A DNA stretch of 64,000 nt from an uncultured Hormoscilla sp. (GCA_963921275.4 OZ001293.3:4960001-5024000), one strand, 5' to 3'. Numbered from the stretch's first letter, positions 1-64,000 are shown. Notes: generated by a model not told the origin, from the letters alone. Numbers and translations: made by a program.

Positions 1-1380
1 ATTTTCATACTTTAGCATCTGAACCAGGGCCAAGACCACCTTTTCATCCCTGGCGCCCAAATTGACCAAGGCTTTTGCTGCACTCTCACGCACCCGAGGA
101 TATTCATCCTTTAGCAGCTGAACCAGGGCCGAGACCACCTTTTCATCCCTAGCGCCCAAATTGACCAAGGCTTTTGCTGCACTCTCACGCACCCGAGGAT
201 ATTCATCCTTTAGCAGCTGAACCAGGCCCGAGACCACCTTTTCATCCCTGGCGCCCAAATTGCCCAAGGCTTTTGCTGCACTCAAACGCACAGAAGAATC
301 TTCATCCTTTAGCAGCTGAACCAGGGCCGAGACCACTTTTTCATCCCTGGCGCCCAATTCGACCAAGACTTTTGCTGCACTCCCACGCACCAAAGAATCT
401 TCATCCTTTAGCAGCTGAACCAGGGCCGAGACCACCTTTTCATCCCTGGCGCCCAATTCGACCAAGACTTTTGCTGCACTCCCACGCACCAAAGAATCTT
501 CATCCTTTAGCAGCTGAACCAGGGCCGAGACCATCTTTTCATCCCTGGCGCCCAATTCGACCAAGACTTTTGCTGCACTCTCACGCACAGAATAATCTTC
601 ATCCTTTAGCAGCTGAACCAGGGCCAAGACCACCTGTTCATCCCTGGCGCCCAATTCGACCAAGACTTTTGCTGCTCTCAAACGCACCCAAGAATCCAAA
701 AGAGATTCATCCCAAAAATTTTTATCCTTTAGCAGCTGAACCAGGGCCGAGACCACCTGTTCATTCCTGGCGCCCAAATTGACCAAGGCTTCTGCTGCAC
801 TCAAACGCACAGAAGAATCTTCATCCTTTAGCAGCTGAACCAGAGCCGAGACCACCTGTTCATCCCTGGCGCCCAAATTGACCAAGGCTTCTGCTGCACT
901 CAAACGCACAGAAGAATCTTCATCCTTTAGCAGCTGAACCAGAGCCGAGACCACCTGTTCATCCCTGGCGCCCAAATTGACCAAGGCTTGTGCTGCACTC
1001 CCACGCACCAAAGAATCTTCATCCTTTAGCAGCTGAACCAGGGCCGAGACCACCTGTTCATCTCTGGCGCCCGATTTGCCCAAGGCTTCTGCTGCACTCC
1101 CACGCACCAAAGAATCTTCATCCTTTAGCAGCTGAACCAGGGCCGAGACCACCTTTTCATCCCTGGCGCCCAATTCGACCAAGGCTTCTGCTGCACTCAA
1201 ACGCACCCAAGAATCTTTATCCTTTAGCAGCTGAACCAGGGCCGAGACCACCTGTTCATCCCTGGCGCCCAATTTGCCCAAGGCTTGTGCTGCACTCCCA
1301 CGCACCAAAGAATCTTCATCCTTTAGCAGCTGAACCAGGGCCGAGACCTCCTTTTCATCCCTGGCGCCCAAATTGACCAA
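1..1380. repeat. 99-bp coding tandem array, about 14 units, one with a 24-bp in-frame insertion
   Basis: GAACCAG(G/A)GCC-type anchor recurs at 21,120,219,318,417,516,615,738,837,936,1035,1134,1233,1332. Confidence 0.95.
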
Positions 1381-1449
1381 AGCTTTTACTGCTTCTTCTA
1401 AGGCTACCTGATATTTCCGCGATTTACTTTCGTCAATGTCTTGGGTCAT
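1..1449 (-). CDS. HEAT-repeat (PBS lyase-like/alphaRep-type) protein, 3' end runs off the window
   Basis: ATG at 1449 with GGAGGA upstream; open frame MTQDIDESKSRKYQVALEEAVKALVNLGARDEKEVSALVQLLKDEDSLVRGSAAQALGK... with 33-aa repeats; not in the ORF track because there is no stop inside the window. Confidence 0.9.
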   Translation of the reverse strand, partial: MTQDIDESKSRKYQVALEEAVKALVNLGARDEKEVSALVQLLKDEDSLVRGSAAQALGKLGARDEQVVSALVQLLKDKDSWVRLSAAEALVELGARDEKVVSALVQLLKDEDSLVRGSAAEALGKSGARDEQVVSALVQLLKDEDSLVRGSAAQALVNLGARDEQVVSALVQLLKDEDSSVRLSAAEALVNLGARDEQVVSALVQLLKDEDSSVRLSAAEALVNLGARNEQVVSALVQLLKDKNFWDESLLDSWVRLRAAKVLVELGARDEQVVLALVQLLKDEDYSVRESAAKVLVELGARDEKMVSALVQLLKDEDSLVRGSAAKVLVELGARDEKVVSALVQLLKDEDSLVRGSAAKVLVELGARDEKVVSALVQLLKDEDSSVRLSAAKALGNLGARDEKVVSGLVQLLKDEYPRVRESAAKALVNLGARDEKVVSALVQLLKDEYPRVRESAAKALVNLGARDEKVVLALVQMLKYEN

Positions 1450-1849
1450 GGTTATCCTCCAAGTTACCTTGAACTAATCATATTATATTGTCGCAAGTAG
1501 GTTGAATTTGAGATATTTTATCTGTCTCGTTAGGCCGCAGGCCCGCCTTCGCGAGATCTTGGGAGCGCTATTCGCACTACCCAGGATCTCGCGAGGGTTC
1601 AAACCCCCGCTTTGGCGGAACCAGGGAACGAGGCTCAAGTCGGTTTAAAACCGACTATAAACCTTGTATGTTAAGCTTTCAGTCCACTTAATACAGTTTT
1701 ATTCTCCACATCTTTTGACGGAGGCGTCCGCGTAGCGTGCGCGCAGCGCATTCGCCCGGCCTCTCCCATACAGCGGTACCGCCTCCCCACTCTAAGCCCC
1801 GGTTTAGAGTGGGGAGGCGAGATGTGTTAACATTGGAAGTATGAGCAAA

Positions 1850-2596
1850 TTAAAACCAGCCTTCCAGTTCTAACTCTTCAATTAATTGTAGGGCACGCGG
1901 ATCGCCCACTTTCAGCAGGGCGGCCTTAGCGTCTTCCCGGACACCTAGATCTTCATCTTCGGCAAAAGACTCAATCAAAGCATCGATCGCCCCAGCATAG
2001 ACTACATTAGAAGGGAGTTCGCGGCAGAGTTCGCCCAAAGACCAAGCGCAGTTACTGCGGACAGCGGGTATGGAGTCTGTGCGCAAAGCTGTAATCAAAG
2101 GGGGAACAGCCTTGACTAATTCAGCATAACCCACTTCTGCCATCTGCGCCAGAGCACTAGCAGCCCAGAGACGCACCGCAGAGATATCAGTTGACAAAGC
2201 ATCCACCAGGGGTGGCAAAGCACGGAGGTCGCGACAGTTACCCAGGGCCCAAACCACCCCCTTGCGCACGTAACCATTCCAATCATTTTGCAGCTGAAGA
2301 ATCAAAGGAGTAACCGCATCGGGGCTGGGGTTGCGACCCAAAGCATAAGCAGCGCTAACACGCACCAAGGGACAGACATCGGCCAACAGCCCGATCAGGA
2401 GAGGAATAGCCCGCCCATCCTGAATTTCACAAAAAGCTCGGGCCGCCAACATCCGCTGCTGGGTTTCTGGTGCTGCCAGGAGAGCCAGCATCTCCTCTGG
2501 ATCCGGTAGGGGTTCCTCTTCAACCGGTTCCATGCGATCCAGAGGACTCTCCAGCTCTGTCTGGCCGTCTAGTAGGAATAGGTCATCATCGTTCAT
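1850..2596 (-). CDS. HEAT repeat (PBS lyase-like) protein
   Basis: VRxxAAxALG motifs (LVRVSAAYALG, YVRKGVVWALG, AVRLWAASALA). Confidence 0.9.
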   Translation of the reverse strand: MNDDDLFLLDGQTELESPLDRMEPVEEEPLPDPEEMLALLAAPETQQRMLAARAFCEIQDGRAIPLLIGLLADVCPLVRVSAAYALGRNPSPDAVTPLILQLQNDWNGYVRKGVVWALGNCRDLRALPPLVDALSTDISAVRLWAASALAQMAEVGYAELVKAVPPLITALRTDSIPAVRSNCAWSLGELCRELPSNVVYAGAIDALIESFAEDEDLGVREDAKAALLKVGDPRALQLIEELELEGWF

Positions 2597-2949
2597 GATC
2601 GCAGTTTAGCAGACTATTGAGCAGAGTCGTTCGCGTAGCGTGCGCGCAGCGCACTCGCGATCGCCATCTTGCCCGTAACCGATCAATGCTGTCAAACCTC
2701 CTTTCTGGTAGGGTGAGCACCGCCCACCGGGGACTTTCTGGTTGCTAGGACCTGCCTGGTAACCCAAACCAGAGGCTCCTGCCTTAAATAGGGTATGACT
2801 TGATGAGGATATGTTCTCGTCAGCTGTCGAGAGTTTCCACCAGGGTCTGTCAAAGGGCGATCGCGAAAACAATTCAATAGTTTTTGACAATATTTGGCTA
2901 TTATAATAGTCATAATAGCCGCAGCTATATTTACAAGCTCAATTATACA

Positions 2950-4025
2950 TAATTGAGCTGCTACTTACTGCGGTTGTATTTATTTTCATCTGACTATATC
3001 TGTTGCAATCAAGCCAGTATTGCTTTCATCTTTCCTGGCTCAATGAAATTGAGCATACCTACTAATTCCCCAAAGATTCTGTCCGATCTACCCGACGGGA
3101 TAATTGGCACTAATGCCCCGATCGCCTACCGCTCTAGCATTTCAATAAATCACCGCGACAGTAAACACTCTTTGGTCGGGACTTACAGGGTTTCATTTGT
3201 AGCATACATTTTTCTAAATGGTAATATACGGTGCAAACTTTCCCTAAGCTTGCTGTTGCTGGCCAGTGGGTTCTTCGATCTCGATCCAACTGGAACACTT
3301 GCACTAATGCCCCGATCGCTTTTGGAGAATCATTCCCTATTTTTCCTAAACTTTCTGCTACTTGCCGGCGCGTCTCTCCATTTCTACTATTCTCTAGCAC
3401 TTACACCAATGCCTCGATCGCTTCTGAATCACTATTCCCTATTTTCCCTAAACTTTTTGCTACTTGCCGGCGCGTCTCTTCTACTATTCTCTAGCACTTT
3501 CACTAATGCCCCGATCGTCGATACCGTGCAAATTTTCCCTAAGCTTTCTGCTGCTTCCCTGTCAGTTGATTCTGATTGATAATACTGTAGCGTAGTTTGA
3601 CCAGCAGCAATTTTCCCAATCAAAGCAATTCCCTTTTCCTTTATTTTCCCTTGCCCTTGGGCTATAATTTGACTCAATAAAGCTTCCTTCTCAAGCCGCT
3701 GCTTCTGCACCATTTCGTCGCGTTTAGTGCCCTGTTCGAGAGAAATATCTCCCTCCATTTTATCGATTTTTTGCTCTGACACCAGCCCTAGGGGAACATC
3801 AATCGGTTGTCGCTCTTTCTTCGCTTTCTCATTATTGTGAAACAGATAATTTCCGGCGATTACCGTATTGAGCATTCCCGCACTAATGTAGCGCCCGGCT
3901 CCCTGTCTTTCGCTCCTCGCATCCTGCCCCGAAACAATAATAGTTTTGCTTTCAATATGAACTTTACTGCCAGGGGCAGCAAAAGCGCCTATTTTCTCAG
4001 CCAACTTACCATATTCTATATTCAT
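2950..4025 (-). pseudogene. Decayed NTPase/HEAT-repeat gene
   Basis: N-terminal ORF with degenerate P-loop (ALIGKIAAGQTTLQ) joined to HEAT repeats (ETRRQVAESLGKIG) spread over several frames with stops. Confidence 0.65.
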
Positions 4026-4152
4026 AGCTAATCATCCCAATTTTCAAAATCTATCTTACAGAGATTACCACATTTTCAACCATCAATAACTTCCGCTCCG
4101 GATCCCTTGACCTAGCGCGATATAATATTAGATCGCGCATGTCAAGCGATCG

Positions 4153-4244
4153 GGGTGCATCTCATATTGGTAAATAGATAACTCAGGTAACGATATAATA
4201 AGGGTTTCAGCCTTCAAACCTAGTGTTTTTGCAAAGATGCACCC
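4153..4244. mobile_element. Small MITE-like element
   Basis: Terminal inverted repeat GGGTGCATCT...AGATGCACCC; similar left ends near 11349 and 38753. Confidence 0.45.
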
Positions 4245-4304
4245 AAGTGATAAATGATACTGCCCTGGGAGGGCGACCTGGTAGACTTTTCAAACAACCT
4301 CTAA

Positions 4305-4745
4305 TTAAAAGCTCTGATGCTCAATTTTACCCGTACTGCCAGCTTGGACAAATTGCCCGATTTTATCGGCAAATTTGCCAAGATTAGACATGGATGGTTG
4401 TCGAAACTTCTGCTCATCTTTAATTTCTTGGAGAACTTCATATAGCATGGAATTTTGGTCAGCTTCTGCTTCTGCTGCTGTTGCCAATTCCTGCATCGCT
4501 TGGGCAACTTGAGGATTTCCCTTTGTTGCTGCTTCTATCTCCTGCATTGCTTTACTATAATCTAAAGGTAGTTCCCTCACCTGTTCAATGGCTATCATAG
4601 TACCTGGAGATTCTTCCTTGAGGGATTCTAGAAACTTTGCCGTCTGGTCAAATACTGCTTCTCCAACTTTTTCTCCTGTTTTTTCCAATGCTTTCGTAGC
4701 TAATACAGATCCAATAACTACAGCCGCCGTTGTTAAAGGTTCCAT
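4305..4745 (-). CDS. Hypothetical protein of a common cyanobacterial type (MEPLTTAA...TKALEKTGEKVGE)
   Basis: 146-aa ORF with GGAG upstream. Confidence 0.75.
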   Translation of the reverse strand: MEPLTTAAVVIGSVLATKALEKTGEKVGEAVFDQTAKFLESLKEESPGTMIAIEQVRELPLDYSKAMQEIEAATKGNPQVAQAMQELATAAEAEADQNSMLYEVLQEIKDEQKFRQPSMSNLGKFADKIGQFVQAGSTGKIEHQSF

Positions 4746-5325
4746 AATTCACAATCTCCTATCTGATACAGGTATTTAAATATACTCTGGAAGCCATTCG
4801 TGATTATACTTAAATAACCACAAATCAATATCCCGTGAGGGGGGATGGCAATAACCCCTCTTTTTAGCTAATTGCTGATGCAGCAAATTTTTACTAGCTC
4901 CAACAGCATACAGCACTCGCTCATCAATCATATTAAAAACCGTGCTCCCATTCTGCAACGGGGTGTCACCCCTCACTTCAGACAATTGCAGCAATTATTT
5001 TCTCATCTCCAACAGCAGGGAAGTCCAGGATGAGGCTTTCTCTGCCTCTGGTGTCGTTAAAGTTTCCATAATTCACAATCTCCTCTCCTATCTGATACAG
5101 GTATTTCAATCTACTCTGGGATATACTCGTGATTATACTCAATTTACCCCAAATAAATATACTGTGGAGTAATGGTAATAACCCCTCTTTTTAGCTAATT
5201 GCTGATGCAGCAAATTTTTACTAGCTCCAGCAGCATACAGCACTCGCTCATCAATCATATTAAGGAACTGCGCTCCATAGGAGCAACGGGGTGTCACCCC
5301 TCATTTCAGGCAATTGCAGCAACGG
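4730..5325. repeat. Diverged direct duplication, about 270 bp, including the start region of the 4305-4745 gene
   Basis: About 4730-5000 aligns with about 5055-5325 (CCATAATTCACAATCTCCT...CTTTTTAGCTAATTGCTGATGCAGCAAATTTTTACTAGCTCCA...GCAACGGGGTGTCACCCCTCA). Confidence 0.8.
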
Positions 5326-5514
5326 CTTCATAGCTTACTGTGTGGGGGATGGCGTTGTAGGTCGGGCCACTTTTCGGTACATGATCGCACTTTACGCTCT
5401 GCAAGGGTTTTGCTACATTTTGGCCCAATTTCCAGGCAGATCGCAATAGGTAATATTGCCAGAAATCCAGGCAGTGTCAGCTTTTTAACTTTTTTCAGCA
5501 AGCCCTAAATACTA

Positions 5515-5625
5515 TAAATAGGTGGACAAAAATATTTACACATTCGCTCGTTGGCTTAACCGATCAATGGTAGGCGGTGCCCACCCTACAGCCCACAGTG
5601 TAATTAATGGCTGTCCTATTACTTA
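5515..5625. mobile_element. MITE-like element; related copy at 47602-47695
   Basis: Imperfect TIRs TAA(A/G)TAG..GACAAAA..ATTTACA / TGTAA..A..CTGTCC...TACTTA in both copies. Confidence 0.55.
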
Positions 5626-6087
5626 GCCCGCGCCGGAAGGTTGCCACGCTGCGCACGCTGCGCGAAAAATCGGAATGACATTGCTTTGTTTGTATAGCCC
5701 CAGTCTTTAGGGCGATCGCCACAAAATAAATAAATATTATAGAATATATACATTGCTACTCTAGCTATGTTATCGGCAGTTCGCCGAACAATTGCCGATA
5801 TCTCGCCAGCAGTTCATCGGGAGTAGCATATCGCTGCCCCCGATCGTCTATCGCAATTAGCGAGCTGCCGCAGCACAGACAGAGGGACCACTGGCGATCG
5901 CACATAGCGGCACCCCGTACCATGTCCTTGATGCTTTGATGATGGTAAGCTGATTGGTGCTGTTGAGTACAGTCGCGAACTTATCTTTCCCTTAATCTCA
6001 GAACCAGTGACGGGCAGGCGATCCGCCCGCCCTACGCACCCCGGGCAGGCGATCCGCCCGCCCCACGGACCATTAACCACCGACATA

Positions 6088-7479
6088 ATGACAGAACTGA
6101 CACCCAACTCTAGCTTTAGCTTGAAGATTCGCCTAGAATTGCCTAATCGCGCCGGATCCTTGGCCAGCGTTACCCAGGCGATCGCCTCTGTGGGGGGCAA
6201 CCTGGACGAAATTAATTTGATCGATCGCACGCGCGAGATGACAGTGCGGGAGATCGTCGTAGATACCTCCAGTACGGAACATAGCGAGAAAATTGTGGAA
6301 GCGGTCAAGGCCCTGCCGGAAATTAAGGTACTCCAGATCTCCGATCGCACCTTCGACATGCACCAAGGGGGCAAAATCACCGTCGGCAGTAAGCTGCCAC
6401 TCAAAGGTCAGGGGGATCTGGCAATGGCCTACACCCCCGGCGTGGGTCGCATCTGTAGGGCGATCGCCGAAAAGCCCGAAGAAGTCTACAACTTGACCAT
6501 CAAGCAAAACACCGTCGCCATTGTGACCGATGGCAGTGCCGTACTCGGGTTAGGGAACCTGGGTCCAGAAGCGGCCCTGCCAGTGATGGAAGGCAAAGCG
6601 ATGCTATTCAAGGAATTCGGCGGCATTGACGCTTTCCCCATCTGCCTGGCCACCCAGGATACAGATACCATTGTCGAAACAGTCAAGCACATCGCCCCGG
6701 TCTTCGGCGGTGTCAACCTGGAAGACATCAGCGCCCCCCGTTGCTTTGAAATCGAACAGCGACTGCGACAGGAATTAGATATTCCCATCTTTCACGACGA
6801 CCAACATGGCACTGCTATTGTCACCCTGGCAGCTTTGTACAATGCCCTGAAGGTGGCGAAAAAATCCCTGGAGTCGGTGCGGATCGTCTTTAACGGTGCC
6901 GGGGCCTCGGGAGTGGCCGTCGCCCGCTTGCTACGTCAAGCTGGGGCCAAGACTATCTTGATGTGCGATCGCCAAGGAATTCTTTCCACTCAGCGCGGCG
7001 ACCTCACCCTAGAAAAACAAGAATTTGCCGTGTCCGCAGCCGGCACCCTGGCCGGGGCCATCCAAGGTGCAGATGTCTTCATTGGTCTGAGTGGTCCCGG
7101 TCTCTTGACCCCAGAAATGGTGCGATCGATGGCCAAAGACCCGATCGTGTTTGCGATGGCCAACCCCATTCCCGAAATTCAGCCAGAGTTAGTCGCAGAG
7201 GATGTGGCTGTTATGGCTACAGGTCGCAGCGACTATCCCAATCAAATTAACAATGTGTTAGCATTCCCCGGAGTGCTTCGGGGGGCTTTAGACTGTCGGG
7301 CCTCCACGATTACGACTAAAATGTATCAGTCCGCTGGGGCCGCGATCGCCTCCTTGATCGCCCCCACCGATCTGGACCGAGAAAACATCATCCCCTCCGT
7401 CTTCGATCCGCGCGTTGCTAGTGTCGTAGCTGCTGCGGTACAACGTTGCGCCCGTGAAGAAGGCATTGCTAAATGTTAA
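6088..7479 (+). CDS. NAD(P)-dependent malic enzyme with N-terminal ACT domain
   Basis: DLAMAYTPGV, VMEGKAMLFK, FHDDQHGTA, FAMANPIPE, GRSDYPNQINN; start taken at ATG 6088 (MTELTPNSSFS). Confidence 0.95.
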   Translation: MTELTPNSSFSLKIRLELPNRAGSLASVTQAIASVGGNLDEINLIDRTREMTVREIVVDTSSTEHSEKIVEAVKALPEIKVLQISDRTFDMHQGGKITVGSKLPLKGQGDLAMAYTPGVGRICRAIAEKPEEVYNLTIKQNTVAIVTDGSAVLGLGNLGPEAALPVMEGKAMLFKEFGGIDAFPICLATQDTDTIVETVKHIAPVFGGVNLEDISAPRCFEIEQRLRQELDIPIFHDDQHGTAIVTLAALYNALKVAKKSLESVRIVFNGAGASGVAVARLLRQAGAKTILMCDRQGILSTQRGDLTLEKQEFAVSAAGTLAGAIQGADVFIGLSGPGLLTPEMVRSMAKDPIVFAMANPIPEIQPELVAEDVAVMATGRSDYPNQINNVLAFPGVLRGALDCRASTITTKMYQSAGAAIASLIAPTDLDRENIIPSVFDPRVASVVAAAVQRCAREEGIAKC

Positions 7480-7649
7480 TTGCGTTCCCAGGGTTCACAA
7501 AATAACGAGACTAATGACTAATGGCTAATAGCATTTTGTCAAAACAATGTACAATTAGTCTCAGGATTATCCTCTTAGTCGGTTTTAACCGACTTTAGCT
7601 ATTAGCCTCTGGTTTGAACCAGAGGCGGGCTGACAAATAATAGTGAAAT

Positions 7650-8423
7650 ATGGATGTAATACCCGCGATCGATTTACTAGAAGGCAAATGCGTCCGCTTG
7701 TATCAGGGAGACTACGAACAACAGCAAATATTTGATGAAAATCCCGTTGCCGTAGCTAAACAGTGGGTAGACCAAGGTGCTACTAGACTCCACCTGGTAG
7801 ACTTGGATGGTGCTAAGACCGGTAAACCTGTTAATATGAAAGCGATCGCCGACATTGTCCGAGCCATAGCAGTACCAGTGCAAGTCGGAGGCGGTCTGCG
7901 GGACTATGCCAAAGTTGCCAACCTCCTCTCCTTAGGAGTACAACAGGCAATTGTCGGAACAGTGGCCGTAGAACAGCCCCAATTAGTAGGGGAGTTATGT
8001 CGAGAATTTCCCGGACAAATTATCATTGGCATTGACGCCCGTCAGGGAAAAGTTGCCACCCGGGGTTGGCTAGAAACATCAGAAATATTAGCAACATCCC
8101 TCGCCCAGCAGATGGCAGAACAGGGGGCTGCTACTATTATCTATACAGATATCCAGCGGGATGGAACTCTCAAGGGTCCAAATATGGCAGCTTTGAGAGA
8201 AGTTGCGGAAGCAGTTGATATTCCGGTAATTGCTTCTGGCGGAGTTAGCAGCATCACCGACCTTTTGAGTTTGCTATCACTCGAACCCCTAGGAGTACGC
8301 GGCGTAATTATCGGTCGCGCCCTCTATACAGGTGATGTTATCCTCAAAGAAGCATTGCAAGCAGTTGGTCCAGGACGCTTGCAGGATGTTCCCCCAAATT
8401 TAGGATATTCTACCTTTGCTTGA
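7650..8423 (+). CDS. hisA: ProFAR isomerase
   Basis: [53 protein letters not shown]. Confidence 0.97.
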
Positions 8424-8537
8424 TTCAATTTTAAATGGCAAATTGTGAATGGGAAATATGTAGGGTGGGCAATGCCCACCTTACGGCGACAACGAACATG
8501 GGATCCGCCTGTTTGACGCAACATCCTAGGAATAACC

Positions 8538-9158
8538 ATGACAGAAAAACAGAAAAAGAAAATATTTTCCAGCTTTGATGAAAAAAAAGCTTTCAAGCAA
8601 CTTAAGATTACCAAGTTATCTGGATGGGATCTAGAAGCGCAACCAGTACAGCCGAGTGAGTTCTTTCATCAACGTCTAACCAGACTGACACAGAGGTTTA
8701 ATTTGAAAAATTCGGAAAAAGCCAAAGAATTATTAATTGATGCGATTTGTGAAGAAGGCTTAGAAGGATTTAAAAATCTCATATTTTGGAAAGGTGCGGC
8801 TTTAGAAAGTGATGAATTAACGGGTAATGTAGACTATTTACTTACAGAAAATAAAGGTTATTTAGAAGCGCCATTTTTATGTGTAGTTGAAGCCAAAAAG
8901 GATGACTTTGAAAAAGGATTGGCTCAATGTATGGTGGAAATGCAAGCCTGTCAATGGAATAATCAACAACTCGGGAAAAATATAGATATTTTTGGCATAG
9001 TTACTAATGGTGAAGGCTGGAAATTTTACAAACTGACTGTAGCAGGCATGGTTTATGAAACCTTACTTTATTCTATCAGTAACATATCAGTAATTTTGGG
9101 AATATTACACGATCTTTTTCAACAATGCGAAAGTGCAATTATACCACAAGAGGAATAA
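8538..9158 (+). CDS. Hypothetical PD-(D/E)XK-fold protein
   Basis: VDY...VVEAKKDD..GLAQC, GIVTNGEGWKF motifs. Confidence 0.75.
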   Translation: MTEKQKKKIFSSFDEKKAFKQLKITKLSGWDLEAQPVQPSEFFHQRLTRLTQRFNLKNSEKAKELLIDAICEEGLEGFKNLIFWKGAALESDELTGNVDYLLTENKGYLEAPFLCVVEAKKDDFEKGLAQCMVEMQACQWNNQQLGKNIDIFGIVTNGEGWKFYKLTVAGMVYETLLYSISNISVILGILHDLFQQCESAIIPQEE

Positions 9159-9266
9159 GCGGTCCAGAAAAGCCCGATGGACAGTGGGGAGAAAATGCAG
9201 ATCCGGCGCGCGATGATTTGCTAAACTACAGAGAATCAAACCAGAAGGGAACATTCACCAAAGCTT

Positions 9267-11249
9267 ATGTCGATACCAAAATCAGTATCTAATGTCCTGT
9301 ATGAACTACTCCAGGGTGCTGTGGAAGGACTCACAGAAAAACTCAGGGCCACTGCGGGGGTCTCCTTAGATCCAAACCAACAATCATCTAACGTCCCCAC
9401 CCTACCCAAGAGTATCCAAGATGACCCCCGTTATCAACAAGCAATGGTAGCATATTGGCAGCTGCAAGCCGATATCAAGCAACAATTAAGCACCAACAAC
9501 ATCGAAGCAGTCAACCTGCTGCAAGCACAAGAGTCCGAAGCACGACGGCAACTTTCTCAACTGCGACGGGACCTGATCCGGGAGTCCCAACTGCAGAAAA
9601 TTGCTCTTAAACTCCAGGAGATGCCAGCCATTTGGCAAGCAGACAACTGGTTTGCTAAATTAAGTCGCACCGAAACCGAGCAGATCTTGCAACAGGCCCA
9701 GCAACAACATCGCTTGCTGATCTTGCTTGCACCCCCATTCCTGAGTTCCGAATGCCCAGCATCCTTCCACAATCATCTGCGAATTATCCTCAGCAATCAA
9801 GTTAACTCATTCCTCGGTCAGCATTACCCCCACAACTGCAAATTCCGCCCCGTTCATTTTTATGGCGACTATTTCCTAGAGCCGATCGCCTCCTGTGAGG
9901 TGCAAAAATTGCCCAAGCTTTTGGATCCTGTCCCCACCGGGATTCTTTACAGCGACATTAATGATGATGAAGTGATTTTTCATCTTGGGTTTTGGGCAGT
10001 TCTCTCTGGTGATGTGGCCCTGTTTGCCATGCCAGCTTGGAACTGGTCCGATGCCAAGCAAGCCCTAACAGCAGCTGGTTACTCTCAGAGGGACGCCCAC
10101 CGCGCGATCGGGGAAATGATCGTCACCGTTCACAAGCTGCTGGCGGCATTTCTCACAGACTGGTATTACCTGAATATTGACCCCAGCTACGAACCGCAAC
10201 TGTTTGAGTTATTGTCAGAATTTGACCGAGAAGAACAAAACTGGGCTCAACCCTACATCGCCACCCTGCAACAGATGCAGCAGGCGCAACTCCCCGTCTA
10301 CGAAAATCAGATGGAACAGTTAGCAGATGAAGCCTTTGAAAAACTGAAAGCCGACAACAACTGGCGTTCTGTACGCACCCTCATGGGGTCTAATATCGAC
10401 TTGGTTAATGGCCAGGCCATTAGCCCGGATAGCCAGAGTTTAGCCTGTGCCAGTCGGGACAATAACATCACAATTTGGCAACTAACAACTGGCCAATTAA
10501 TCCGCAGCCTCAGGGATCATTCCCTACCAGTTATGTCCGTCGCCATTACCCCCGATGGCGAGACCGTCGTCAGTGGCAGTCGCGACAGCAGCATCAAAAT
10601 TTGGCAACTGAAAAGCTGCAAATTGCTCCGCACCTTCAAGGGACATGCTAACTGGGTTTGTGCCGTGGCTATAACTCCGGATGGCGAGACAATAGTCAGT
10701 GGCAGTCGCGACAAAAACATCAAAATTTGGCAACTCAAGACCGGCAAATTAATCCGTTCCATCAAGGGACATTTACGGCAAATTAACTCCCTTGCCATCA
10801 GCCCCGATGGTCAATATTTTATCAGTGGTAGTTATGACAATACGATTAAAGTTTGGAAACTGAGTACAGGCCAATTAATTCACAGCTTGGAAGGGCATAC
10901 TGACTCGGTGAATACCCTCGCCATCAGCCCCGATGGACAGACAATAGTTAGTGGCGGTAGTGACAAAAAGATAAAAATTTGGGAACTGAGTACGGGTAAT
11001 TTAATCCGCAGCTTAGAAGGGCATTCGGAGGAAATTAATTCTGTCATTATTAGTGCTGATGGACAGATTATTGCTAGTGGCAGTAGTGACAAAACGATCA
11101 AAATCTGGGAACTTAATACAGGCAAATTAATCCGCACGATTACGGGTCATTCAGACAGTATTCTTACCCTCGCCATCAGTCCGTCGGGGCAGACAATAGT
11201 TAGTAGCAGTAGTGACAAAACTATGAAAATTTGGCGGTGTAGTAGTTAG
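9267..11249 (+). CDS. WD40-repeat protein
   Basis: Seven GH...SGSxDxxIKIW repeats in the C-terminal half. Confidence 0.93.
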   Translation: MSIPKSVSNVLYELLQGAVEGLTEKLRATAGVSLDPNQQSSNVPTLPKSIQDDPRYQQAMVAYWQLQADIKQQLSTNNIEAVNLLQAQESEARRQLSQLRRDLIRESQLQKIALKLQEMPAIWQADNWFAKLSRTETEQILQQAQQQHRLLILLAPPFLSSECPASFHNHLRIILSNQVNSFLGQHYPHNCKFRPVHFYGDYFLEPIASCEVQKLPKLLDPVPTGILYSDINDDEVIFHLGFWAVLSGDVALFAMPAWNWSDAKQALTAAGYSQRDAHRAIGEMIVTVHKLLAAFLTDWYYLNIDPSYEPQLFELLSEFDREEQNWAQPYIATLQQMQQAQLPVYENQMEQLADEAFEKLKADNNWRSVRTLMGSNIDLVNGQAISPDSQSLACASRDNNITIWQLTTGQLIRSLRDHSLPVMSVAITPDGETVVSGSRDSSIKIWQLKSCKLLRTFKGHANWVCAVAITPDGETIVSGSRDKNIKIWQLKTGKLIRSIKGHLRQINSLAISPDGQYFISGSYDNTIKVWKLSTGQLIHSLEGHTDSVNTLAISPDGQTIVSGGSDKKIKIWELSTGNLIRSLEGHSEEINSVIISADGQIIASGSSDKTIKIWELNTGKLIRTITGHSDSILTLAISPSGQTIVSSSSDKTMKIWRCSS

Positions 11250-11696
11250 TTGTCAAACCTAGGACAGGCGAGACCCCTGTCCTAAGACTGGGCCAAAGCA
11301 CGTAACTTCAGGTAGTTAAACAAATATTTACCAGATTGTAATTGCCCGGGGTGCATTTCAGATTTGCTTCTTGGGCAATTGAAAATTAGCGCAGCGTGTT
11401 CCCTGGCTCCCGCCAGGGAACGAGGAAAATTTTAAATTGCTCCATTTGACCTTCGCCATTCGCAATTAGCCATTCTTCGCAAATACAAATACAATTGAGC
11501 AATTGATGACCGAACTGACAAAAAATGTGACGATTTTGATCGTCACACGCCGCAGGCAGCAGGCAGCGCGATTTTCCGACTACAGGGCCTTTATGTACCT
11601 GGGCGAAATGTTGGAGTTCAGTTGCCAGTGGTCAGTTATCAGTGGTCAGTTGATGATTATGACCGGTTAGCTTTTGTTAGTCTGGGAGGTTTGTCA

Positions 11697-12809
11697 ATGT
11701 TAGAGAATTTTAAACTGTTAGCAAATCTGAACGATCGCCAGCGCCAAATAGTAGAGGATGTCTGCTTGCTGAGGTCCTATGAGGAGGGAGAATATATTAT
11801 CAAAGAAGGAGAAAGCACGACAGATATTTATTTTTTGATTTCCGGAAAAGTCGAGCTCTACAAAATCGAACCCAATACCCAGAATAATCTTAAATTCAAA
11901 GAGATGTCATCAGGTGAAAGTTTTGGCGAAATGTCATTTGTGGATGGATCGCCCAGAAGTAGCTCGGTCAAAGCTGCCACTCCGATTGCAGTTTATGTAT
12001 TATCGAAACAAGCGCTGCTCGATCGGGTGAGCGACCCTCAAGAAACCCTCAACATTTTAGGTGCAACAATAATTAATCAAGTGAACGACTACTTGCGATC
12101 CTTGAGCGATCTCCACATCATCGCTATCCAAAAGCAGATAGACGAGCTTAAAGAACGCAATCGGTTTGGCGTTTTCTTCGTTTCCACAGTAATTTTCTTA
12201 TTTGCCATCACGATCTTGAATGCGATCTTAGATGATTTCTTTCCCAATTATAACGTTGCTGGCCGATTGTTCAACTGGGCCTATCTTTTCATCTTCACGA
12301 TCTTTCCGATATTTTTAGCATTGAAGAAATCGAAATTGAAATTGTCTTTAGTTGAAATAGGAGTCACGCGCAAAAATATGAAAAAATCGGTTTTGGATGG
12401 ATTTATCTTCAGTTTTATAGGCATACTTGGCACTTATAGCCTAAGTTGGTTAATAGACATCATCAATCCCGGTTTGCAATTAAGAGAACAGTTCCTGCAA
12501 ATTTATATCCCGCTCACAGCAGTAATTTATTTCATGCATTCTTGGGTGCAAGAATTTGGCCGAGCTACATTGCAAATAGCGCTACAGAGATTTTTCCAAG
12601 ACCAAAAAGGTTACTATGCAATTTTGATTACTTCTCTGCTCTTCGCGATGGCACATTTTCACTTAGGGACAAGGGTGATAGTAGTGAGTTGGATAGCTAG
12701 TAACATATTTGGCCTGATCTACAACCGAACTTACAACTTAGTTGGCGTCACCTTGGTCCATTTTGTGATGGGTTGCATACTTTATTACTTTGCCTTACAG
12801 TTAATGTAA
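11697..12809 (+). CDS. Cyclic-nucleotide-binding domain fused to CPBP (CAAX protease/Abi) membrane domain
   Basis: GESFGEMSFVDGSPRSSSV; QEFGR, FAMAH, TLVH motifs within TM helices; ATG 11697 preceded by GGAGG. Confidence 0.85.
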   Translation: MLENFKLLANLNDRQRQIVEDVCLLRSYEEGEYIIKEGESTTDIYFLISGKVELYKIEPNTQNNLKFKEMSSGESFGEMSFVDGSPRSSSVKAATPIAVYVLSKQALLDRVSDPQETLNILGATIINQVNDYLRSLSDLHIIAIQKQIDELKERNRFGVFFVSTVIFLFAITILNAILDDFFPNYNVAGRLFNWAYLFIFTIFPIFLALKKSKLKLSLVEIGVTRKNMKKSVLDGFIFSFIGILGTYSLSWLIDIINPGLQLREQFLQIYIPLTAVIYFMHSWVQEFGRATLQIALQRFFQDQKGYYAILITSLLFAMAHFHLGTRVIVVSWIASNIFGLIYNRTYNLVGVTLVHFVMGCILYYFALQLM

Positions 12810-12888
12810 CTCATTCCTTCGTAGTAAGCACGAAGCGTGCTTGCCGTTCGTAGTAAGCACGAACCGTGCTTCCTAGGCGCTTTCGCGC

Positions 12889-13761
12889 CTAGGAAGCTTC
12901 CATCCATTCAATGCACTGCTGCAACTGATGTTGCATGGTCCCAGCATCTGCATGGTAGCGGCGTCCGTGACCGGGCAATACCCACTCAAATGAGTAATTA
13001 GTTAACTGGCCCATAGACTTAATTAATTCTGACCAAGAGTACCAGCAAACATTTCTAAAAGCAATCAGTTGGTTTAACCTCGCAGACCAGGCGAGGTGGT
13101 CCCCAGTAAACAGGAATTCCTGCTTGTATAATAGGACAGTGTGACCTTTAGTGTGACCTGGAACTGGGATAATTAATAAGTCCTCTGCTAGGGTAAACGG
13201 TTCCCTGCCACTCAGCTGAATTTCGACATCGCGAGTCCCGACAGAAATATCTTCTTGGTGCAGGATGCGATCGCACCCAAAATGCTGCCGATATTTCCGA
13301 TGATCTGCCACATCATCTCGATGGGTGAGATACATATATTTAATCGGGCCCATTGACTGCAAACGCTGGACCAGGGGCGGGGCCCAGCGGGGAGAATCTA
13401 CCAAAACATTACCATCTGGGCGGACAATCAAATAACTTGCGGCACCAAAGGAGCTTTCCGCATGGTAGCCGCAGTGATAAACATTTTCTGCTACCATGAT
13501 GGGAAAAGTCAACTGGGCATCTTTGACATCTTTGGGCTTTTCTACGGTGCCGATGGAAGCGGTCGGACAAGCTAACAGGGCCTGCATCGCGTTTAATCGT
13601 TCCGTCCGATCGGCGGGTTGATGATAAACCGCCGACTGTTCCCCAGCGCGATGAAAGACTTCTGGAGCCATCCATCGGCAAGTATCGCAGTCGATGCATG
13701 TGCTATCCACGTAAAAATCACCCTGGGTATTTTGGGGGAGTCGTCTATTTAGTTGAGCCAT
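12889..13761 (-). CDS. Ferredoxin-fused MBL-fold metallo-hydrolase
   Basis: CIDCDTC...CP, THRDD, PGHTKGH, FTGDH, LPGHG. Confidence 0.92.
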   Translation of the reverse strand: MAQLNRRLPQNTQGDFYVDSTCIDCDTCRWMAPEVFHRAGEQSAVYHQPADRTERLNAMQALLACPTASIGTVEKPKDVKDAQLTFPIMVAENVYHCGYHAESSFGAASYLIVRPDGNVLVDSPRWAPPLVQRLQSMGPIKYMYLTHRDDVADHRKYRQHFGCDRILHQEDISVGTRDVEIQLSGREPFTLAEDLLIIPVPGHTKGHTVLLYKQEFLFTGDHLAWSARLNQLIAFRNVCWYSWSELIKSMGQLTNYSFEWVLPGHGRRYHADAGTMQHQLQQCIEWMEAS

Positions 13762-13816
13762 TGGTAAATATCCTTTATGATTGTCTAGTTATTATATCTT
13801 CTGGGAGAGCAACAAC

Positions 13817-14056
13817 ATGCCAGAACTGATCGAAAAACCCACTCGCATTGAACCACCGGGGAATAAACCCAAACTGATAGACGAGTATGTCGGTCGCGTT
13901 AACAGTGAAACGGAAGCTGTTAAGCATTGCACATATGCGATCGCCCACTGGCTGGATGGAACCCGGTCAGCGCCCGCAGTTCGATGAATGCACTCTGGTC
14001 CTCAAGGGTATGCTGCGGGTGGAGTATGAAGGAGGTTATCTCGATGTTAACGCGGG
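13817..14056 (+). pseudogene. Cupin-domain protein, frameshifted and 3'-truncated
   Basis: MPELIEKPTRI...GRVNSETEAV then frame change to SIAHMRSPTGWMEPGQRPQFDE...LDVNAG, ending in the opposite-strand HAD gene. Confidence 0.8.
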
Positions 14057-14439
14057 ACTGTATCAAAGCTATCTGTTACTTCCAGCATCAACTTAGCATT
14101 GGCACGGGGGGCATTAGTGACCACAGCAGTTGGCAACTTATGAGTGTCGATCCAGGATAACATGTCCAGCAGTCCTCCTAGGGGTTTAAGGCTCAAAGCC
14201 AATTCCCGAAACCGAGCTTCTTTGCCCTCAGCGAGTTGCTCTCCTGCTGTTTTTGATAGCTGGGGGAGGATATCCTCCACTATAGCTGAATCTTGCCGTC
14301 CGCTGATGTGACGTCTGTAGAAGGTTTTATCCATTTCTATGCCATAGTCTTGGAGGATATCCTGCCAAACCTGGTAATGGAGATGGTCGGTGTTAACTAT
14401 TGTGCCATCCAGGTCAAGTAAAATTGCTTTGATCGTCAT
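14047..14439 (-). pseudogene. HAD-family phosphatase, 3'-truncated
   Basis: DLDGTIVNTD and AVVTNAP motifs present; the later KP and ED motifs are missing. Confidence 0.8.
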
Positions 14440-14526
14440 GTACCGGGACTAAGAGTAGGGTGGGCAATGCCCACCTTACCACAATTTAATCCCCCTAACT
14501 GAGGCAAACGAAAATCTACTTGACCG

Positions 14527-14967
14527 TTAGTTACTGTTAGACAAGACCCGCTCCCAAAGTACATGATCAGTCAGTTGTTTGCCATCATACATAATGGGAG
14601 GAGTACTCAATAACAACCGATCGCCCTGAAATTCAAAGAAGCGTTCTTGGTCTACACCAACCCAGTTGGGAAATAGGCTAACTTCTACATGATGAATTAC
14701 CTTGCCATCTAGAATTTCATACTTACCGCAATAGGATATGTATGTCCCGGCGGCAGCGGCTTTTTCCTCCGTGCTGCCTCTGAGAATATTTTCCGTCGCA
14801 AACTTGGGCCGGTTAGCAGTCATAATTACCACAGACATATATCCGTCCTCTGCATATATTATATACCCGATCGCATCTTTACCCTATGGGTAGGTTACCT
14901 GACCATCTTCATCTCTAATTTCAAAAGATACCAGTTGCCAAGTGCCTACAAATTGACGCTCTGCCAT
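14527..14967 (-). pseudogene. Lipocalin-like domain protein with an internal TAG
   Basis: MAERQFVGTWQLVSF...VTYP*GKDAIGYIIYAEDGYMSV...; in-frame stop at 14884-14886. Confidence 0.85.
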
Positions 14968-14999
14968 TTTTTCTACCTTTTTTGTCATCAATGTTCTCC

Positions 15000-15620
15000 T
15001 CAATCTCCAATTCCCATCTGACCCCGAAAACCTGTAATAATACGAGTTCCATCCTGAAGGATGTGAATTTCTACTTGGTCGCTTGCCCAAGTAATTCGAT
15101 CTTGAAATTCCGGATTAAAAATGCGCACCTGCTGATTGCGCGAAGATACTGGTGAATCAGGGGAATTAATCGCCTGAGATTCTACATAGGGTTTGTCAAT
15201 CAGGATGTCCAACTCTGCTAATAATGCTTGGGAACCTGGGGGGCCTTGGCTGATCGCAGTTCGGACAAAGTAAATCCCGAAAAGGACATCACGTTCAGTC
15301 CCTTGACCTTGAGTTTTTTAGCCAATTCTGTTAACTCTGGTGCTTGCCAGAAGGGTTCCCCGCCAGAAAAGGTCACCCCCGTATTATTAGGATTGCTGAT
15401 TATTTTCTCGGCCAGTTCGTCGATGGCAATTAACTGATTAGCTGCAAAAGACCAAGACTCAATATTGAAACATCCGGAACATTCCCGATCGCATCCTTGC
15501 ACCCACACCACCGCGCGATTGCCAGGACCATTCACTTCCGAGGAGTCAACGTAACCCATAATGTTGAGATATACAGGTGAAATTTATGTTGTCGAGCGAT
15601 TAACTGTTTGATTTGTCATC
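15000..15620 (-). pseudogene. Radical SAM (NrdG-like 4Fe-4S) protein, frameshifted
   Basis: NGPGNRAVVWVQGCDRECSGCFN, TFSGGEPFWQ; C-terminal DILIDKPY...SSRNQ lies in another frame. Confidence 0.8.
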
Positions 15621-15668
15621 TTTTTCCTCTTTAGGGTCTCGGGAACGAAATATCTGTAGTCTCGCAAT

Positions 15669-16469
15669 CTAATGAGGTGGAAAACGCACGGGAATAGCAG
15701 TCGCGTTCTGAATTTCAGACGCAAACTTCTGCAAAATCTCGGCGCTGACGCACTTGAGTTGTTGTACTGCATAGGGTCGTTCCTCGGTACTGCTGTGATT
15801 TCCCCGTCCGTCTAGTTGACGTTTTAAAGGTTTGGGGCGCGTGGGAGTGTTCAGTTGTATTTCTGTAGGGCCGATCGCCCGCACTCGGCGAATATATTCT
15901 GCGATATCTTCTGCATCCCAGTTCGATAGCATCATCGTTTGGATGCCCAACTCACCGCTATATTCTGCTCTAAATTCGGAAATTCCCTCCCAAACATCGG
16001 CAAAATTCACTCCTGTTGCCGGTCGGTCAACCCCCTGCCACCGTCTGGGGGAAACTGCATCTATTTTCACAGATACCTTGTCAGCTATTGCCAACTCCTG
16101 ACGCACAGTTTTGTCTTTCAGCAAGGTAGCATTAGTCAATACTAAAGTTGGTCGTGAGGTGAGTTGTGCGATAGATGTGATAATTTCTCCTAAATTAGAT
16201 GCTAAAGTCGGTTCCCCACTACCGCTGAGGGTGATTACATCTACATCCCAAGGGGCAAACTCTTGCAACTCTTGGATGATTTTCTCCGTAGGGACGAACA
16301 GCGCCCGCTCGCGCGTTATCTGTTCTATTTCCCCCAGCTGACAATATACGCAGTTAAAGGAGCAAGTAGACACCGCACCTATGGGGTCGATACCGAGCGA
16401 TCGCCCATAGCGCCAAGACTTCACCGGTCCGTATACATAAGTAAACTCCGTACTCAATGTCGCTGACAT
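15669..16469 (-). CDS. Radical SAM protein
   Basis: YGPVKSWRYGRSLGID, CSFNCVYC, LSGSGEPTL. Confidence 0.92.
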   Translation of the reverse strand: MSATLSTEFTYVYGPVKSWRYGRSLGIDPIGAVSTCSFNCVYCQLGEIEQITRERALFVPTEKIIQELQEFAPWDVDVITLSGSGEPTLASNLGEIITSIAQLTSRPTLVLTNATLLKDKTVRQELAIADKVSVKIDAVSPRRWQGVDRPATGVNFADVWEGISEFRAEYSGELGIQTMMLSNWDAEDIAEYIRRVRAIGPTEIQLNTPTRPKPLKRQLDGRGNHSSTEERPYAVQQLKCVSAEILQKFASEIQNATAIPVRFPPH

Positions 16470-16770
16470 CTTTTTTTCCCGTCGTCATACACTGTTATCA
16501 TTCTCCTATCCTCAAGGCCCCCGCCACTGAAAGCTTTAGATTTATTTTATCAAGTTTCATAGTCAAGCTATAACTTCGGTCATGACAGAGCTATAAACAG
16601 CATCAAAGAGGAGTTGCTCATCCCCAAATTGCCCGCGACAAGACTCGGAACTTAATATCGCTGACATCTCTTTCACCCGTCGCAATCGCTGTTTTTTCAT
16701 TCTACTCCCATTTAGACCATAGCTACTGTAATAAGATTGATACAGACGGTCCCATCTCAATCAAAGAATA

Positions 16771-16976
16771 GGGCGACATGAGCACTCAAAATCTTACTAG
16801 ATCAGGCTTTGATGCCAATAGGCTCGGACAAGATACAGTCGCATCACTACCATCCTTTTATTTCCATGAAGCTCAAACCCTTATAACTACGTCGTCTGTC
16901 TGCCCAAAACAGCATGTATCTTGTTGAAGCTTATGGGCTGAAATTCTTACGCTGGATTTCAGCAGGCATGTCGCCC
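16771..16976. mobile_element. MITE-like element
   Basis: TIR GGGCGACATG...CATGTCGCCC; no TSD seen. Confidence 0.5.
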
Positions 16977-17034
16977 CCCCAGCCTCAATTGCTCATGGTC
17001 TGGTCAGCTATGAACCCGACCATGAACAAAAAGA

Positions 17035-17151
17035 TTATCTATGCTTTGTGCCATTAGGCATAATTGTTTCCTTCAAGTTAGCCCCATCCAAGTTAGCTTG
17101 TACTAGATTAGCATCAATCAAGTCAGCGCGAAGTAGGTTAGCCTTAATCAG
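17035..17151 (-). pseudogene. Orphan pentapeptide-repeat C-terminal segment (second copy of the 3' exon)
   Basis: LIKANLLRADLIDANLVQANLDGANLKETIMPNGTKHR*; last 45 nt nearly identical to 17505-17549. Confidence 0.85.
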
Positions 17152-17152
17152 G

Positions 17153-17210
17153 ACCGACTCGTCTTCAGAACCGTTCGATAAATTCGTTTTTGTAGCTTGA
17201 AGACTCGGCC
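17153..17210 (-). mobile_element. Group II intron scrap (RT N-terminal peptide fused to a D5/D6 fragment)
   Basis: Encodes RVFKLQKRIYR, followed directly by ACGGTTCTGAAGACGAGTCGG. Confidence 0.6.
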
Positions 17211-17369
17211 TTGCCTTGTGACAAGAATCTTCGCCTCGGTTCTGCGTTTCCAGGGATCGCCCGGGAACGAGTCAAATATGGGGCAAAGCATATTTGCTCC
17301 GGGGTAAATTATATTTGCTCTGGTGCAAATATGATTTGCACCAGAGCAAATCATATATTCCACCTAGTC

Positions 17370-17495
17370 AAACGACAGCTTGTCTCATTCCCATCTGGTA
17401 ACATCCCCAAACACTAGCCAAGAGACAAAATACCTACAGACAAGCCAGTTGTGCTCTACTGCACAACTGGACATCTCTCGGCAATAGGCATGTGA
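17370..17495 (+). pseudogene. Rhodanese-domain fragment
   Basis: KIPTDKPVVLYCTTGHLSAIG. Confidence 0.45.
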
Positions 17496-17504
17496 GCAAA
17501 GAGA

Positions 17505-18645
17505 TTATCTATGCTTTGTGCCATCAGGCATAATTGTTTCCTTCAAGTTGGATGGGGTCGAGCCGGGAATCGCTTCCCGACCCTCCCTTGAGGAACCGGA
17601 CTTGCGATTTTCACCGCATCCGGCTACTGGGTACTAGGCCCTTTTCATAGGTAGACTTAATAGGAATTACTTCCGTTAGCCCTTGCCGCCTGTCTTTTCT
17701 TCCCTTTCCTGGTTTAGCGAGTGGTTGTTCTGATAACCGTTAGTATCACCATTTTCAAGTCAGTTTTACCAGTTATCCATACCTTATCCTCCACTTGCGT
17801 TTCGGATTAGTTCCGTGGCTTTTTAGGATTACTCATTCCAGCAGCTTCCTAGTATCACCGACCCACGTCAGCGCTGGCTACCCAGCATCATCTACATTAC
17901 TGTAGATGTTATCCCAGGAATTACCCCGGGCATTCGCTTCTTGGGCCATCCCTCCCCCCGTGGCTTGCGCTTAACATCTAACTTGTCCTGATGGACAGCA
18001 CACGAGAGGTTACTTCGTTCCCTAACAACATTTCGCGATACCTTTAGGTCCACACTATACCCCGGGAGCTATTTGAGTACTATATTAGCCAGAGTCTAAA
18101 ACTAATACTAGCTACCATTTCCTTTTTAGGCCAGCGCATATAGCCTTATTTCGCTGGTTCCTTATAACGAGGCTTGCACATGTTTGCCTGCTCTAACCTT
18201 GGATATCTTTCCTAGCGGCGTCACCGGCTTAGGCTGCCAGTTATCCTACATTTGAGTCCTCGCTTAGCACCACGATGATGTCGCTTCGTAGCACCGAGGA
18301 CCGGTGTCACCCCCGTACCTGGGGGGAGGGGAATTTAACCCCCATGCGGTCAGAGTTCCCGGCTAATGAAACCGGGCTAGCGTTCCGTGTTTGACCACGT
18401 TAGGCTAGAACGAATCGCACAGCACCGCTAAGGTTAGCACCGCTGAGGTTAGCACCAATCAGGCAGGAACGAAACAAGTTAACACCAATCAAGTTGGCAC
18501 TAAACAGGTTAGCACGGAACAAGTTGGCACGAAACAGGCTAGCACCAGCCAGGTTGGCACGAAACAAGTTGGCACGAAATAGGTCGGTATCGCGAAAATT
18601 CCTTTCTCCTGCGGCATAACGTGTCAGAAGTTCATTGGCATTCAT
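17505..18645 (-). CDS. Pentapeptide-repeat protein split by a group II intron (exon 1 18645-18421, exon 2 17549-17505)
   Basis: MNANELLTRYAAGERNF...ANLSGANLSGA | NLKETIMPDGTKHR*; removing 17550-18420 restores frame and the A-N-L register; an upstream ATG at 18702 is also possible. Confidence 0.8.
17550..18420 (-). mobile_element. ORF-less group II intron (IIB-like), copy 1
   Basis: 5' GTGCGATTCGTT; D5 AGCCGGATGCGGTGAAAATCGCAAGTCCGGTTC (17625-17593); D6 GGGAGGGTCGGGAAGCGATTCCCGGCTCGACCCC; 871 nt, no RT ORF; colinear with 33853-34687. Confidence 0.92.
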
Positions 18646-18709
18646 ATTAGCGTTTGCAGTTGTTGCAGTTCTAGATCGTCTCATTTTCTCACCCAGCGTC
18701 ATGGATCGT

Positions 18710-19600
18710 CTATTTCAGCCAGTCCAAGATCGACTGATTGACTAGATCCGGGTATTCGTCATGGGGACAGTGACCTGCATTAGCAATAGGTAAAAACTTG
18801 ACATCTTCACGGCTGTTAGCTAACTGCTGATAAATCTTAGCACCAGCAATGGGCGTCCAAGGGTCATCTTCCCCCCACAACACCAGTAACGGAACATTCA
18901 CCTGGGGTAACAACTCAGCTGGTTTGGGACCGGGAGGCGCTGTGAGAATGGAGGCAAACACCTGCTGGGCACCCCGATCGCAGGCTGGGGCGTAGAGCAA
19001 ATCCACCAGTTCATTTGTGATGGCTTCCCGATTCCGATAGACTTGGTATAGGGTCTTCTTGATGCGATGTTTCTGACGGATGCGGTTAAACAGGAATGGT
19101 CCCGTCACGGGAGAACTTACCAGTTTAGTAAAGCCACCCATCACCAGTCGCAGGGAGAAATTCAGCTCATCGGGACGATGATTCAATCCCCCAGCACAGT
19201 TAATCAGTACCGCACCAGAGGCTATTTCCGGAGTATCTGCCGCCACCATCAGGCCCAAAAGAGCCCCGATCGAGTTTCCGATCCACACCGCTGGTGCTTG
19301 TACGCGGGCATTCCAGAAATCCTGAAGCAATTGATGCCACAACTCCATACTGTAATTCAGGAGTGGCTTATCCGAGCCGCCGAACCCCAGTAAATCCAGA
19401 GCAAACACCCGGTAGCCACTAGCAGCCAGCACCGGGATATTTTTGCGCCAATGGCCGATCGAGGCTCCAAAGCCATGAAGTAGCACCAAGGGGCGTCCGG
19501 TGCCCATGACCGTATATTTAATCTGGTGACCTTGCCAGTTCCAGGTGAATTCGGTAATGCTTGCGATCGTCAGTTCTGTCGTCACGGCGAATATTGTCAA
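18710..19600 (-). CDS. Alpha/beta fold hydrolase
   Basis: LLHGFGAS, GNSIG, GEDDPW, GHCPHDE. Confidence 0.92.
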   Translation of the reverse strand: MTIFAVTTELTIASITEFTWNWQGHQIKYTVMGTGRPLVLLHGFGASIGHWRKNIPVLAASGYRVFALDLLGFGGSDKPLLNYSMELWHQLLQDFWNARVQAPAVWIGNSIGALLGLMVAADTPEIASGAVLINCAGGLNHRPDELNFSLRLVMGGFTKLVSSPVTGPFLFNRIRQKHRIKKTLYQVYRNREAITNELVDLLYAPACDRGAQQVFASILTAPPGPKPAELLPQVNVPLLVLWGEDDPWTPIAGAKIYQQLANSREDVKFLPIANAGHCPHDEYPDLVNQSILDWLK

Positions 19601-19619
19601 GTTTTATGAACTATTGTAA

Positions 19620-19856
19620 TTATGACAGCAACTGCTTGAGAAGGTTGAACTGATCGGGGCTGAGGGTAATTTTCACCTCCAGCTGTTGCTGCTTATCTCG
19701 CAGCAGTATAACGCGCTTGCCCACAACAATATCAGGATCGGACAGTTCAATCATCTGATATTTTACTTCCGGCGATGTCACCCCTATGACCAGATCCCGT
19801 TGAGACTGGGGATAGATCGTTAGCATCTGGTGGAGGCAAGAGAGTTCCAGCTTCAC
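19620..19856 (-). CDS. Hypothetical protein
   Basis: 78-aa ORF with plausible composition, co-oriented with the hydrolase. Confidence 0.55.
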   Translation of the reverse strand: MKLELSCLHQMLTIYPQSQRDLVIGVTSPEVKYQMIELSDPDIVVGKRVILLRDKQQQLEVKITLSPDQFNLLKQLLS

Positions 19857-20163
19857 AGGAGTAATACTGCGCTTCGATTAATTTATTAGCATTTTCCGGC
19901 TTGTAGCTGTTTGGTTGCCATATGTTTTATTTCCATATTTGCGGAACTTTTTCTGCTGCCAATCTGTCCCATGGTCAAGATTGCATTTAATCCCTGGCAC
20001 CCTAGTAATCTAAATCACTGCCCAACAAGGCAAATAGTCACATAACTGTAGGTTATGAGATCACAATAGAGGTAGATTTTTCTCACATCCTAGCAAACTG
20101 TGAATCACCCTTGAACATATAAAAAGGACGGATATTGAAATTGTCGAGTTCAAGGCACCAACC

Positions 20164-20339
20164 ATGTTACCCCAAATTGCTCTCATACCCGGTTTTATCT
20201 CGGAAATGCTAGCCACTGTCGCTGACACAAAAGTCCTGACTTTAGCTGACCGCTATGGCCTGATGGCTACCACCTTCTACTGCGATCGGTACTTAGGGGA
20301 CGAGTGAAGATAGTAGATCAACTCTCAACAGTGACATAA
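20164..20339 (+). pseudogene. Small cyanobacterial hypothetical protein with an internal deletion
   Basis: MLPQIALIPG...LTLADRYGLMA then frame change to RGRVKIVDQLS. Confidence 0.55.
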
Positions 20340-20907
20340 TATGGGCGCTATCAGCGGTAATAGTATTTAGGAGCAGCATTTTGGCTTCTATCCGGATATA
20401 ACCAATTTAGTTAAATTCAAATGTCCCAGATTTATCGAAGCTTCAAGCTGGGCGTGTTTCGGGAATTTATATTGTTAACGCGCTCTGACAAGGAGGTCAA
20501 AAGGTAAGTCAATCAAACTGCTGAATTCCTACAAGTCGAAAGCTCAGAAAATTTGCAGTATCTGGCTAAGGCTATGGGTAAACTTCTTATTGTTAGCCTG
20601 GTCTGGTCTGGTACTGATCTGCTAAATAAAAATGTACCCACTACAGTCCTGCCTCGGGCCGAACCAGCTCAATAATTTAACTTGCTATACTGGGGCGATC
20701 GCCTTTTGATGTTTCCTGGGGCGATCGCCAACTTCTGTGAATTGCTAATTGTGAATTGCGAAGTGCCAATTGATGGGGCGATCGACTGCGCCCAGAGGTG
20801 ATTGCCGCCAGGGATCTGTGCGTCTGCATCGGATGGAGTGGATCAGGGTTCAAAATTTGCCCTTGACCGAAAGGAATAGCAGACTTGCCTTGGGTCTTAA
20901 AGGTCTT

Positions 20908-21042
20908 AGCCGTATGAGGGGATAACTCTCATGTACGGTTAGTCGGGGAGGGGAGAGAGGTGACTCTCAAACCTTACCCTCTAAAGTCTCACGTCCGGTT
21001 CTGGAGACTCCTCGGGGAGGCGACTCCCTGGCTTAGTTTAAT
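20908..21042 (+). mobile_element. Nested group II intron 3' ends (twintron relic)
   Basis: Complete D5 AGCCGTATGAGGGGATAACTCTCATGTACGGTT + D6 ending CCTTACCCTCT, then the 3' half of a second D5 AAAGTCTCACGTCCGGTTCT + D6 ending GGCTTAGTTTAAT. Confidence 0.82.
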
Positions 21043-21048
21043 ATCTTA

Positions 21049-22060
21049 ACCTAAGTTGCGACCTATTAAAAAAAATATGAATTACCCACTTAGACTTTAC
21101 AGATATTTGGGATATTTCGTAGCTTTTGATACAAAATTATATTTTTTTTGTGCTAGACGGCGGGTTGGCTGTTTATAGGTTATAATGTACTAAAATAATA
21201 GTTAATTGCTGGGGGATGTAGATGATGGAAGATATGATTACAACAATTTTTGTTCTTTGTGACGAGCTACTAAAAGCGTTAAATATAAAAGAAGATCCAC
21301 AAGTAAAAATGAACAATGCCGAAGTGATGACAGTCGGATTAGTTGCTGCATATTTTTTCGGAGGACACCACGATCGCTCTTGTCAATTTATGGTCGAACA
21401 CAAGTATATAAAAAATCTGTTAAGTAAAAGTATGTTCAATCGTCGATTACACAATATTGACGAACCAATTTGGATGTTTTTCTTCCAAGTTATAGCTCAA
21501 ACATTTAAAGAGCTCAATCCGGGTCAAGAATATATTCTTGATAGTTTCCCGGTGCCAGTATGTGATAATATTAGGATTGATAGATGCCAAATTTATAACA
21601 ATGAAGAATATCGAGGGTATATTGCCAGTAAAAAACGTTATTTTTATGGATTAAGAGTTCATATGTTGGTAAACAAAAATGGAAAGCCAATAGAATTTTA
21701 TCTAGATCCTGGTAGTTATAATGATGTTAAAGTTTTGCAATCTTTTGGCTTTGACTTACCATCAAATTCAATAGTTTATGGAGATAAAGCTTATAATGAT
21801 TATCAATTAGAGGATTTACTAAAAGAGTCGTCAAGTATAATGTTAAAACCTTTGCGAAAAAAGAACTCAAAAAGAAAAGAATATTCTTGTTTTGAATATA
21901 TACAAAAAGTAACAAGAAAACAAGTTGAAACCTGTTTTAGTCGAATCACAAATTTGTTTCCCAAGTCAATTCATGCTGTTACATCTAAGGGATTAGAGTT
22001 GAAAATAATTCTCTTTATCATAGCTTTTTGTATCCAATTTTTATAGGTCGCAACTTGAGT
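21049..22060 (+). mobile_element. IS982-family insertion sequence, copy 1
   Basis: TIRs ACCTAAGTTGCGACCTAT / ATAGGTCGCAACTTGAGT; TSD TATCTTA; 1012 bp. Confidence 0.93.
21222..22046 (+). CDS. IS982-family DDE transposase
   Basis: LDSFPVPVC, GYIASKKRYFYGLRVH, GDKAY, RKQVETCFS, IHAVT. Confidence 0.93.
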   Translation: MMEDMITTIFVLCDELLKALNIKEDPQVKMNNAEVMTVGLVAAYFFGGHHDRSCQFMVEHKYIKNLLSKSMFNRRLHNIDEPIWMFFFQVIAQTFKELNPGQEYILDSFPVPVCDNIRIDRCQIYNNEEYRGYIASKKRYFYGLRVHMLVNKNGKPIEFYLDPGSYNDVKVLQSFGFDLPSNSIVYGDKAYNDYQLEDLLKESSSIMLKPLRKKNSKRKEYSCFEYIQKVTRKQVETCFSRITNLFPKSIHAVTSKGLELKIILFIIAFCIQFL

Positions 22061-22263
22061 TATCTTATTGAGAGGTGTCCGGCGGGCGTCTCGCCTGCTC
22101 GGGGTGCGTAGGGCGGGCGTCTCGCCTGCCCGTGGGACGGGAAACCCAATAGAAATTGATAGAGAGGTTGGGTTTCGTGCCTCAACCCAACCTACGGGAC
22201 ATGCAGGATGGGGCTGTTGGGTTTCGTATCTCAACCCAACCTACATTGATGAATTCATGAGAA

Positions 22264-22335
22264 AGCCCGTGACGAGGATTGAACTCGTGACCTCACCCTT
22301 ACCAAGGGTGTGCTCTGCCACTGAGCTACACGGGC
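22264..22335 (-). tRNA. trnT: tRNA-Thr(GGT)
   Basis: GCCCGTGTAGCTCAGTGGCAGAGCACACCCTTGGTAAGGGTGAGGTCACGAGTTCAATCCTCGTCACGGGCT cloverleaf. Confidence 0.97.
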
Positions 22336-22362
22336 ACTATCTAAGTCTAATGTATATTGAGG

Positions 22363-22444
22363 TGGGCCGAGCTGGATTTGAACCAGCGTAGGCGTAGCCA
22401 GCGGATTTACAGTCCGCCCCCATTAACCACTCGGGCATCGACCC
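22363..22444 (-). tRNA. trnY: tRNA-Tyr(GTA)
   Basis: GGGTCGATGCCCGAGTGGTTAATGGGGGCGGACTGTAAATCCGC...GTTCAAATCCAGCTCGGCCCA; the usual cyanobacterial Tyr-Thr pair. Confidence 0.97.
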
Positions 22445-22463
22445 ATTTATTTGCTTCTTGATC

Positions 22464-22491
22464 AACCTAACACATAAATTTTAAATGTCAA
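22464..22491 (-). promoter_or_regulatory. Putative sigma70 promoter of the tRNA pair
   Basis: TTGACA-N16-TAGGTT, 20 nt upstream of tRNA-Tyr. Confidence 0.5.
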
Positions 22492-22538
22492 AGGTTTTTT
22501 TGAGATTTTTTTGGGGAGAGGCGGAAAATCGCCATTTT

Positions 22539-23813
<1,275 letters not shown>

Positions 23814-24702
23814 TTACAGTTTCTTGGTTATCCTCTGGGCGGGCTGGATAGCTGAGGCCGTTCGTAGTAAACGCTAAAGCGTTTGCCCTGTTGCGGTTGA
23901 GAGTGCCTCGTTACTGGTGGGAGGGGCGATCAAGCGGCTGCGGACAGATGCGCCAGCGACCCAATAACCGGGTGGATGGGAAAAACCAGGTTTCTTGATT
24001 TTTAGGGCGATCGCACAGGTCTAGGGAACGGGTGGGGCGATCGCGCCGTCAAAATCTACTTTTTGGCATAGGTCTAAGATCTACTCCGCGCGGTCATGAA
24101 TTGCGTCTTTCTCGCAATTGCCCCAAACCCTTAGATCGCCCCGCATTCCCCATCAGGGCATGGTAAACTTCAATTAACCACAGTGACATCATCATTAATC
24201 AGGGTCGAATCAATCCCCTGCAGGGTGGCCAGGGTTTCCCCTTCAAAATTAATCCAGGTATCGAGGCCCTGAGAACCTCCTGCTAGCCCGATCGCATAGC
24301 GTTCGCGCAGCCCCCCGATCGCGTAGCGTTCGCGCAGCCCGATCGCGTCCGTACCCTCTTCAAAGTCTATGATAGTACCCATGTCCGACTCCAGAACAAA
24401 AATATTGGCCTCTGATCCTTCGTAGAGACGATCGCTTCCATGGTTTCCGTAGACGCGATCTCTTCCCTCCCCGCCGATCAGAGTGTCCTCCTCCTCCTTC
24501 TCAAAGAGTGATAAAGTTAGGGGTTGGGGGTTGAGAGTTAGGGATTGACGAGTATTGCTGAAGTTAAGGTCAGTAGGAGAGTCGGCAACATTGTTCACAT
24601 TAATAATCAAAGCCTCCGAGTAACTGGCCCCAGTAACGTCAATAGTCTGAACGCGGATACTGTAACTAGATCGAATCTCCAAGTCCGGAGAACTGTTAAT
24701 TA

Positions 24703-25714
24703 ACCTAAGTTGCGACCTATTAAAAAAAATATGAATTACCCACTTAGACTTTACAGATATTTGGGATATTTCGTAGCTTTTGATACAAAATTATATTTTT
24801 TTTGTGCTAGACGGCGGGTTGGCTGTTTATAGGTTATAATGTACTAAAATAATAGTTAATTGCTGGGGGATGTAGATGATGGAAGATATGATTACAACAA
24901 TTTTTGTTCTTTGTGACGAGCTACTAAAAGCGTTAAATATAAAAGAAGATCCACAAGTAAAAATGAACAATGCCGAAGTGATGACAGTCGGATTAGTTGC
25001 TGCATATTTTTTCGGAGGACACCACGATCGCTCTTGTCAATTTATGGTCGAACACAAGTATATAAAAAATCTGTTAAGTAAAAGTATGTTCAATCGTCGA
25101 TTACACAATATTGACGAACCAATTTGGATGTTTTTCTTCCAAGTTATAGCTCAAACATTTAAAGAGCTCAATCCGGGTCAAGAATATATTCTTGATAGTT
25201 TCCCGGTGCCAGTATGTGATAATATTAGGATTGATAGATGCCAAATTTATAACAATGAAGAATATCGAGGGTATATTGCCAGTAAAAAACGTTATTTTTA
25301 TGGATTAAGAGTTCATATGTTGGTAAACAAAAATGGAAAGCCAATAGAATTTTATCTAGATCCTGGTAGTTATAATGATGTTAAAGTTTTGCAATCTTTT
25401 GGCTTTGACTTACCATCAAATTCAATAGTTTATGGAGATAAAGCTTATAATGATTATCAATTAGAAAATTTACTAAAAGAGTCGTCAAGTATAATGTTAA
25501 AACCTTTGCGAAAAAAGAACTCAAAAAGAAAAGAATATTCTTGTTTTGAATATATACAAAAAGTAACAAGAAAACAAGTTGAAACCTGTTTTAGTCGAAT
25601 CACCAATTTGTTTCCCAAGTCAATTCATGCTGTTACATCTAAGGGATTAGAGTTGAAAATAATTCTCTTTATCATAGCTTTTTGTATCCAATTTTTATAG
25701 GTCGCAACTTAAGT
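24703..25714 (+). mobile_element. IS982-family insertion sequence, copy 2, inside a cadherin repeat
   Basis: Nearly identical to copy 1 (one D/N change in the transposase); TSD TAATTA; 1012 bp. Confidence 0.93.
24876..25700 (+). CDS. IS982-family DDE transposase
   Basis: 273/274 aa identical to 21222-22046. Confidence 0.93.
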   Translation: MMEDMITTIFVLCDELLKALNIKEDPQVKMNNAEVMTVGLVAAYFFGGHHDRSCQFMVEHKYIKNLLSKSMFNRRLHNIDEPIWMFFFQVIAQTFKELNPGQEYILDSFPVPVCDNIRIDRCQIYNNEEYRGYIASKKRYFYGLRVHMLVNKNGKPIEFYLDPGSYNDVKVLQSFGFDLPSNSIVYGDKAYNDYQLENLLKESSSIMLKPLRKKNSKRKEYSCFEYIQKVTRKQVETCFSRITNLFPKSIHAVTSKGLELKIILFIIAFCIQFL

Positions 25715-28700
25715 TAATTAGCAGTTGGTCCCCTACTATAGTGAAAGCAGCGTTATCATCGTCATCAAAACCCGAGATTAACCGGTAGGTAAAAGTATTT
25801 CCCCCGTCGGGATCGCTAGTAGAGAAAGTCCCCACGATCGCACCCGCACGGGAATTTTCATTGATGCTGCTGTTGCTAAGAACTATATCAGTAGGAGACT
25901 CAGCAACATTGTTCACATTAATAATCAAAGCCTCCAAGTAACTAGCCCCAGTAGAGTCAGTAGTCTGGACTAATATCCTGTAAATGGACTGAGTCTCAAA
26001 GTCCGGAACACCGTTAATTCGCAGTTGGTCCCCCACTATAGTGAAAGCAGCATTATCATCGTCACCGTCGCCCGAGACTAACTGGTAAATAAAGGTATCT
26101 CCATTATCGGAGTCGCTAGTTCCGAAAGTCCCCACAACTGCACCTGAGGGAGAATCTTCATTGAGGCTGCTGCTGCTAAGGACTATATCAGTAGGAGAGG
26201 AGTTCTCTGCAACATCAATAACATTAATAGTCAAGACCGACTCCAAATTGTTATTAGCAGAGTCAGTAGTCTGGACGCGGAGGCTGTAACTCGACTGAGT
26301 CTCAAAGTCCAAAGAACTATTAGTTAGCAGTTGATCCCCTACTATAGTGAAGGCATTGTTGCCCGAGACTAACTGGTAAGTAAAGGTATCTCCATTATCG
26401 GGATCGCTAGTTTCTAAAGTCCCCACAACTGCACCCCTAGGAGAGTTTTCATTGATGCTGCTGCTGCTAAGAACTATATCGGTAGGAGACTCGCCGACAT
26501 CGTTGACATTAATAGTCAAGACCGACTCCAAATTGTTATCAGCAGAGTCAGTAGTCTGGACGCGGATGCTGTAACTCGACTGAGTCTCAAAGTCCAAAGA
26601 ACTGTTAATTCGCAGTTGGTCCCCTACTATAGTAAAGGCATTGTTGCCCGAGACTAACTGGTAGGTAAAGCTATCTCCCTCGTCAGGGTCAGTAGTTCCG
26701 AAAGTCCCTACAACTGCACCTGAGGGGGAATTTTCATCGATGCTACTGCTGCTAAGGACTAGGTCGGTAGGAGACTCGCCGACATCGTTGACATTAATAG
26801 TCAAGACCGACTCCAAATTGTTATCAGCAGAGTCAGTAGTCTGGACGCGGATGCTGTAACTCGACTGAGTCTCAAAGTCCAAAGAACTGTTAATTCGCAG
26901 TTGGTCCCCTACTATAGTAAAGGCATTGTTGCCCGAGACTAACTGGTAGGTAAAGCTATCTCCCTCGTCAGGGTCAGTAGTTCCGAAAGTCCCTACAACT
27001 GCACCTGAGGGGGAATTTTCATCGATGCTACTGCTGCTAAGGACTAGGTCGGTAGGAGACTCGCCGACATCGTTGACATTAATAGTCAAGACCGACTCCA
27101 AATTGTTATCAGCAGAGTCAGTAGTCTGGACGCGGATGCTGTAACTCGACTGAGTCTCAAAGTCCAAAGAACTGTTAATTCGCAGTGAGTCTCCCACTAT
27201 GGTGAAAGCGTCATTATCATCGTCACCAACGCCTGAGACAAGCATATAGGTAAAGCGATCGTCAGCGTCAGGGTCAGTAGTAGAGAAAATGCCCACAACT
27301 GCACCCCCAGGGGAGTTTTCATCAATGCTACTGCTGCTGAGGTTGATGTCCGTCGGAGATTCGGCAACATCGTTCACGTCAATAATCAAAACCGACTCAA
27401 AAGCATTATTAGTAGAGTCGGTAGCTTGGACTGAGATGATGTAACTCGACTGAGTCTCAAAGTCCAAAGAACTGTTAGTTAGCAGTTGGTCCCCTACTAT
27501 CGTGAAGGCGTTGTTGCCGAAGACTAACTGATAGGTAAAACTATCTCCCTCGTCGGGGTCAGTAGTAGAGAAAGTCCCCACAACTGCACCCTCAGGAGAG
27601 TTTTCATCAATGCTGCTGCTGCTGAGAACTAAGTTGGTAGGAGACTCGGCAACATCATTGACGTTAATCATGAAGGCCTCCGTGTAACTGGCATCAGCAG
27701 AGTCAGTAGTCTGGACGCGGATGAGATAACTCGACTGAGTCTCAAAGTTTAAGGAACTGTTAATTCGCAGTTGGTCCCCTACTATAGTGAAGTCGGCGTT
27801 ATTATCGGCACCAGCGCCGGAGACTAACTGGTAGGTAAAGCTATCTCCCATGTCAGGGTCGGCAGTAGAGAAAGTCCCCACAACTGCACCATCAGAAGAG
27901 TTTTCATCAATACTGCTGTTGCTAAGGACTATGTCGGTAGGAGACTCGGCAACATCATTGACGTTAATCATGAAGCCTCCGTGTAACTGGCATCAGCAGA
28001 GTCAGTAGTCTGGACGCGGATGAGATAACTCGACTGAGTCTCAAAGTCCGGAGAACTGTTAATTCGCAGTTGGTCCCCTACTATAGTGAAGTCGGCGTTA
28101 TTATCGGCACCAGCGCCGGAGACTAACTGGTAGGTAAAGCTATCTCCCATGTCAGGGTCGGCAGTAGAGAAAGTCCCCACAACTGCACCCTCAGGAGAGT
28201 TTTCATTAATGCTGCTGCTGCTAAGGACTATGTCGGTAGGAGACTCGGCAACATCATTGACGTTAATAGTAAAGACCTCTGAGTAACTGGCCCCAACAAA
28301 GTCGGTAGTCTGGACGCGGATGCTGTAACTGGACTGGGTCTCAAAGTCCAAGGAACTGTTAGTTCGTAGTTGGTCCCCTACTATGGTGAAGGCTTCGTTA
28401 TGATCGGCACCCTCGCCTGTGACTAACTCGTAGGTAAAGCTATCTCCCATGTCAGGGTCGGCAGTAGAGAAAGTCCCTACGACTGCACCCTCAGGAGAGT
28501 TTTCATCAATGCTGCTGCTGCTAAGGACTATGTCGGTAGGAGACTCATCAATAATATTGTTGACGTTAATAGTAAAGACCTCTGAGTAACTGGCCATAGC
28601 AGCGTCGGTAGTCTGGACGCGGATGCTGTAACTGGACTGGGTCTCAAAGTCCAAGGAACTGTTAGTTCGTAGTTGATCCCCTACTATGGTGAAGGCTTCG

Positions 28701-30880
28701 TTATGATCGGCACCCTCGCCTGTGACTAACTCGTAGGTAAAGCTATCTCCTTCGTCAAGGTCGGCAGTAGAGAAAGTCCCTACGACTGTACCCTCAGCGG
28801 AGTTTTCATTAATGCTGCTGCTGCTAAGGACTATGTCGGTAGGAGACTCATCAATAATATTGTTGACGTTAATAGTAAAGACCTCTGAGTAACTGGCCCC
28901 AACAGAGTCGGTAGTCTGGACGCGGATGCTGTAACTGGACTGGGTCTCAAAGTCCAAGGAACTGTTAGTTCGTAGTTGATCCCCTACTATGGTGAAGGCT
29001 TCGTGATCATCGTTGTCGCCTGTGACTAACTCGTAGGTAAAGCTATCTCCCATGTCAGGGTCGGTAGTAGAGAAAGTCCCTACGACTGTACCCTCAGGGG
29101 AGTTTTCATTGATGCTGCTGTTGCTAAGGACTATGTCGGTAGGAGACTCGTTAACATTGTTGACGTTGATAGTAAAGACCTCTGAGTAACTGGCCATAGC
29201 AGCGTCGGTAGTCTGGACGCGGATGCTGTAACTGGACTGGGTCTCAAAGTCCAAGGAACTGTTAGTTCGTAGTTGGTCTCTTACTATGGTGAAGGCTTCG
29301 TTATGATCGGCACCCTCGCCTGTGACTAACTCGTAGGTAAAGCTATCTCCTTCGTCAAGGTCGGCAGTAGAGAAAGTTCCTACGACTGTACCCTCAGCGG
29401 AGTTTTCATTAATGCTGCTGTTGCTGAGTTCGAGGTCTGTAGGACGATAGTTGGTCCTGAATTGGTTGCCGAACAGGTCGTCACTGTTCAGCAAGGTGCC
29501 CGGCATGATGGACGCTGGAGTGGACGTTTCCACATTATTAGCGGCCAGATTTTCCGAGAAGGTTACATCTGTGAGGGTCACGGTCGGCAGGCTGGTGGGC
29601 AGGCCCTCGTTGTTATTTTTTTCATCTTCGATATTGATGGTGATGTGCAGGGCGAAAATGGCGCCCCCCAGACCTTGGCCGCCGGGTTTCCACCTTGAGC
29701 TTCATTGTCGTCAAACCTGCTGTTCAAAACGCTGAGCTCGCCCTCGCGGATGAATATGGCTCCGCCCATGCCTGCGCCGCCGCCGCCGGCTATTGTCAGC
29801 GTCGCCGCCGCCGAAGCCGGCGTCGCCTCTGGGGCCGCAGGGGCCTCTGCTGGCGCCGTCGCCGTCGTCGAGGCCGCCGAAGCCGCCGAGGCTGCCGAAG
29901 CCGCCTGTGCCGATGTCGTCGAAGCCGCCGCCTGTGGCGCCTGTGCCGCAGACGCCGCCGCCGCCGAAGCCGCCTGTGCCGCCCATGCCGCGAGAGCGGC
30001 CCACATCGCCCATGCCGCCCATACCGCCGTTTTCGCCGAAGAGGCCGGTGCCGCCCTTTTCGCCGATGCCGACGTCTGGCGTATTATTAGTAGGAATGAC
30101 GAAATTAGCATTACCACCTGCTCCACTGCTGCCGCCCTCGCCACCAATGGCGCTATTATTCTGGAAAGTGCTATCGGTCACCGTGACCGTCCCGTCAAAG
30201 ACAAACAGGGCACCGCCTATGCCTGCCCCGCCGCCGCCGCCATTGCCTCCTAGGGCCCGGCCATCGCTAAAGGTCAGGTCATCGAAATTGACTGTACCGC
30301 TTTTGACAAAGAACAGCCGGTACTGGTTTAAGCCATTAATGGTGTTGTCGTTCCCATTTATCGTCAGCCCGACGTCTTCTTCAATAAGGGGTAGCAACTC
30401 CGTCAGGGTAATATCTCCCGTGATGTTAATGGTATCTGCCTGAGTTTTACTATTGGAACTGGTGATGGCTTGGGATAGTTCTATTGCTGTGTCTACGTCA
30501 AATGTAGCCATAATTTCTCCTGGCGGTGAGCGAAGTTGAATGTAAAGGATGAACTTTTTTAGGGGTTGGTCACCGGCGACCTTGAGGGAAGATTTTAGCC
30601 CTCTTTTGTACACCGGTAACCTTTCCTGCTTTAACTACAGTCATTAATACATATTTTACGGAAATTATCATAATTTTTTTTGCCACTATACCGTCGGGGT
30701 GGGGTGTCTCTGTTCAATAACGATGTCTGTGTAGTTCCCATGTCGATCGCCAGTTATGCCCCATTATTGTTATACATCATATTCGCTGGCGATCCCTCCC
30801 TAGCCTTTTCAACAGGCGCTATTGAGCAATTTGCCTCCGGGGGCTGGAGGGGCTCTTCTTGCCAACGGGCGCAAGACCAC

Positions 30881-31584
30881 ATTTCTGATTTTACTCTGGC
30901 CTTGGAGGTGCTTACTCTGGCATTTGGTAATCTTGTATCACGTCAAAGCCAAAAGTTGTGACGCCACTGAATGACTCTCGTACTCGGTGGAATGATTCAG
31001 TTACTCCTGGAAATGAACAGTTAGCTCTGGAAATGAATAATTTTTCCCGGGAATGACTGAGTCGTTCCTTGGAGTGACTCAGTTATTCCCGGATAAAATA
31101 TTTCTATTGTTAAGGGGCGCGATCGCAGGCTGCGACCTTGGAGGCCAATGCCATTTAAAGAGAAAGCCCAGAGTCGGTTGAGATGCCTAAAGGGCGCACT
31201 ACTTGTATTGCTGGGCTGTATCACTTGACTGAATTTCTGATTTTACTCTGGCCTTGGAGGTGCTTACTCTGGCATTTGGTAATCTTGTATCACGTCAAAG
31301 CCAAAAGTTGTGACGCCACTGAATGACTCTCGTACTCGGTGGAATGATTCAGTTACTCCTGGAAATGAACAGTTAGCTCTGGAAATGAATAATTTTTCCC
31401 GGGAATGACTGAGTCGTTCCTTGGAGTGACTCAGTTATTCCCGGATAAAATATTTCTATTGTTAAGGGGCACGATCGCAGGCTGCGACCTTGGAGGCCAA
31501 TGCTATTTAAGGAGAAAGCCCAGAGTCGGTTGAGATGCCTAAAGGGCGCACTACTTGTATTGCTGGGCTGTATCACTTGACTGA
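30881..31584. repeat. Tandem duplication, 2 x 352 bp
   Basis: ATTTCTGATTTTACTCTGGCC at 30881 and 31233; only a few substitutions. Confidence 0.93.
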
Positions 31585-31767
31585 GCCATGTTTCGGCTAA
31601 ACTGAATTGAGTGAGTTTGACGGAGGAAAAAGGCTGATAGCCTTGGGGACAGCAGGCGCCCTCAGGCCAACGGAGGGAAGGAGGGGTCGAAGATGTCTCA
31701 TTGACCGACCTGCCGATCTCCGATACTAGGTAATATCATAGATTAAGCTGCTGTTAGTTGCTAGTAT

Positions 31768-33603
31768 ATGAGCTATTGCCTAAGTCCAAATTGCACCAAA
31801 CCCCAAAACCCGCCTAGAACGAGCTTTTGCCAAAGTTGCGGGGCGGAACTGAGACTGCTGAAAGGTCGCTATCGCGTCATCAGCTTGCTCTCGGATCTGG
31901 GAGGCTTCGCGAAAACCTATCTGGCAGCGGATGTTGCTAGGGAGAATGCTAATTGCGCTATTAAACAACTTGTGCCATTGCCGGAAATAAAGAGCGATCG
32001 CCAATTGCTAGCCAAGGCGATCGCTCTATTTGAGCAAGAGGCCCAGGGTCTGCTGAGGTTGGAGTCTCATCCCCAAATCCCTCTGCTGTTAGATTTCTTT
32101 GAGGAAGACAACCAGCGCTATCTGGTGCAGGAGTTTGTGGAAGGACAGAACCTCTGGCAGGAGTTGCAACAGCAGGGGGCTTTTAAGGAAGCACAGATCC
32201 GAGAACTGTTGCTGGATCTGTTACCCGTACTCCAGTTTATCCACGATCGCCAGATCGTTCACCGAGACATTAAACCTGCCAATATCATGCGTCGTCAGCC
32301 CGACGGTAAGTTGGTGCTGATTGATTTTGGCATTTCTAAGCAACTGGCCCAAACGGTGATGACCAAAACGGGCACGGCAGCTATTGGCACCCAGGGCTAT
32401 GCCCCGATCGAACAAATGCTTACTGGTAAAGTTTATCCTGCTAGCGATATCTACAGCTTGGGCGTTACCTGCATTCATCTGCTTACAGCTGCTGCTCCCG
32501 AGAGACTTTATCGGCCCCGAGAGGGAAATTGGTTCTGGCGAGATTATCTGTCCCAGGGGATGTACGTGAGCGAAAATCTAAGGGCGATCTTGGATAAGAT
32601 GATCGAGCTGATGATGCACGAACGCTATCAATCAGCGGATGAAGTCCTGATTGATTTACAGTCTGCTTCTGCCAAGTCAGCTTCGGTCCCATCAAACCCG
32701 ATCTTATTAGATTTGATTGGAGATATTAATAATGACCTGGGCATCACTAGGGCGCCAACCCTGACTGTGGCGAAACTCGGTCCTGCTGACTATAGAACTA
32801 TTAGTGAGGCGATCGCCAACGCCTTCTATGATACGATCATACGGGTGTGTGCTGGTTTCTACTCAGAAAGTCTCGTAATTGATAAGCCGCTACAAATTGT
32901 CGGGGATGGGGCTAGGGAAGACGCGATCGTCGAGAGTACATTCTCGCCCTGCCTACAGATGCGGACAGACCGCGCTGCAATTAGAGGCATAACCCTGCGT
33001 CATCGGGATGTGACCAAAAATGCTGACCCTATCGGCCGCTTTATCAGTCAGCCCCTGCTGAAACCCTATGCTATTGATATCCCCCAAGGAGAGTTAATTC
33101 TGGAGGACTGCGATATCGCCTCCACGGGTATTGCTTGCATATATATTCACGGCGCTGCTGTATCCTCATGTCTTCGCCGCTGTCAAATCTATGGAGGGGC
33201 AAAATATGGAATTTTGGTCGGCCAAAAGGTCCGGGTAAAGGTAGAATCATGCAATATTTACGGCCATGGGATCGGAATATATGTCCTCAAAGGTAGCAAC
33301 CCGCATTTGCTGCGCTGCCAAATTCACGACATGGCAGCAGATGGAATATTGGTAACCAATAAAGGTGAGGTAAGGGTAGAGGACTGCGATATCTTCGACA
33401 ATGCTGGGGTGGGGATAAAGGTTAAAAAAACTTGCAATCTCACTGTCCGAGGCTGCAATATCTACGGGAATAAACAGCAGGGCCTGCATGTGGAGTCGAA
33501 CGGCGCTGGCCCGATCGACAACTGCGATTTGAGAGGTAATGATGGGGGTGCCTGGTATATTGCCCCCCGCTGTGCGGTGCGCCGCAGCTGCAATTTGGAA
33601 TAG
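31768..33603 (+). CDS. Ser/Thr protein kinase with C-terminal right-handed beta-helix
   Basis: MSYCLSPNC Cys motif, GGFAKTY, HRDIKPAN, LIDFG, GTQGYAPIE; C-terminal CxIxxN repeats. Confidence 0.93.
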   Translation: MSYCLSPNCTKPQNPPRTSFCQSCGAELRLLKGRYRVISLLSDLGGFAKTYLAADVARENANCAIKQLVPLPEIKSDRQLLAKAIALFEQEAQGLLRLESHPQIPLLLDFFEEDNQRYLVQEFVEGQNLWQELQQQGAFKEAQIRELLLDLLPVLQFIHDRQIVHRDIKPANIMRRQPDGKLVLIDFGISKQLAQTVMTKTGTAAIGTQGYAPIEQMLTGKVYPASDIYSLGVTCIHLLTAAAPERLYRPREGNWFWRDYLSQGMYVSENLRAILDKMIELMMHERYQSADEVLIDLQSASAKSASVPSNPILLDLIGDINNDLGITRAPTLTVAKLGPADYRTISEAIANAFYDTIIRVCAGFYSESLVIDKPLQIVGDGAREDAIVESTFSPCLQMRTDRAAIRGITLRHRDVTKNADPIGRFISQPLLKPYAIDIPQGELILEDCDIASTGIACIYIHGAAVSSCLRRCQIYGGAKYGILVGQKVRVKVESCNIYGHGIGIYVLKGSNPHLLRCQIHDMAADGILVTNKGEVRVEDCDIFDNAGVGIKVKKTCNLTVRGCNIYGNKQQGLHVESNGAGPIDNCDLRGNDGGAWYIAPRCAVRRSCNLE

Positions 33604-33624
33604 TCGCTAAATTCAAAATTCATG

Positions 33625-33815
33625 CAGGGGGAAACCCTTTGAACCCTCATAACGAGTTGTGGGTTTTACCCCACCTGACTATCCTGGACGTGGTGCCCAG
33701 TTACGCCAGAACGAATCGCACCTACAAGTTATTACCGTTATTTCCAGGGGGAAACCGGTCTTAGCCATCCAAATCACCGGTGATACTGATGAAGTTTCGG
33801 CTAAACGAATCGCAC
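33625..33815 (-). mobile_element. Two stacked, truncated group II intron 5' ends
   Basis: GTGCGATTCGTTTAG at 33815 and GTGCGATTCGTTCTGG at 33721; no D5/D6 downstream before the kinase gene. Confidence 0.7.
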
Positions 33816-33817
33816 AA

Positions 33818-34725
<908 letters not shown>

Positions 34726-34994
34726 AAGTCGTCATATCTTTAGTTTACCCCAAGATTGACAGTTACCGTCCCTTAAGCAAAGATAAAACTGGTTGCGCCT
34801 TGGGTGAGAATTACGTTAAATTATATTAAGATTCTGGCTCTTGGGCTTAAAAATTCTCTATAGCTAGCTGCTGAAGGAGAAGGGCCGCTACTGGCAGTCA
34901 GGAAAAAGCGTCTGTTAAAGACAAAAAATTGGGGCAAACACCCAAGACATTCGATCGCACTGTTGTAAGCCATATATAGACATCACCGAAACAG

Positions 34995-36881
34995 ATGAAA
35001 ATTTCGTGGAAAGTAATACTGCTGTGGATATTACCCGCTTTAGTGATCGGGTTCTTTCTGTGGCAGGGAGCCTGGGGCTCCTCTGGAATTGAGATCGGTC
35101 AGAATACTGCCAGTACCCGCATGACCTATGGTCGCTTCTTAGAATATTTGGATAACGATCGCGTGAGAACCGTAGACCTCTATGAGAATGGCAGGACTGC
35201 AATAGTCGCAGCAGTAGATCCCCAGTTAAACAACCAGCTCCTGCAATGGCGCGTGGATCTGCCAGCTAATTCTCCGGAACTGATCTCTAAGCTCAGAGAA
35301 GCAAAAGTCAGCTTTGATATCCACCCCCCTCGCAATGAGGGCGCTATCTGGGGACTGCTGGGGAATCTCATTTTTCCGGTGCTGTTAATAGCTGGGCTGT
35401 TTTTGCTGTTCCGGCGTTCCAGCAACGTGCCTGGTAGCCCAGGCCAAGCAATGAATTTTGCCAAGTCAAAAGCTCGTTTCCAGATGGAAGCGAAAACTGG
35501 CGTGATGTTTGATGATGTCGCCGGTATTGAGGAAGCGAAAGAAGAACTGCAAGAAGTGGTGACGTTCCTGAAAAAGCCCGAACGCTTTACCGCAGTGGGG
35601 GCGCGGATCCCCAAGGGGGTACTCTTGATCGGACCTCCCGGTACTGGGAAAACTCTCTTGGCAAAGGCGATCGCGGGAGAAGCGGGAGTACCGTTCTTCA
35701 GCATCTCGGGTTCGGAATTTGTGGAAATGTTCGTGGGTGTGGGGGCCTCTCGGGTGCGGGACCTGTTCAAGAAAGCGAAAGAAAACGCCCCTTGCATCAT
35801 CTTTATCGATGAAATTGATGCGGTAGGACGCCAGCGGGGTGCTGGCATTGGCGGGGGTAATGACGAACGGGAGCAAACTCTCAACCAACTGCTGACCGAA
35901 ATGGATGGGTTTGAGGGCAATGCCGGGATTATCATTATTGCGGCCACTAACCGACCAGATGTACTAGACTCGGCCTTACTGCGACCGGGTCGCTTCGATC
36001 GCCAGGTAACGGTGGACGCTCCGGATATCAAGGGACGCCTGGAAATCCTGGACGTCCATGCCCGGAATAAAAAGCTGGCTCCCGAAATTTCCCTAAAGAC
36101 GATCGCCCGTCGGACACCGGGATTTACGGGGGCAGATTTGTCCAACTTGCTGAACGAAGCGGCTATTTTAACAGCCCGGCGTCGCAAGGAGGCGATCACC
36201 ATGCTAGAAATCAACGATGCTGTAGACCGAGTAGTAGCAGGGATGGAAGGCACGCCCTTGGTAGACTCGAAGAGCAAGCGCCTGATTGCCTATCACGAAC
36301 TGGGACATGCGATCGTCGGTACTCTGCTGAAAGACCACGATTCAGTACAAAAAGTCACCCTGATTCCGCGCGGTCAAGCTCAAGGGTTAACCTGGTTTAC
36401 TCCCAGCGAAGATCACAGTTTAGTATCCAGGGCCCAGTTGATGGCTCGGATTACCGGTGCTCTGGGGGGTCGTGCCGCCGAAGATGCGGTCTTTGGAGAT
36501 GCAGAAGTCACCACAGGTGCTAGTAATGACCTGCAACAGGTGACCGGAATGGCCCGTCAAATGGTAACTCGTTTCGGCATGTCCGATTTAGGCCCCCTGT
36601 CACTGGAAAGCCAAACGAGTGAAGTATTTTTAGGTCGCGACCTGATGAGTCGATCGGAATATTCTGAAGAGATTGCCTCTCGCATCGACGCTCAAGTCCG
36701 CTCCATTGTCGAGCATTGCTACGACGACGCCAAACGGATTATCCGGGAAAACCGAACTGCGATCGATCGCTTAGTTGATTTGCTCATTGACAAGGAAACC
36801 ATTGACGGCGAAGAATTCCGGCAGATCATGGCCGAGTACGCCATTGTACCGGAGAAGGAGGAGTACGTGCCTCATATTTAA
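34995..36881 (+). CDS. ftsH2: ATP-dependent zinc metalloprotease FtsH (FtsH2 type)
   Basis: [32 protein letters not shown]. Confidence 0.95.
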
Positions 36882-36890
36882 CCCTGAGTC

Positions 36891-36942
36891 GCGATACTGC
36901 TGCGCAGTCGCTGCGCGATACTGCTGCGCAGTCGCTGCGCGA
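36891..36942 (+). repeat. Two tandem 24-bp small dispersed repeat units
   Basis: GCGA-TACTGCTGCGCAGTCGCTGC twice, then GCGA; same unit at 45785-45812. Confidence 0.85.
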
Positions 36943-36944
36943 AC

Positions 36945-37675
36945 GTGGTGGCACCGTCGGATGTGCAGCAACGTCTGCTGATGGTGGAAATTCCCCGGTT
37001 GCAGCAGTGGATGTGTACGCGATGTGCTCGCTTTTGTGCGGGTAGCGCGCCCCGAGCACATCGAACCAAACCAAATAGAACTGGGACGAGTTGGCCTGGT
37101 GCTGATTTCACGGGACTGCTACTGACTACCCCCTCAGCTTGGTTGCAAGACCGCTTGCAAGGACAACAGCGATTTCCCACTGGCATTCCCACAATTCTGG
37201 ACGGGGTGGACGATCTGGAAGCCTGGAGCCGCTGGTGAGGGTTTAACGGTAATTTTGATCGGTGACGTGCCCCTGAAGGCTAAGGTGAGTGCAGTGCTCG
37301 CGGCGGACTTTGGCTCTCGGGAGACTTCCCTGGACGATCGCGGCATTTTAGTGACGGGTTGGGAGTTCTGGCGTCAGCATCAGGCCGCTTTACCTCCTCC
37401 CATGCTCCTGGCGATCGCCACTTTACCCATTCCTTCTCTAGAACACCCTCTGGTAGCTGGTCGCGTCGCTTACTATAAACGCAAACGTAAGGATTGGTTT
37501 CGCCAATACCTGTCAACCTGTGGCTCTCAACGAGTTACAGCGGGCGATCGCCCCAGCACGAGAAAGGCTTGGTATCGTCGCCCTGCTGGATAGCCGCATC
37601 ATCCACCGCAGCTATGGGCAGTCGGTGCTTGCAGCCCTAGGCCCCCTGGCACGGATTAATTACTTAGATGTTAGC
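36945..37675 (+). pseudogene. Fragments of a cyanobacterial DinG-like helicase gene
   Basis: QQRLLMVEIPRLQQW, GIPTILDGVDDLE, GILVTGWEFW, IATLPIPSLEHPLVAGRVAYYK, ALLDSR; no 5' end, internal deletions and frameshifts. Confidence 0.75.
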
Positions 37676-37815
37676 TAGTTTACCCGATCCAATTACTCTG
37701 TTCGGGATTGATTATATTTTACTCCTAAAAAGCCAAAAAATAAAACAAATTGCGGGCACCCAAGTAAAAACGTTATCATCTATCTGTCAGTTATTGTATG
37801 TGATTATTGCTAATC

Positions 37816-38031
37816 ATGGGTGAAGCTAAGCGTCGGAAAGCAGCACTACTAGACAAATACGGTCAAGAACCCACTATTCTTCCCTGGCTGCCGATTACTA
37901 AGAGCCAAGCGGACAAGTTCATGAAATGGACGACCACAGGAGCTTGGATCGGGATTGGAATTATGATCGCAGTTTGGGTAACAGTGCGATTCATTGGTCC
38001 TGGGTTAGGTTGGTGGGAAGTTAATTTCTGA
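37816..38031 (+). CDS. DUF2839-type small membrane protein
   Basis: MGEAKRRK...WVTVRFIGPGLGWW. Confidence 0.85.
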   Translation: MGEAKRRKAALLDKYGQEPTILPWLPITKSQADKFMKWTTTGAWIGIGIMIAVWVTVRFIGPGLGWWEVNF

Positions 38032-38340
38032 GAAGTATTTTCCTGAGCCCGCTGTTGCTTCAACTCCTGGCGGTTCGACGAAGCTCACCGCAAGCGGAGA
38101 AGAAGCAACCGCCACCCCACTGTTATTTATAGGCCATGAGTGATTGTCGTGCTTTATACCTTTGCTTATGAGATAGATTAGCTATGCTAATGCATAGGAT
38201 GTGGCAGTTAATCATTAGATTTTGTAAACTTAATGTTCGGGCAACATCCTATACCTGACGCTTAGGAGGTGTAATTATTAATAAATCTGAAATTATACTC
38301 GACATATCAAAAATCATGTGGTAACAGGAGGAAAAAAAAA

Positions 38341-38694
38341 GTGTTCATCAGACTGGCAGAGCAACACCGGCAATTTGTGCAAGACCTAGTGATGAGCTTG
38401 CAAGCTCTGGCGATCGTGCTGGAGCGTAGGGGATACTTGGCATCTTGCTATACTTGCGGAGGTCAAATGAACAGTGCTTCGTTTATGGTCAGCCTGGGAA
38501 ATAATCATCTGATTAGATTTTTAGTATCCGACTATGGCATCACCTGGACGGAAATGCGGGACGATCGGGAACTGATGAAGCTCGAAGGTGCAGAGGCAAT
38601 TAGTCAGTTGCAGGAGTTGGCGAATTTAATTAAATTCCCCACCCAACTGACCAAAAAAGAGGAGGCCCATGCTGCTGTTGAGTTAATATCTTGA
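38341..38694 (+). CDS. DUF1815-type protein
   Basis: MFIRLAEQHRQFVQDLVMSLQALA...ASCYTC...IRFLVSDYGITWTE; AGGAGG upstream. Confidence 0.85.
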   Translation: MFIRLAEQHRQFVQDLVMSLQALAIVLERRGYLASCYTCGGQMNSASFMVSLGNNHLIRFLVSDYGITWTEMRDDRELMKLEGAEAISQLQELANLIKFPTQLTKKEEAHAAVELIS

Positions 38695-38871
38695 TAGGTT
38701 TGTCCGACAAGTCCCTTAACAGCGGCAACTGATGTGACAGCCGAATACTGGCGGGTACATCTCAACAAGGCAGGGGCGAAGCATTCTGTAAGATTGCTTA
38801 TAGCTTTTCTTACGTTTACTGTCAGAATGCTTCGCCCCTACTATTTGCAAAACCTCATCACTGATTGGTTG

Positions 38872-39981
38872 CTAGAGTTCTAATTCCACTGGCTCTTCAA
38901 CTAACTCTTCTTCTGATTCCATGTCTTCTATCGGTTCTGGGGTTCCTGGAATTCCCCGCAGTTCTCCCATATCCAACTGTTGACGCACCTGTTTTTCAAT
39001 GTCTTGAGTAAATTCCGGGTTTTCTTCCATGTATTTGATGGTATTGTCCCGACCCTGACCGATGTTATCGCCATTGTAGCTATACCAGGAGCCCTTCTTG
39101 GTAATTATGCCAATTTCTTCTGCCAGATCCAGGATACAGCCGAGAGTGGAAATGCCTTTGCCGAAAATGATATCAAATTCAGCGATCCGGAAGGGCGGAG
39201 CCACTTTGTTCTTGGCGACTTTGACTTTGGCCCGGATGCCGTACTCTTCAGAACCCTTTTTCAAGGTTTGAGTGCGGCGAATATCCAGTCGCACTGAGCA
39301 ATAGAATTTGAGGGCGTTGCCTCCTGTTGTTGTTTCTGGACTGCCGTAAATGACGCCGATTTTTTGACGCAACTGGTTGAGGAATATGACCGTGCAGCCG
39401 GATTTGCCAATGTTACCGGTGATTTTCCGTAGGGCTTGGCTCATTAAACGCGCTTGGGCACCCATCGGCGCGTCCCCCATGTCCCCTTCTATTTCTGACC
39501 TCGGCACTAGGGCTGCTACTGAGTCTACCACCACGATGTCTACGGCGGACGATCGCACGAGCTGATCCACCACTTCCAAGGCCATTTCACCGGTATCCGG
39601 TTGGGAAACTAGGAGGTTGGCAATGTCCACTCCTAATGTCGCAGAGTAGGTGGGGTCCAGGGCGTGTTCTGCATCCACGAAGGCAGCGATCCCGCCAGTC
39701 TTTTGCACTTCCGCGATCGCGTGCAGTGCGAGGGTGGTTTTACCGGAACTTTCTGGGCCATAGATTTCAATCACCCGACCTTTGGGCAACCCACCCCCCA
39801 AGGCCAAGTCCAGCGTGAGAGCACCGCTAGGAATGGTTTCCACTTTCATGCGTCCGGCGTCTCCCAGGCGCATAATGGCCCCTTTGCCAAAGTCCTTCTC
39901 AATCTTGTTGAGGACCATCTTCAGGGCCTTTTCTTTCTCGGGATTATCAATGGTTTGTTGCGCGGCCATTTTCTTACTCAT
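38872..39981 (-). CDS. recA: Recombinase A
   Basis: [35 protein letters not shown]; no intein or intron visible. Confidence 0.98.
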
Positions 39982-40402
39982 TAGGTATTTCTTGCTAAAT
40001 GTATTCTTAGGACAAGTCTATTTTTGGGTCTGGAAGTCTCCATTTTAGACTGTTCCCGCTGTGGGCGACTGTCCACTTGATTTAATTTAACACATGTTGA
40101 CTTAATCATCAACTTAATCTTCGATCTAATTTTGAAACCAAAGCCTTGGGGTTAATTTTATTGCACAAATCATCAATGAATGGTAAAATTGCGGAAACTG
40201 CGAGAAAATTGGTTCGAGTGCTGGTGGTGGGTCAGGAAACTGCCGGTAGTATAACAGGGGAAAGGGGCGATCAAGCATTGACAGGACCGGCAGCGGGGGG
40301 TAAGATCGCTTAAAGCGATCACGAATGGACAGCATTTAATTAAATGCTAAGATAATCCTATCAGTTTGTTACTGAAAGTTCGCATCACTTAATCAATGAA
40401 CT

Positions 40403-41644
40403 ATGATCGAAAAAGACCATTCTCCTAAATCAGTCCCCCGCATTGAATATCTGAAGGTAAAAAATTATCGTGCCCTGCGGGACTTAGAACTAAAGAATAT
40501 TACACCGTTAACAGTGCTTCTCGGTCCGAATGGCAGTGGCAAGTCCACCATCTTCGATATGTTTGCCTTCCTGTCAGAGTGTTTTTCTGTGGGGTTGCGA
40601 AAAGCCTGGGACAAACGCGGCAAGTTCAGGGAACTGCGCAGCCGTGGTGCTGAAGGGCCAATTGTAATAGAGTTGAAATATCGCGAAACGCCCGAACAAC
40701 CGATAATTACCTATCATTTAGCTATTGATGAAAACGGCAAAGGACCATACGTCGCGGAAGAGTGGCTGCAATGGAGAAGAGGACAAAGAGGGAAGCCATT
40801 CCGGTTTCTTAATTTCAAAGAAGGTGCCGGACAAGTTGTCACTGGCGAGATGCCAGATGAACAGGATGAGAGAATTGAGGAACAGCTAGATTCTTCAGAA
40901 ATGTTGGCAGTCAATACTCTGGGTCAATTTGCTAAGCACCCCCGCGTCAGCGCCCTCCGTCGCTTCATCACTAGCTGGTATTTGTCCTACCTCACCGCTG
41001 ATAATACGCGCAGTCTTCCGGAAGCCGGACCGCAAGAACGGTTATCAGCCACTGGCGACAACCTACCCAACGTGATTCAATACCTCAAAGAACAATACCC
41101 TGATAGACTAGAGCGGATTCTGCAAATCCTATCCCAAAGGGTGCCCCGACTGGAGAAAGTTGAAGCGGAAATGATGCGGGATGGACGGTTGTTATTGCAG
41201 ATTAAAGATGCCCCATTTCCCCAGCCAATTCTCGCCAAGTTTGCCTCAGACGGGACTCTCAAAATGCTGGTATACCTGACGGTTCTTTATGACCCAGAAC
41301 CGCCACAACTCGTCGGCATTGAGGAACCAGAAAATCATCTGCATCCCCGCTTGTTACCAGAACTAGGAGAGGAATGTAGGTTAGGATCTGCCAAGACCCA
41401 ATTGATGGTAACGACTCATTCTCCCTTCTTTATCAATGGTCTCAGATCAGAAGAACTGTGGGTACTGTATCGAGATGAAGAAGGTTATACCCGAGCGAGG
41501 CGAACTGCTGATATGCAAGGCGTTAAGGAATTTCTGGAACATGGTGCCCTCTTAGGAAATCTGTGGATGGAAGATTTCTTTGAAGTTGGCAATCCTCTGG
41601 TGAATACTGGTGGTCCAAAAACTAGAGGCAAGGGCAAGAAATAG
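40403..41644 (+). CDS. AAA_21/ABC-type ATPase
   Basis: [29 protein letters not shown]. Confidence 0.9.
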
Positions 41645-41665
41645 TTAACAGCGGAATAAGGAATA

Positions 41666-42286
41666 ATGCACTTTTAATTTTTAGTCGAGGAAATATCTCT
41701 TCAGGTTGCCTTAGACAACCTTTTACCGTCAATATTAAGGGAAGACATAACCTTTAATATTCATCCTTATCAAGGCAAAAATGATCTGCTATTTAAATTG
41801 CCCGATCGCTTTAAAGGTTATAAGCAGTGGTTGCAGTGGTTGCTAGATGATTTCCGCATTGTAGTTCTAATTGACGAAGACCGAGAAGATTGTATCAAAC
41901 TCAAGCAGAAATTGGAGGACATAGCGGTTGATGTTGGCTTAGTAACTAAGACAGCAGCGGGGACAGATCGACCCTTTCAAGTCTTGAACAGATTGGTAAT
42001 TGAAGAATTAGAGGCATGGTTTTTTGGGGATGTAGAAGCTATTTGTGCAGCCTACCCACGCATTTCACCTAGTCTAGCACAGCAGGCGAAGTATCGCAAC
42101 CCTGATGCAGTTAAAGGTGGTACTTGGGAAGCACTGGAACGAGAACTGAAGAAAAAAGGTTATCATCCTGGTGGTTTGAACAAGCTAATGGCTGCGCGGG
42201 AAATCTCCCAACATATGAACCCGGAACGTAACAGTTCTCATAGTTTTCAGGTCTTCCGGGATGCCTTGTTGCGGATGGGAAAGTGA
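41666..42286 (+). pseudogene. DUF4276-type (TOPRIM-like) partner protein, nonsense at codon 4
   Basis: ATG CAC TTT TAA TTT TTA GTC GAG GAA (MHF*FLVEE), same frame as the 41798-42286 ORF with VLIDED, EELEAWFFGD, NSSHSF. Confidence 0.85.
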
Positions 42287-42400
42287 GCGATCGCCTCCTT
42301 AAATTTGCTGACAAAAAATATTTTGGCGACAATCTGATTTTGCCAATTTCAATCTATCATACATCGAAAAAATGGTATGCCGGGGTTATGGGTACTCCTC

Positions 42401-42646
42401 CAATACTTCTCAACTAATAACTTGTCATTGCGAGGGGGCTCAATCACGAGCATTCTTCCGATCGCGCAGCGTGGCGCAGCCATTCCCCGCGCTTAATCCT
42501 CCCCCGGAACGCGCAGCGGCCCGACGCCAGGAGGGCTAGCAATCTCACCGACGACGCCAAAGCACTCTTCCTCTCATACGGGGCGGGGGATTGCTTCGGG
42601 GGGGGTTAACTCAATGACAACCTATATCCTTAACCGAGAGGTATTG
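42401..42646. mobile_element. MITE with IS4-like ends
   Basis: TIR CAATAC(T/C)TCTC..TAA; perfect 10-bp TSD GGTACTCCTC (42391-42400, 42647-42656); internal TTGTCATTG...CAATGACAA palindrome. Confidence 0.8.
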
Positions 42647-42991
42647 GGTACTCCTCGACTTGGACTAAGAAACCCGGTTTCTGGGTACTCGAATGCAAGG
42701 ACTACAATTATAGATAAAGTGTCTTTACTCGATCGCAGTCCGATACCCAGTGGGCGACGCCGGAACCCTAGGTGAAATCTCCCCCAGGAAAGACCCTTGC
42801 ATTTCTACAGGAGGATATCTTAGATTTTATAATAACATAAATTTAGCAATTTTCAACCCTATTTTAATATTTTTTTCACCGGGTTACTGACGCTGAAAAG
42901 CTATTTTTGCGCACCTGTATAAAGGCGATCGGGAGCATTTCACTTTGCGGTCAAACCAGTTGGGTTTTGAAAAGGTTTAATTGCGGACTAT

Positions 42992-43335
42992 TTCACCGGT
43001 TATTCAGGATTTATTCTCTACTAATTCAACTACTTTCGCACCCACGGCTTTTTTAACATCATAATATGCACTGATAATTTGATGATACGCTGGCGCTGTG
43101 CCCCTACATTTAATTTGCCTCCCGCATATCGGGTGGGAAACCTGGTCCTTTCACACAGTTCTTCTTCACCGGTTATTCAGGATTTATTCTCTACTAATTC
43201 AACTACTTTCGCACCCACGGCTTTTTTAACATCATAATATGCACCGATAATTTGATGATACGCTGGCGCTGTGCCCCTACATTTAATTTGCCTCCCGCAT
43301 ATCGGGTGGGAAACCTGGTCCTTTCACACAGTTCA
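42992..43335. repeat. Tandem duplication, 2 x about 173 bp
   Basis: TTCACCGGTTATTCAGGATTTATTC at 42992 and 43165. Confidence 0.9.
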
Positions 43336-44456
43336 TTAACGATCGGATATCGAACCCAGTATCGCCCTTGGGTTGAGGCACTAAACCAACCTACAATTTC
43401 CCACTATCGCCGATCCTGTTGGCAGGTAACGGCGCAATTCTCACTAGAAAGGTAGAGACGCTAACCCTTGCATCTCTACAGAATTTCCTTTGCTTGTTCC
43501 TATTATTATTATAACCTAATTTCTGAGGTTTGTGCTTTTTTCTGGATGATTTCTTTCCTTTCCTGGCCGTTGGGTGGCATCACTATAAAAATTTCATCGA
43601 AACGTCCCGCCCGAAATAACTCTGGCGGCAGTTTGTCTCTGTCGTTCGATGTGGCGATGAAAAATATCGGATAGTTGTGGTCGTTTAGCCAGGAGAGAAA
43701 TGTGCCAAATTGCCTCGTTGTTACCCCGCTGCTGTCTCCCCCTACTCCCGAAAAGGCTTTCTCGATCTCGTCCATGAATAATATGTTCGGCGCTGATGCT
43801 TCGATCGCTCTTAAGGCTTGATAGGTGTTACTTTCTGATTCTCCTACCCATTTTGATTGCAACCTCGATATTTCAAAGTTGATTTGCGGTACCCGCCATT
43901 CTTGCGCGATCGCCCTGGCGATAAAGGATTTCCCACAGCCGGGAAATCCTTCTAGCAGGATGGCTCGCGGGCGCATGAATGGAGCAACTTCAGTTAGTTG
44001 CAAAGCATCCCGTACCGTTTGGGCATCTAAGAGGTCTTGAGAGATTAAAGCCTCATACTCCGATCGCACGCCAGGAAGTCGGGACCTAAGGGCAGCAACC
44101 TGGCGTTGTTCATCCATTGCTACCGCCTTAATAGCATTATCTGAAGTTCCAGAACCCATCGCCGAAGATTTGGTTTGTGGGGGCAAAGAAACAGAAACCC
44201 TTGCGGGACCAGAACTAGAACGAACCCGGGCCCTCACCTGGGCAATGCGCTGCTGAATTTCCCGTTCCCGTCGTTCAGCAGCCTCCCGTTCCCGGCGCAG
44301 GCGGTCCTGGTAAGATTGCACCGCTTTCACCCCCAAATGGGCGATCGTTCCCGCCGCCCCCACCACCGCACCGGTAGCCAGGATGACCCCTACTGCTGGG
44401 GCGATCGCCGCCCCTACTGCTGCACCGGCAACAGACATTGATTTTGAACCACTCAT
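43000..44456 (-). pseudogene. Chimeric or decayed AAA+ ATPase (unrelated N-terminus fused to an AAA core, broken tail)
   Basis: GFPGCGKS, WVGESE, FMDEIEK, RAGRFDE begin abruptly after a Gly/Ala-rich and coiled-coil N-terminus; premature stop at 43509. Confidence 0.65.
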
Positions 44457-44646
44457 CTGGCCATATCTCCTTTACTTTCTCAACGACTAACTACGATCGA
44501 ATAGCACCGGTCATTTATCCCTGCTCCTTGGTCAAAACCAGTCGGCCTCCCCTTCTGTGTCCCCCGGTGCAGTTTAGGGGAACGAGTGCTCCTTGTGCTT
44601 AACGCGGTGGAGTTGTACTTAATGCGCACGGGTCACTATAGTCTGC

Positions 44647-44830
44647 CCATAGGTCACTACTCAACGCGCCCATGTGCAATTTTAACGCGCAGGGGTGCAA
44701 ACTTAACCCAACCCAGGTGGAGCGACAACGGGCACGGGTCGCTACTCAACGCGCAGGGGTGGATATCTAACGCCGACCCTTGACTACCCAACGCCGATCC
44801 TTGACTACCCAACGCCGACCCTTGAACCCA
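44647..44830. repeat. Degenerate 21-bp/7-bp tandem repeats
   Basis: (CTTGACTACCCAACGCCGA(C/T)C)n and AACGCGCAGGGGTG units. Confidence 0.7.
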
Positions 44831-44959
44831 GCGATCGCCAGTACTACGCGAGTACAGTATAAATTTTAGTATATTTACGGCTGACATGTCTAAATAAAAG
44901 GCGTTATAGTAAAACTGTATCTGAACGGTAGGCCTAGACTGAACAGTCTCGGCTTTTTC

Positions 44960-45095
44960 TGCCGGTTTTAAAGAATGAATGCCCCAGTGTTCCGAACTTA
45001 CATAAAATATAATTTCCTGACTCGCACGATCGGATACTGCTTTATGTATAATGGTCACATTTTGACTATTACGCAAATTATTTTTAAGCTGGGTT
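44960..45095 (-). pseudogene. Possible FkbM-type methyltransferase fragment
   Basis: NVTIIHKAVSD...FYVS...HSL pattern only. Confidence 0.35.
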
Positions 45096-45452
45096 CCGAT
45101 ACGAAACTGGTAGGTCAGATGCAGCCCTATTATGAAGCCAAAACCAGGGGAAAACAGCAGCTAGGGGATACCCAACGCAGACGAGTCATTGTGTCGAACG
45201 CAGTTTATCGGCCCTAACCCAATCTATTCTACTCACAGCCTTCCCACCTTGTCAACCCCGGCGGGTGTGGTCATGCGTCAGTTGGTTGTTGTTGCCCAAA
45301 CCCGCGAATGGTGGGTCGATATATCAGGAGTAGTGCGTAAAGTGCGAGCTGTCCCTGGGCTTTGTGTACATCTCACTTTGGCTGCGGGGAGGGTTTCATC
45401 AGTAGTCCAGAAACCCGGGTTTTACAGAAAACCGGGTTTCTTAATTTGATGA

Positions 45453-45481
45453 TTGCAATTGAACGGGCAGGATGGTATGCT
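45453..45481 (+). promoter_or_regulatory. Putative sigma70 promoter
   Basis: TTGCAA-N17-TATGCT with extended TG, 25 nt before ATG 45507. Confidence 0.5.
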
Positions 45482-45506
45482 AATAATTGATGTGACACGG
45501 TGAGTT

Positions 45507-47273
45507 ATGGCAAGTAGAGAGAGTTTACGCCAATTGCTGCGAAATCTTGATAATCGCGGCTACAAAGCTTATAAAGAAATTCAGGGACGCTACCAGTTCC
45601 CGGAGTTTACCCTGATAATTGATTGGGTGCAAGCTGACCCCTTTGCTGCCCCGAGTCACTTACTGGTCCAGTTGCCTCATGCGATCGCGGGTTTCCCTCC
45701 TCAATTATATCAGACCCGATCGCGCCAAGTGGCCCTGCGCGATCGCCTCACCCGCGAGTTCGATCTGGTGGCACGGAATATTAGCGATACTGCTGCGCAG
45801 TCGCTGCGCGAAGGGCGAGGGACTGGCAACAGTGGTTTAATTAGCATTGCCAATACCGGGCAAGAAGTGATCGATCGCACGTCGGTGTTAATTACAGATA
45901 AATTTGTGGAGGTGCGGTTTTTTATGGGATTACCGGCCAGCGGTCGCCGGATTTTGGGCTATCAAGCTGTCCAGATGCTATGCGACGATCTGCCGGAAAT
46001 TGTGGACAAAGCTCTCAAATATGGTAATTTGAATCATAAGGAGATCGGGCGTCACGTGGAAACGGCGGAAGATGCTGATTGGCTGCGATCGCAGTTAACA
46101 TCACGAGGACTGGTTGCTTTTGTAGCAGATGGGGCGATTTTGCCCCGGCGGAGTGGGGTAGATCCGCGCCCTCTTGCTGCTGATGCTATCAGTTTCAAGT
46201 CACCAGATTCCCTGCGAGTTGAGTTTAATTGTCCCAATCGGGGTACGATTACCGGAATGGGGATCCCTGTGGGGATAACTTTAATCGTGGGTGGGGGCTA
46301 TCATGGCAAGTCTACCTTATTGAGAGCGATCGAATTAGGGGTTTACAATCACATCCCTGGTGATGGACGGGAGTTTGTGGTCACAAATTCGGCAGCGGTG
46401 AAAATTCGGGCTGAAGATGGACGCAGTGTGGCCGGGGTAGATATTTCGCCTTTTATCAATCATCTGCCCCAGTCCCGCCAAACAACAAATTTCTCTACTA
46501 CCAATGCTAGCGGGAGTACCTCACAAGCGGCCAATATTATTGAGGCTTTGGAAGCCGGTGCTGGGGTGCTGCTGGTGGATGAGGATACGGCGGCAACTAA
46601 TTTTATGATTCGCGATCGCCGGATGCAAGCCCTGATCGCTAAGGACAAAGAACCTATTACTCCCTTTATCGATAAGGTGGGTCAGTTGTCACGAGATGCA
46701 GGGGTGTCAACGATTATGGTAATGGGAGGTAGTGGGGATTATTTTGATGTGGCAGATACAGCGATCGCCATGGATAATTTTCAACCCCAGGAGGTGACGG
46801 CCCAGGCGAAGGCGATCGCGCGGGAATATGCGACCTCGCGGACGGCGGAAGGAGGTAAGTCCTTTGGCAAGATTACAGCCCGAGTGCCCTTATCGGAAAG
46901 TTTAGACCCTAGCATAGGGAATAAATCGGTGAAATTGAAAGTCCGAGATGTGGATGGGGTAGTGTTTGGCAATGAGAATATAGATTTGTCGGCGGTAGAA
47001 CAGATCGTAGAGGTGGGACAGTTGCGAGCGATCGCGGAGGCAATCGTATATGCTAAGGAGAAATATCTGGATGGAAAACATACGGTGGCCCAGATGCTAG
47101 ATGGGACGATCGCAGACATTTCCAAAGGTGGTTTGGATGTGCTGACGCGGTTTCCTACCCTGTCTCCTGGGAGCACTACCCAAAAGGCACGGCAAGGAGA
47201 TTTAGCGGAGTTCCGCCGCTTTGAGTTAGCTGCTGCTATTAACCGCCTGCGCACTCTGGAGGTCAAGTCTTAA
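45507..47273 (+). CDS. ABC-ATPase domain protein (ABC_ATPase family)
   Basis: VQADPFAAPS, GGGYHGKST, NASGSTSQAA, VDEDTAATNFMIRD, GGSGDY. Confidence 0.92.
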   Translation: MASRESLRQLLRNLDNRGYKAYKEIQGRYQFPEFTLIIDWVQADPFAAPSHLLVQLPHAIAGFPPQLYQTRSRQVALRDRLTREFDLVARNISDTAAQSLREGRGTGNSGLISIANTGQEVIDRTSVLITDKFVEVRFFMGLPASGRRILGYQAVQMLCDDLPEIVDKALKYGNLNHKEIGRHVETAEDADWLRSQLTSRGLVAFVADGAILPRRSGVDPRPLAADAISFKSPDSLRVEFNCPNRGTITGMGIPVGITLIVGGGYHGKSTLLRAIELGVYNHIPGDGREFVVTNSAAVKIRAEDGRSVAGVDISPFINHLPQSRQTTNFSTTNASGSTSQAANIIEALEAGAGVLLVDEDTAATNFMIRDRRMQALIAKDKEPITPFIDKVGQLSRDAGVSTIMVMGGSGDYFDVADTAIAMDNFQPQEVTAQAKAIAREYATSRTAEGGKSFGKITARVPLSESLDPSIGNKSVKLKVRDVDGVVFGNENIDLSAVEQIVEVGQLRAIAEAIVYAKEKYLDGKHTVAQMLDGTIADISKGGLDVLTRFPTLSPGSTTQKARQGDLAEFRRFELAAAINRLRTLEVKS

Positions 47274-47590
47274 GGATCCTGGGAGGGGCGATCGCCTCAG
47301 TTTGGGCAGCCAACTGATAAGTTTCCCGGTGCAGCACCGCAGTTTTAGCAGGGTCGGGATAGCCAACACCCATGCCAAAAGTAGCAAATACCAAAGGAGG
47401 CAAACCCAGTAGGGCCGCCACCTCCTCTATACACCATTCCCAAACCCTTCGACATGGCCAGTTCTGACAACTTCGCCTTCCGTTCTGCATCTTCTACAGC
47501 TACCACACTCCAAGTCTGAAGATTAGATGAACTAGATGCAGATTGAGCCGCTGCTACCATTAATTCTCGAGTTTGGGGCGGCAAGCGATT
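47263..47590 (-). pseudogene. NfsA-type nitroreductase remnant
   Basis: AAAQSASSSSNLQTWSVVAV and EVAALLGLP...GYPDP in different frames; middle deleted. Confidence 0.8.
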
Positions 47591-47942
47591 GAACGGGCAG
47601 ATAAGTAGTATGACAAAATTAATTACACATAATTGATGGGCTCAAACCAGATACTGCAAGAAAGTAATGTGTAAATATTTCTGTCCATGTACTTAAGCCC
47701 GGATCGATCTATGTGTCAGAATTGTCTTCAGGCACTCATTCCACTCATACTCTAGCTCAAACGGCTTTGTCCCGTAGCGCGATCGCTGCGCGAAAAATCG
47801 GAGTAGTTCAGTTAAGTTAGTCATAGGTATCACCTTGTCAGGTGGGCGATGCCCACCCACCCTACTATATCACATATAGCTATAGCGAGTTGAAATTATC
47901 CGATTTTTACCGAACGGTAAGCTATGTATCATTTGGCAAAAC

Positions 47943-48798
47943 CTAAAAAGGCTGATTGTTACTTTCCCATGTTATCATATCTAAATATAGTCGCGTTTTC
48001 TGAAAATACACTTCCTCGTAAGCAAGTCGTAAATTCTGTTCCAGACTATGGGGTTCAACATCAGCAGCTTTATTGGAACCAATTGCTTTCCGTAAGCCAA
48101 GAGACAGAATTTCTACTAAGTGGTGACCGCAGCAGACTTGCCAGCGATCGTGACTGTTGCTTCTTTTGTTCGTTAGTCGTTGTTGCAGTTCTTCGTCTTT
48201 CAAGGATAAGGCTTGGGATTTATTCTTAACTTCTCGAATTAGCTTTAATTCATCAATTTGCAGGGTTCGATCGTCAACGAAATTGCTGAATTTTATCCCA
48301 TCAAAGGTCAGATTTAATCCATCACACTGAGAAACCCAAAGCAGATAACCAACCCACATCCCCGCTTCAAGTAATGCTGTTCTCACATCTCGATTAAACT
48401 TAGCAATTTTCTCCTGGGATCCGAATTCAGTAATCACCTTATCGAGGGCGGGCGAGTCTAACAGCATGGTTTCCAAGTCATGACTGTCTGTATACAGTAG
48501 GTTAAGACTGTTAGGTGGTGAAGTTTCCAAACGATCGAAATCAGCATCAACAATTGCCAAAACTCCCTGAAAGCTTGATTTCTCTAAAATTTCCAGAACG
48601 GCAATAACACGTAGCTTGCTAGAAGGTTTTCCCGAAACACAGACCAATTGACAAGCATGCTCGTCAACAAAGCGCTGGTAGAAAATTTTGTCTAAACTAC
48701 CTTCTACCAACAATAAAGTCCCTGAAAAAGTGCTTCTTCATAATCTGATGTAATCTGATTTTGTTCGCATCACGGTCATCCGAAAGAAATTCTCTCAC
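47943..48798 (-). pseudogene. DUF4435 (AriB-like TOPRIM nuclease), frameshifted near the start
   Basis: GTG 48798 overlaps the upstream TGA; 10-bp duplication ATCAGATTAC/ATCAGATTAT; downstream LVEGSLD, IVDADFD, HDLETML, CCGH. Confidence 0.8.
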
Positions 48799-50165
48799 TT
48801 TTTTGGTCCTTTCAGTTCAACAGTCAAATCCCAGCGGTCTTGAATAATATCTGGAGAATGGGTTGCCATGAGAATATCTAAGTTTGCCAGCTTTGTTATT
48901 TCTTGTAAATCCCTTAAAAACTCAACCTGCCATCCTACGTGAAGAGATAGTTCTGGTTCATTAATCAAGACTAGGGAGTCAGGTTTAACCTTAAATAGTA
49001 GTTCATAGAAAAGAACCAACTCATGTTGTTCGCCCGATGATAAATCAGTTGGCGAAAGTTCTTTAGGATCGGAGGGTGAGGAGGGATGATAACAGCTTGT
49101 TAAAACAAATTCTTTCTTCTTGCTAAAATTCATCTCTTTATAGGAATAAGCAATTTTTTTGTTAATTATTCTCCTTAACAACTCAAGTCTTTTTTCTATG
49201 TCACTAAAAACATTCAATTTGTTTTTCATATCCTCAAGATATACTAATAATATCTTTCTGGTCGTTTCATCTATAGCTTCAGGCTGGAACTGAAAGTCTC
49301 GGTTTTCATCCTTATTCAATAGACCCACTTCTATCAGGAGATCGCGCGTCTTATCAAGTTCATTTAGTTGATGACGAAGTTCTTCATTTGTCCAATTTTT
49401 TGATGACTGCTGCTTTACCACTCTTACTGGAAACGTTCTATCAAGAGATTGAGATATTGTACCATATTCAGTAAACTTGTCTCGCATAAGTTTTGCGATC
49501 TGTTTAGAATATGCCAACACAGTTGGCAACATCGAACCTGTTGCATTATAGGATTGGGAAGAACGATTACGAACAAAGTTGACCAGGCGTTGTGTTTTTA
49601 TGAGACGAACATCAATCTCTCTCTTCAGATTTTTTAGCCACTCAGGTTCCTTTTCTAACCTTGTCATCTCTGGGGGCAGGGGCAAGAAATCTTCAAAACG
49701 ATCTAGTACATCTGCTAAAGAAAGAATCTCTCCAGTGGTCCTATCCCTCCATTTTCTAGTACCTACTCGGAAAAGCGTAGGTTTTATATCCTCCAAAAGA
49801 TATTCCAAAGTATCAAGTTCATAAGCATCCATTCTCCTCGTCTTTGGACTAAAATCAACCGTCTTTGAATCTGTCTCGAATTTAAAATTTATATTATTTT
49901 TCTTATCTGGATTTTCTCTGTTGTTAGATATGTTGGCTATCTCAACACTACTACCATTATCAAACTCAACTCTGAACTTGCTAAATGGAATATTCCGAAA
50001 CACTGAGTATCGGGATTTAAAAAATCCATCGATCATCTTCAGTATTACTGTTTTCCCAAAGCCATTCGGACCATGCATGATAGTGACCCGATCGTCCATA
50101 TTTAACGGAATCACATGGTCAAAAATTTCAAATAAGCCGCTGACTGAAATTTGCTGAATTCGCAT
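48795..50165 (-). CDS. AAA_15/AAA_21 ATPase (AriA-like), Walker B reads INEPE
   Basis: GPNGFGKT, LSSGEQH, LINEPELSLH, ATHSP; start at MRIQQISVSGLF. Confidence 0.88.
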   Translation of the reverse strand: MRIQQISVSGLFEIFDHVIPLNMDDRVTIMHGPNGFGKTVILKMIDGFFKSRYSVFRNIPFSKFRVEFDNGSSVEIANISNNRENPDKKNNINFKFETDSKTVDFSPKTRRMDAYELDTLEYLLEDIKPTLFRVGTRKWRDRTTGEILSLADVLDRFEDFLPLPPEMTRLEKEPEWLKNLKREIDVRLIKTQRLVNFVRNRSSQSYNATGSMLPTVLAYSKQIAKLMRDKFTEYGTISQSLDRTFPVRVVKQQSSKNWTNEELRHQLNELDKTRDLLIEVGLLNKDENRDFQFQPEAIDETTRKILLVYLEDMKNKLNVFSDIEKRLELLRRIINKKIAYSYKEMNFSKKKEFVLTSCYHPSSPSDPKELSPTDLSSGEQHELVLFYELLFKVKPDSLVLINEPELSLHVGWQVEFLRDLQEITKLANLDILMATHSPDIIQDRWDLTVELKGPKK

Positions 50166-50264
50166 AGTCCTCGATCTCCATAATGGTAGGGCAAGGTGGG
50201 CGATGCCCACCCTACTTTATCCTGCGACCGCCTCATAAGGTGGTGGGCGATGCCCACCCTACAG

Positions 50265-51902
50265 TTATACGGCTGCGATTTTTCGGACCGTCCGCGGGCC
50301 GATCGCCTCAACCGCTTGTTCGTATTGAGGATGCAGGCGATCGCCCGTTTGCTGGGTCGTATACAAGCGATTCAGGGCATTGACATAAGCCTGGGCGGAA
50401 GCTACGATTATATCCGTATGGGCAGCATGACCGGAAAACACTTGTTCTTCATGCTTCAATCGGATCGTTACTTCTCCGATCGCATCTATACCCGCCGTCA
50501 CCGACTGCACTGAAAACTCAATCAACTGATTCGGCACATTTACCACGCGGTTAATCGCCTTGTAAATCGCATCTACAGGACCAGTCCCGATCGCTGCATC
50601 TGTAAGTTCCTCCCCTGCGGGGGTGCGGACAGTGACAGTGGCCGTCGGATGGGAATGGTCGCCGCAGGAAACCTGCACCAAATTCAAGCGGAACATTTCC
50701 GGGACTTGCTGGAATTCATTATTAACGATCGCCTCCAAATCCCAGTCAGTAATTTCCTTCTTCTTATCCGCCAAAATTTTGAACTTGAGAAACGCATGAT
50801 TAACATCCGTCTCCGAAAGTTCAAATCCCAATTCCCGCAAGCGAGTGCCAAAAGCATTCCGACCCGAATGCTTGCCCAGGATAATCTGATTATCATTCAA
50901 ACCGATCGACTGAGCATCCATAATCTCATAAGTCAGCTTATGCTTGAGCACCCCATCTTGGTGGATACCCGACTCGTGGGCAAAAGCATTCGCCCCCACG
51001 ATCGCCTTATTTGGTTGCACCAGCATCCCCGTCAGGTTAGAAACCAAGCGAGAAGTCTTGTAAATTTCCCGGGTATTAATCTGAGTCAGGGGTTCCGCAG
51101 ACTCGGCTGGGCGTCCAAAGAAAGGATTATAATAGGAACGCCGCACGTGCAAAGCCATCACCAACTCTTCCAGGGCGGCATTTCCGGCCCGTTCTCCAAT
51201 CCCATTAATCGTGCATTCCAACTGTCGGACCCCATTTTCCACCGCCGCCAAGAAATTGGCCACCGCCAAGCCCAAATCATTGTGACCGTGGACCGAAATT
51301 ATCGCCCGATCGATATTCGGGACATTTTCTCTTATCCCTCTAATCAAACCCCCAAACTCCCCAGGGGTAGTATAGCCCACAGTATCCGGGATATTCACCG
51401 TCGTTGCCCCAGCCGCGATCGCCCTTTCGAGAACCTCATACAGAAATTCTGGGTCCGATCGGCCCGCATCTTCCGGAGAGAATTCCACATCCTCCACAAA
51501 GGACTTAGCATATGCTACCATTTCTGAAGTAATTGCCAACACCTCAGCCCTTGACTTTCTCAGCTTATACTGCAAGTGGATGTCAGAGGTCGCAATAAAC
51601 GTATGAATGCGGGGGCGTGCCGCAGGTTTTACCGCCTCACCAGCAGCCTTAATATCTTGCTCCGTAGCTCTGGCCAACCCGCAGATCGTCGGGCCATCGG
51701 GAGTCCCCACCTGGGAGGCAATCCTTTGCACCGCTGCAAAATCCCCTTTACTGGCATAAGGGAAGCCTGCCTCAATCACATCCACACCCAGTCGTGCCAG
51801 TTGCCGGGCGATCGCCAGCTTCTCATCCACATTCAGAGTGGCCCCGGGACATTGTTCTCCATCCCGGAGGGTCGTATCGAAGATAATGATGCGGTCTGCC
51901 AT
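50265..51902 (-). CDS. leuA: 2-isopropylmalate synthase
   Basis: [41 protein letters not shown]. Confidence 0.97.
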
Positions 51903-52022
51903 GGAGTCAATTTTACTTTTCATTCTATCACAACAAGTTAACATGGGAAGTAGATAAGATTATTGTAACTCCTACATTGACTTTGATGAAATATACTACC
52001 CTGCTAGGCGCTGCCAGCAGTA

Positions 52023-53069
52023 GTGCCGCAGCATCTGGAGATCGCCCTCGAAATCTACGCGATCGTGGTAGTCGGACTGCTGATAGTCAAAGCCCAGAAG
52101 CCGATCGTCGATAGCTTAGATGCCCTCAGCGAGAAATATGCTAGCAATGAGATCCTACTCCAGTTATACGCACAACTAAGACCCCTTGTCCCCTTGCTCA
52201 AGCGATGTCTGGAGTACGCGATCTATGCCCAAATGCTGGCCCTGGCGATCGAGCGGGTGGAGCCCTTCGCCTTCTTGGCCACCTACGGCCCGATCGCAGT
52301 CAAGCTCATCGGCATCCTTTTCCTCAGCCGCGTCTCCATCGAAGTCACTAAACTGGCGATCTCCGAGATGCTGCTCCACGACCTGGATATGACTGACTTC
52401 CAGAGACGGCAGACCTTCGTCCCGCTAGTCGAGAGTTTCCTGAAATACCTGATTTACTTCGGTGCGGGCATCGTCATCCTTTATACCATCAATGTCGATC
52501 CTGCTCCCATCCTCGCTGGTGCGGGCATCGTCGGTTTGGCAGTCGGTTTGGGTACCCAGAACCTGCTCAACGATCTGGTTTGTGGATTCTTTATCCTCTT
52601 TGAAAACTACTACTTGGTAGGAGACTATATCAACCTTGGGGAAGTTGAGGGCACTGTCGAAGCGATCGAACTGAGAACCACCCGCATCCGACATCAGAAC
52701 GGTCAACTGTGCATTATTCGGAACGGGAAAATTAACAATGTGATTAACTACTCTAAGGATTATGTTTACGCTGAAGTCACAGTTGGTGTGGTTTATGATG
52801 AGCAGCTCGATCTCGTCTACAAAATTATTGAGTCGATCGGATTGCTGTTAAAAGAGAATAACCCAAACGTGCTCGAACCTACTATAGTGGAGGGACTCGA
52901 AGAGTTCGGAAATTTTCATTTGTTAGTCCGCACCATCACCAAGGTAAAGCCCGGAAAGCACCTCCAGATCCAGCGACGGATCCGTCAGATGATTAAAGAA
53001 GCCTTTGAACGGGAGGGGATTCAAATTCCCTTTGGCCAGCGCGTGTGGCTTTTGAAGAATAAAAAATAG
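52023..53069 (+). pseudogene. MscS-family mechanosensitive channel, 5'-truncated relative to its neighbour
   Basis: GAGIVGLAVGLGTQNL, GTVEAIELRTT; lacks about 185 N-terminal residues present in the paralog. Confidence 0.65.
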
Positions 53070-53278
53070 AGCGATCGCTCTTAATTTTAGCGACCTCGGA
53101 GTCAGGGGCATCTTCTTGAGGATAAAGACTTGCGGTTTATTAATGTATTCTGTGCTATTTCTTGAGTACAGCTTGTTTGACTGGTACTTGATTGTTACGG
53201 AAGTCCCATAACTCGGAAAAAGAACAAAAATCAAATGGTATAGTATCATAACAATTGCATTTAATGGGGTAGACTAGT

Positions 53279-54896
53279 ATGCCAGACTGGAACCTCTTAA
53301 TTATCAACATCTTAACGCTCTTGGCTGAAGTCAGCCTCATCATCATTGTTTTGTATCTGCTTAACTGGGTCAGTAGCAAACTCCTCAAGCAGATGGGCAA
53401 GATTTCTCAGCTCAATTTGGGGAACAATGCCAAGAGTCTGCATGGAAAAATCAAGAAGACTTCGATCCTCATTGGTTTAGTGCTATGCGTCCTCGTGGTG
53501 GGTGCCAATGGCTGGCCGATCTATCAAGGGGAAAATATTCAGGAATACACCATCGCCTTGATGGGCCGACTGCCAGCTTCATTCTGGGTAAACCTAGGTA
53601 CTATAGTCGCCAAAAGCATTGTCACAGTGACTTTGGCTGCTGTCTCTATCCGACCTCTACACAGTTTATTAGACGATGGGAAGGTCCGCGCCCAACAATT
53701 GAATGACATTACTGCCAACGATTTCCCCATTGAAATCTGGTTTGACTTCCTGAAAAAACATCTGACTAACTGCATCTGGCTGTTGGTAGTGTTGGGGTGT
53801 AGCCAGTTTCTGGGACTGCCCGCAATAGTAGTTCAATATCTGTCCATTTTTCTGAAGATCTACGCGATCGTTGCTGCCGGGTTGCTCGCAGTCAAGGCCC
53901 AGGACCCGATCGTCGACAGCTTAGAGGCCCTCAGTAATAAATACGCCAGTTCTGACAGCCTGCTGCGGTTCTACTCCGATCTCAGACACCTAGTTCTCTT
54001 ACTAAAACGATGTCTGGAATATGCCATCTATGCTTCAATGGCGACCCTGGCGATCGAGCAGGTGGAGCCGATCGCTTTTTTAGCAGCCGTAGGCCAGATC
54101 GCCGTCAAGATCACCGGCATCATTTTCCTGTCCCGTGTCTTCATCCAGGTGGGTAACCTGGCAGTCTCCGAATTACTCCTTCATAACCAGGTTCTAACTG
54201 AAACACAGAGACAGAAACGCCTGACCATCATCCCGCTGATCCAGAGTGCTCTCAAATACCTGATCTACTTTGGTGCTGGACTTTGGTGCTGGGATTGGCA
54301 TGCTCAAAACAATCAACATCGATCCTACTCCCATCCTTGCCGGTGCTGGCATCATCGGTCTAGCTGTCGGTTTGGGGACCCAAAACCTGGTCAACGATCT
54401 GGTTTCTGGTTTCTTTATTCTGTTTGACAACTACTATTTAGTGGGTGACGAGGTGGAAATTGACGATATTGAGGGGGAGGTGGAGGCGATCGACCTGAGA
54501 ACTACTCGCATTCGCCATGACGATGGTCAACTCTGCATTCTCCGCAACGGCGAGATCAATAACGTCATCAACTACTCCAAAGAGTATGTCTATGCGGTAG
54601 TGGAAGTTGGCGTCGCCTATGACTCCAATTTAGATCGTGTCTACCAAGTTATTCAGGCGATCGGAAAGCAGTTAAAAGAAAAATACTCCGAAGTGTTAGA
54701 ACCCACCCATGTGGATGGGTTAGAGAGTTTCCGGGAGTATGACCTGTTGATCCGCACTATCACCAAGGTCAAACCCGGAACCCACGAATAGATCCAGCGC
54801 ATCCTTCGCAAGATGATTAAGGAAACCTTTGACCAAGAGGGGATTGAAATTCCCTTTGCCCGTCACCTCTTACTTTTTCAGGATAAAGAAGAATAG
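53279..54896 (+). pseudogene. MscS-family channel, frameshift plus nonsense
   Basis: 13-bp duplication ACTTTGGTGCTGG at 54267-54292; TAG at 54789 before IQRILRKMIKE. Confidence 0.85.
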
Positions 54897-54989
54897 ATAG
54901 TTAATGGTTGGCCGTGTACTGAGAAACTGGGTTTCTCGATCCCTGTTCTGGTTTATTTATACCTGCCTACTTATCAACTATCAACCATC

Positions 54990-55508
54990 TTAAAATTCAA
55001 CTTTTTCGATAGTATTCCGAATGTCGTTCAAATCAATGTACCGGTCGGTAGCATTGCGTAACTCTCTGGCGATCATCCCCTCTGTTGACACCACAGTAAT
55101 GTGAGTGTTCTTAGATCGTAATAGTTCAATTGCCCGTTCAAAATCTCCATCCCCGCTGAACAGTATCACTCGGTCATACTGTTCTACCGTATTAAACATA
55201 TCGATCACGATTTCGATGTCTAAATTAGCCTTTTGAGAGAAGCGACCTGAACTGTCATCATAATACTCTTTGAGGATTTTCGTCCGCACAGTGTAACCCA
55301 GGCTAATCAATGCATCTCGAAATCCCCTTTGGTCTTGAGTATCTTTTATTCCCGTGTACCAAAAGGCATTAACTAAATCTACTGTTGGATCTGATGTGAA
55401 ATATTGCAGCACTCGCTTCGGGTCGAAAAACCAGCCATTTTTTTGCTGGGCATAGAACATATTGTTCCCGTCTACAAATATAGAAACACGGTTCTTCAAT
55501 GATACCAT
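54990..55508 (-). CDS. NYN-domain (LabA/DUF88 family) protein
   Basis: IFVDGNNMFY, KANLDIE, LFSGDGDF. Confidence 0.92.
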   Translation of the reverse strand: MVSLKNRVSIFVDGNNMFYAQQKNGWFFDPKRVLQYFTSDPTVDLVNAFWYTGIKDTQDQRGFRDALISLGYTVRTKILKEYYDDSSGRFSQKANLDIEIVIDMFNTVEQYDRVILFSGDGDFERAIELLRSKNTHITVVSTEGMIARELRNATDRYIDLNDIRNTIEKVEF

Positions 55509-55777
55509 AGTAGGTGTAACCTAAACTTTCGATGTTGATAACTTAAACAGAGCAATCAAGTACACTTGTGGAGGACAAGTTGCTAGACAAAGTGCGTGAC
55601 CGAGTCGCGCCGATCTCCAAATATCCTATGATTTCCCAAGTGAGAGTTGCTTTTCTTACCAGATTGGTTGACTCAGACTCTAAATTTATATAGCAGCTAA
55701 TGCAAGTCTTCACTGCCTGCTGAAATCCTATGGGGTACTAAGGTTGCGTAACTATTGCTATCTACATTACAAGGAAG

Positions 55778-56260
55778 TTAATATCTTAAACTAAATCTAT
55801 AGCTGAGGAAATCAGCAGTCGGAGGTAAGGGCAGTCGGCTGCTCTTACCTGGGCTTTTTTGTCTATTACGACATAAATTTAGGAGTTCTGTGAGAGCGCG
55901 GTCGATAATTGCGCTACTCCCGTGCGAGTCAGGAAGTTCGGCAATTTCTTCCATCAATAGAGCGATCGCCCTCAAGGTCGGCTGATTAGTTTCGTCCTTC
56001 GAGACCCCGAGGGCTTCCAACTTAGACGCTAATTCATTTGGGTTGGGCAAGGGGTGACGTCCTCCATGATTGCTGACTGGGCTAGATAAATCTTTGTTTA
56101 AGTCCAGATAGTAGGCACCGGGAATATGACCAGTCTCATACTGCTTTTGTCCCTCATCTGGGTCTGCTAGGGAAAAACGACAATCTATAATTACTACCTG
56201 GGGATCTTCTAGATGTTCCTTGAGCCAAGCAGCAGAAACAATTTCATCAGTCTCAATCAT
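55778..56260 (-). pseudogene. Sulfurtransferase (rhodanese) N-terminus, truncated and fused to unrelated sequence
   Basis: IDCRFSL, GHIPGA, GGRHPLP, then loses similarity after LGVSKDET. Confidence 0.8.
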
Positions 56261-56269
56261 TTGTCAATA

Positions 56270-57210
56270 TCTAGATGTAAGAGCGATCGCTTTATACCAC
56301 AACCAACGGCTGATGGGTCGTTTACCTTCTTCTGTGAGGAGTTTGACGAGTTTTTTCTTGTCTTAGCTGGGGCGCGTCAAGAAGCGATACAGAAGTTTGT
56401 AGTGCCCACCCGGCTGATAGCAGTAGCCAGACAACCAAAAGTGCGGTTGTTAGATATTTGTTATGGTCTGGGCTATAATACCGCCGCAGCTTTAGAGCAG
56501 ATTTGGACAGTTAATCGGAACTGCCTAGTGGAATGGGTGGGACTGGAGTTAAATCCAACTGTACCCCAAAGAGCGATCGACCATCATCTTCTCGATAGCT
56601 GGCAGTCCCCCATCCCGGAATTGCTCGCCCAGCTAGCCACCACTCACCTGTTGCAAACAGAACGCTCTCCAGCTCAGTTGCATATCGCCGATGCCCGCCA
56701 AACCATTGTACAAGTTTACAACAGGGGCTTCCGATTTTTCCAGAACGGTGCCGATGCCATTTTTCTCGACCCCTTTTCCCCGCCCCACTGTCCTGGACTT
56801 TGGACTGTGGAGTTTCTGGATCTGGTGGCCAAATGTCTGGGGGCCTAGGAGCAAGCTTGCCACCTATTCAAGTGCCGCAGCAGTCAGAAAGGCGCTGCTG
56901 TTGGCCGGGTTAAAGATTGGTTCGGTCCCGCCGGTAGGCAGGCGATCGTCCAGTACCGTTGCCAGCAGGATCGATAAGCATCTGCCCCCACTATCACCTC
57001 AAGAACGGCGCCTTCCGCGTGCTCTTGTCCTGAAGGACGCGGCAACGCTCCAGGCACCGCGAGAACATTTGCTTACCCGTGCCGCTATTCCCTACCGAGA
57101 CCCCAACCTGAGTGACAGTGCAGAGGTCATTATACAGCGACAGCGAAGCGTGTAGGGAACAGGAAGCATCTACCCTAGAGATCACCACTCAATGGCGAAA
57201 ACGTTGGTTA
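56270..57210 (+). pseudogene. MnmC-like SAM methyltransferase, frameshifted
   Basis: TADGSFTF, LDICYGLGYN, DAIFLDPFSP; LATYS...IPYRDP in another frame; further stop at 57153. Confidence 0.82.
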
Positions 57211-58128
57211 AAGTCCTAGCTTTTGCAGCACTGGTTTTGTGGAAACAACATGCTTGTCTAACCCCAGCTGTTTGGGACTAATTCCCAGGGCCAGAACCAC
57301 CAGTTGCGGGAGGTGCAGCACTGGTAGGCCCAACTTACGTGCAATTACCCCTTCCACTTCCGGTTGACGGGAGTCTAAATTCAAATGGCACAGGGGACAA
57401 GGAGTTACTATGCAATCAGCACCAGCGGCGATCGCCTCTTGAATATGCATCCCCGCCATCTGAAAAGACTGGGTGGTAGCATAGCTAGAAATTGGCCAGC
57501 CACAGCATTGAGTCCTTCCCCGATAATAAATTGGCTCTGCCCCAACTGCCCGGAAGACATTCTCCATTGACTCTGGTTGGTTTGGGTCATCATAGGGCAT
57601 ATGGGTTTGGGCCCGCAGTAGATAACAGCCATAAAATGCCGCGCATTTGAGACCTGTCAGCTGGCGAGTTACTTTTGCTTGTATAGCCTCTAGACCATAA
57701 TCTGCCACCAAGGCCCACAGTATATGTTTAACCTCCGTACTGCCTCGATAGGGGGAACAGCCCTCTTTTGTAAGTAAGCCGTTAATCTGTTCTACATAGG
57801 TGGGGTCTGTCTGTTGGCATTCCTTGAGGCGCTCGTCTACGTGACCGATAACCCCCTGACAAGTACTGCAATGAGTCAGCAAGGGTAGATTGAGTTCCTC
57901 TGCTAGGGCAATATTACGGGCATTGACAGCATCTTCCAGCAGTTGGGAATCCTCCTTAAAGGTGCCCGAACCACAACAGGCCGCCCGTTTCAGCTCAATC
58001 AGTTCAATCCCCAAAGCTTGGGTGAGGGCCCCAGTAGACATGTATAGTTCCCGGCAAGCTCCTTGAGCAACGCAACCGGGAAAATAAGCATATTTTCGGG
58101 TCACTACCGTGCCGGAAAAATCGGACAT
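57208..58128 (-). CDS. hdrB: Heterodisulfide reductase subunit B family (CCG domain) protein
   Basis: YFPGC, CCG twice, CSTC, YGC, PCPLC. Confidence 0.9.
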   Translation of the reverse strand: MSDFSGTVVTRKYAYFPGCVAQGACRELYMSTGALTQALGIELIELKRAACCGSGTFKEDSQLLEDAVNARNIALAEELNLPLLTHCSTCQGVIGHVDERLKECQQTDPTYVEQINGLLTKEGCSPYRGSTEVKHILWALVADYGLEAIQAKVTRQLTGLKCAAFYGCYLLRAQTHMPYDDPNQPESMENVFRAVGAEPIYYRGRTQCCGWPISSYATTQSFQMAGMHIQEAIAAGADCIVTPCPLCHLNLDSRQPEVEGVIARKLGLPVLHLPQLVVLALGISPKQLGLDKHVVSTKPVLQKLGL

Positions 58129-58357
58129 GATATTATCTCCTAGTTGTGAGTGGTTACTGGTCGCTGGTCGCTGATCATCGATCCCATGCCTACCGTACCA
58201 TCACAGCCATTACAGGGACAAATTTGAGGATCAGGATCCCTTTCCGATAAGATTGCGCTGCGCGCACGCTACGCGATCGAAAAATGCTTTAGAATTGTAC
58301 GGCCCGTAGTCGGTAACCCGTCGCGGACTAGGTTGATATATTACCCCCGAAGAGGTT

Positions 58358-58609
58358 ATGAGCCAAGAAACAACTTTAGAGAGAGTCCAAAAAATTGTAG
58401 TGGATCAACTGAGTGTGGATGCTAGCGAAGTCAAACCAGAAGCCAGTTTTACTGAGGATCTGGGGGCAGACTCCCTGGATACGGTGGAACTGGTGATGGC
58501 CCTAGAAGAAGAGTTTGGGATTGAAATCCCTGACGAAGTCGCCGAAAAAATAGACACGGTTGGCAAGGCTGTCGAGCATATTAATGAAAAAGTGCAAGCT
58601 CCAGCCTGA
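58358..58609 (+). CDS. acpP: Acyl carrier protein
   Basis: [20 protein letters not shown]. Confidence 0.97.
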
Positions 58610-58710
58610 TCGCGCAGCAGCGACCGCGCCATCGGTAGATCGCTGCTAGTCCTGATTCCGATTTTTCCGGAACGGTAGAGGGATAACGAATAATTGATGA
58701 TTTTTGACAA

Positions 58711-59961
58711 ATGACTTCACGAAAACAAGTTGTAGTCACCGGTCTCGGCGCGATTACGCCAATAGGCAATACTCTCGCCGAGTATTGGGAAGGATTATTG
58801 AGCGGGCGCAATGGTATTGGCAAGATCACCTTGTTCACGGCAGACGAGCATAAATGTAGAATTGCTGGTGAGGTCAAGGATTACGATCCCCTCGACTACA
58901 TGACTGAGAAAGAAGCAAAGCGCATGAGTCGCTTTGCCCAGTTTGCAGTTTCAGCCAGCAAGCAAGCCATATCTGATGCGGAGTTCGTGATTAATGACTT
59001 GAACGCCGAACAGGTGGGTGTCATTATTGGCTCGGGGGTGGGTGGTCTGAAGGTTCTCGAAGAGCAGCAAGAGATTTACCTGAACAAGGGCCCTTCTCGC
59101 TGTAGCCCCTTCATGATTCCGATGATGATTGCAAATATGGCTGCAGGTTGGACGGCCATTACGACGGGGGCGAAAGGACCTAATACTTGCCCGGTAACGG
59201 CCTGTGCCGCTGGCTCTCATGCGGTGGGAGATGCCTTTCGCTTGATTCAAGCAGGTTTGGCTCAGGCGATGATTTGTGGGGGGACGGAAGCTGCTGTTAC
59301 GCCTTTGTCGGTGGCGGGTTTCGCCAGCGCTAAGGCCCTATCCATTCGCAATGATGACCCCGGCCATGCCAGTCGTCCTTTCGATCGCGATCGGGATGGC
59401 TTTGTCCTGGGTGAGGGGACCGGCATCCTGTTGCTGGAAGCGCTAGAACATGCCCGTCAGCGCAATGCCAAGATCTATGCGGAAATTGTCGGCTATGGCA
59501 TGACTTGCGATGCCTATCACATGACGGCCCCAGTCCCTGGTGGCCAGGGAGCTGCTCGGGCCATAGCGCTAGCGTTGAAGGATGCTAGTTTAACTCCGGA
59601 CATGGTAAGTTATATCAATGCTCACGGGACTAGTACCCCAGCAAATGACAGCACGGAAACGGCTGCGATTAAAAGTGTTTTGGGTGAAAGTGCCTACCAG
59701 GTGGCGATTAGCTCTACTAAGTCCATGACTGGTCATCTATTAGGGGGCTCCGGCGGCATAGAAGCTGTGGCTACGGTGATGGCGATCACCCATGATAAAG
59801 TACCGCCGACGATTAATTTAGAGAACCCAGATCCAGAGTGCGATTTGGATTATGTCCCCAAGGAGTACCGGGAAATGCCAGTAGAAGTGGCTCTGTCCAA
59901 TTCCTTCGGATTTGGGGGTCACAACGTTACCCTAGCATTCAAAAAGTACCGCGAACTCTGA
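58711..59961 (+). CDS. fabF: Beta-ketoacyl-ACP synthase II
   Basis: TACAAG, NAHGTST, TGHLLG, SNSFGFGG. Confidence 0.97.
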   Translation: MTSRKQVVVTGLGAITPIGNTLAEYWEGLLSGRNGIGKITLFTADEHKCRIAGEVKDYDPLDYMTEKEAKRMSRFAQFAVSASKQAISDAEFVINDLNAEQVGVIIGSGVGGLKVLEEQQEIYLNKGPSRCSPFMIPMMIANMAAGWTAITTGAKGPNTCPVTACAAGSHAVGDAFRLIQAGLAQAMICGGTEAAVTPLSVAGFASAKALSIRNDDPGHASRPFDRDRDGFVLGEGTGILLLEALEHARQRNAKIYAEIVGYGMTCDAYHMTAPVPGGQGAARAIALALKDASLTPDMVSYINAHGTSTPANDSTETAAIKSVLGESAYQVAISSTKSMTGHLLGGSGGIEAVATVMAITHDKVPPTINLENPDPECDLDYVPKEYREMPVEVALSNSFGFGGHNVTLAFKKYREL

Positions 59962-60196
59962 TGGCGCTGCGCTGGGGGCGCAGCCATGTATGCAAGGGTA
60001 TATATGAAGAGTTGAGATTGGGAAAATAGATAGCAGATAAAAAGCAATTTGTCAAGCTTTGTAATTCCCAATCTCAAAAAAAATGCTTTGCCCCATGCAG
60101 CACCTAATGGGAAGATGGAGAGGGTAGCGAGGGTAGGGTCGCTCCCAAATAGAAGTTCACCCCAGACGCTAAATCATTGTCAAGAAGAGAGAAATT

Positions 60197-62206
60197 ATGG
60201 CCGTAGCAACCCAATCACTCGAAGAAATCTGTATTAACTCCATCCGCTTTCTGGCGATCGATGCTGTAGAGAAAGCAAATTCCGGTCACCCAGGGCTGCC
60301 AATGGGGGCGGCACCGATGGCATACGTGCTATGGGACCGGTTTATGCGGTATAATCCCAAAAATCCCAAGTGGTTTAACCGCGATCGCTTCGTGCTGTCA
60401 GCGGGTCACGGCTGTATGTTACAGTACGCCATGCTCTACCTGACAGGTTACGATAGCGTCACGATTGACGATATCAAGCAGTTCCGTCAGTGGGAGTCGA
60501 AAACCCCCGGTCATCCCGAAAATTTCATGACTGAAGGGGTAGAGTTGACCACTGGACCCCTGGGACAAGGAATTGCTAATGGGGTCGGGTTGGCTCTGGC
60601 TGAAGCTCACCTGGGGGCCAAGTTTAATAAGCCTGATGCTAAGATTGTAGACCATTACACCTATGTGATCCTGGGTGATGGTTGCAATATGGAAGGTGTT
60701 TCGGGTGAAGCTTGTTCTTTGGCAGGACACTGGGGACTGGGCAAGCTGATTGCTCTGTATGATGACAATCATATCTCGATCGATGGTCATACGGATATAG
60801 CATTTACTGAAGATGTAGGTAAGCGCTTTGAAGCCTACGGGTGGCACGTGATCGTTGTAGATAATCCTAATCTGGATGAAGACACGAACTTACAAGCGTT
60901 GACCGATGCGATCGAAGCAGCAAAGAAGGTGACGGATAAGCCTTCGATGATTAAGGTCCGCACGATCATTGGTTACGGTTCCCCCAATAAAAAAGATACC
61001 CACGGCGTTCACGGTGCGGCTTTGGGCGCTAGCGAAGAGGAAGCGACTCGCAAAAATATGGGTTGGGGATACGAACCTTTTGTGGTTCCCGATGACGCCC
61101 TGAAGTATTTCCGCACGGCTGTAGAACGCGGTGCTTCTTACGAAGCAGAGTGGAATCAAACCTTTGCTACTTACAAAACTAAGTATCCTGAAGAAGCGAA
61201 GGAATTTGAACGCATCACCAGCGGGACATTGCCCGCAGGATGGGAGAAAGTGCTGCCCACCTATAGCCCGGATAAGGGAACTGCAACTCGCAAGCATTCT
61301 CAAGCAACTCTGAATGCGCTAGCTCCAGTTCTGCCCGAACTAATTGGCGGTTCGGCTGATTTGGCTCCCTCAAATTTGACTTTGTTGAAGGTATCGGGAG
61401 ATTTCCAAAAGGGACAATACGAGAACCGCAATCTGCGCTTTGGGGTGCGGGAACATGGTATGGGCGCGATCTGTAATGGTATTGCTTTACATGGTTCGGG
61501 CTTGATTCCCTATGGTGCGACTTTCCTGATCTTTACTGATTATATGCGGGCAGCCATTCGTCTATCAGCTCTTTCCCAAGCTGGGACGATCTGGGTGATG
61601 ACTCATGATTCGATCGCCCTGGGGGAAGATGGCCCAACTCACCAACCCGTGGAAACTATCGCCTCTCTGCGGGCTATTCCGAATCTGTTGGTGATCCGCC
61701 CTGCGGATGGAAATGAAACTTCTGGGGGCTATAAGGTGGCGATCGAAAACCGGAACCGCCCCACTCTGCTGGCCTTCACCCGTCAAAATGTACCGAACTT
61801 GGCCGGAACCTCGATTGAAGGTGTCGCGAAGGGGGGTTATATTGTTTCGGACAGCGATGGCACTCCTGACTTGATTCTGATCGCTACGGGTAGCGAACTC
61901 CACCTCTGTACGGAAGCGGCTGAGAAATTGCGTGCAGAAGGCAAGAAAGTCCGCGTGGTTTCCCTGGTTTGCTGGGAACTGTTTGCAGAGCAAGATGCTG
62001 CTTATCAGGAGTCCGTGTTGCCTACAGATGTCACCAAGCGCTTGGCCGTAGAAGCTGGTTCTACCTTTGGTTGGAGTAAATACGTTGGCACTGAAGGTGC
62101 TACTATCGGTATCGATCGGTTTGGCGTTTCCGCTCCTGGCGGCTTGGTGATGGAGAAGTTTGGCTTCACGGTTGATAATGTGGTGGCCAAGGCTAAGGCA
62201 CTCTAA
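60197..62206 (+). CDS. tkt: Transketolase
   Basis: [30 protein letters not shown]. Confidence 0.97.
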
Positions 62207-62316
62207 CTATTACCTGGGCTGCACTCACCCTCAAGGATGGGGCCACCAGAACTTAGCCCTTGATGTCTCGGGAGTAGTGCGAATAGCGCTCTCCCGAGAC
62301 ATCGAAGCAGGCGGGC

Positions 62317-62346
62317 TTGACACAGGACATTTAAATTAGCTATAAT
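62317..62346 (+). promoter_or_regulatory. Consensus sigma70 promoter for the TA pair
   Basis: TTGACA-N18-TATAAT. Confidence 0.65.
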
Positions 62347-62401
62347 AAAGAGGCTTTCTATTGCTAGAGAGTCTCTTTGTTTGTCAAGTAGGGAGGAGGT
62401 T

Positions 62402-62695
62402 ATGACTCAAGTAGATCGGGAGTATAAGATAGTTTTTTCGCGCATACCAGAGATTGTTGCTGATTTGCTTAGGGGCGATCGCATGTTTGAAAGGCTAGAA
62501 AAAGATGAAATGATTGAGTGCATTTCTGTGACCCTGAAAAAGTATTTGTCTCCTGAAGAAATCCTCGCTATTGATGAAGTAGAACTCACGCGCCGAATTG
62601 ACAAATTGTTGGCGATCGAGGTAATGTATAGGCTGTTAGATGATTTAGAACCAGAACAAATTGAAATGTTTGATGCGGCAGTGTCAGGGAGATGA
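62402..62695 (+). CDS. Hypothetical protein, probable antitoxin
   Basis: GGAGG-ATG at 62402; acidic 97-aa ORF directly upstream of a PIN toxin. Confidence 0.65.
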   Translation: MTQVDREYKIVFSRIPEIVADLLRGDRMFERLEKDEMIECISVTLKKYLSPEEILAIDEVELTRRIDKLLAIEVMYRLLDDLEPEQIEMFDAAVSGR

Positions 62696-62701
62696 ATCTT
62701 G

Positions 62702-63112
62702 ATGAGTTATCTGTTAGATACAAATATAATCACAGCCATTGTTAAGAAGAATGAAATAATCACGGAAAAGTTACGGGAGGTAGAATCTCGCGGACAGGAA
62801 TTATTTATCAGTGGTATTAAATATTATGAGGTAAAAAGAGGACTACTGGCAGTAAATGCTACAAGGCAGCTATCTCAATTTAATCGACTATGCAGAAAGT
62901 ATAGAGTTTTATCTGTTTTGGATGAGAGAGAAATTCTCGATCGGGCATCAGAGATATACGCTGATTTAAAACAAAGGGGTAGAACGATCCAAGATACCGA
63001 TATATTAATAGCGGCGACGGCAATTACACAAGGCTTAACTTTGGTATCGGCAGATTCTGATATGCAGAGAATTCAGGGAATTACGGTAGAGAATTGGCTT
63101 GTTGATGGATAA
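62702..63112 (+). CDS. VapC-family PIN-domain toxin
   Basis: YLLDTN, YYE, DTDILIAATA, LVSAD, ENW. Confidence 0.9.
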   Translation: MSYLLDTNIITAIVKKNEIITEKLREVESRGQELFISGIKYYEVKRGLLAVNATRQLSQFNRLCRKYRVLSVLDEREILDRASEIYADLKQRGRTIQDTDILIAATAITQGLTLVSADSDMQRIQGITVENWLVDG

Positions 63113-63181
63113 AATAAAATGGGCGATCGCGATCTACCTGTGTTATACTAGAACTAAACCCCTCATTTTTACGTACAGCTC

Positions 63182-63760
63182 ATGGTATATTTACAATCGC
63201 CTCTGAAATTAGAACTGCAACTCACGGAGGAGCAATTTTTTGAGCTTTGTCACAAGCATCGGAACTTGAAATTCGAGCGGACTGCAACTGGAGATTTAAT
63301 CATTATGTCACCAACGGGAGGAATAACTAGCGACCGCAACTCGGATATTAATTTTCAACTCAGGGCCTGGAATCGCGATCGAAAACTGGGAAAAGTTTTT
63401 GACTCATCCGGCGGATTTAAGTTACCCAATGGGGCCGAACGCTCTCCCGATGCCTCTTGGGTTAAACTGCAACGATGGAAGGCTTTAACATTAGAAGAGC
63501 AAAAAAGATTAGTGCCGTTATGCCCAGATTTTGTGGTGGAATTGCGCTCTCCTTCTGATGCCTTAAGCAAGGTTCAGGAAAAGATGCGTGAATACAGAGA
63601 AAATGGGGCAGAATTGGGATGGTTGATTGACCCGCAACGGCAAGTGGTTGAGGTTTATCGGCCCTCGCGGGAGGTGGAACTGTTGCAGTCGCCCAAGACT
63701 GTATCGGGAGAAACGGTACTACCGGGCTTTGTTTTGGACTTGGCGGAAATTTTCTCTTAA
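63182..63760 (+). CDS. Uma2-family endonuclease
   Basis: RSPDASW, CPDFVVELRSPSD, GWLIDP. Confidence 0.93.
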   Translation: MVYLQSPLKLELQLTEEQFFELCHKHRNLKFERTATGDLIIMSPTGGITSDRNSDINFQLRAWNRDRKLGKVFDSSGGFKLPNGAERSPDASWVKLQRWKALTLEEQKRLVPLCPDFVVELRSPSDALSKVQEKMREYRENGAELGWLIDPQRQVVEVYRPSREVELLQSPKTVSGETVLPGFVLDLAEIFS

Positions 63761-63893
63761 GGTAACATCATATAGTAATCCCAAATGATATATGAAGGCT
63801 TCCAAACCCGGTAAGGGAGGAGAAACCGGGTTGATGGCAGGGTATATAGTTGACAAAGAAAATCCCGACGATAATGGTGGGCCGGAAGATTGC

Positions 63894-64000
63894 TTACGGT
63901 TGTACTATCGCACTGTGGACCTGACTCCAAGGACCCCGATCGCCCCGCCTGTTTTTCCAGCGTAGCATGTAATGGGCAACTTCACCGCCAGCGGAATTCT
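63894..64000 (-). CDS. C-terminal end of a hypothetical protein entering from outside the window
   Basis: ...GEVAHYMLRWKNRRGDRGPWSQVHSAIVQP* (RW...GPWS Fn3-like tail). Confidence 0.5.
   Translation of the reverse strand, partial: NSAGGEVAHYMLRWKNRRGDRGPWSQVHSAIVQP

Follow-up and report, generated by a model that had tools for sequence, protein, structure and literature searches.

A predicted ORF-less group II intron in a pentapeptide-repeat gene belongs to a Hormoscilla intron family with diversified exon-binding sites

Here we describe an 871-nt element (copy A, 17550..18420 on the minus strand) in a 64,000-nucleotide stretch of DNA from an uncultured Hormoscilla sp., referred to below as the window. 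Copy A is very probably an intact IIB-type group II intron that splits a small pentapeptide-repeat gene and whose domain 4 (D4) encodes no protein; with the same degree of assurance, a second element in the window (copy B) is its paralogue and the family is also present in Hormoscilla metagenome-assembled genomes (MAGs).

The identification of copy A is based on its ends, its match to the Rfam family RF00029 (group II D5/D6), its colinearity with copy B and the absence of an ORF. The 5' end is GTGCG (18420 to 18416), and the first six bases of the intron are invariant in all six aligned copies. RF00029 matches at 17552-17628(-) with 44.4 bits (gathering threshold 40), one of three D5/D6 matches in the window that exceed gathering, the others being at 33854-33931(-) and 20905-20982(+). 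Permissive Rfam thresholds gave for copy A just a weak match to the D1-D4-2 model (22 bits against a gathering threshold of 36), which provides no class assignment. On neither strand does the interior contain an ORF as long as 80 aa, and a tblastn search with four cyanobacterial intron reverse transcriptases (RTs) detected no RT remnant in D4, the sole overlap being a stop-to-stop frame of an intron from Microcoleus (L006) that runs over D5. An 871-nt ORF-less element, colinear with the intron in the tRNA gene and with a short D4 lacking an RT, is what the initial annotation had described.

The 3' end of copy A reads ...CCCCATCC at 17550 (in a longer reading, ...CTCGACCCCATCC). The 3' AY of group II introns is a consensus feature and is not absolute. 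It is absent here, as copy A ends in CC and copy B in CT, and several relatives also end in CC. A high-copy Hormoscilla subfamily has AC at the alignment column of copy A's CC, and its flanks diverge straight after this column. By eye, no alignment column made a convincing gamma-gamma' partner for the last base, which varies among copies. Because the usual end is AY, the CC end is a point against copy A being an intact intron.

The host gene provides an independent view of the boundaries. Exon 1 (18421..18702, minus strand) was recognised from the ORF list and its translation as 94 codons of a small pentapeptide-repeat gene (Pfam PF00805, E 1.5e-8). Exon 2 (17505..17549, minus strand) comprises 14 codons, NLKETIMPDGTKHR, and a stop, and was recognised by the frame and the A-N-L-x-x register that are kept at the join. 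Joining 18421 to 17549 creates the junction GGTGCT/AACTTG and the product ...ANLSGANLSGA/NLKETIMPDGTKHR, in which neither the frame nor the five-residue periodicity is disturbed. When the start of exon 2 is shifted, five of six alternatives lead to a premature stop and the remaining one (17552) is in frame but inserts an extra Ser, and the register is lost. The unspliced reading ends six codons into copy A (...SGAVRFVLA, then a stop) and loses the last 14 residues; for annotation, copy A explains an apparently truncated pentapeptide ORF. Homologues of exon 1 gave no confirmation of the exon-2 tail: the six of 24 candidates that passed are all low-complexity pentapeptide proteins whose C-termini differ and are unrelated, and this lack of confirmation also counts against our interpretation. 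Correct ligation of the pentapeptide exons is a prediction made from sequence alone.

Copy B is an 835-nt ORF-less intron (33853..34687, minus strand) in a tRNA-Arg(UCU) gene about 16 kb from copy A. Its limits were taken from the alignment, by which the end initially placed at 33857 is corrected to 33853, and it accounts for the second of the RF00029 matches listed above. The tRNA gene (33817-34726, minus strand, with exons at 34688-34726 and 33817-33852) is split after position 38, in the anticodon loop. When the exons were joined by script, ARAGORN recognised a 75-nt tRNA-Arg(tct); the same program missed the gene in the raw window, and the intron explains why. Copies A and B align end to end (73.4% identity across 873 columns by blastn, E 9e-144; 81% mean column identity by MAFFT), and blastn found no further family copies in the 64-kb window.

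Relatives outside the window were sought by a D5-pattern scan of genome contigs, which returned at least 89 rows from many phyla, the pattern being too general; none of those listed came from the source genome. With copies A and B as blastn queries, similarity beyond D5/D6 was confined to Hormoscilla MAGs among the 89 matches listed. An nhmmer profile of D1 reached, outside the family, only weak matches in two distantly related RT-bearing introns, L024 (1e-8) and L006 of Microcoleus (8e-4), and a distant-mode search of a plasmid collection gave no match. The Hormoscilla copies are 980 nt (L062), 933 nt (L015) and 1355 nt (L003) in length, together with the 5' part of a copy (L042), two 3' parts (L043 and L028) and one more D5/D6 3' end each in L087 and L088. 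At least four of them besides A and B (L062, L015, L003 and L042) include D1 and the 5' flank, and all full family copies are without an ORF. The expectation that the intron belongs to a family with further copies is borne out by these and by the many 3' ends.

The L015 copy (3457-4389, minus strand, Hormoscilla sp. SP12CHS1) lies within psaJ, the gene that immediately follows psaF, and splits it after codon 5. Its exon 1 consists of the first five codons, and exon 2 covers positions 6-37 of the 37 in the Pfam PsaJ profile (E 5.6e-19). Since psaJ belongs to photosystem I, this ORF-less copy presumably must splice. The boundary columns of the alignment were fixed independently three times, by the pentapeptide frame, by the tRNA-Arg(tct) that ARAGORN recognised and by psaJ in L015. 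Because correct products are obtained in three hosts at the same columns, the boundaries proposed in the initial annotation are right.

At least ten pieces from Hormoscilla SP12CHS1 carry near-identical D5/D6 sequences that end in ...TAAC (nine are identical and L043 differs by one base) and run into different flanks directly after this end. Most lie at contig ends, as is expected where a repeat breaks short-read assemblies. Near-identical 3' ends in different flanks indicate that at least one subfamily has transposed recently. The copies in the window are more distantly related. In D1, A and B are mutually nearest with 77.5% identity; together with L062 they form an unresolved trio, and a second clade unites L015 and L003. 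The proposal that copy A was re-targeted from the tRNA gene to a protein gene is upheld insofar as the exon-binding sites (EBS) fit the copy's own exons, but the direction from tRNA to protein gene does not follow, given the 22.5% difference in D1 and the trio with L062.

A six-domain fold is predicted for the family and is backed by covariation. D1 has 108 consensus pairs (RNAalifold, six copies), 56 of them with at least one compensatory double change; copies A and B each keep 106 of the 108 and the other copies 102-106. D2-D4 (17631..17989, minus strand) are short and structured, contain no ORF and have 64 pairs, 28 of which are compensatory (RNAalifold, five sequences). D5 (17594..17625, minus strand, Rfam alignment) has the AGC triad and a GAAA loop, in agreement with the group II pattern of a helix of about 34 nt with a 2-nt bulge and a GNRA loop, and its 13 pairs are kept in all ten family sequences with the sole exception of one end gap. 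D6 (17555..17587, minus strand, RNAalifold, ten sequences) has a bulged branch-point A at 17558, which is followed by 8 nt and the end of the intron. D5 and D6 together have 26 pairs, and the five that are compensatory all lie in D6. Copy A's D5 is the family consensus and its D6 departs from the consensus by compensatory changes only. The hairpin stem below EBS1 (columns 407-413/425-431) consists of seven pairs, each with at least one double change, so that the compensatory changes noticed earlier in the EBS1 stem and D6 are recovered by RNAalifold. Because the helices were predicted from the same sequences, the pair counts lean towards the model, and the compensatory changes are the informative part. 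Most of the divergence between A and B (about 22%) is compensatory, a sign that the fold has long been under selection.

That copy A might be no functional unit at all, whether a fortuitous resemblance or a duplicate of the tRNA intron created in assembly, has next to no probability. Duplication in assembly is excluded by the identity of only 73% (E 9e-144); the D1 covariation and the RF00029 match above gathering refute a chance resemblance, and nothing was found in favour of either.

The three exon-binding sites of copy A are located in D1. EBS2 (TAAGG, 18160..18164, minus strand) is single-stranded and lies just after the stem at columns 341-346/451-456. EBS1 (AGACTC, 18092..18097, minus strand) is in a terminal loop (columns 414-424). 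EBS3 (T, 18057, minus strand) is column 458 in a 3-nt internal-loop strand (457-459) between the paired columns 456 and 460, and RNAalifold places this loop opposite columns 337-340, at the foot of the EBS-bearing arm. We take this placement, with the EBS3 loop as the coordination loop, to be the arrangement of IIB introns. The earlier proposal was open to refutation by a structure that put the motifs outside the EBS loops; the D1 model puts all three in the expected loops.

Pairing was scored for EBS1 against exon positions -6..-1, for EBS2 against -13..-9 and for EBS3 against the first base of exon 2. In copy A, IBS1 is GGTGCT (18421..18426, minus strand) and IBS2 is CCTTA (18433 to 18429, minus strand). 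As initially claimed, TAAGG is the exact complement of this CCTTA (5/5), and AGACTC pairs with GGTGCT imperfectly (4/6). EBS3 switches between the two copies in the way that had been suggested, with T at 18057 facing the exon-2 base A (17549) in copy A and A at 34328 facing T in copy B. Copy B pairs with its own exons at every position (EBS1 6/6, EBS2 5/5, EBS3 1/1). Among the relatives, L003 scores 6/6 for EBS1 (with three wobbles), 5/5 for EBS2 and T:A for EBS3; L015 has 5/6, 5/5 and T:A; and L062 has 6/6, 4/5 and G:T. L042 has 2/6 for EBS1 and 4/5 for EBS2, its 3' exon being absent from the locus.

Over the six copies, own-exon pairing amounts to 28/30 for EBS2, 29/36 for EBS1 and 57/66 for the two combined. 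When exons were permuted among copies, the observed values were matched by 1/720, 4/720 and 1/720 permutations, respectively. EBS3 pairs with its own exon in all five copies that could be scored, a result equalled by 12/120 permutations and weak alone. The covariation of exon-binding sites with flanking exons that was predicted across copies is thereby found in the family. Within the window, copy A's own site scores 10/12, and only 160 of 127,973 sites score as high. The misfit among the copies is L042, whose short-read contig spans 4 kb and terminates in an inverted D5/D6; a chimeric contig or an ectopic insertion may be the cause. Its poor fit is a further point against the general reading.

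From the sequence and the model, the working of copy A can be proposed as follows. The intron would be transcribed together with its host gene and then fold. The 5' exon would be held by EBS2 (TAAGG) on CCTTA (-13..-9) and by EBS1 (AGACTC) on GGTGCT (-6..-1), the bulged A of D6 (17558) would attack the 5' splice site, and EBS3 (T, 18057) would align the A that begins exon 2. Exon ligation would then yield ...ANLSGA/NLKETIMPDGTKHR and the stop. In vivo, splicing would be either self-catalysed or aided by a maturase in trans.

The weak EBS1 counts against copy A being intact. The mismatches are two adjacent central positions (A opposite G at -3 and C opposite T at -4), and they would be expected to make copy A splice less well than its relatives. 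Against copy A's IBS1, the EBS1 of L003 (AGTGTC) would pair 6/6 and that of L062 5/6, and the exons of A, L003 and L062 share the pattern G-R-T-G-N-T. The better fit of these two EBS1 sequences suggests that the copy A loop drifted away from a GRTGNT-type target. Most simply, copy A would have inserted at a member of the GRTGNT group of targets, with the centre of its EBS1 changing later. Alternatively, copy A may have been inserted ectopically with an imperfect EBS1. The exon itself may also have changed, for instance through exchange among the 15-nt units repeated in tandem immediately upstream. A search for an empty site cognate to copy A's EBS set (CCTTA-NN-GAGTCT-A, at most two mismatches) gave two matches, against 4.3 expected by chance. 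One site in the window matches copy A's EBS set at 12/12, which by our own estimate is about the chance level.

The same evidence bears on whether copy A still splices usefully. It could be a stranded relic, either inserted with a poor EBS1 or left with one by drift, so that the gene simply ends six codons into the intron; we regard this as unlikely. It would accommodate the two central mismatches, the better match of the L003 and L062 EBS1 sequences to copy A's exon, the 3' end that is not AY and the absence of an RT among the window ORFs, and an early stop may cost a small repeat protein little. However, copy A's D1 retains as many pairs as the copies in tRNA-Arg and psaJ or more, its D5 is identical to the consensus, its D6 changes are purely compensatory, and EBS2 and EBS3 still match the exons. 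The long selection on the fold to which the largely compensatory divergence from copy B points also argues against a relic.

No RT was found that could serve it. Pfam detected no RVT_1 or GIIM domain among the 37 ORFs of the 64-kb window, nor among ORFs of at least 180 aa from ten Hormoscilla loci. The latter belonged to a set of 36 ORFs taken from 48 listed, the other 12 being duplicates (the overlapping L041 and L042), overlapping frames or non-intron flanks. Among the matches listed, RTs occur only in unrelated introns (Microcoleus, Rivularia, Nostoc and Paraprochloron) that have D5 alone in common with the family. A closely related RT-bearing intron was seen neither in the window nor in the Hormoscilla loci, and the missing RT/maturase is a point against the preferred interpretation. 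By analogy with known systems, it is plausible that an RT is supplied in trans. Copy A would then have arrived by RNA-guided reverse splicing (retrohoming or retrotransposition) with an RT from elsewhere. The initial annotation had proposed a non-autonomous family that is spread by an RT/maturase acting in trans and diversifies its target specificity. The family and its diversified exon-binding sites are supported, but an RT donor was not found among the window ORFs or in the ten loci.

A different explanation is that the family is immobile in the source organism, with the introns vertically inherited and self-splicing or host-assisted, like ORF-less introns of plastids, and with no RT today. 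We consider this fairly unlikely. In its favour, the copies in the window are old, judging by their D1 identity, some members interrupt genes whose expression is required (tRNA-Arg(UCU) and psaJ), neither the window nor the Hormoscilla loci yielded an RT, and D4 is free of any remnant; passages of PMC4424553 describe C.te.I1 as self-splicing although its genome encodes no intron-encoded protein (IEP). On the other hand, the near-identical 3' ends in different flanks of one Hormoscilla MAG record recent transposition, and EBS sets that differ and are fitted to unrelated exons require past RNA-guided insertions. The absence of an RT says little, since it covers just 64 kb of the source genome. 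A bolder reading is that an ORF-less IIB lineage persists and still multiplies in Gomontiellaceae-type cyanobacteria, comprising the source organism of the window and Hormoscilla symbionts of sponges, without a close RT-encoding parent, in hosts such as tRNA-Arg(UCU) and psaJ whose expression is required, and kept by a heterologous RT of relaxed specificity or by a host maturase. This is speculative and we would give it low credence; if true, free-living bacteria would offer a parallel to plastids, where a single splicing apparatus serves many degenerate introns.

Several other features of the window were recorded. The third D5/D6 match (20905-20982, plus strand, 45.8 bits) is unrelated in sequence to the family of copies A and B. 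Upstream of it there is no RT ORF and no recognisable ribozyme, GTGCG being present only about 165 nt upstream, and it is probably a 5'-truncated intron remnant. Just past this orphan D5/D6, a 66-nt segment (20976-21041) is 89% identical to L052:1738-1803 from Hormoscilla SP12CHS1 and may be a small shared repeat. An insertion sequence (IS) copy begins about 60 nt downstream of the D5/D6. There are two such copies (21046-22046 and 24700-25700, plus strand), with DDE transposases of 274 aa (PF13612/PF01609) at 21222-22046 and 24876-25700 and an identical 175 bp upstream. Two consecutive large ORFs (25695-29581, minus strand; 758 and 537 aa) contain multiple cadherin domains and are adjoined by an RTX-repeat ORF (24170-24682). 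A gene pair at 40403-42286(+) matches the PADLOC candidate system HEC-01 (HEC-01A, E 1e-170; HEC-01B, E 3e-71). An adjacent pair at 47943-50210(-) matches PADLOC AriA (E 3e-22; AAA_15/AAA_21) and AriB (E 5e-23; DUF4435) and is, by these matches, a predicted PARIS-like anti-phage defence pair.

We found no link between Hormoscilla and introns in the literature, and for a group II intron with psaJ the matches listed hold plastid reports only. The mechanism itself is already known, as are target-changing intron families in cyanobacteria. According to passages of PMC4424553, ORF-less introns are rare in bacteria and nearly always accompany related IEP-encoding introns, with C.te.I1 as the one exception. 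Certain genomes nevertheless have expanded sets of ORF-less introns, and some cyanobacteria have more than 100 group II introns (PMC8919778). What is particular to the present case is how deeply the copies have diverged, the absence of an ORF remnant and the hosts, namely tRNA-Arg(UCU), psaJ and a pentapeptide gene.

The closest precedent is the TeI3 group of ORF-less introns of Thermosynechococcus elongatus (Mohr, Ghanem and Lambowitz 2010, PMC2882425), whose diverged EBS sequences match their own sites, as they do here. In the sections of that paper considered here, T. elongatus is described as having 28 introns, 17 of them ORF-less and derived from one deletion, and mobilisation of ORF-less introns by the 'driver' RTs of other introns is demonstrated. 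A family member, TeI4h, lies in a tRNA-Ile(CAU) gene. The two families thus share a tRNA gene as host and a proposed mobilisation or splicing by the RTs of other introns. They differ in that the T. elongatus copies, by the same sections, are near-identical within families and have visible ORF remnants, whereas the copies described here are 73-81% identical and have no RT remnant. In addition, the ORF-less copies of T. elongatus coexist with related introns that do have an ORF, and the proteins of these have been shown to mobilise them; no related RT-bearing intron was found in the window or the Hormoscilla loci, where the family is known from its sequence.

C.te.I1 of Clostridium tetani is likewise ORF-less, lies in a protein-coding gene and possibly splices without a cognate IEP, but it occurs singly and has alternative 3' splice sites (PMC4424553), whereas the present family is multi-copy with retargeted EBS. 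Plastid ORF-less introns (in tRNA genes, ndhA/ndhB and petD) are also found in tRNA and photosystem-related genes, and they depend on factors supplied in trans (PMC4424553, same passages). Copy A's D5 matches the plastid ndhA-ndhB model (30.8 bits, E 6e-5) and the petD model well below their gathering thresholds of 61 and 65.5. Many plastid introns are degenerate, whereas the ribozyme here looks complete and its pairing is well conserved. The present host is moreover a free cyanobacterial genome with relatives that have undergone recent copy-number expansion. ORF-less intron families that switch targets serve as models for the spread of introns and the origin of a common splicing machinery, and with this locus the case of T. 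elongatus is joined by a second lineage of cyanobacteria.
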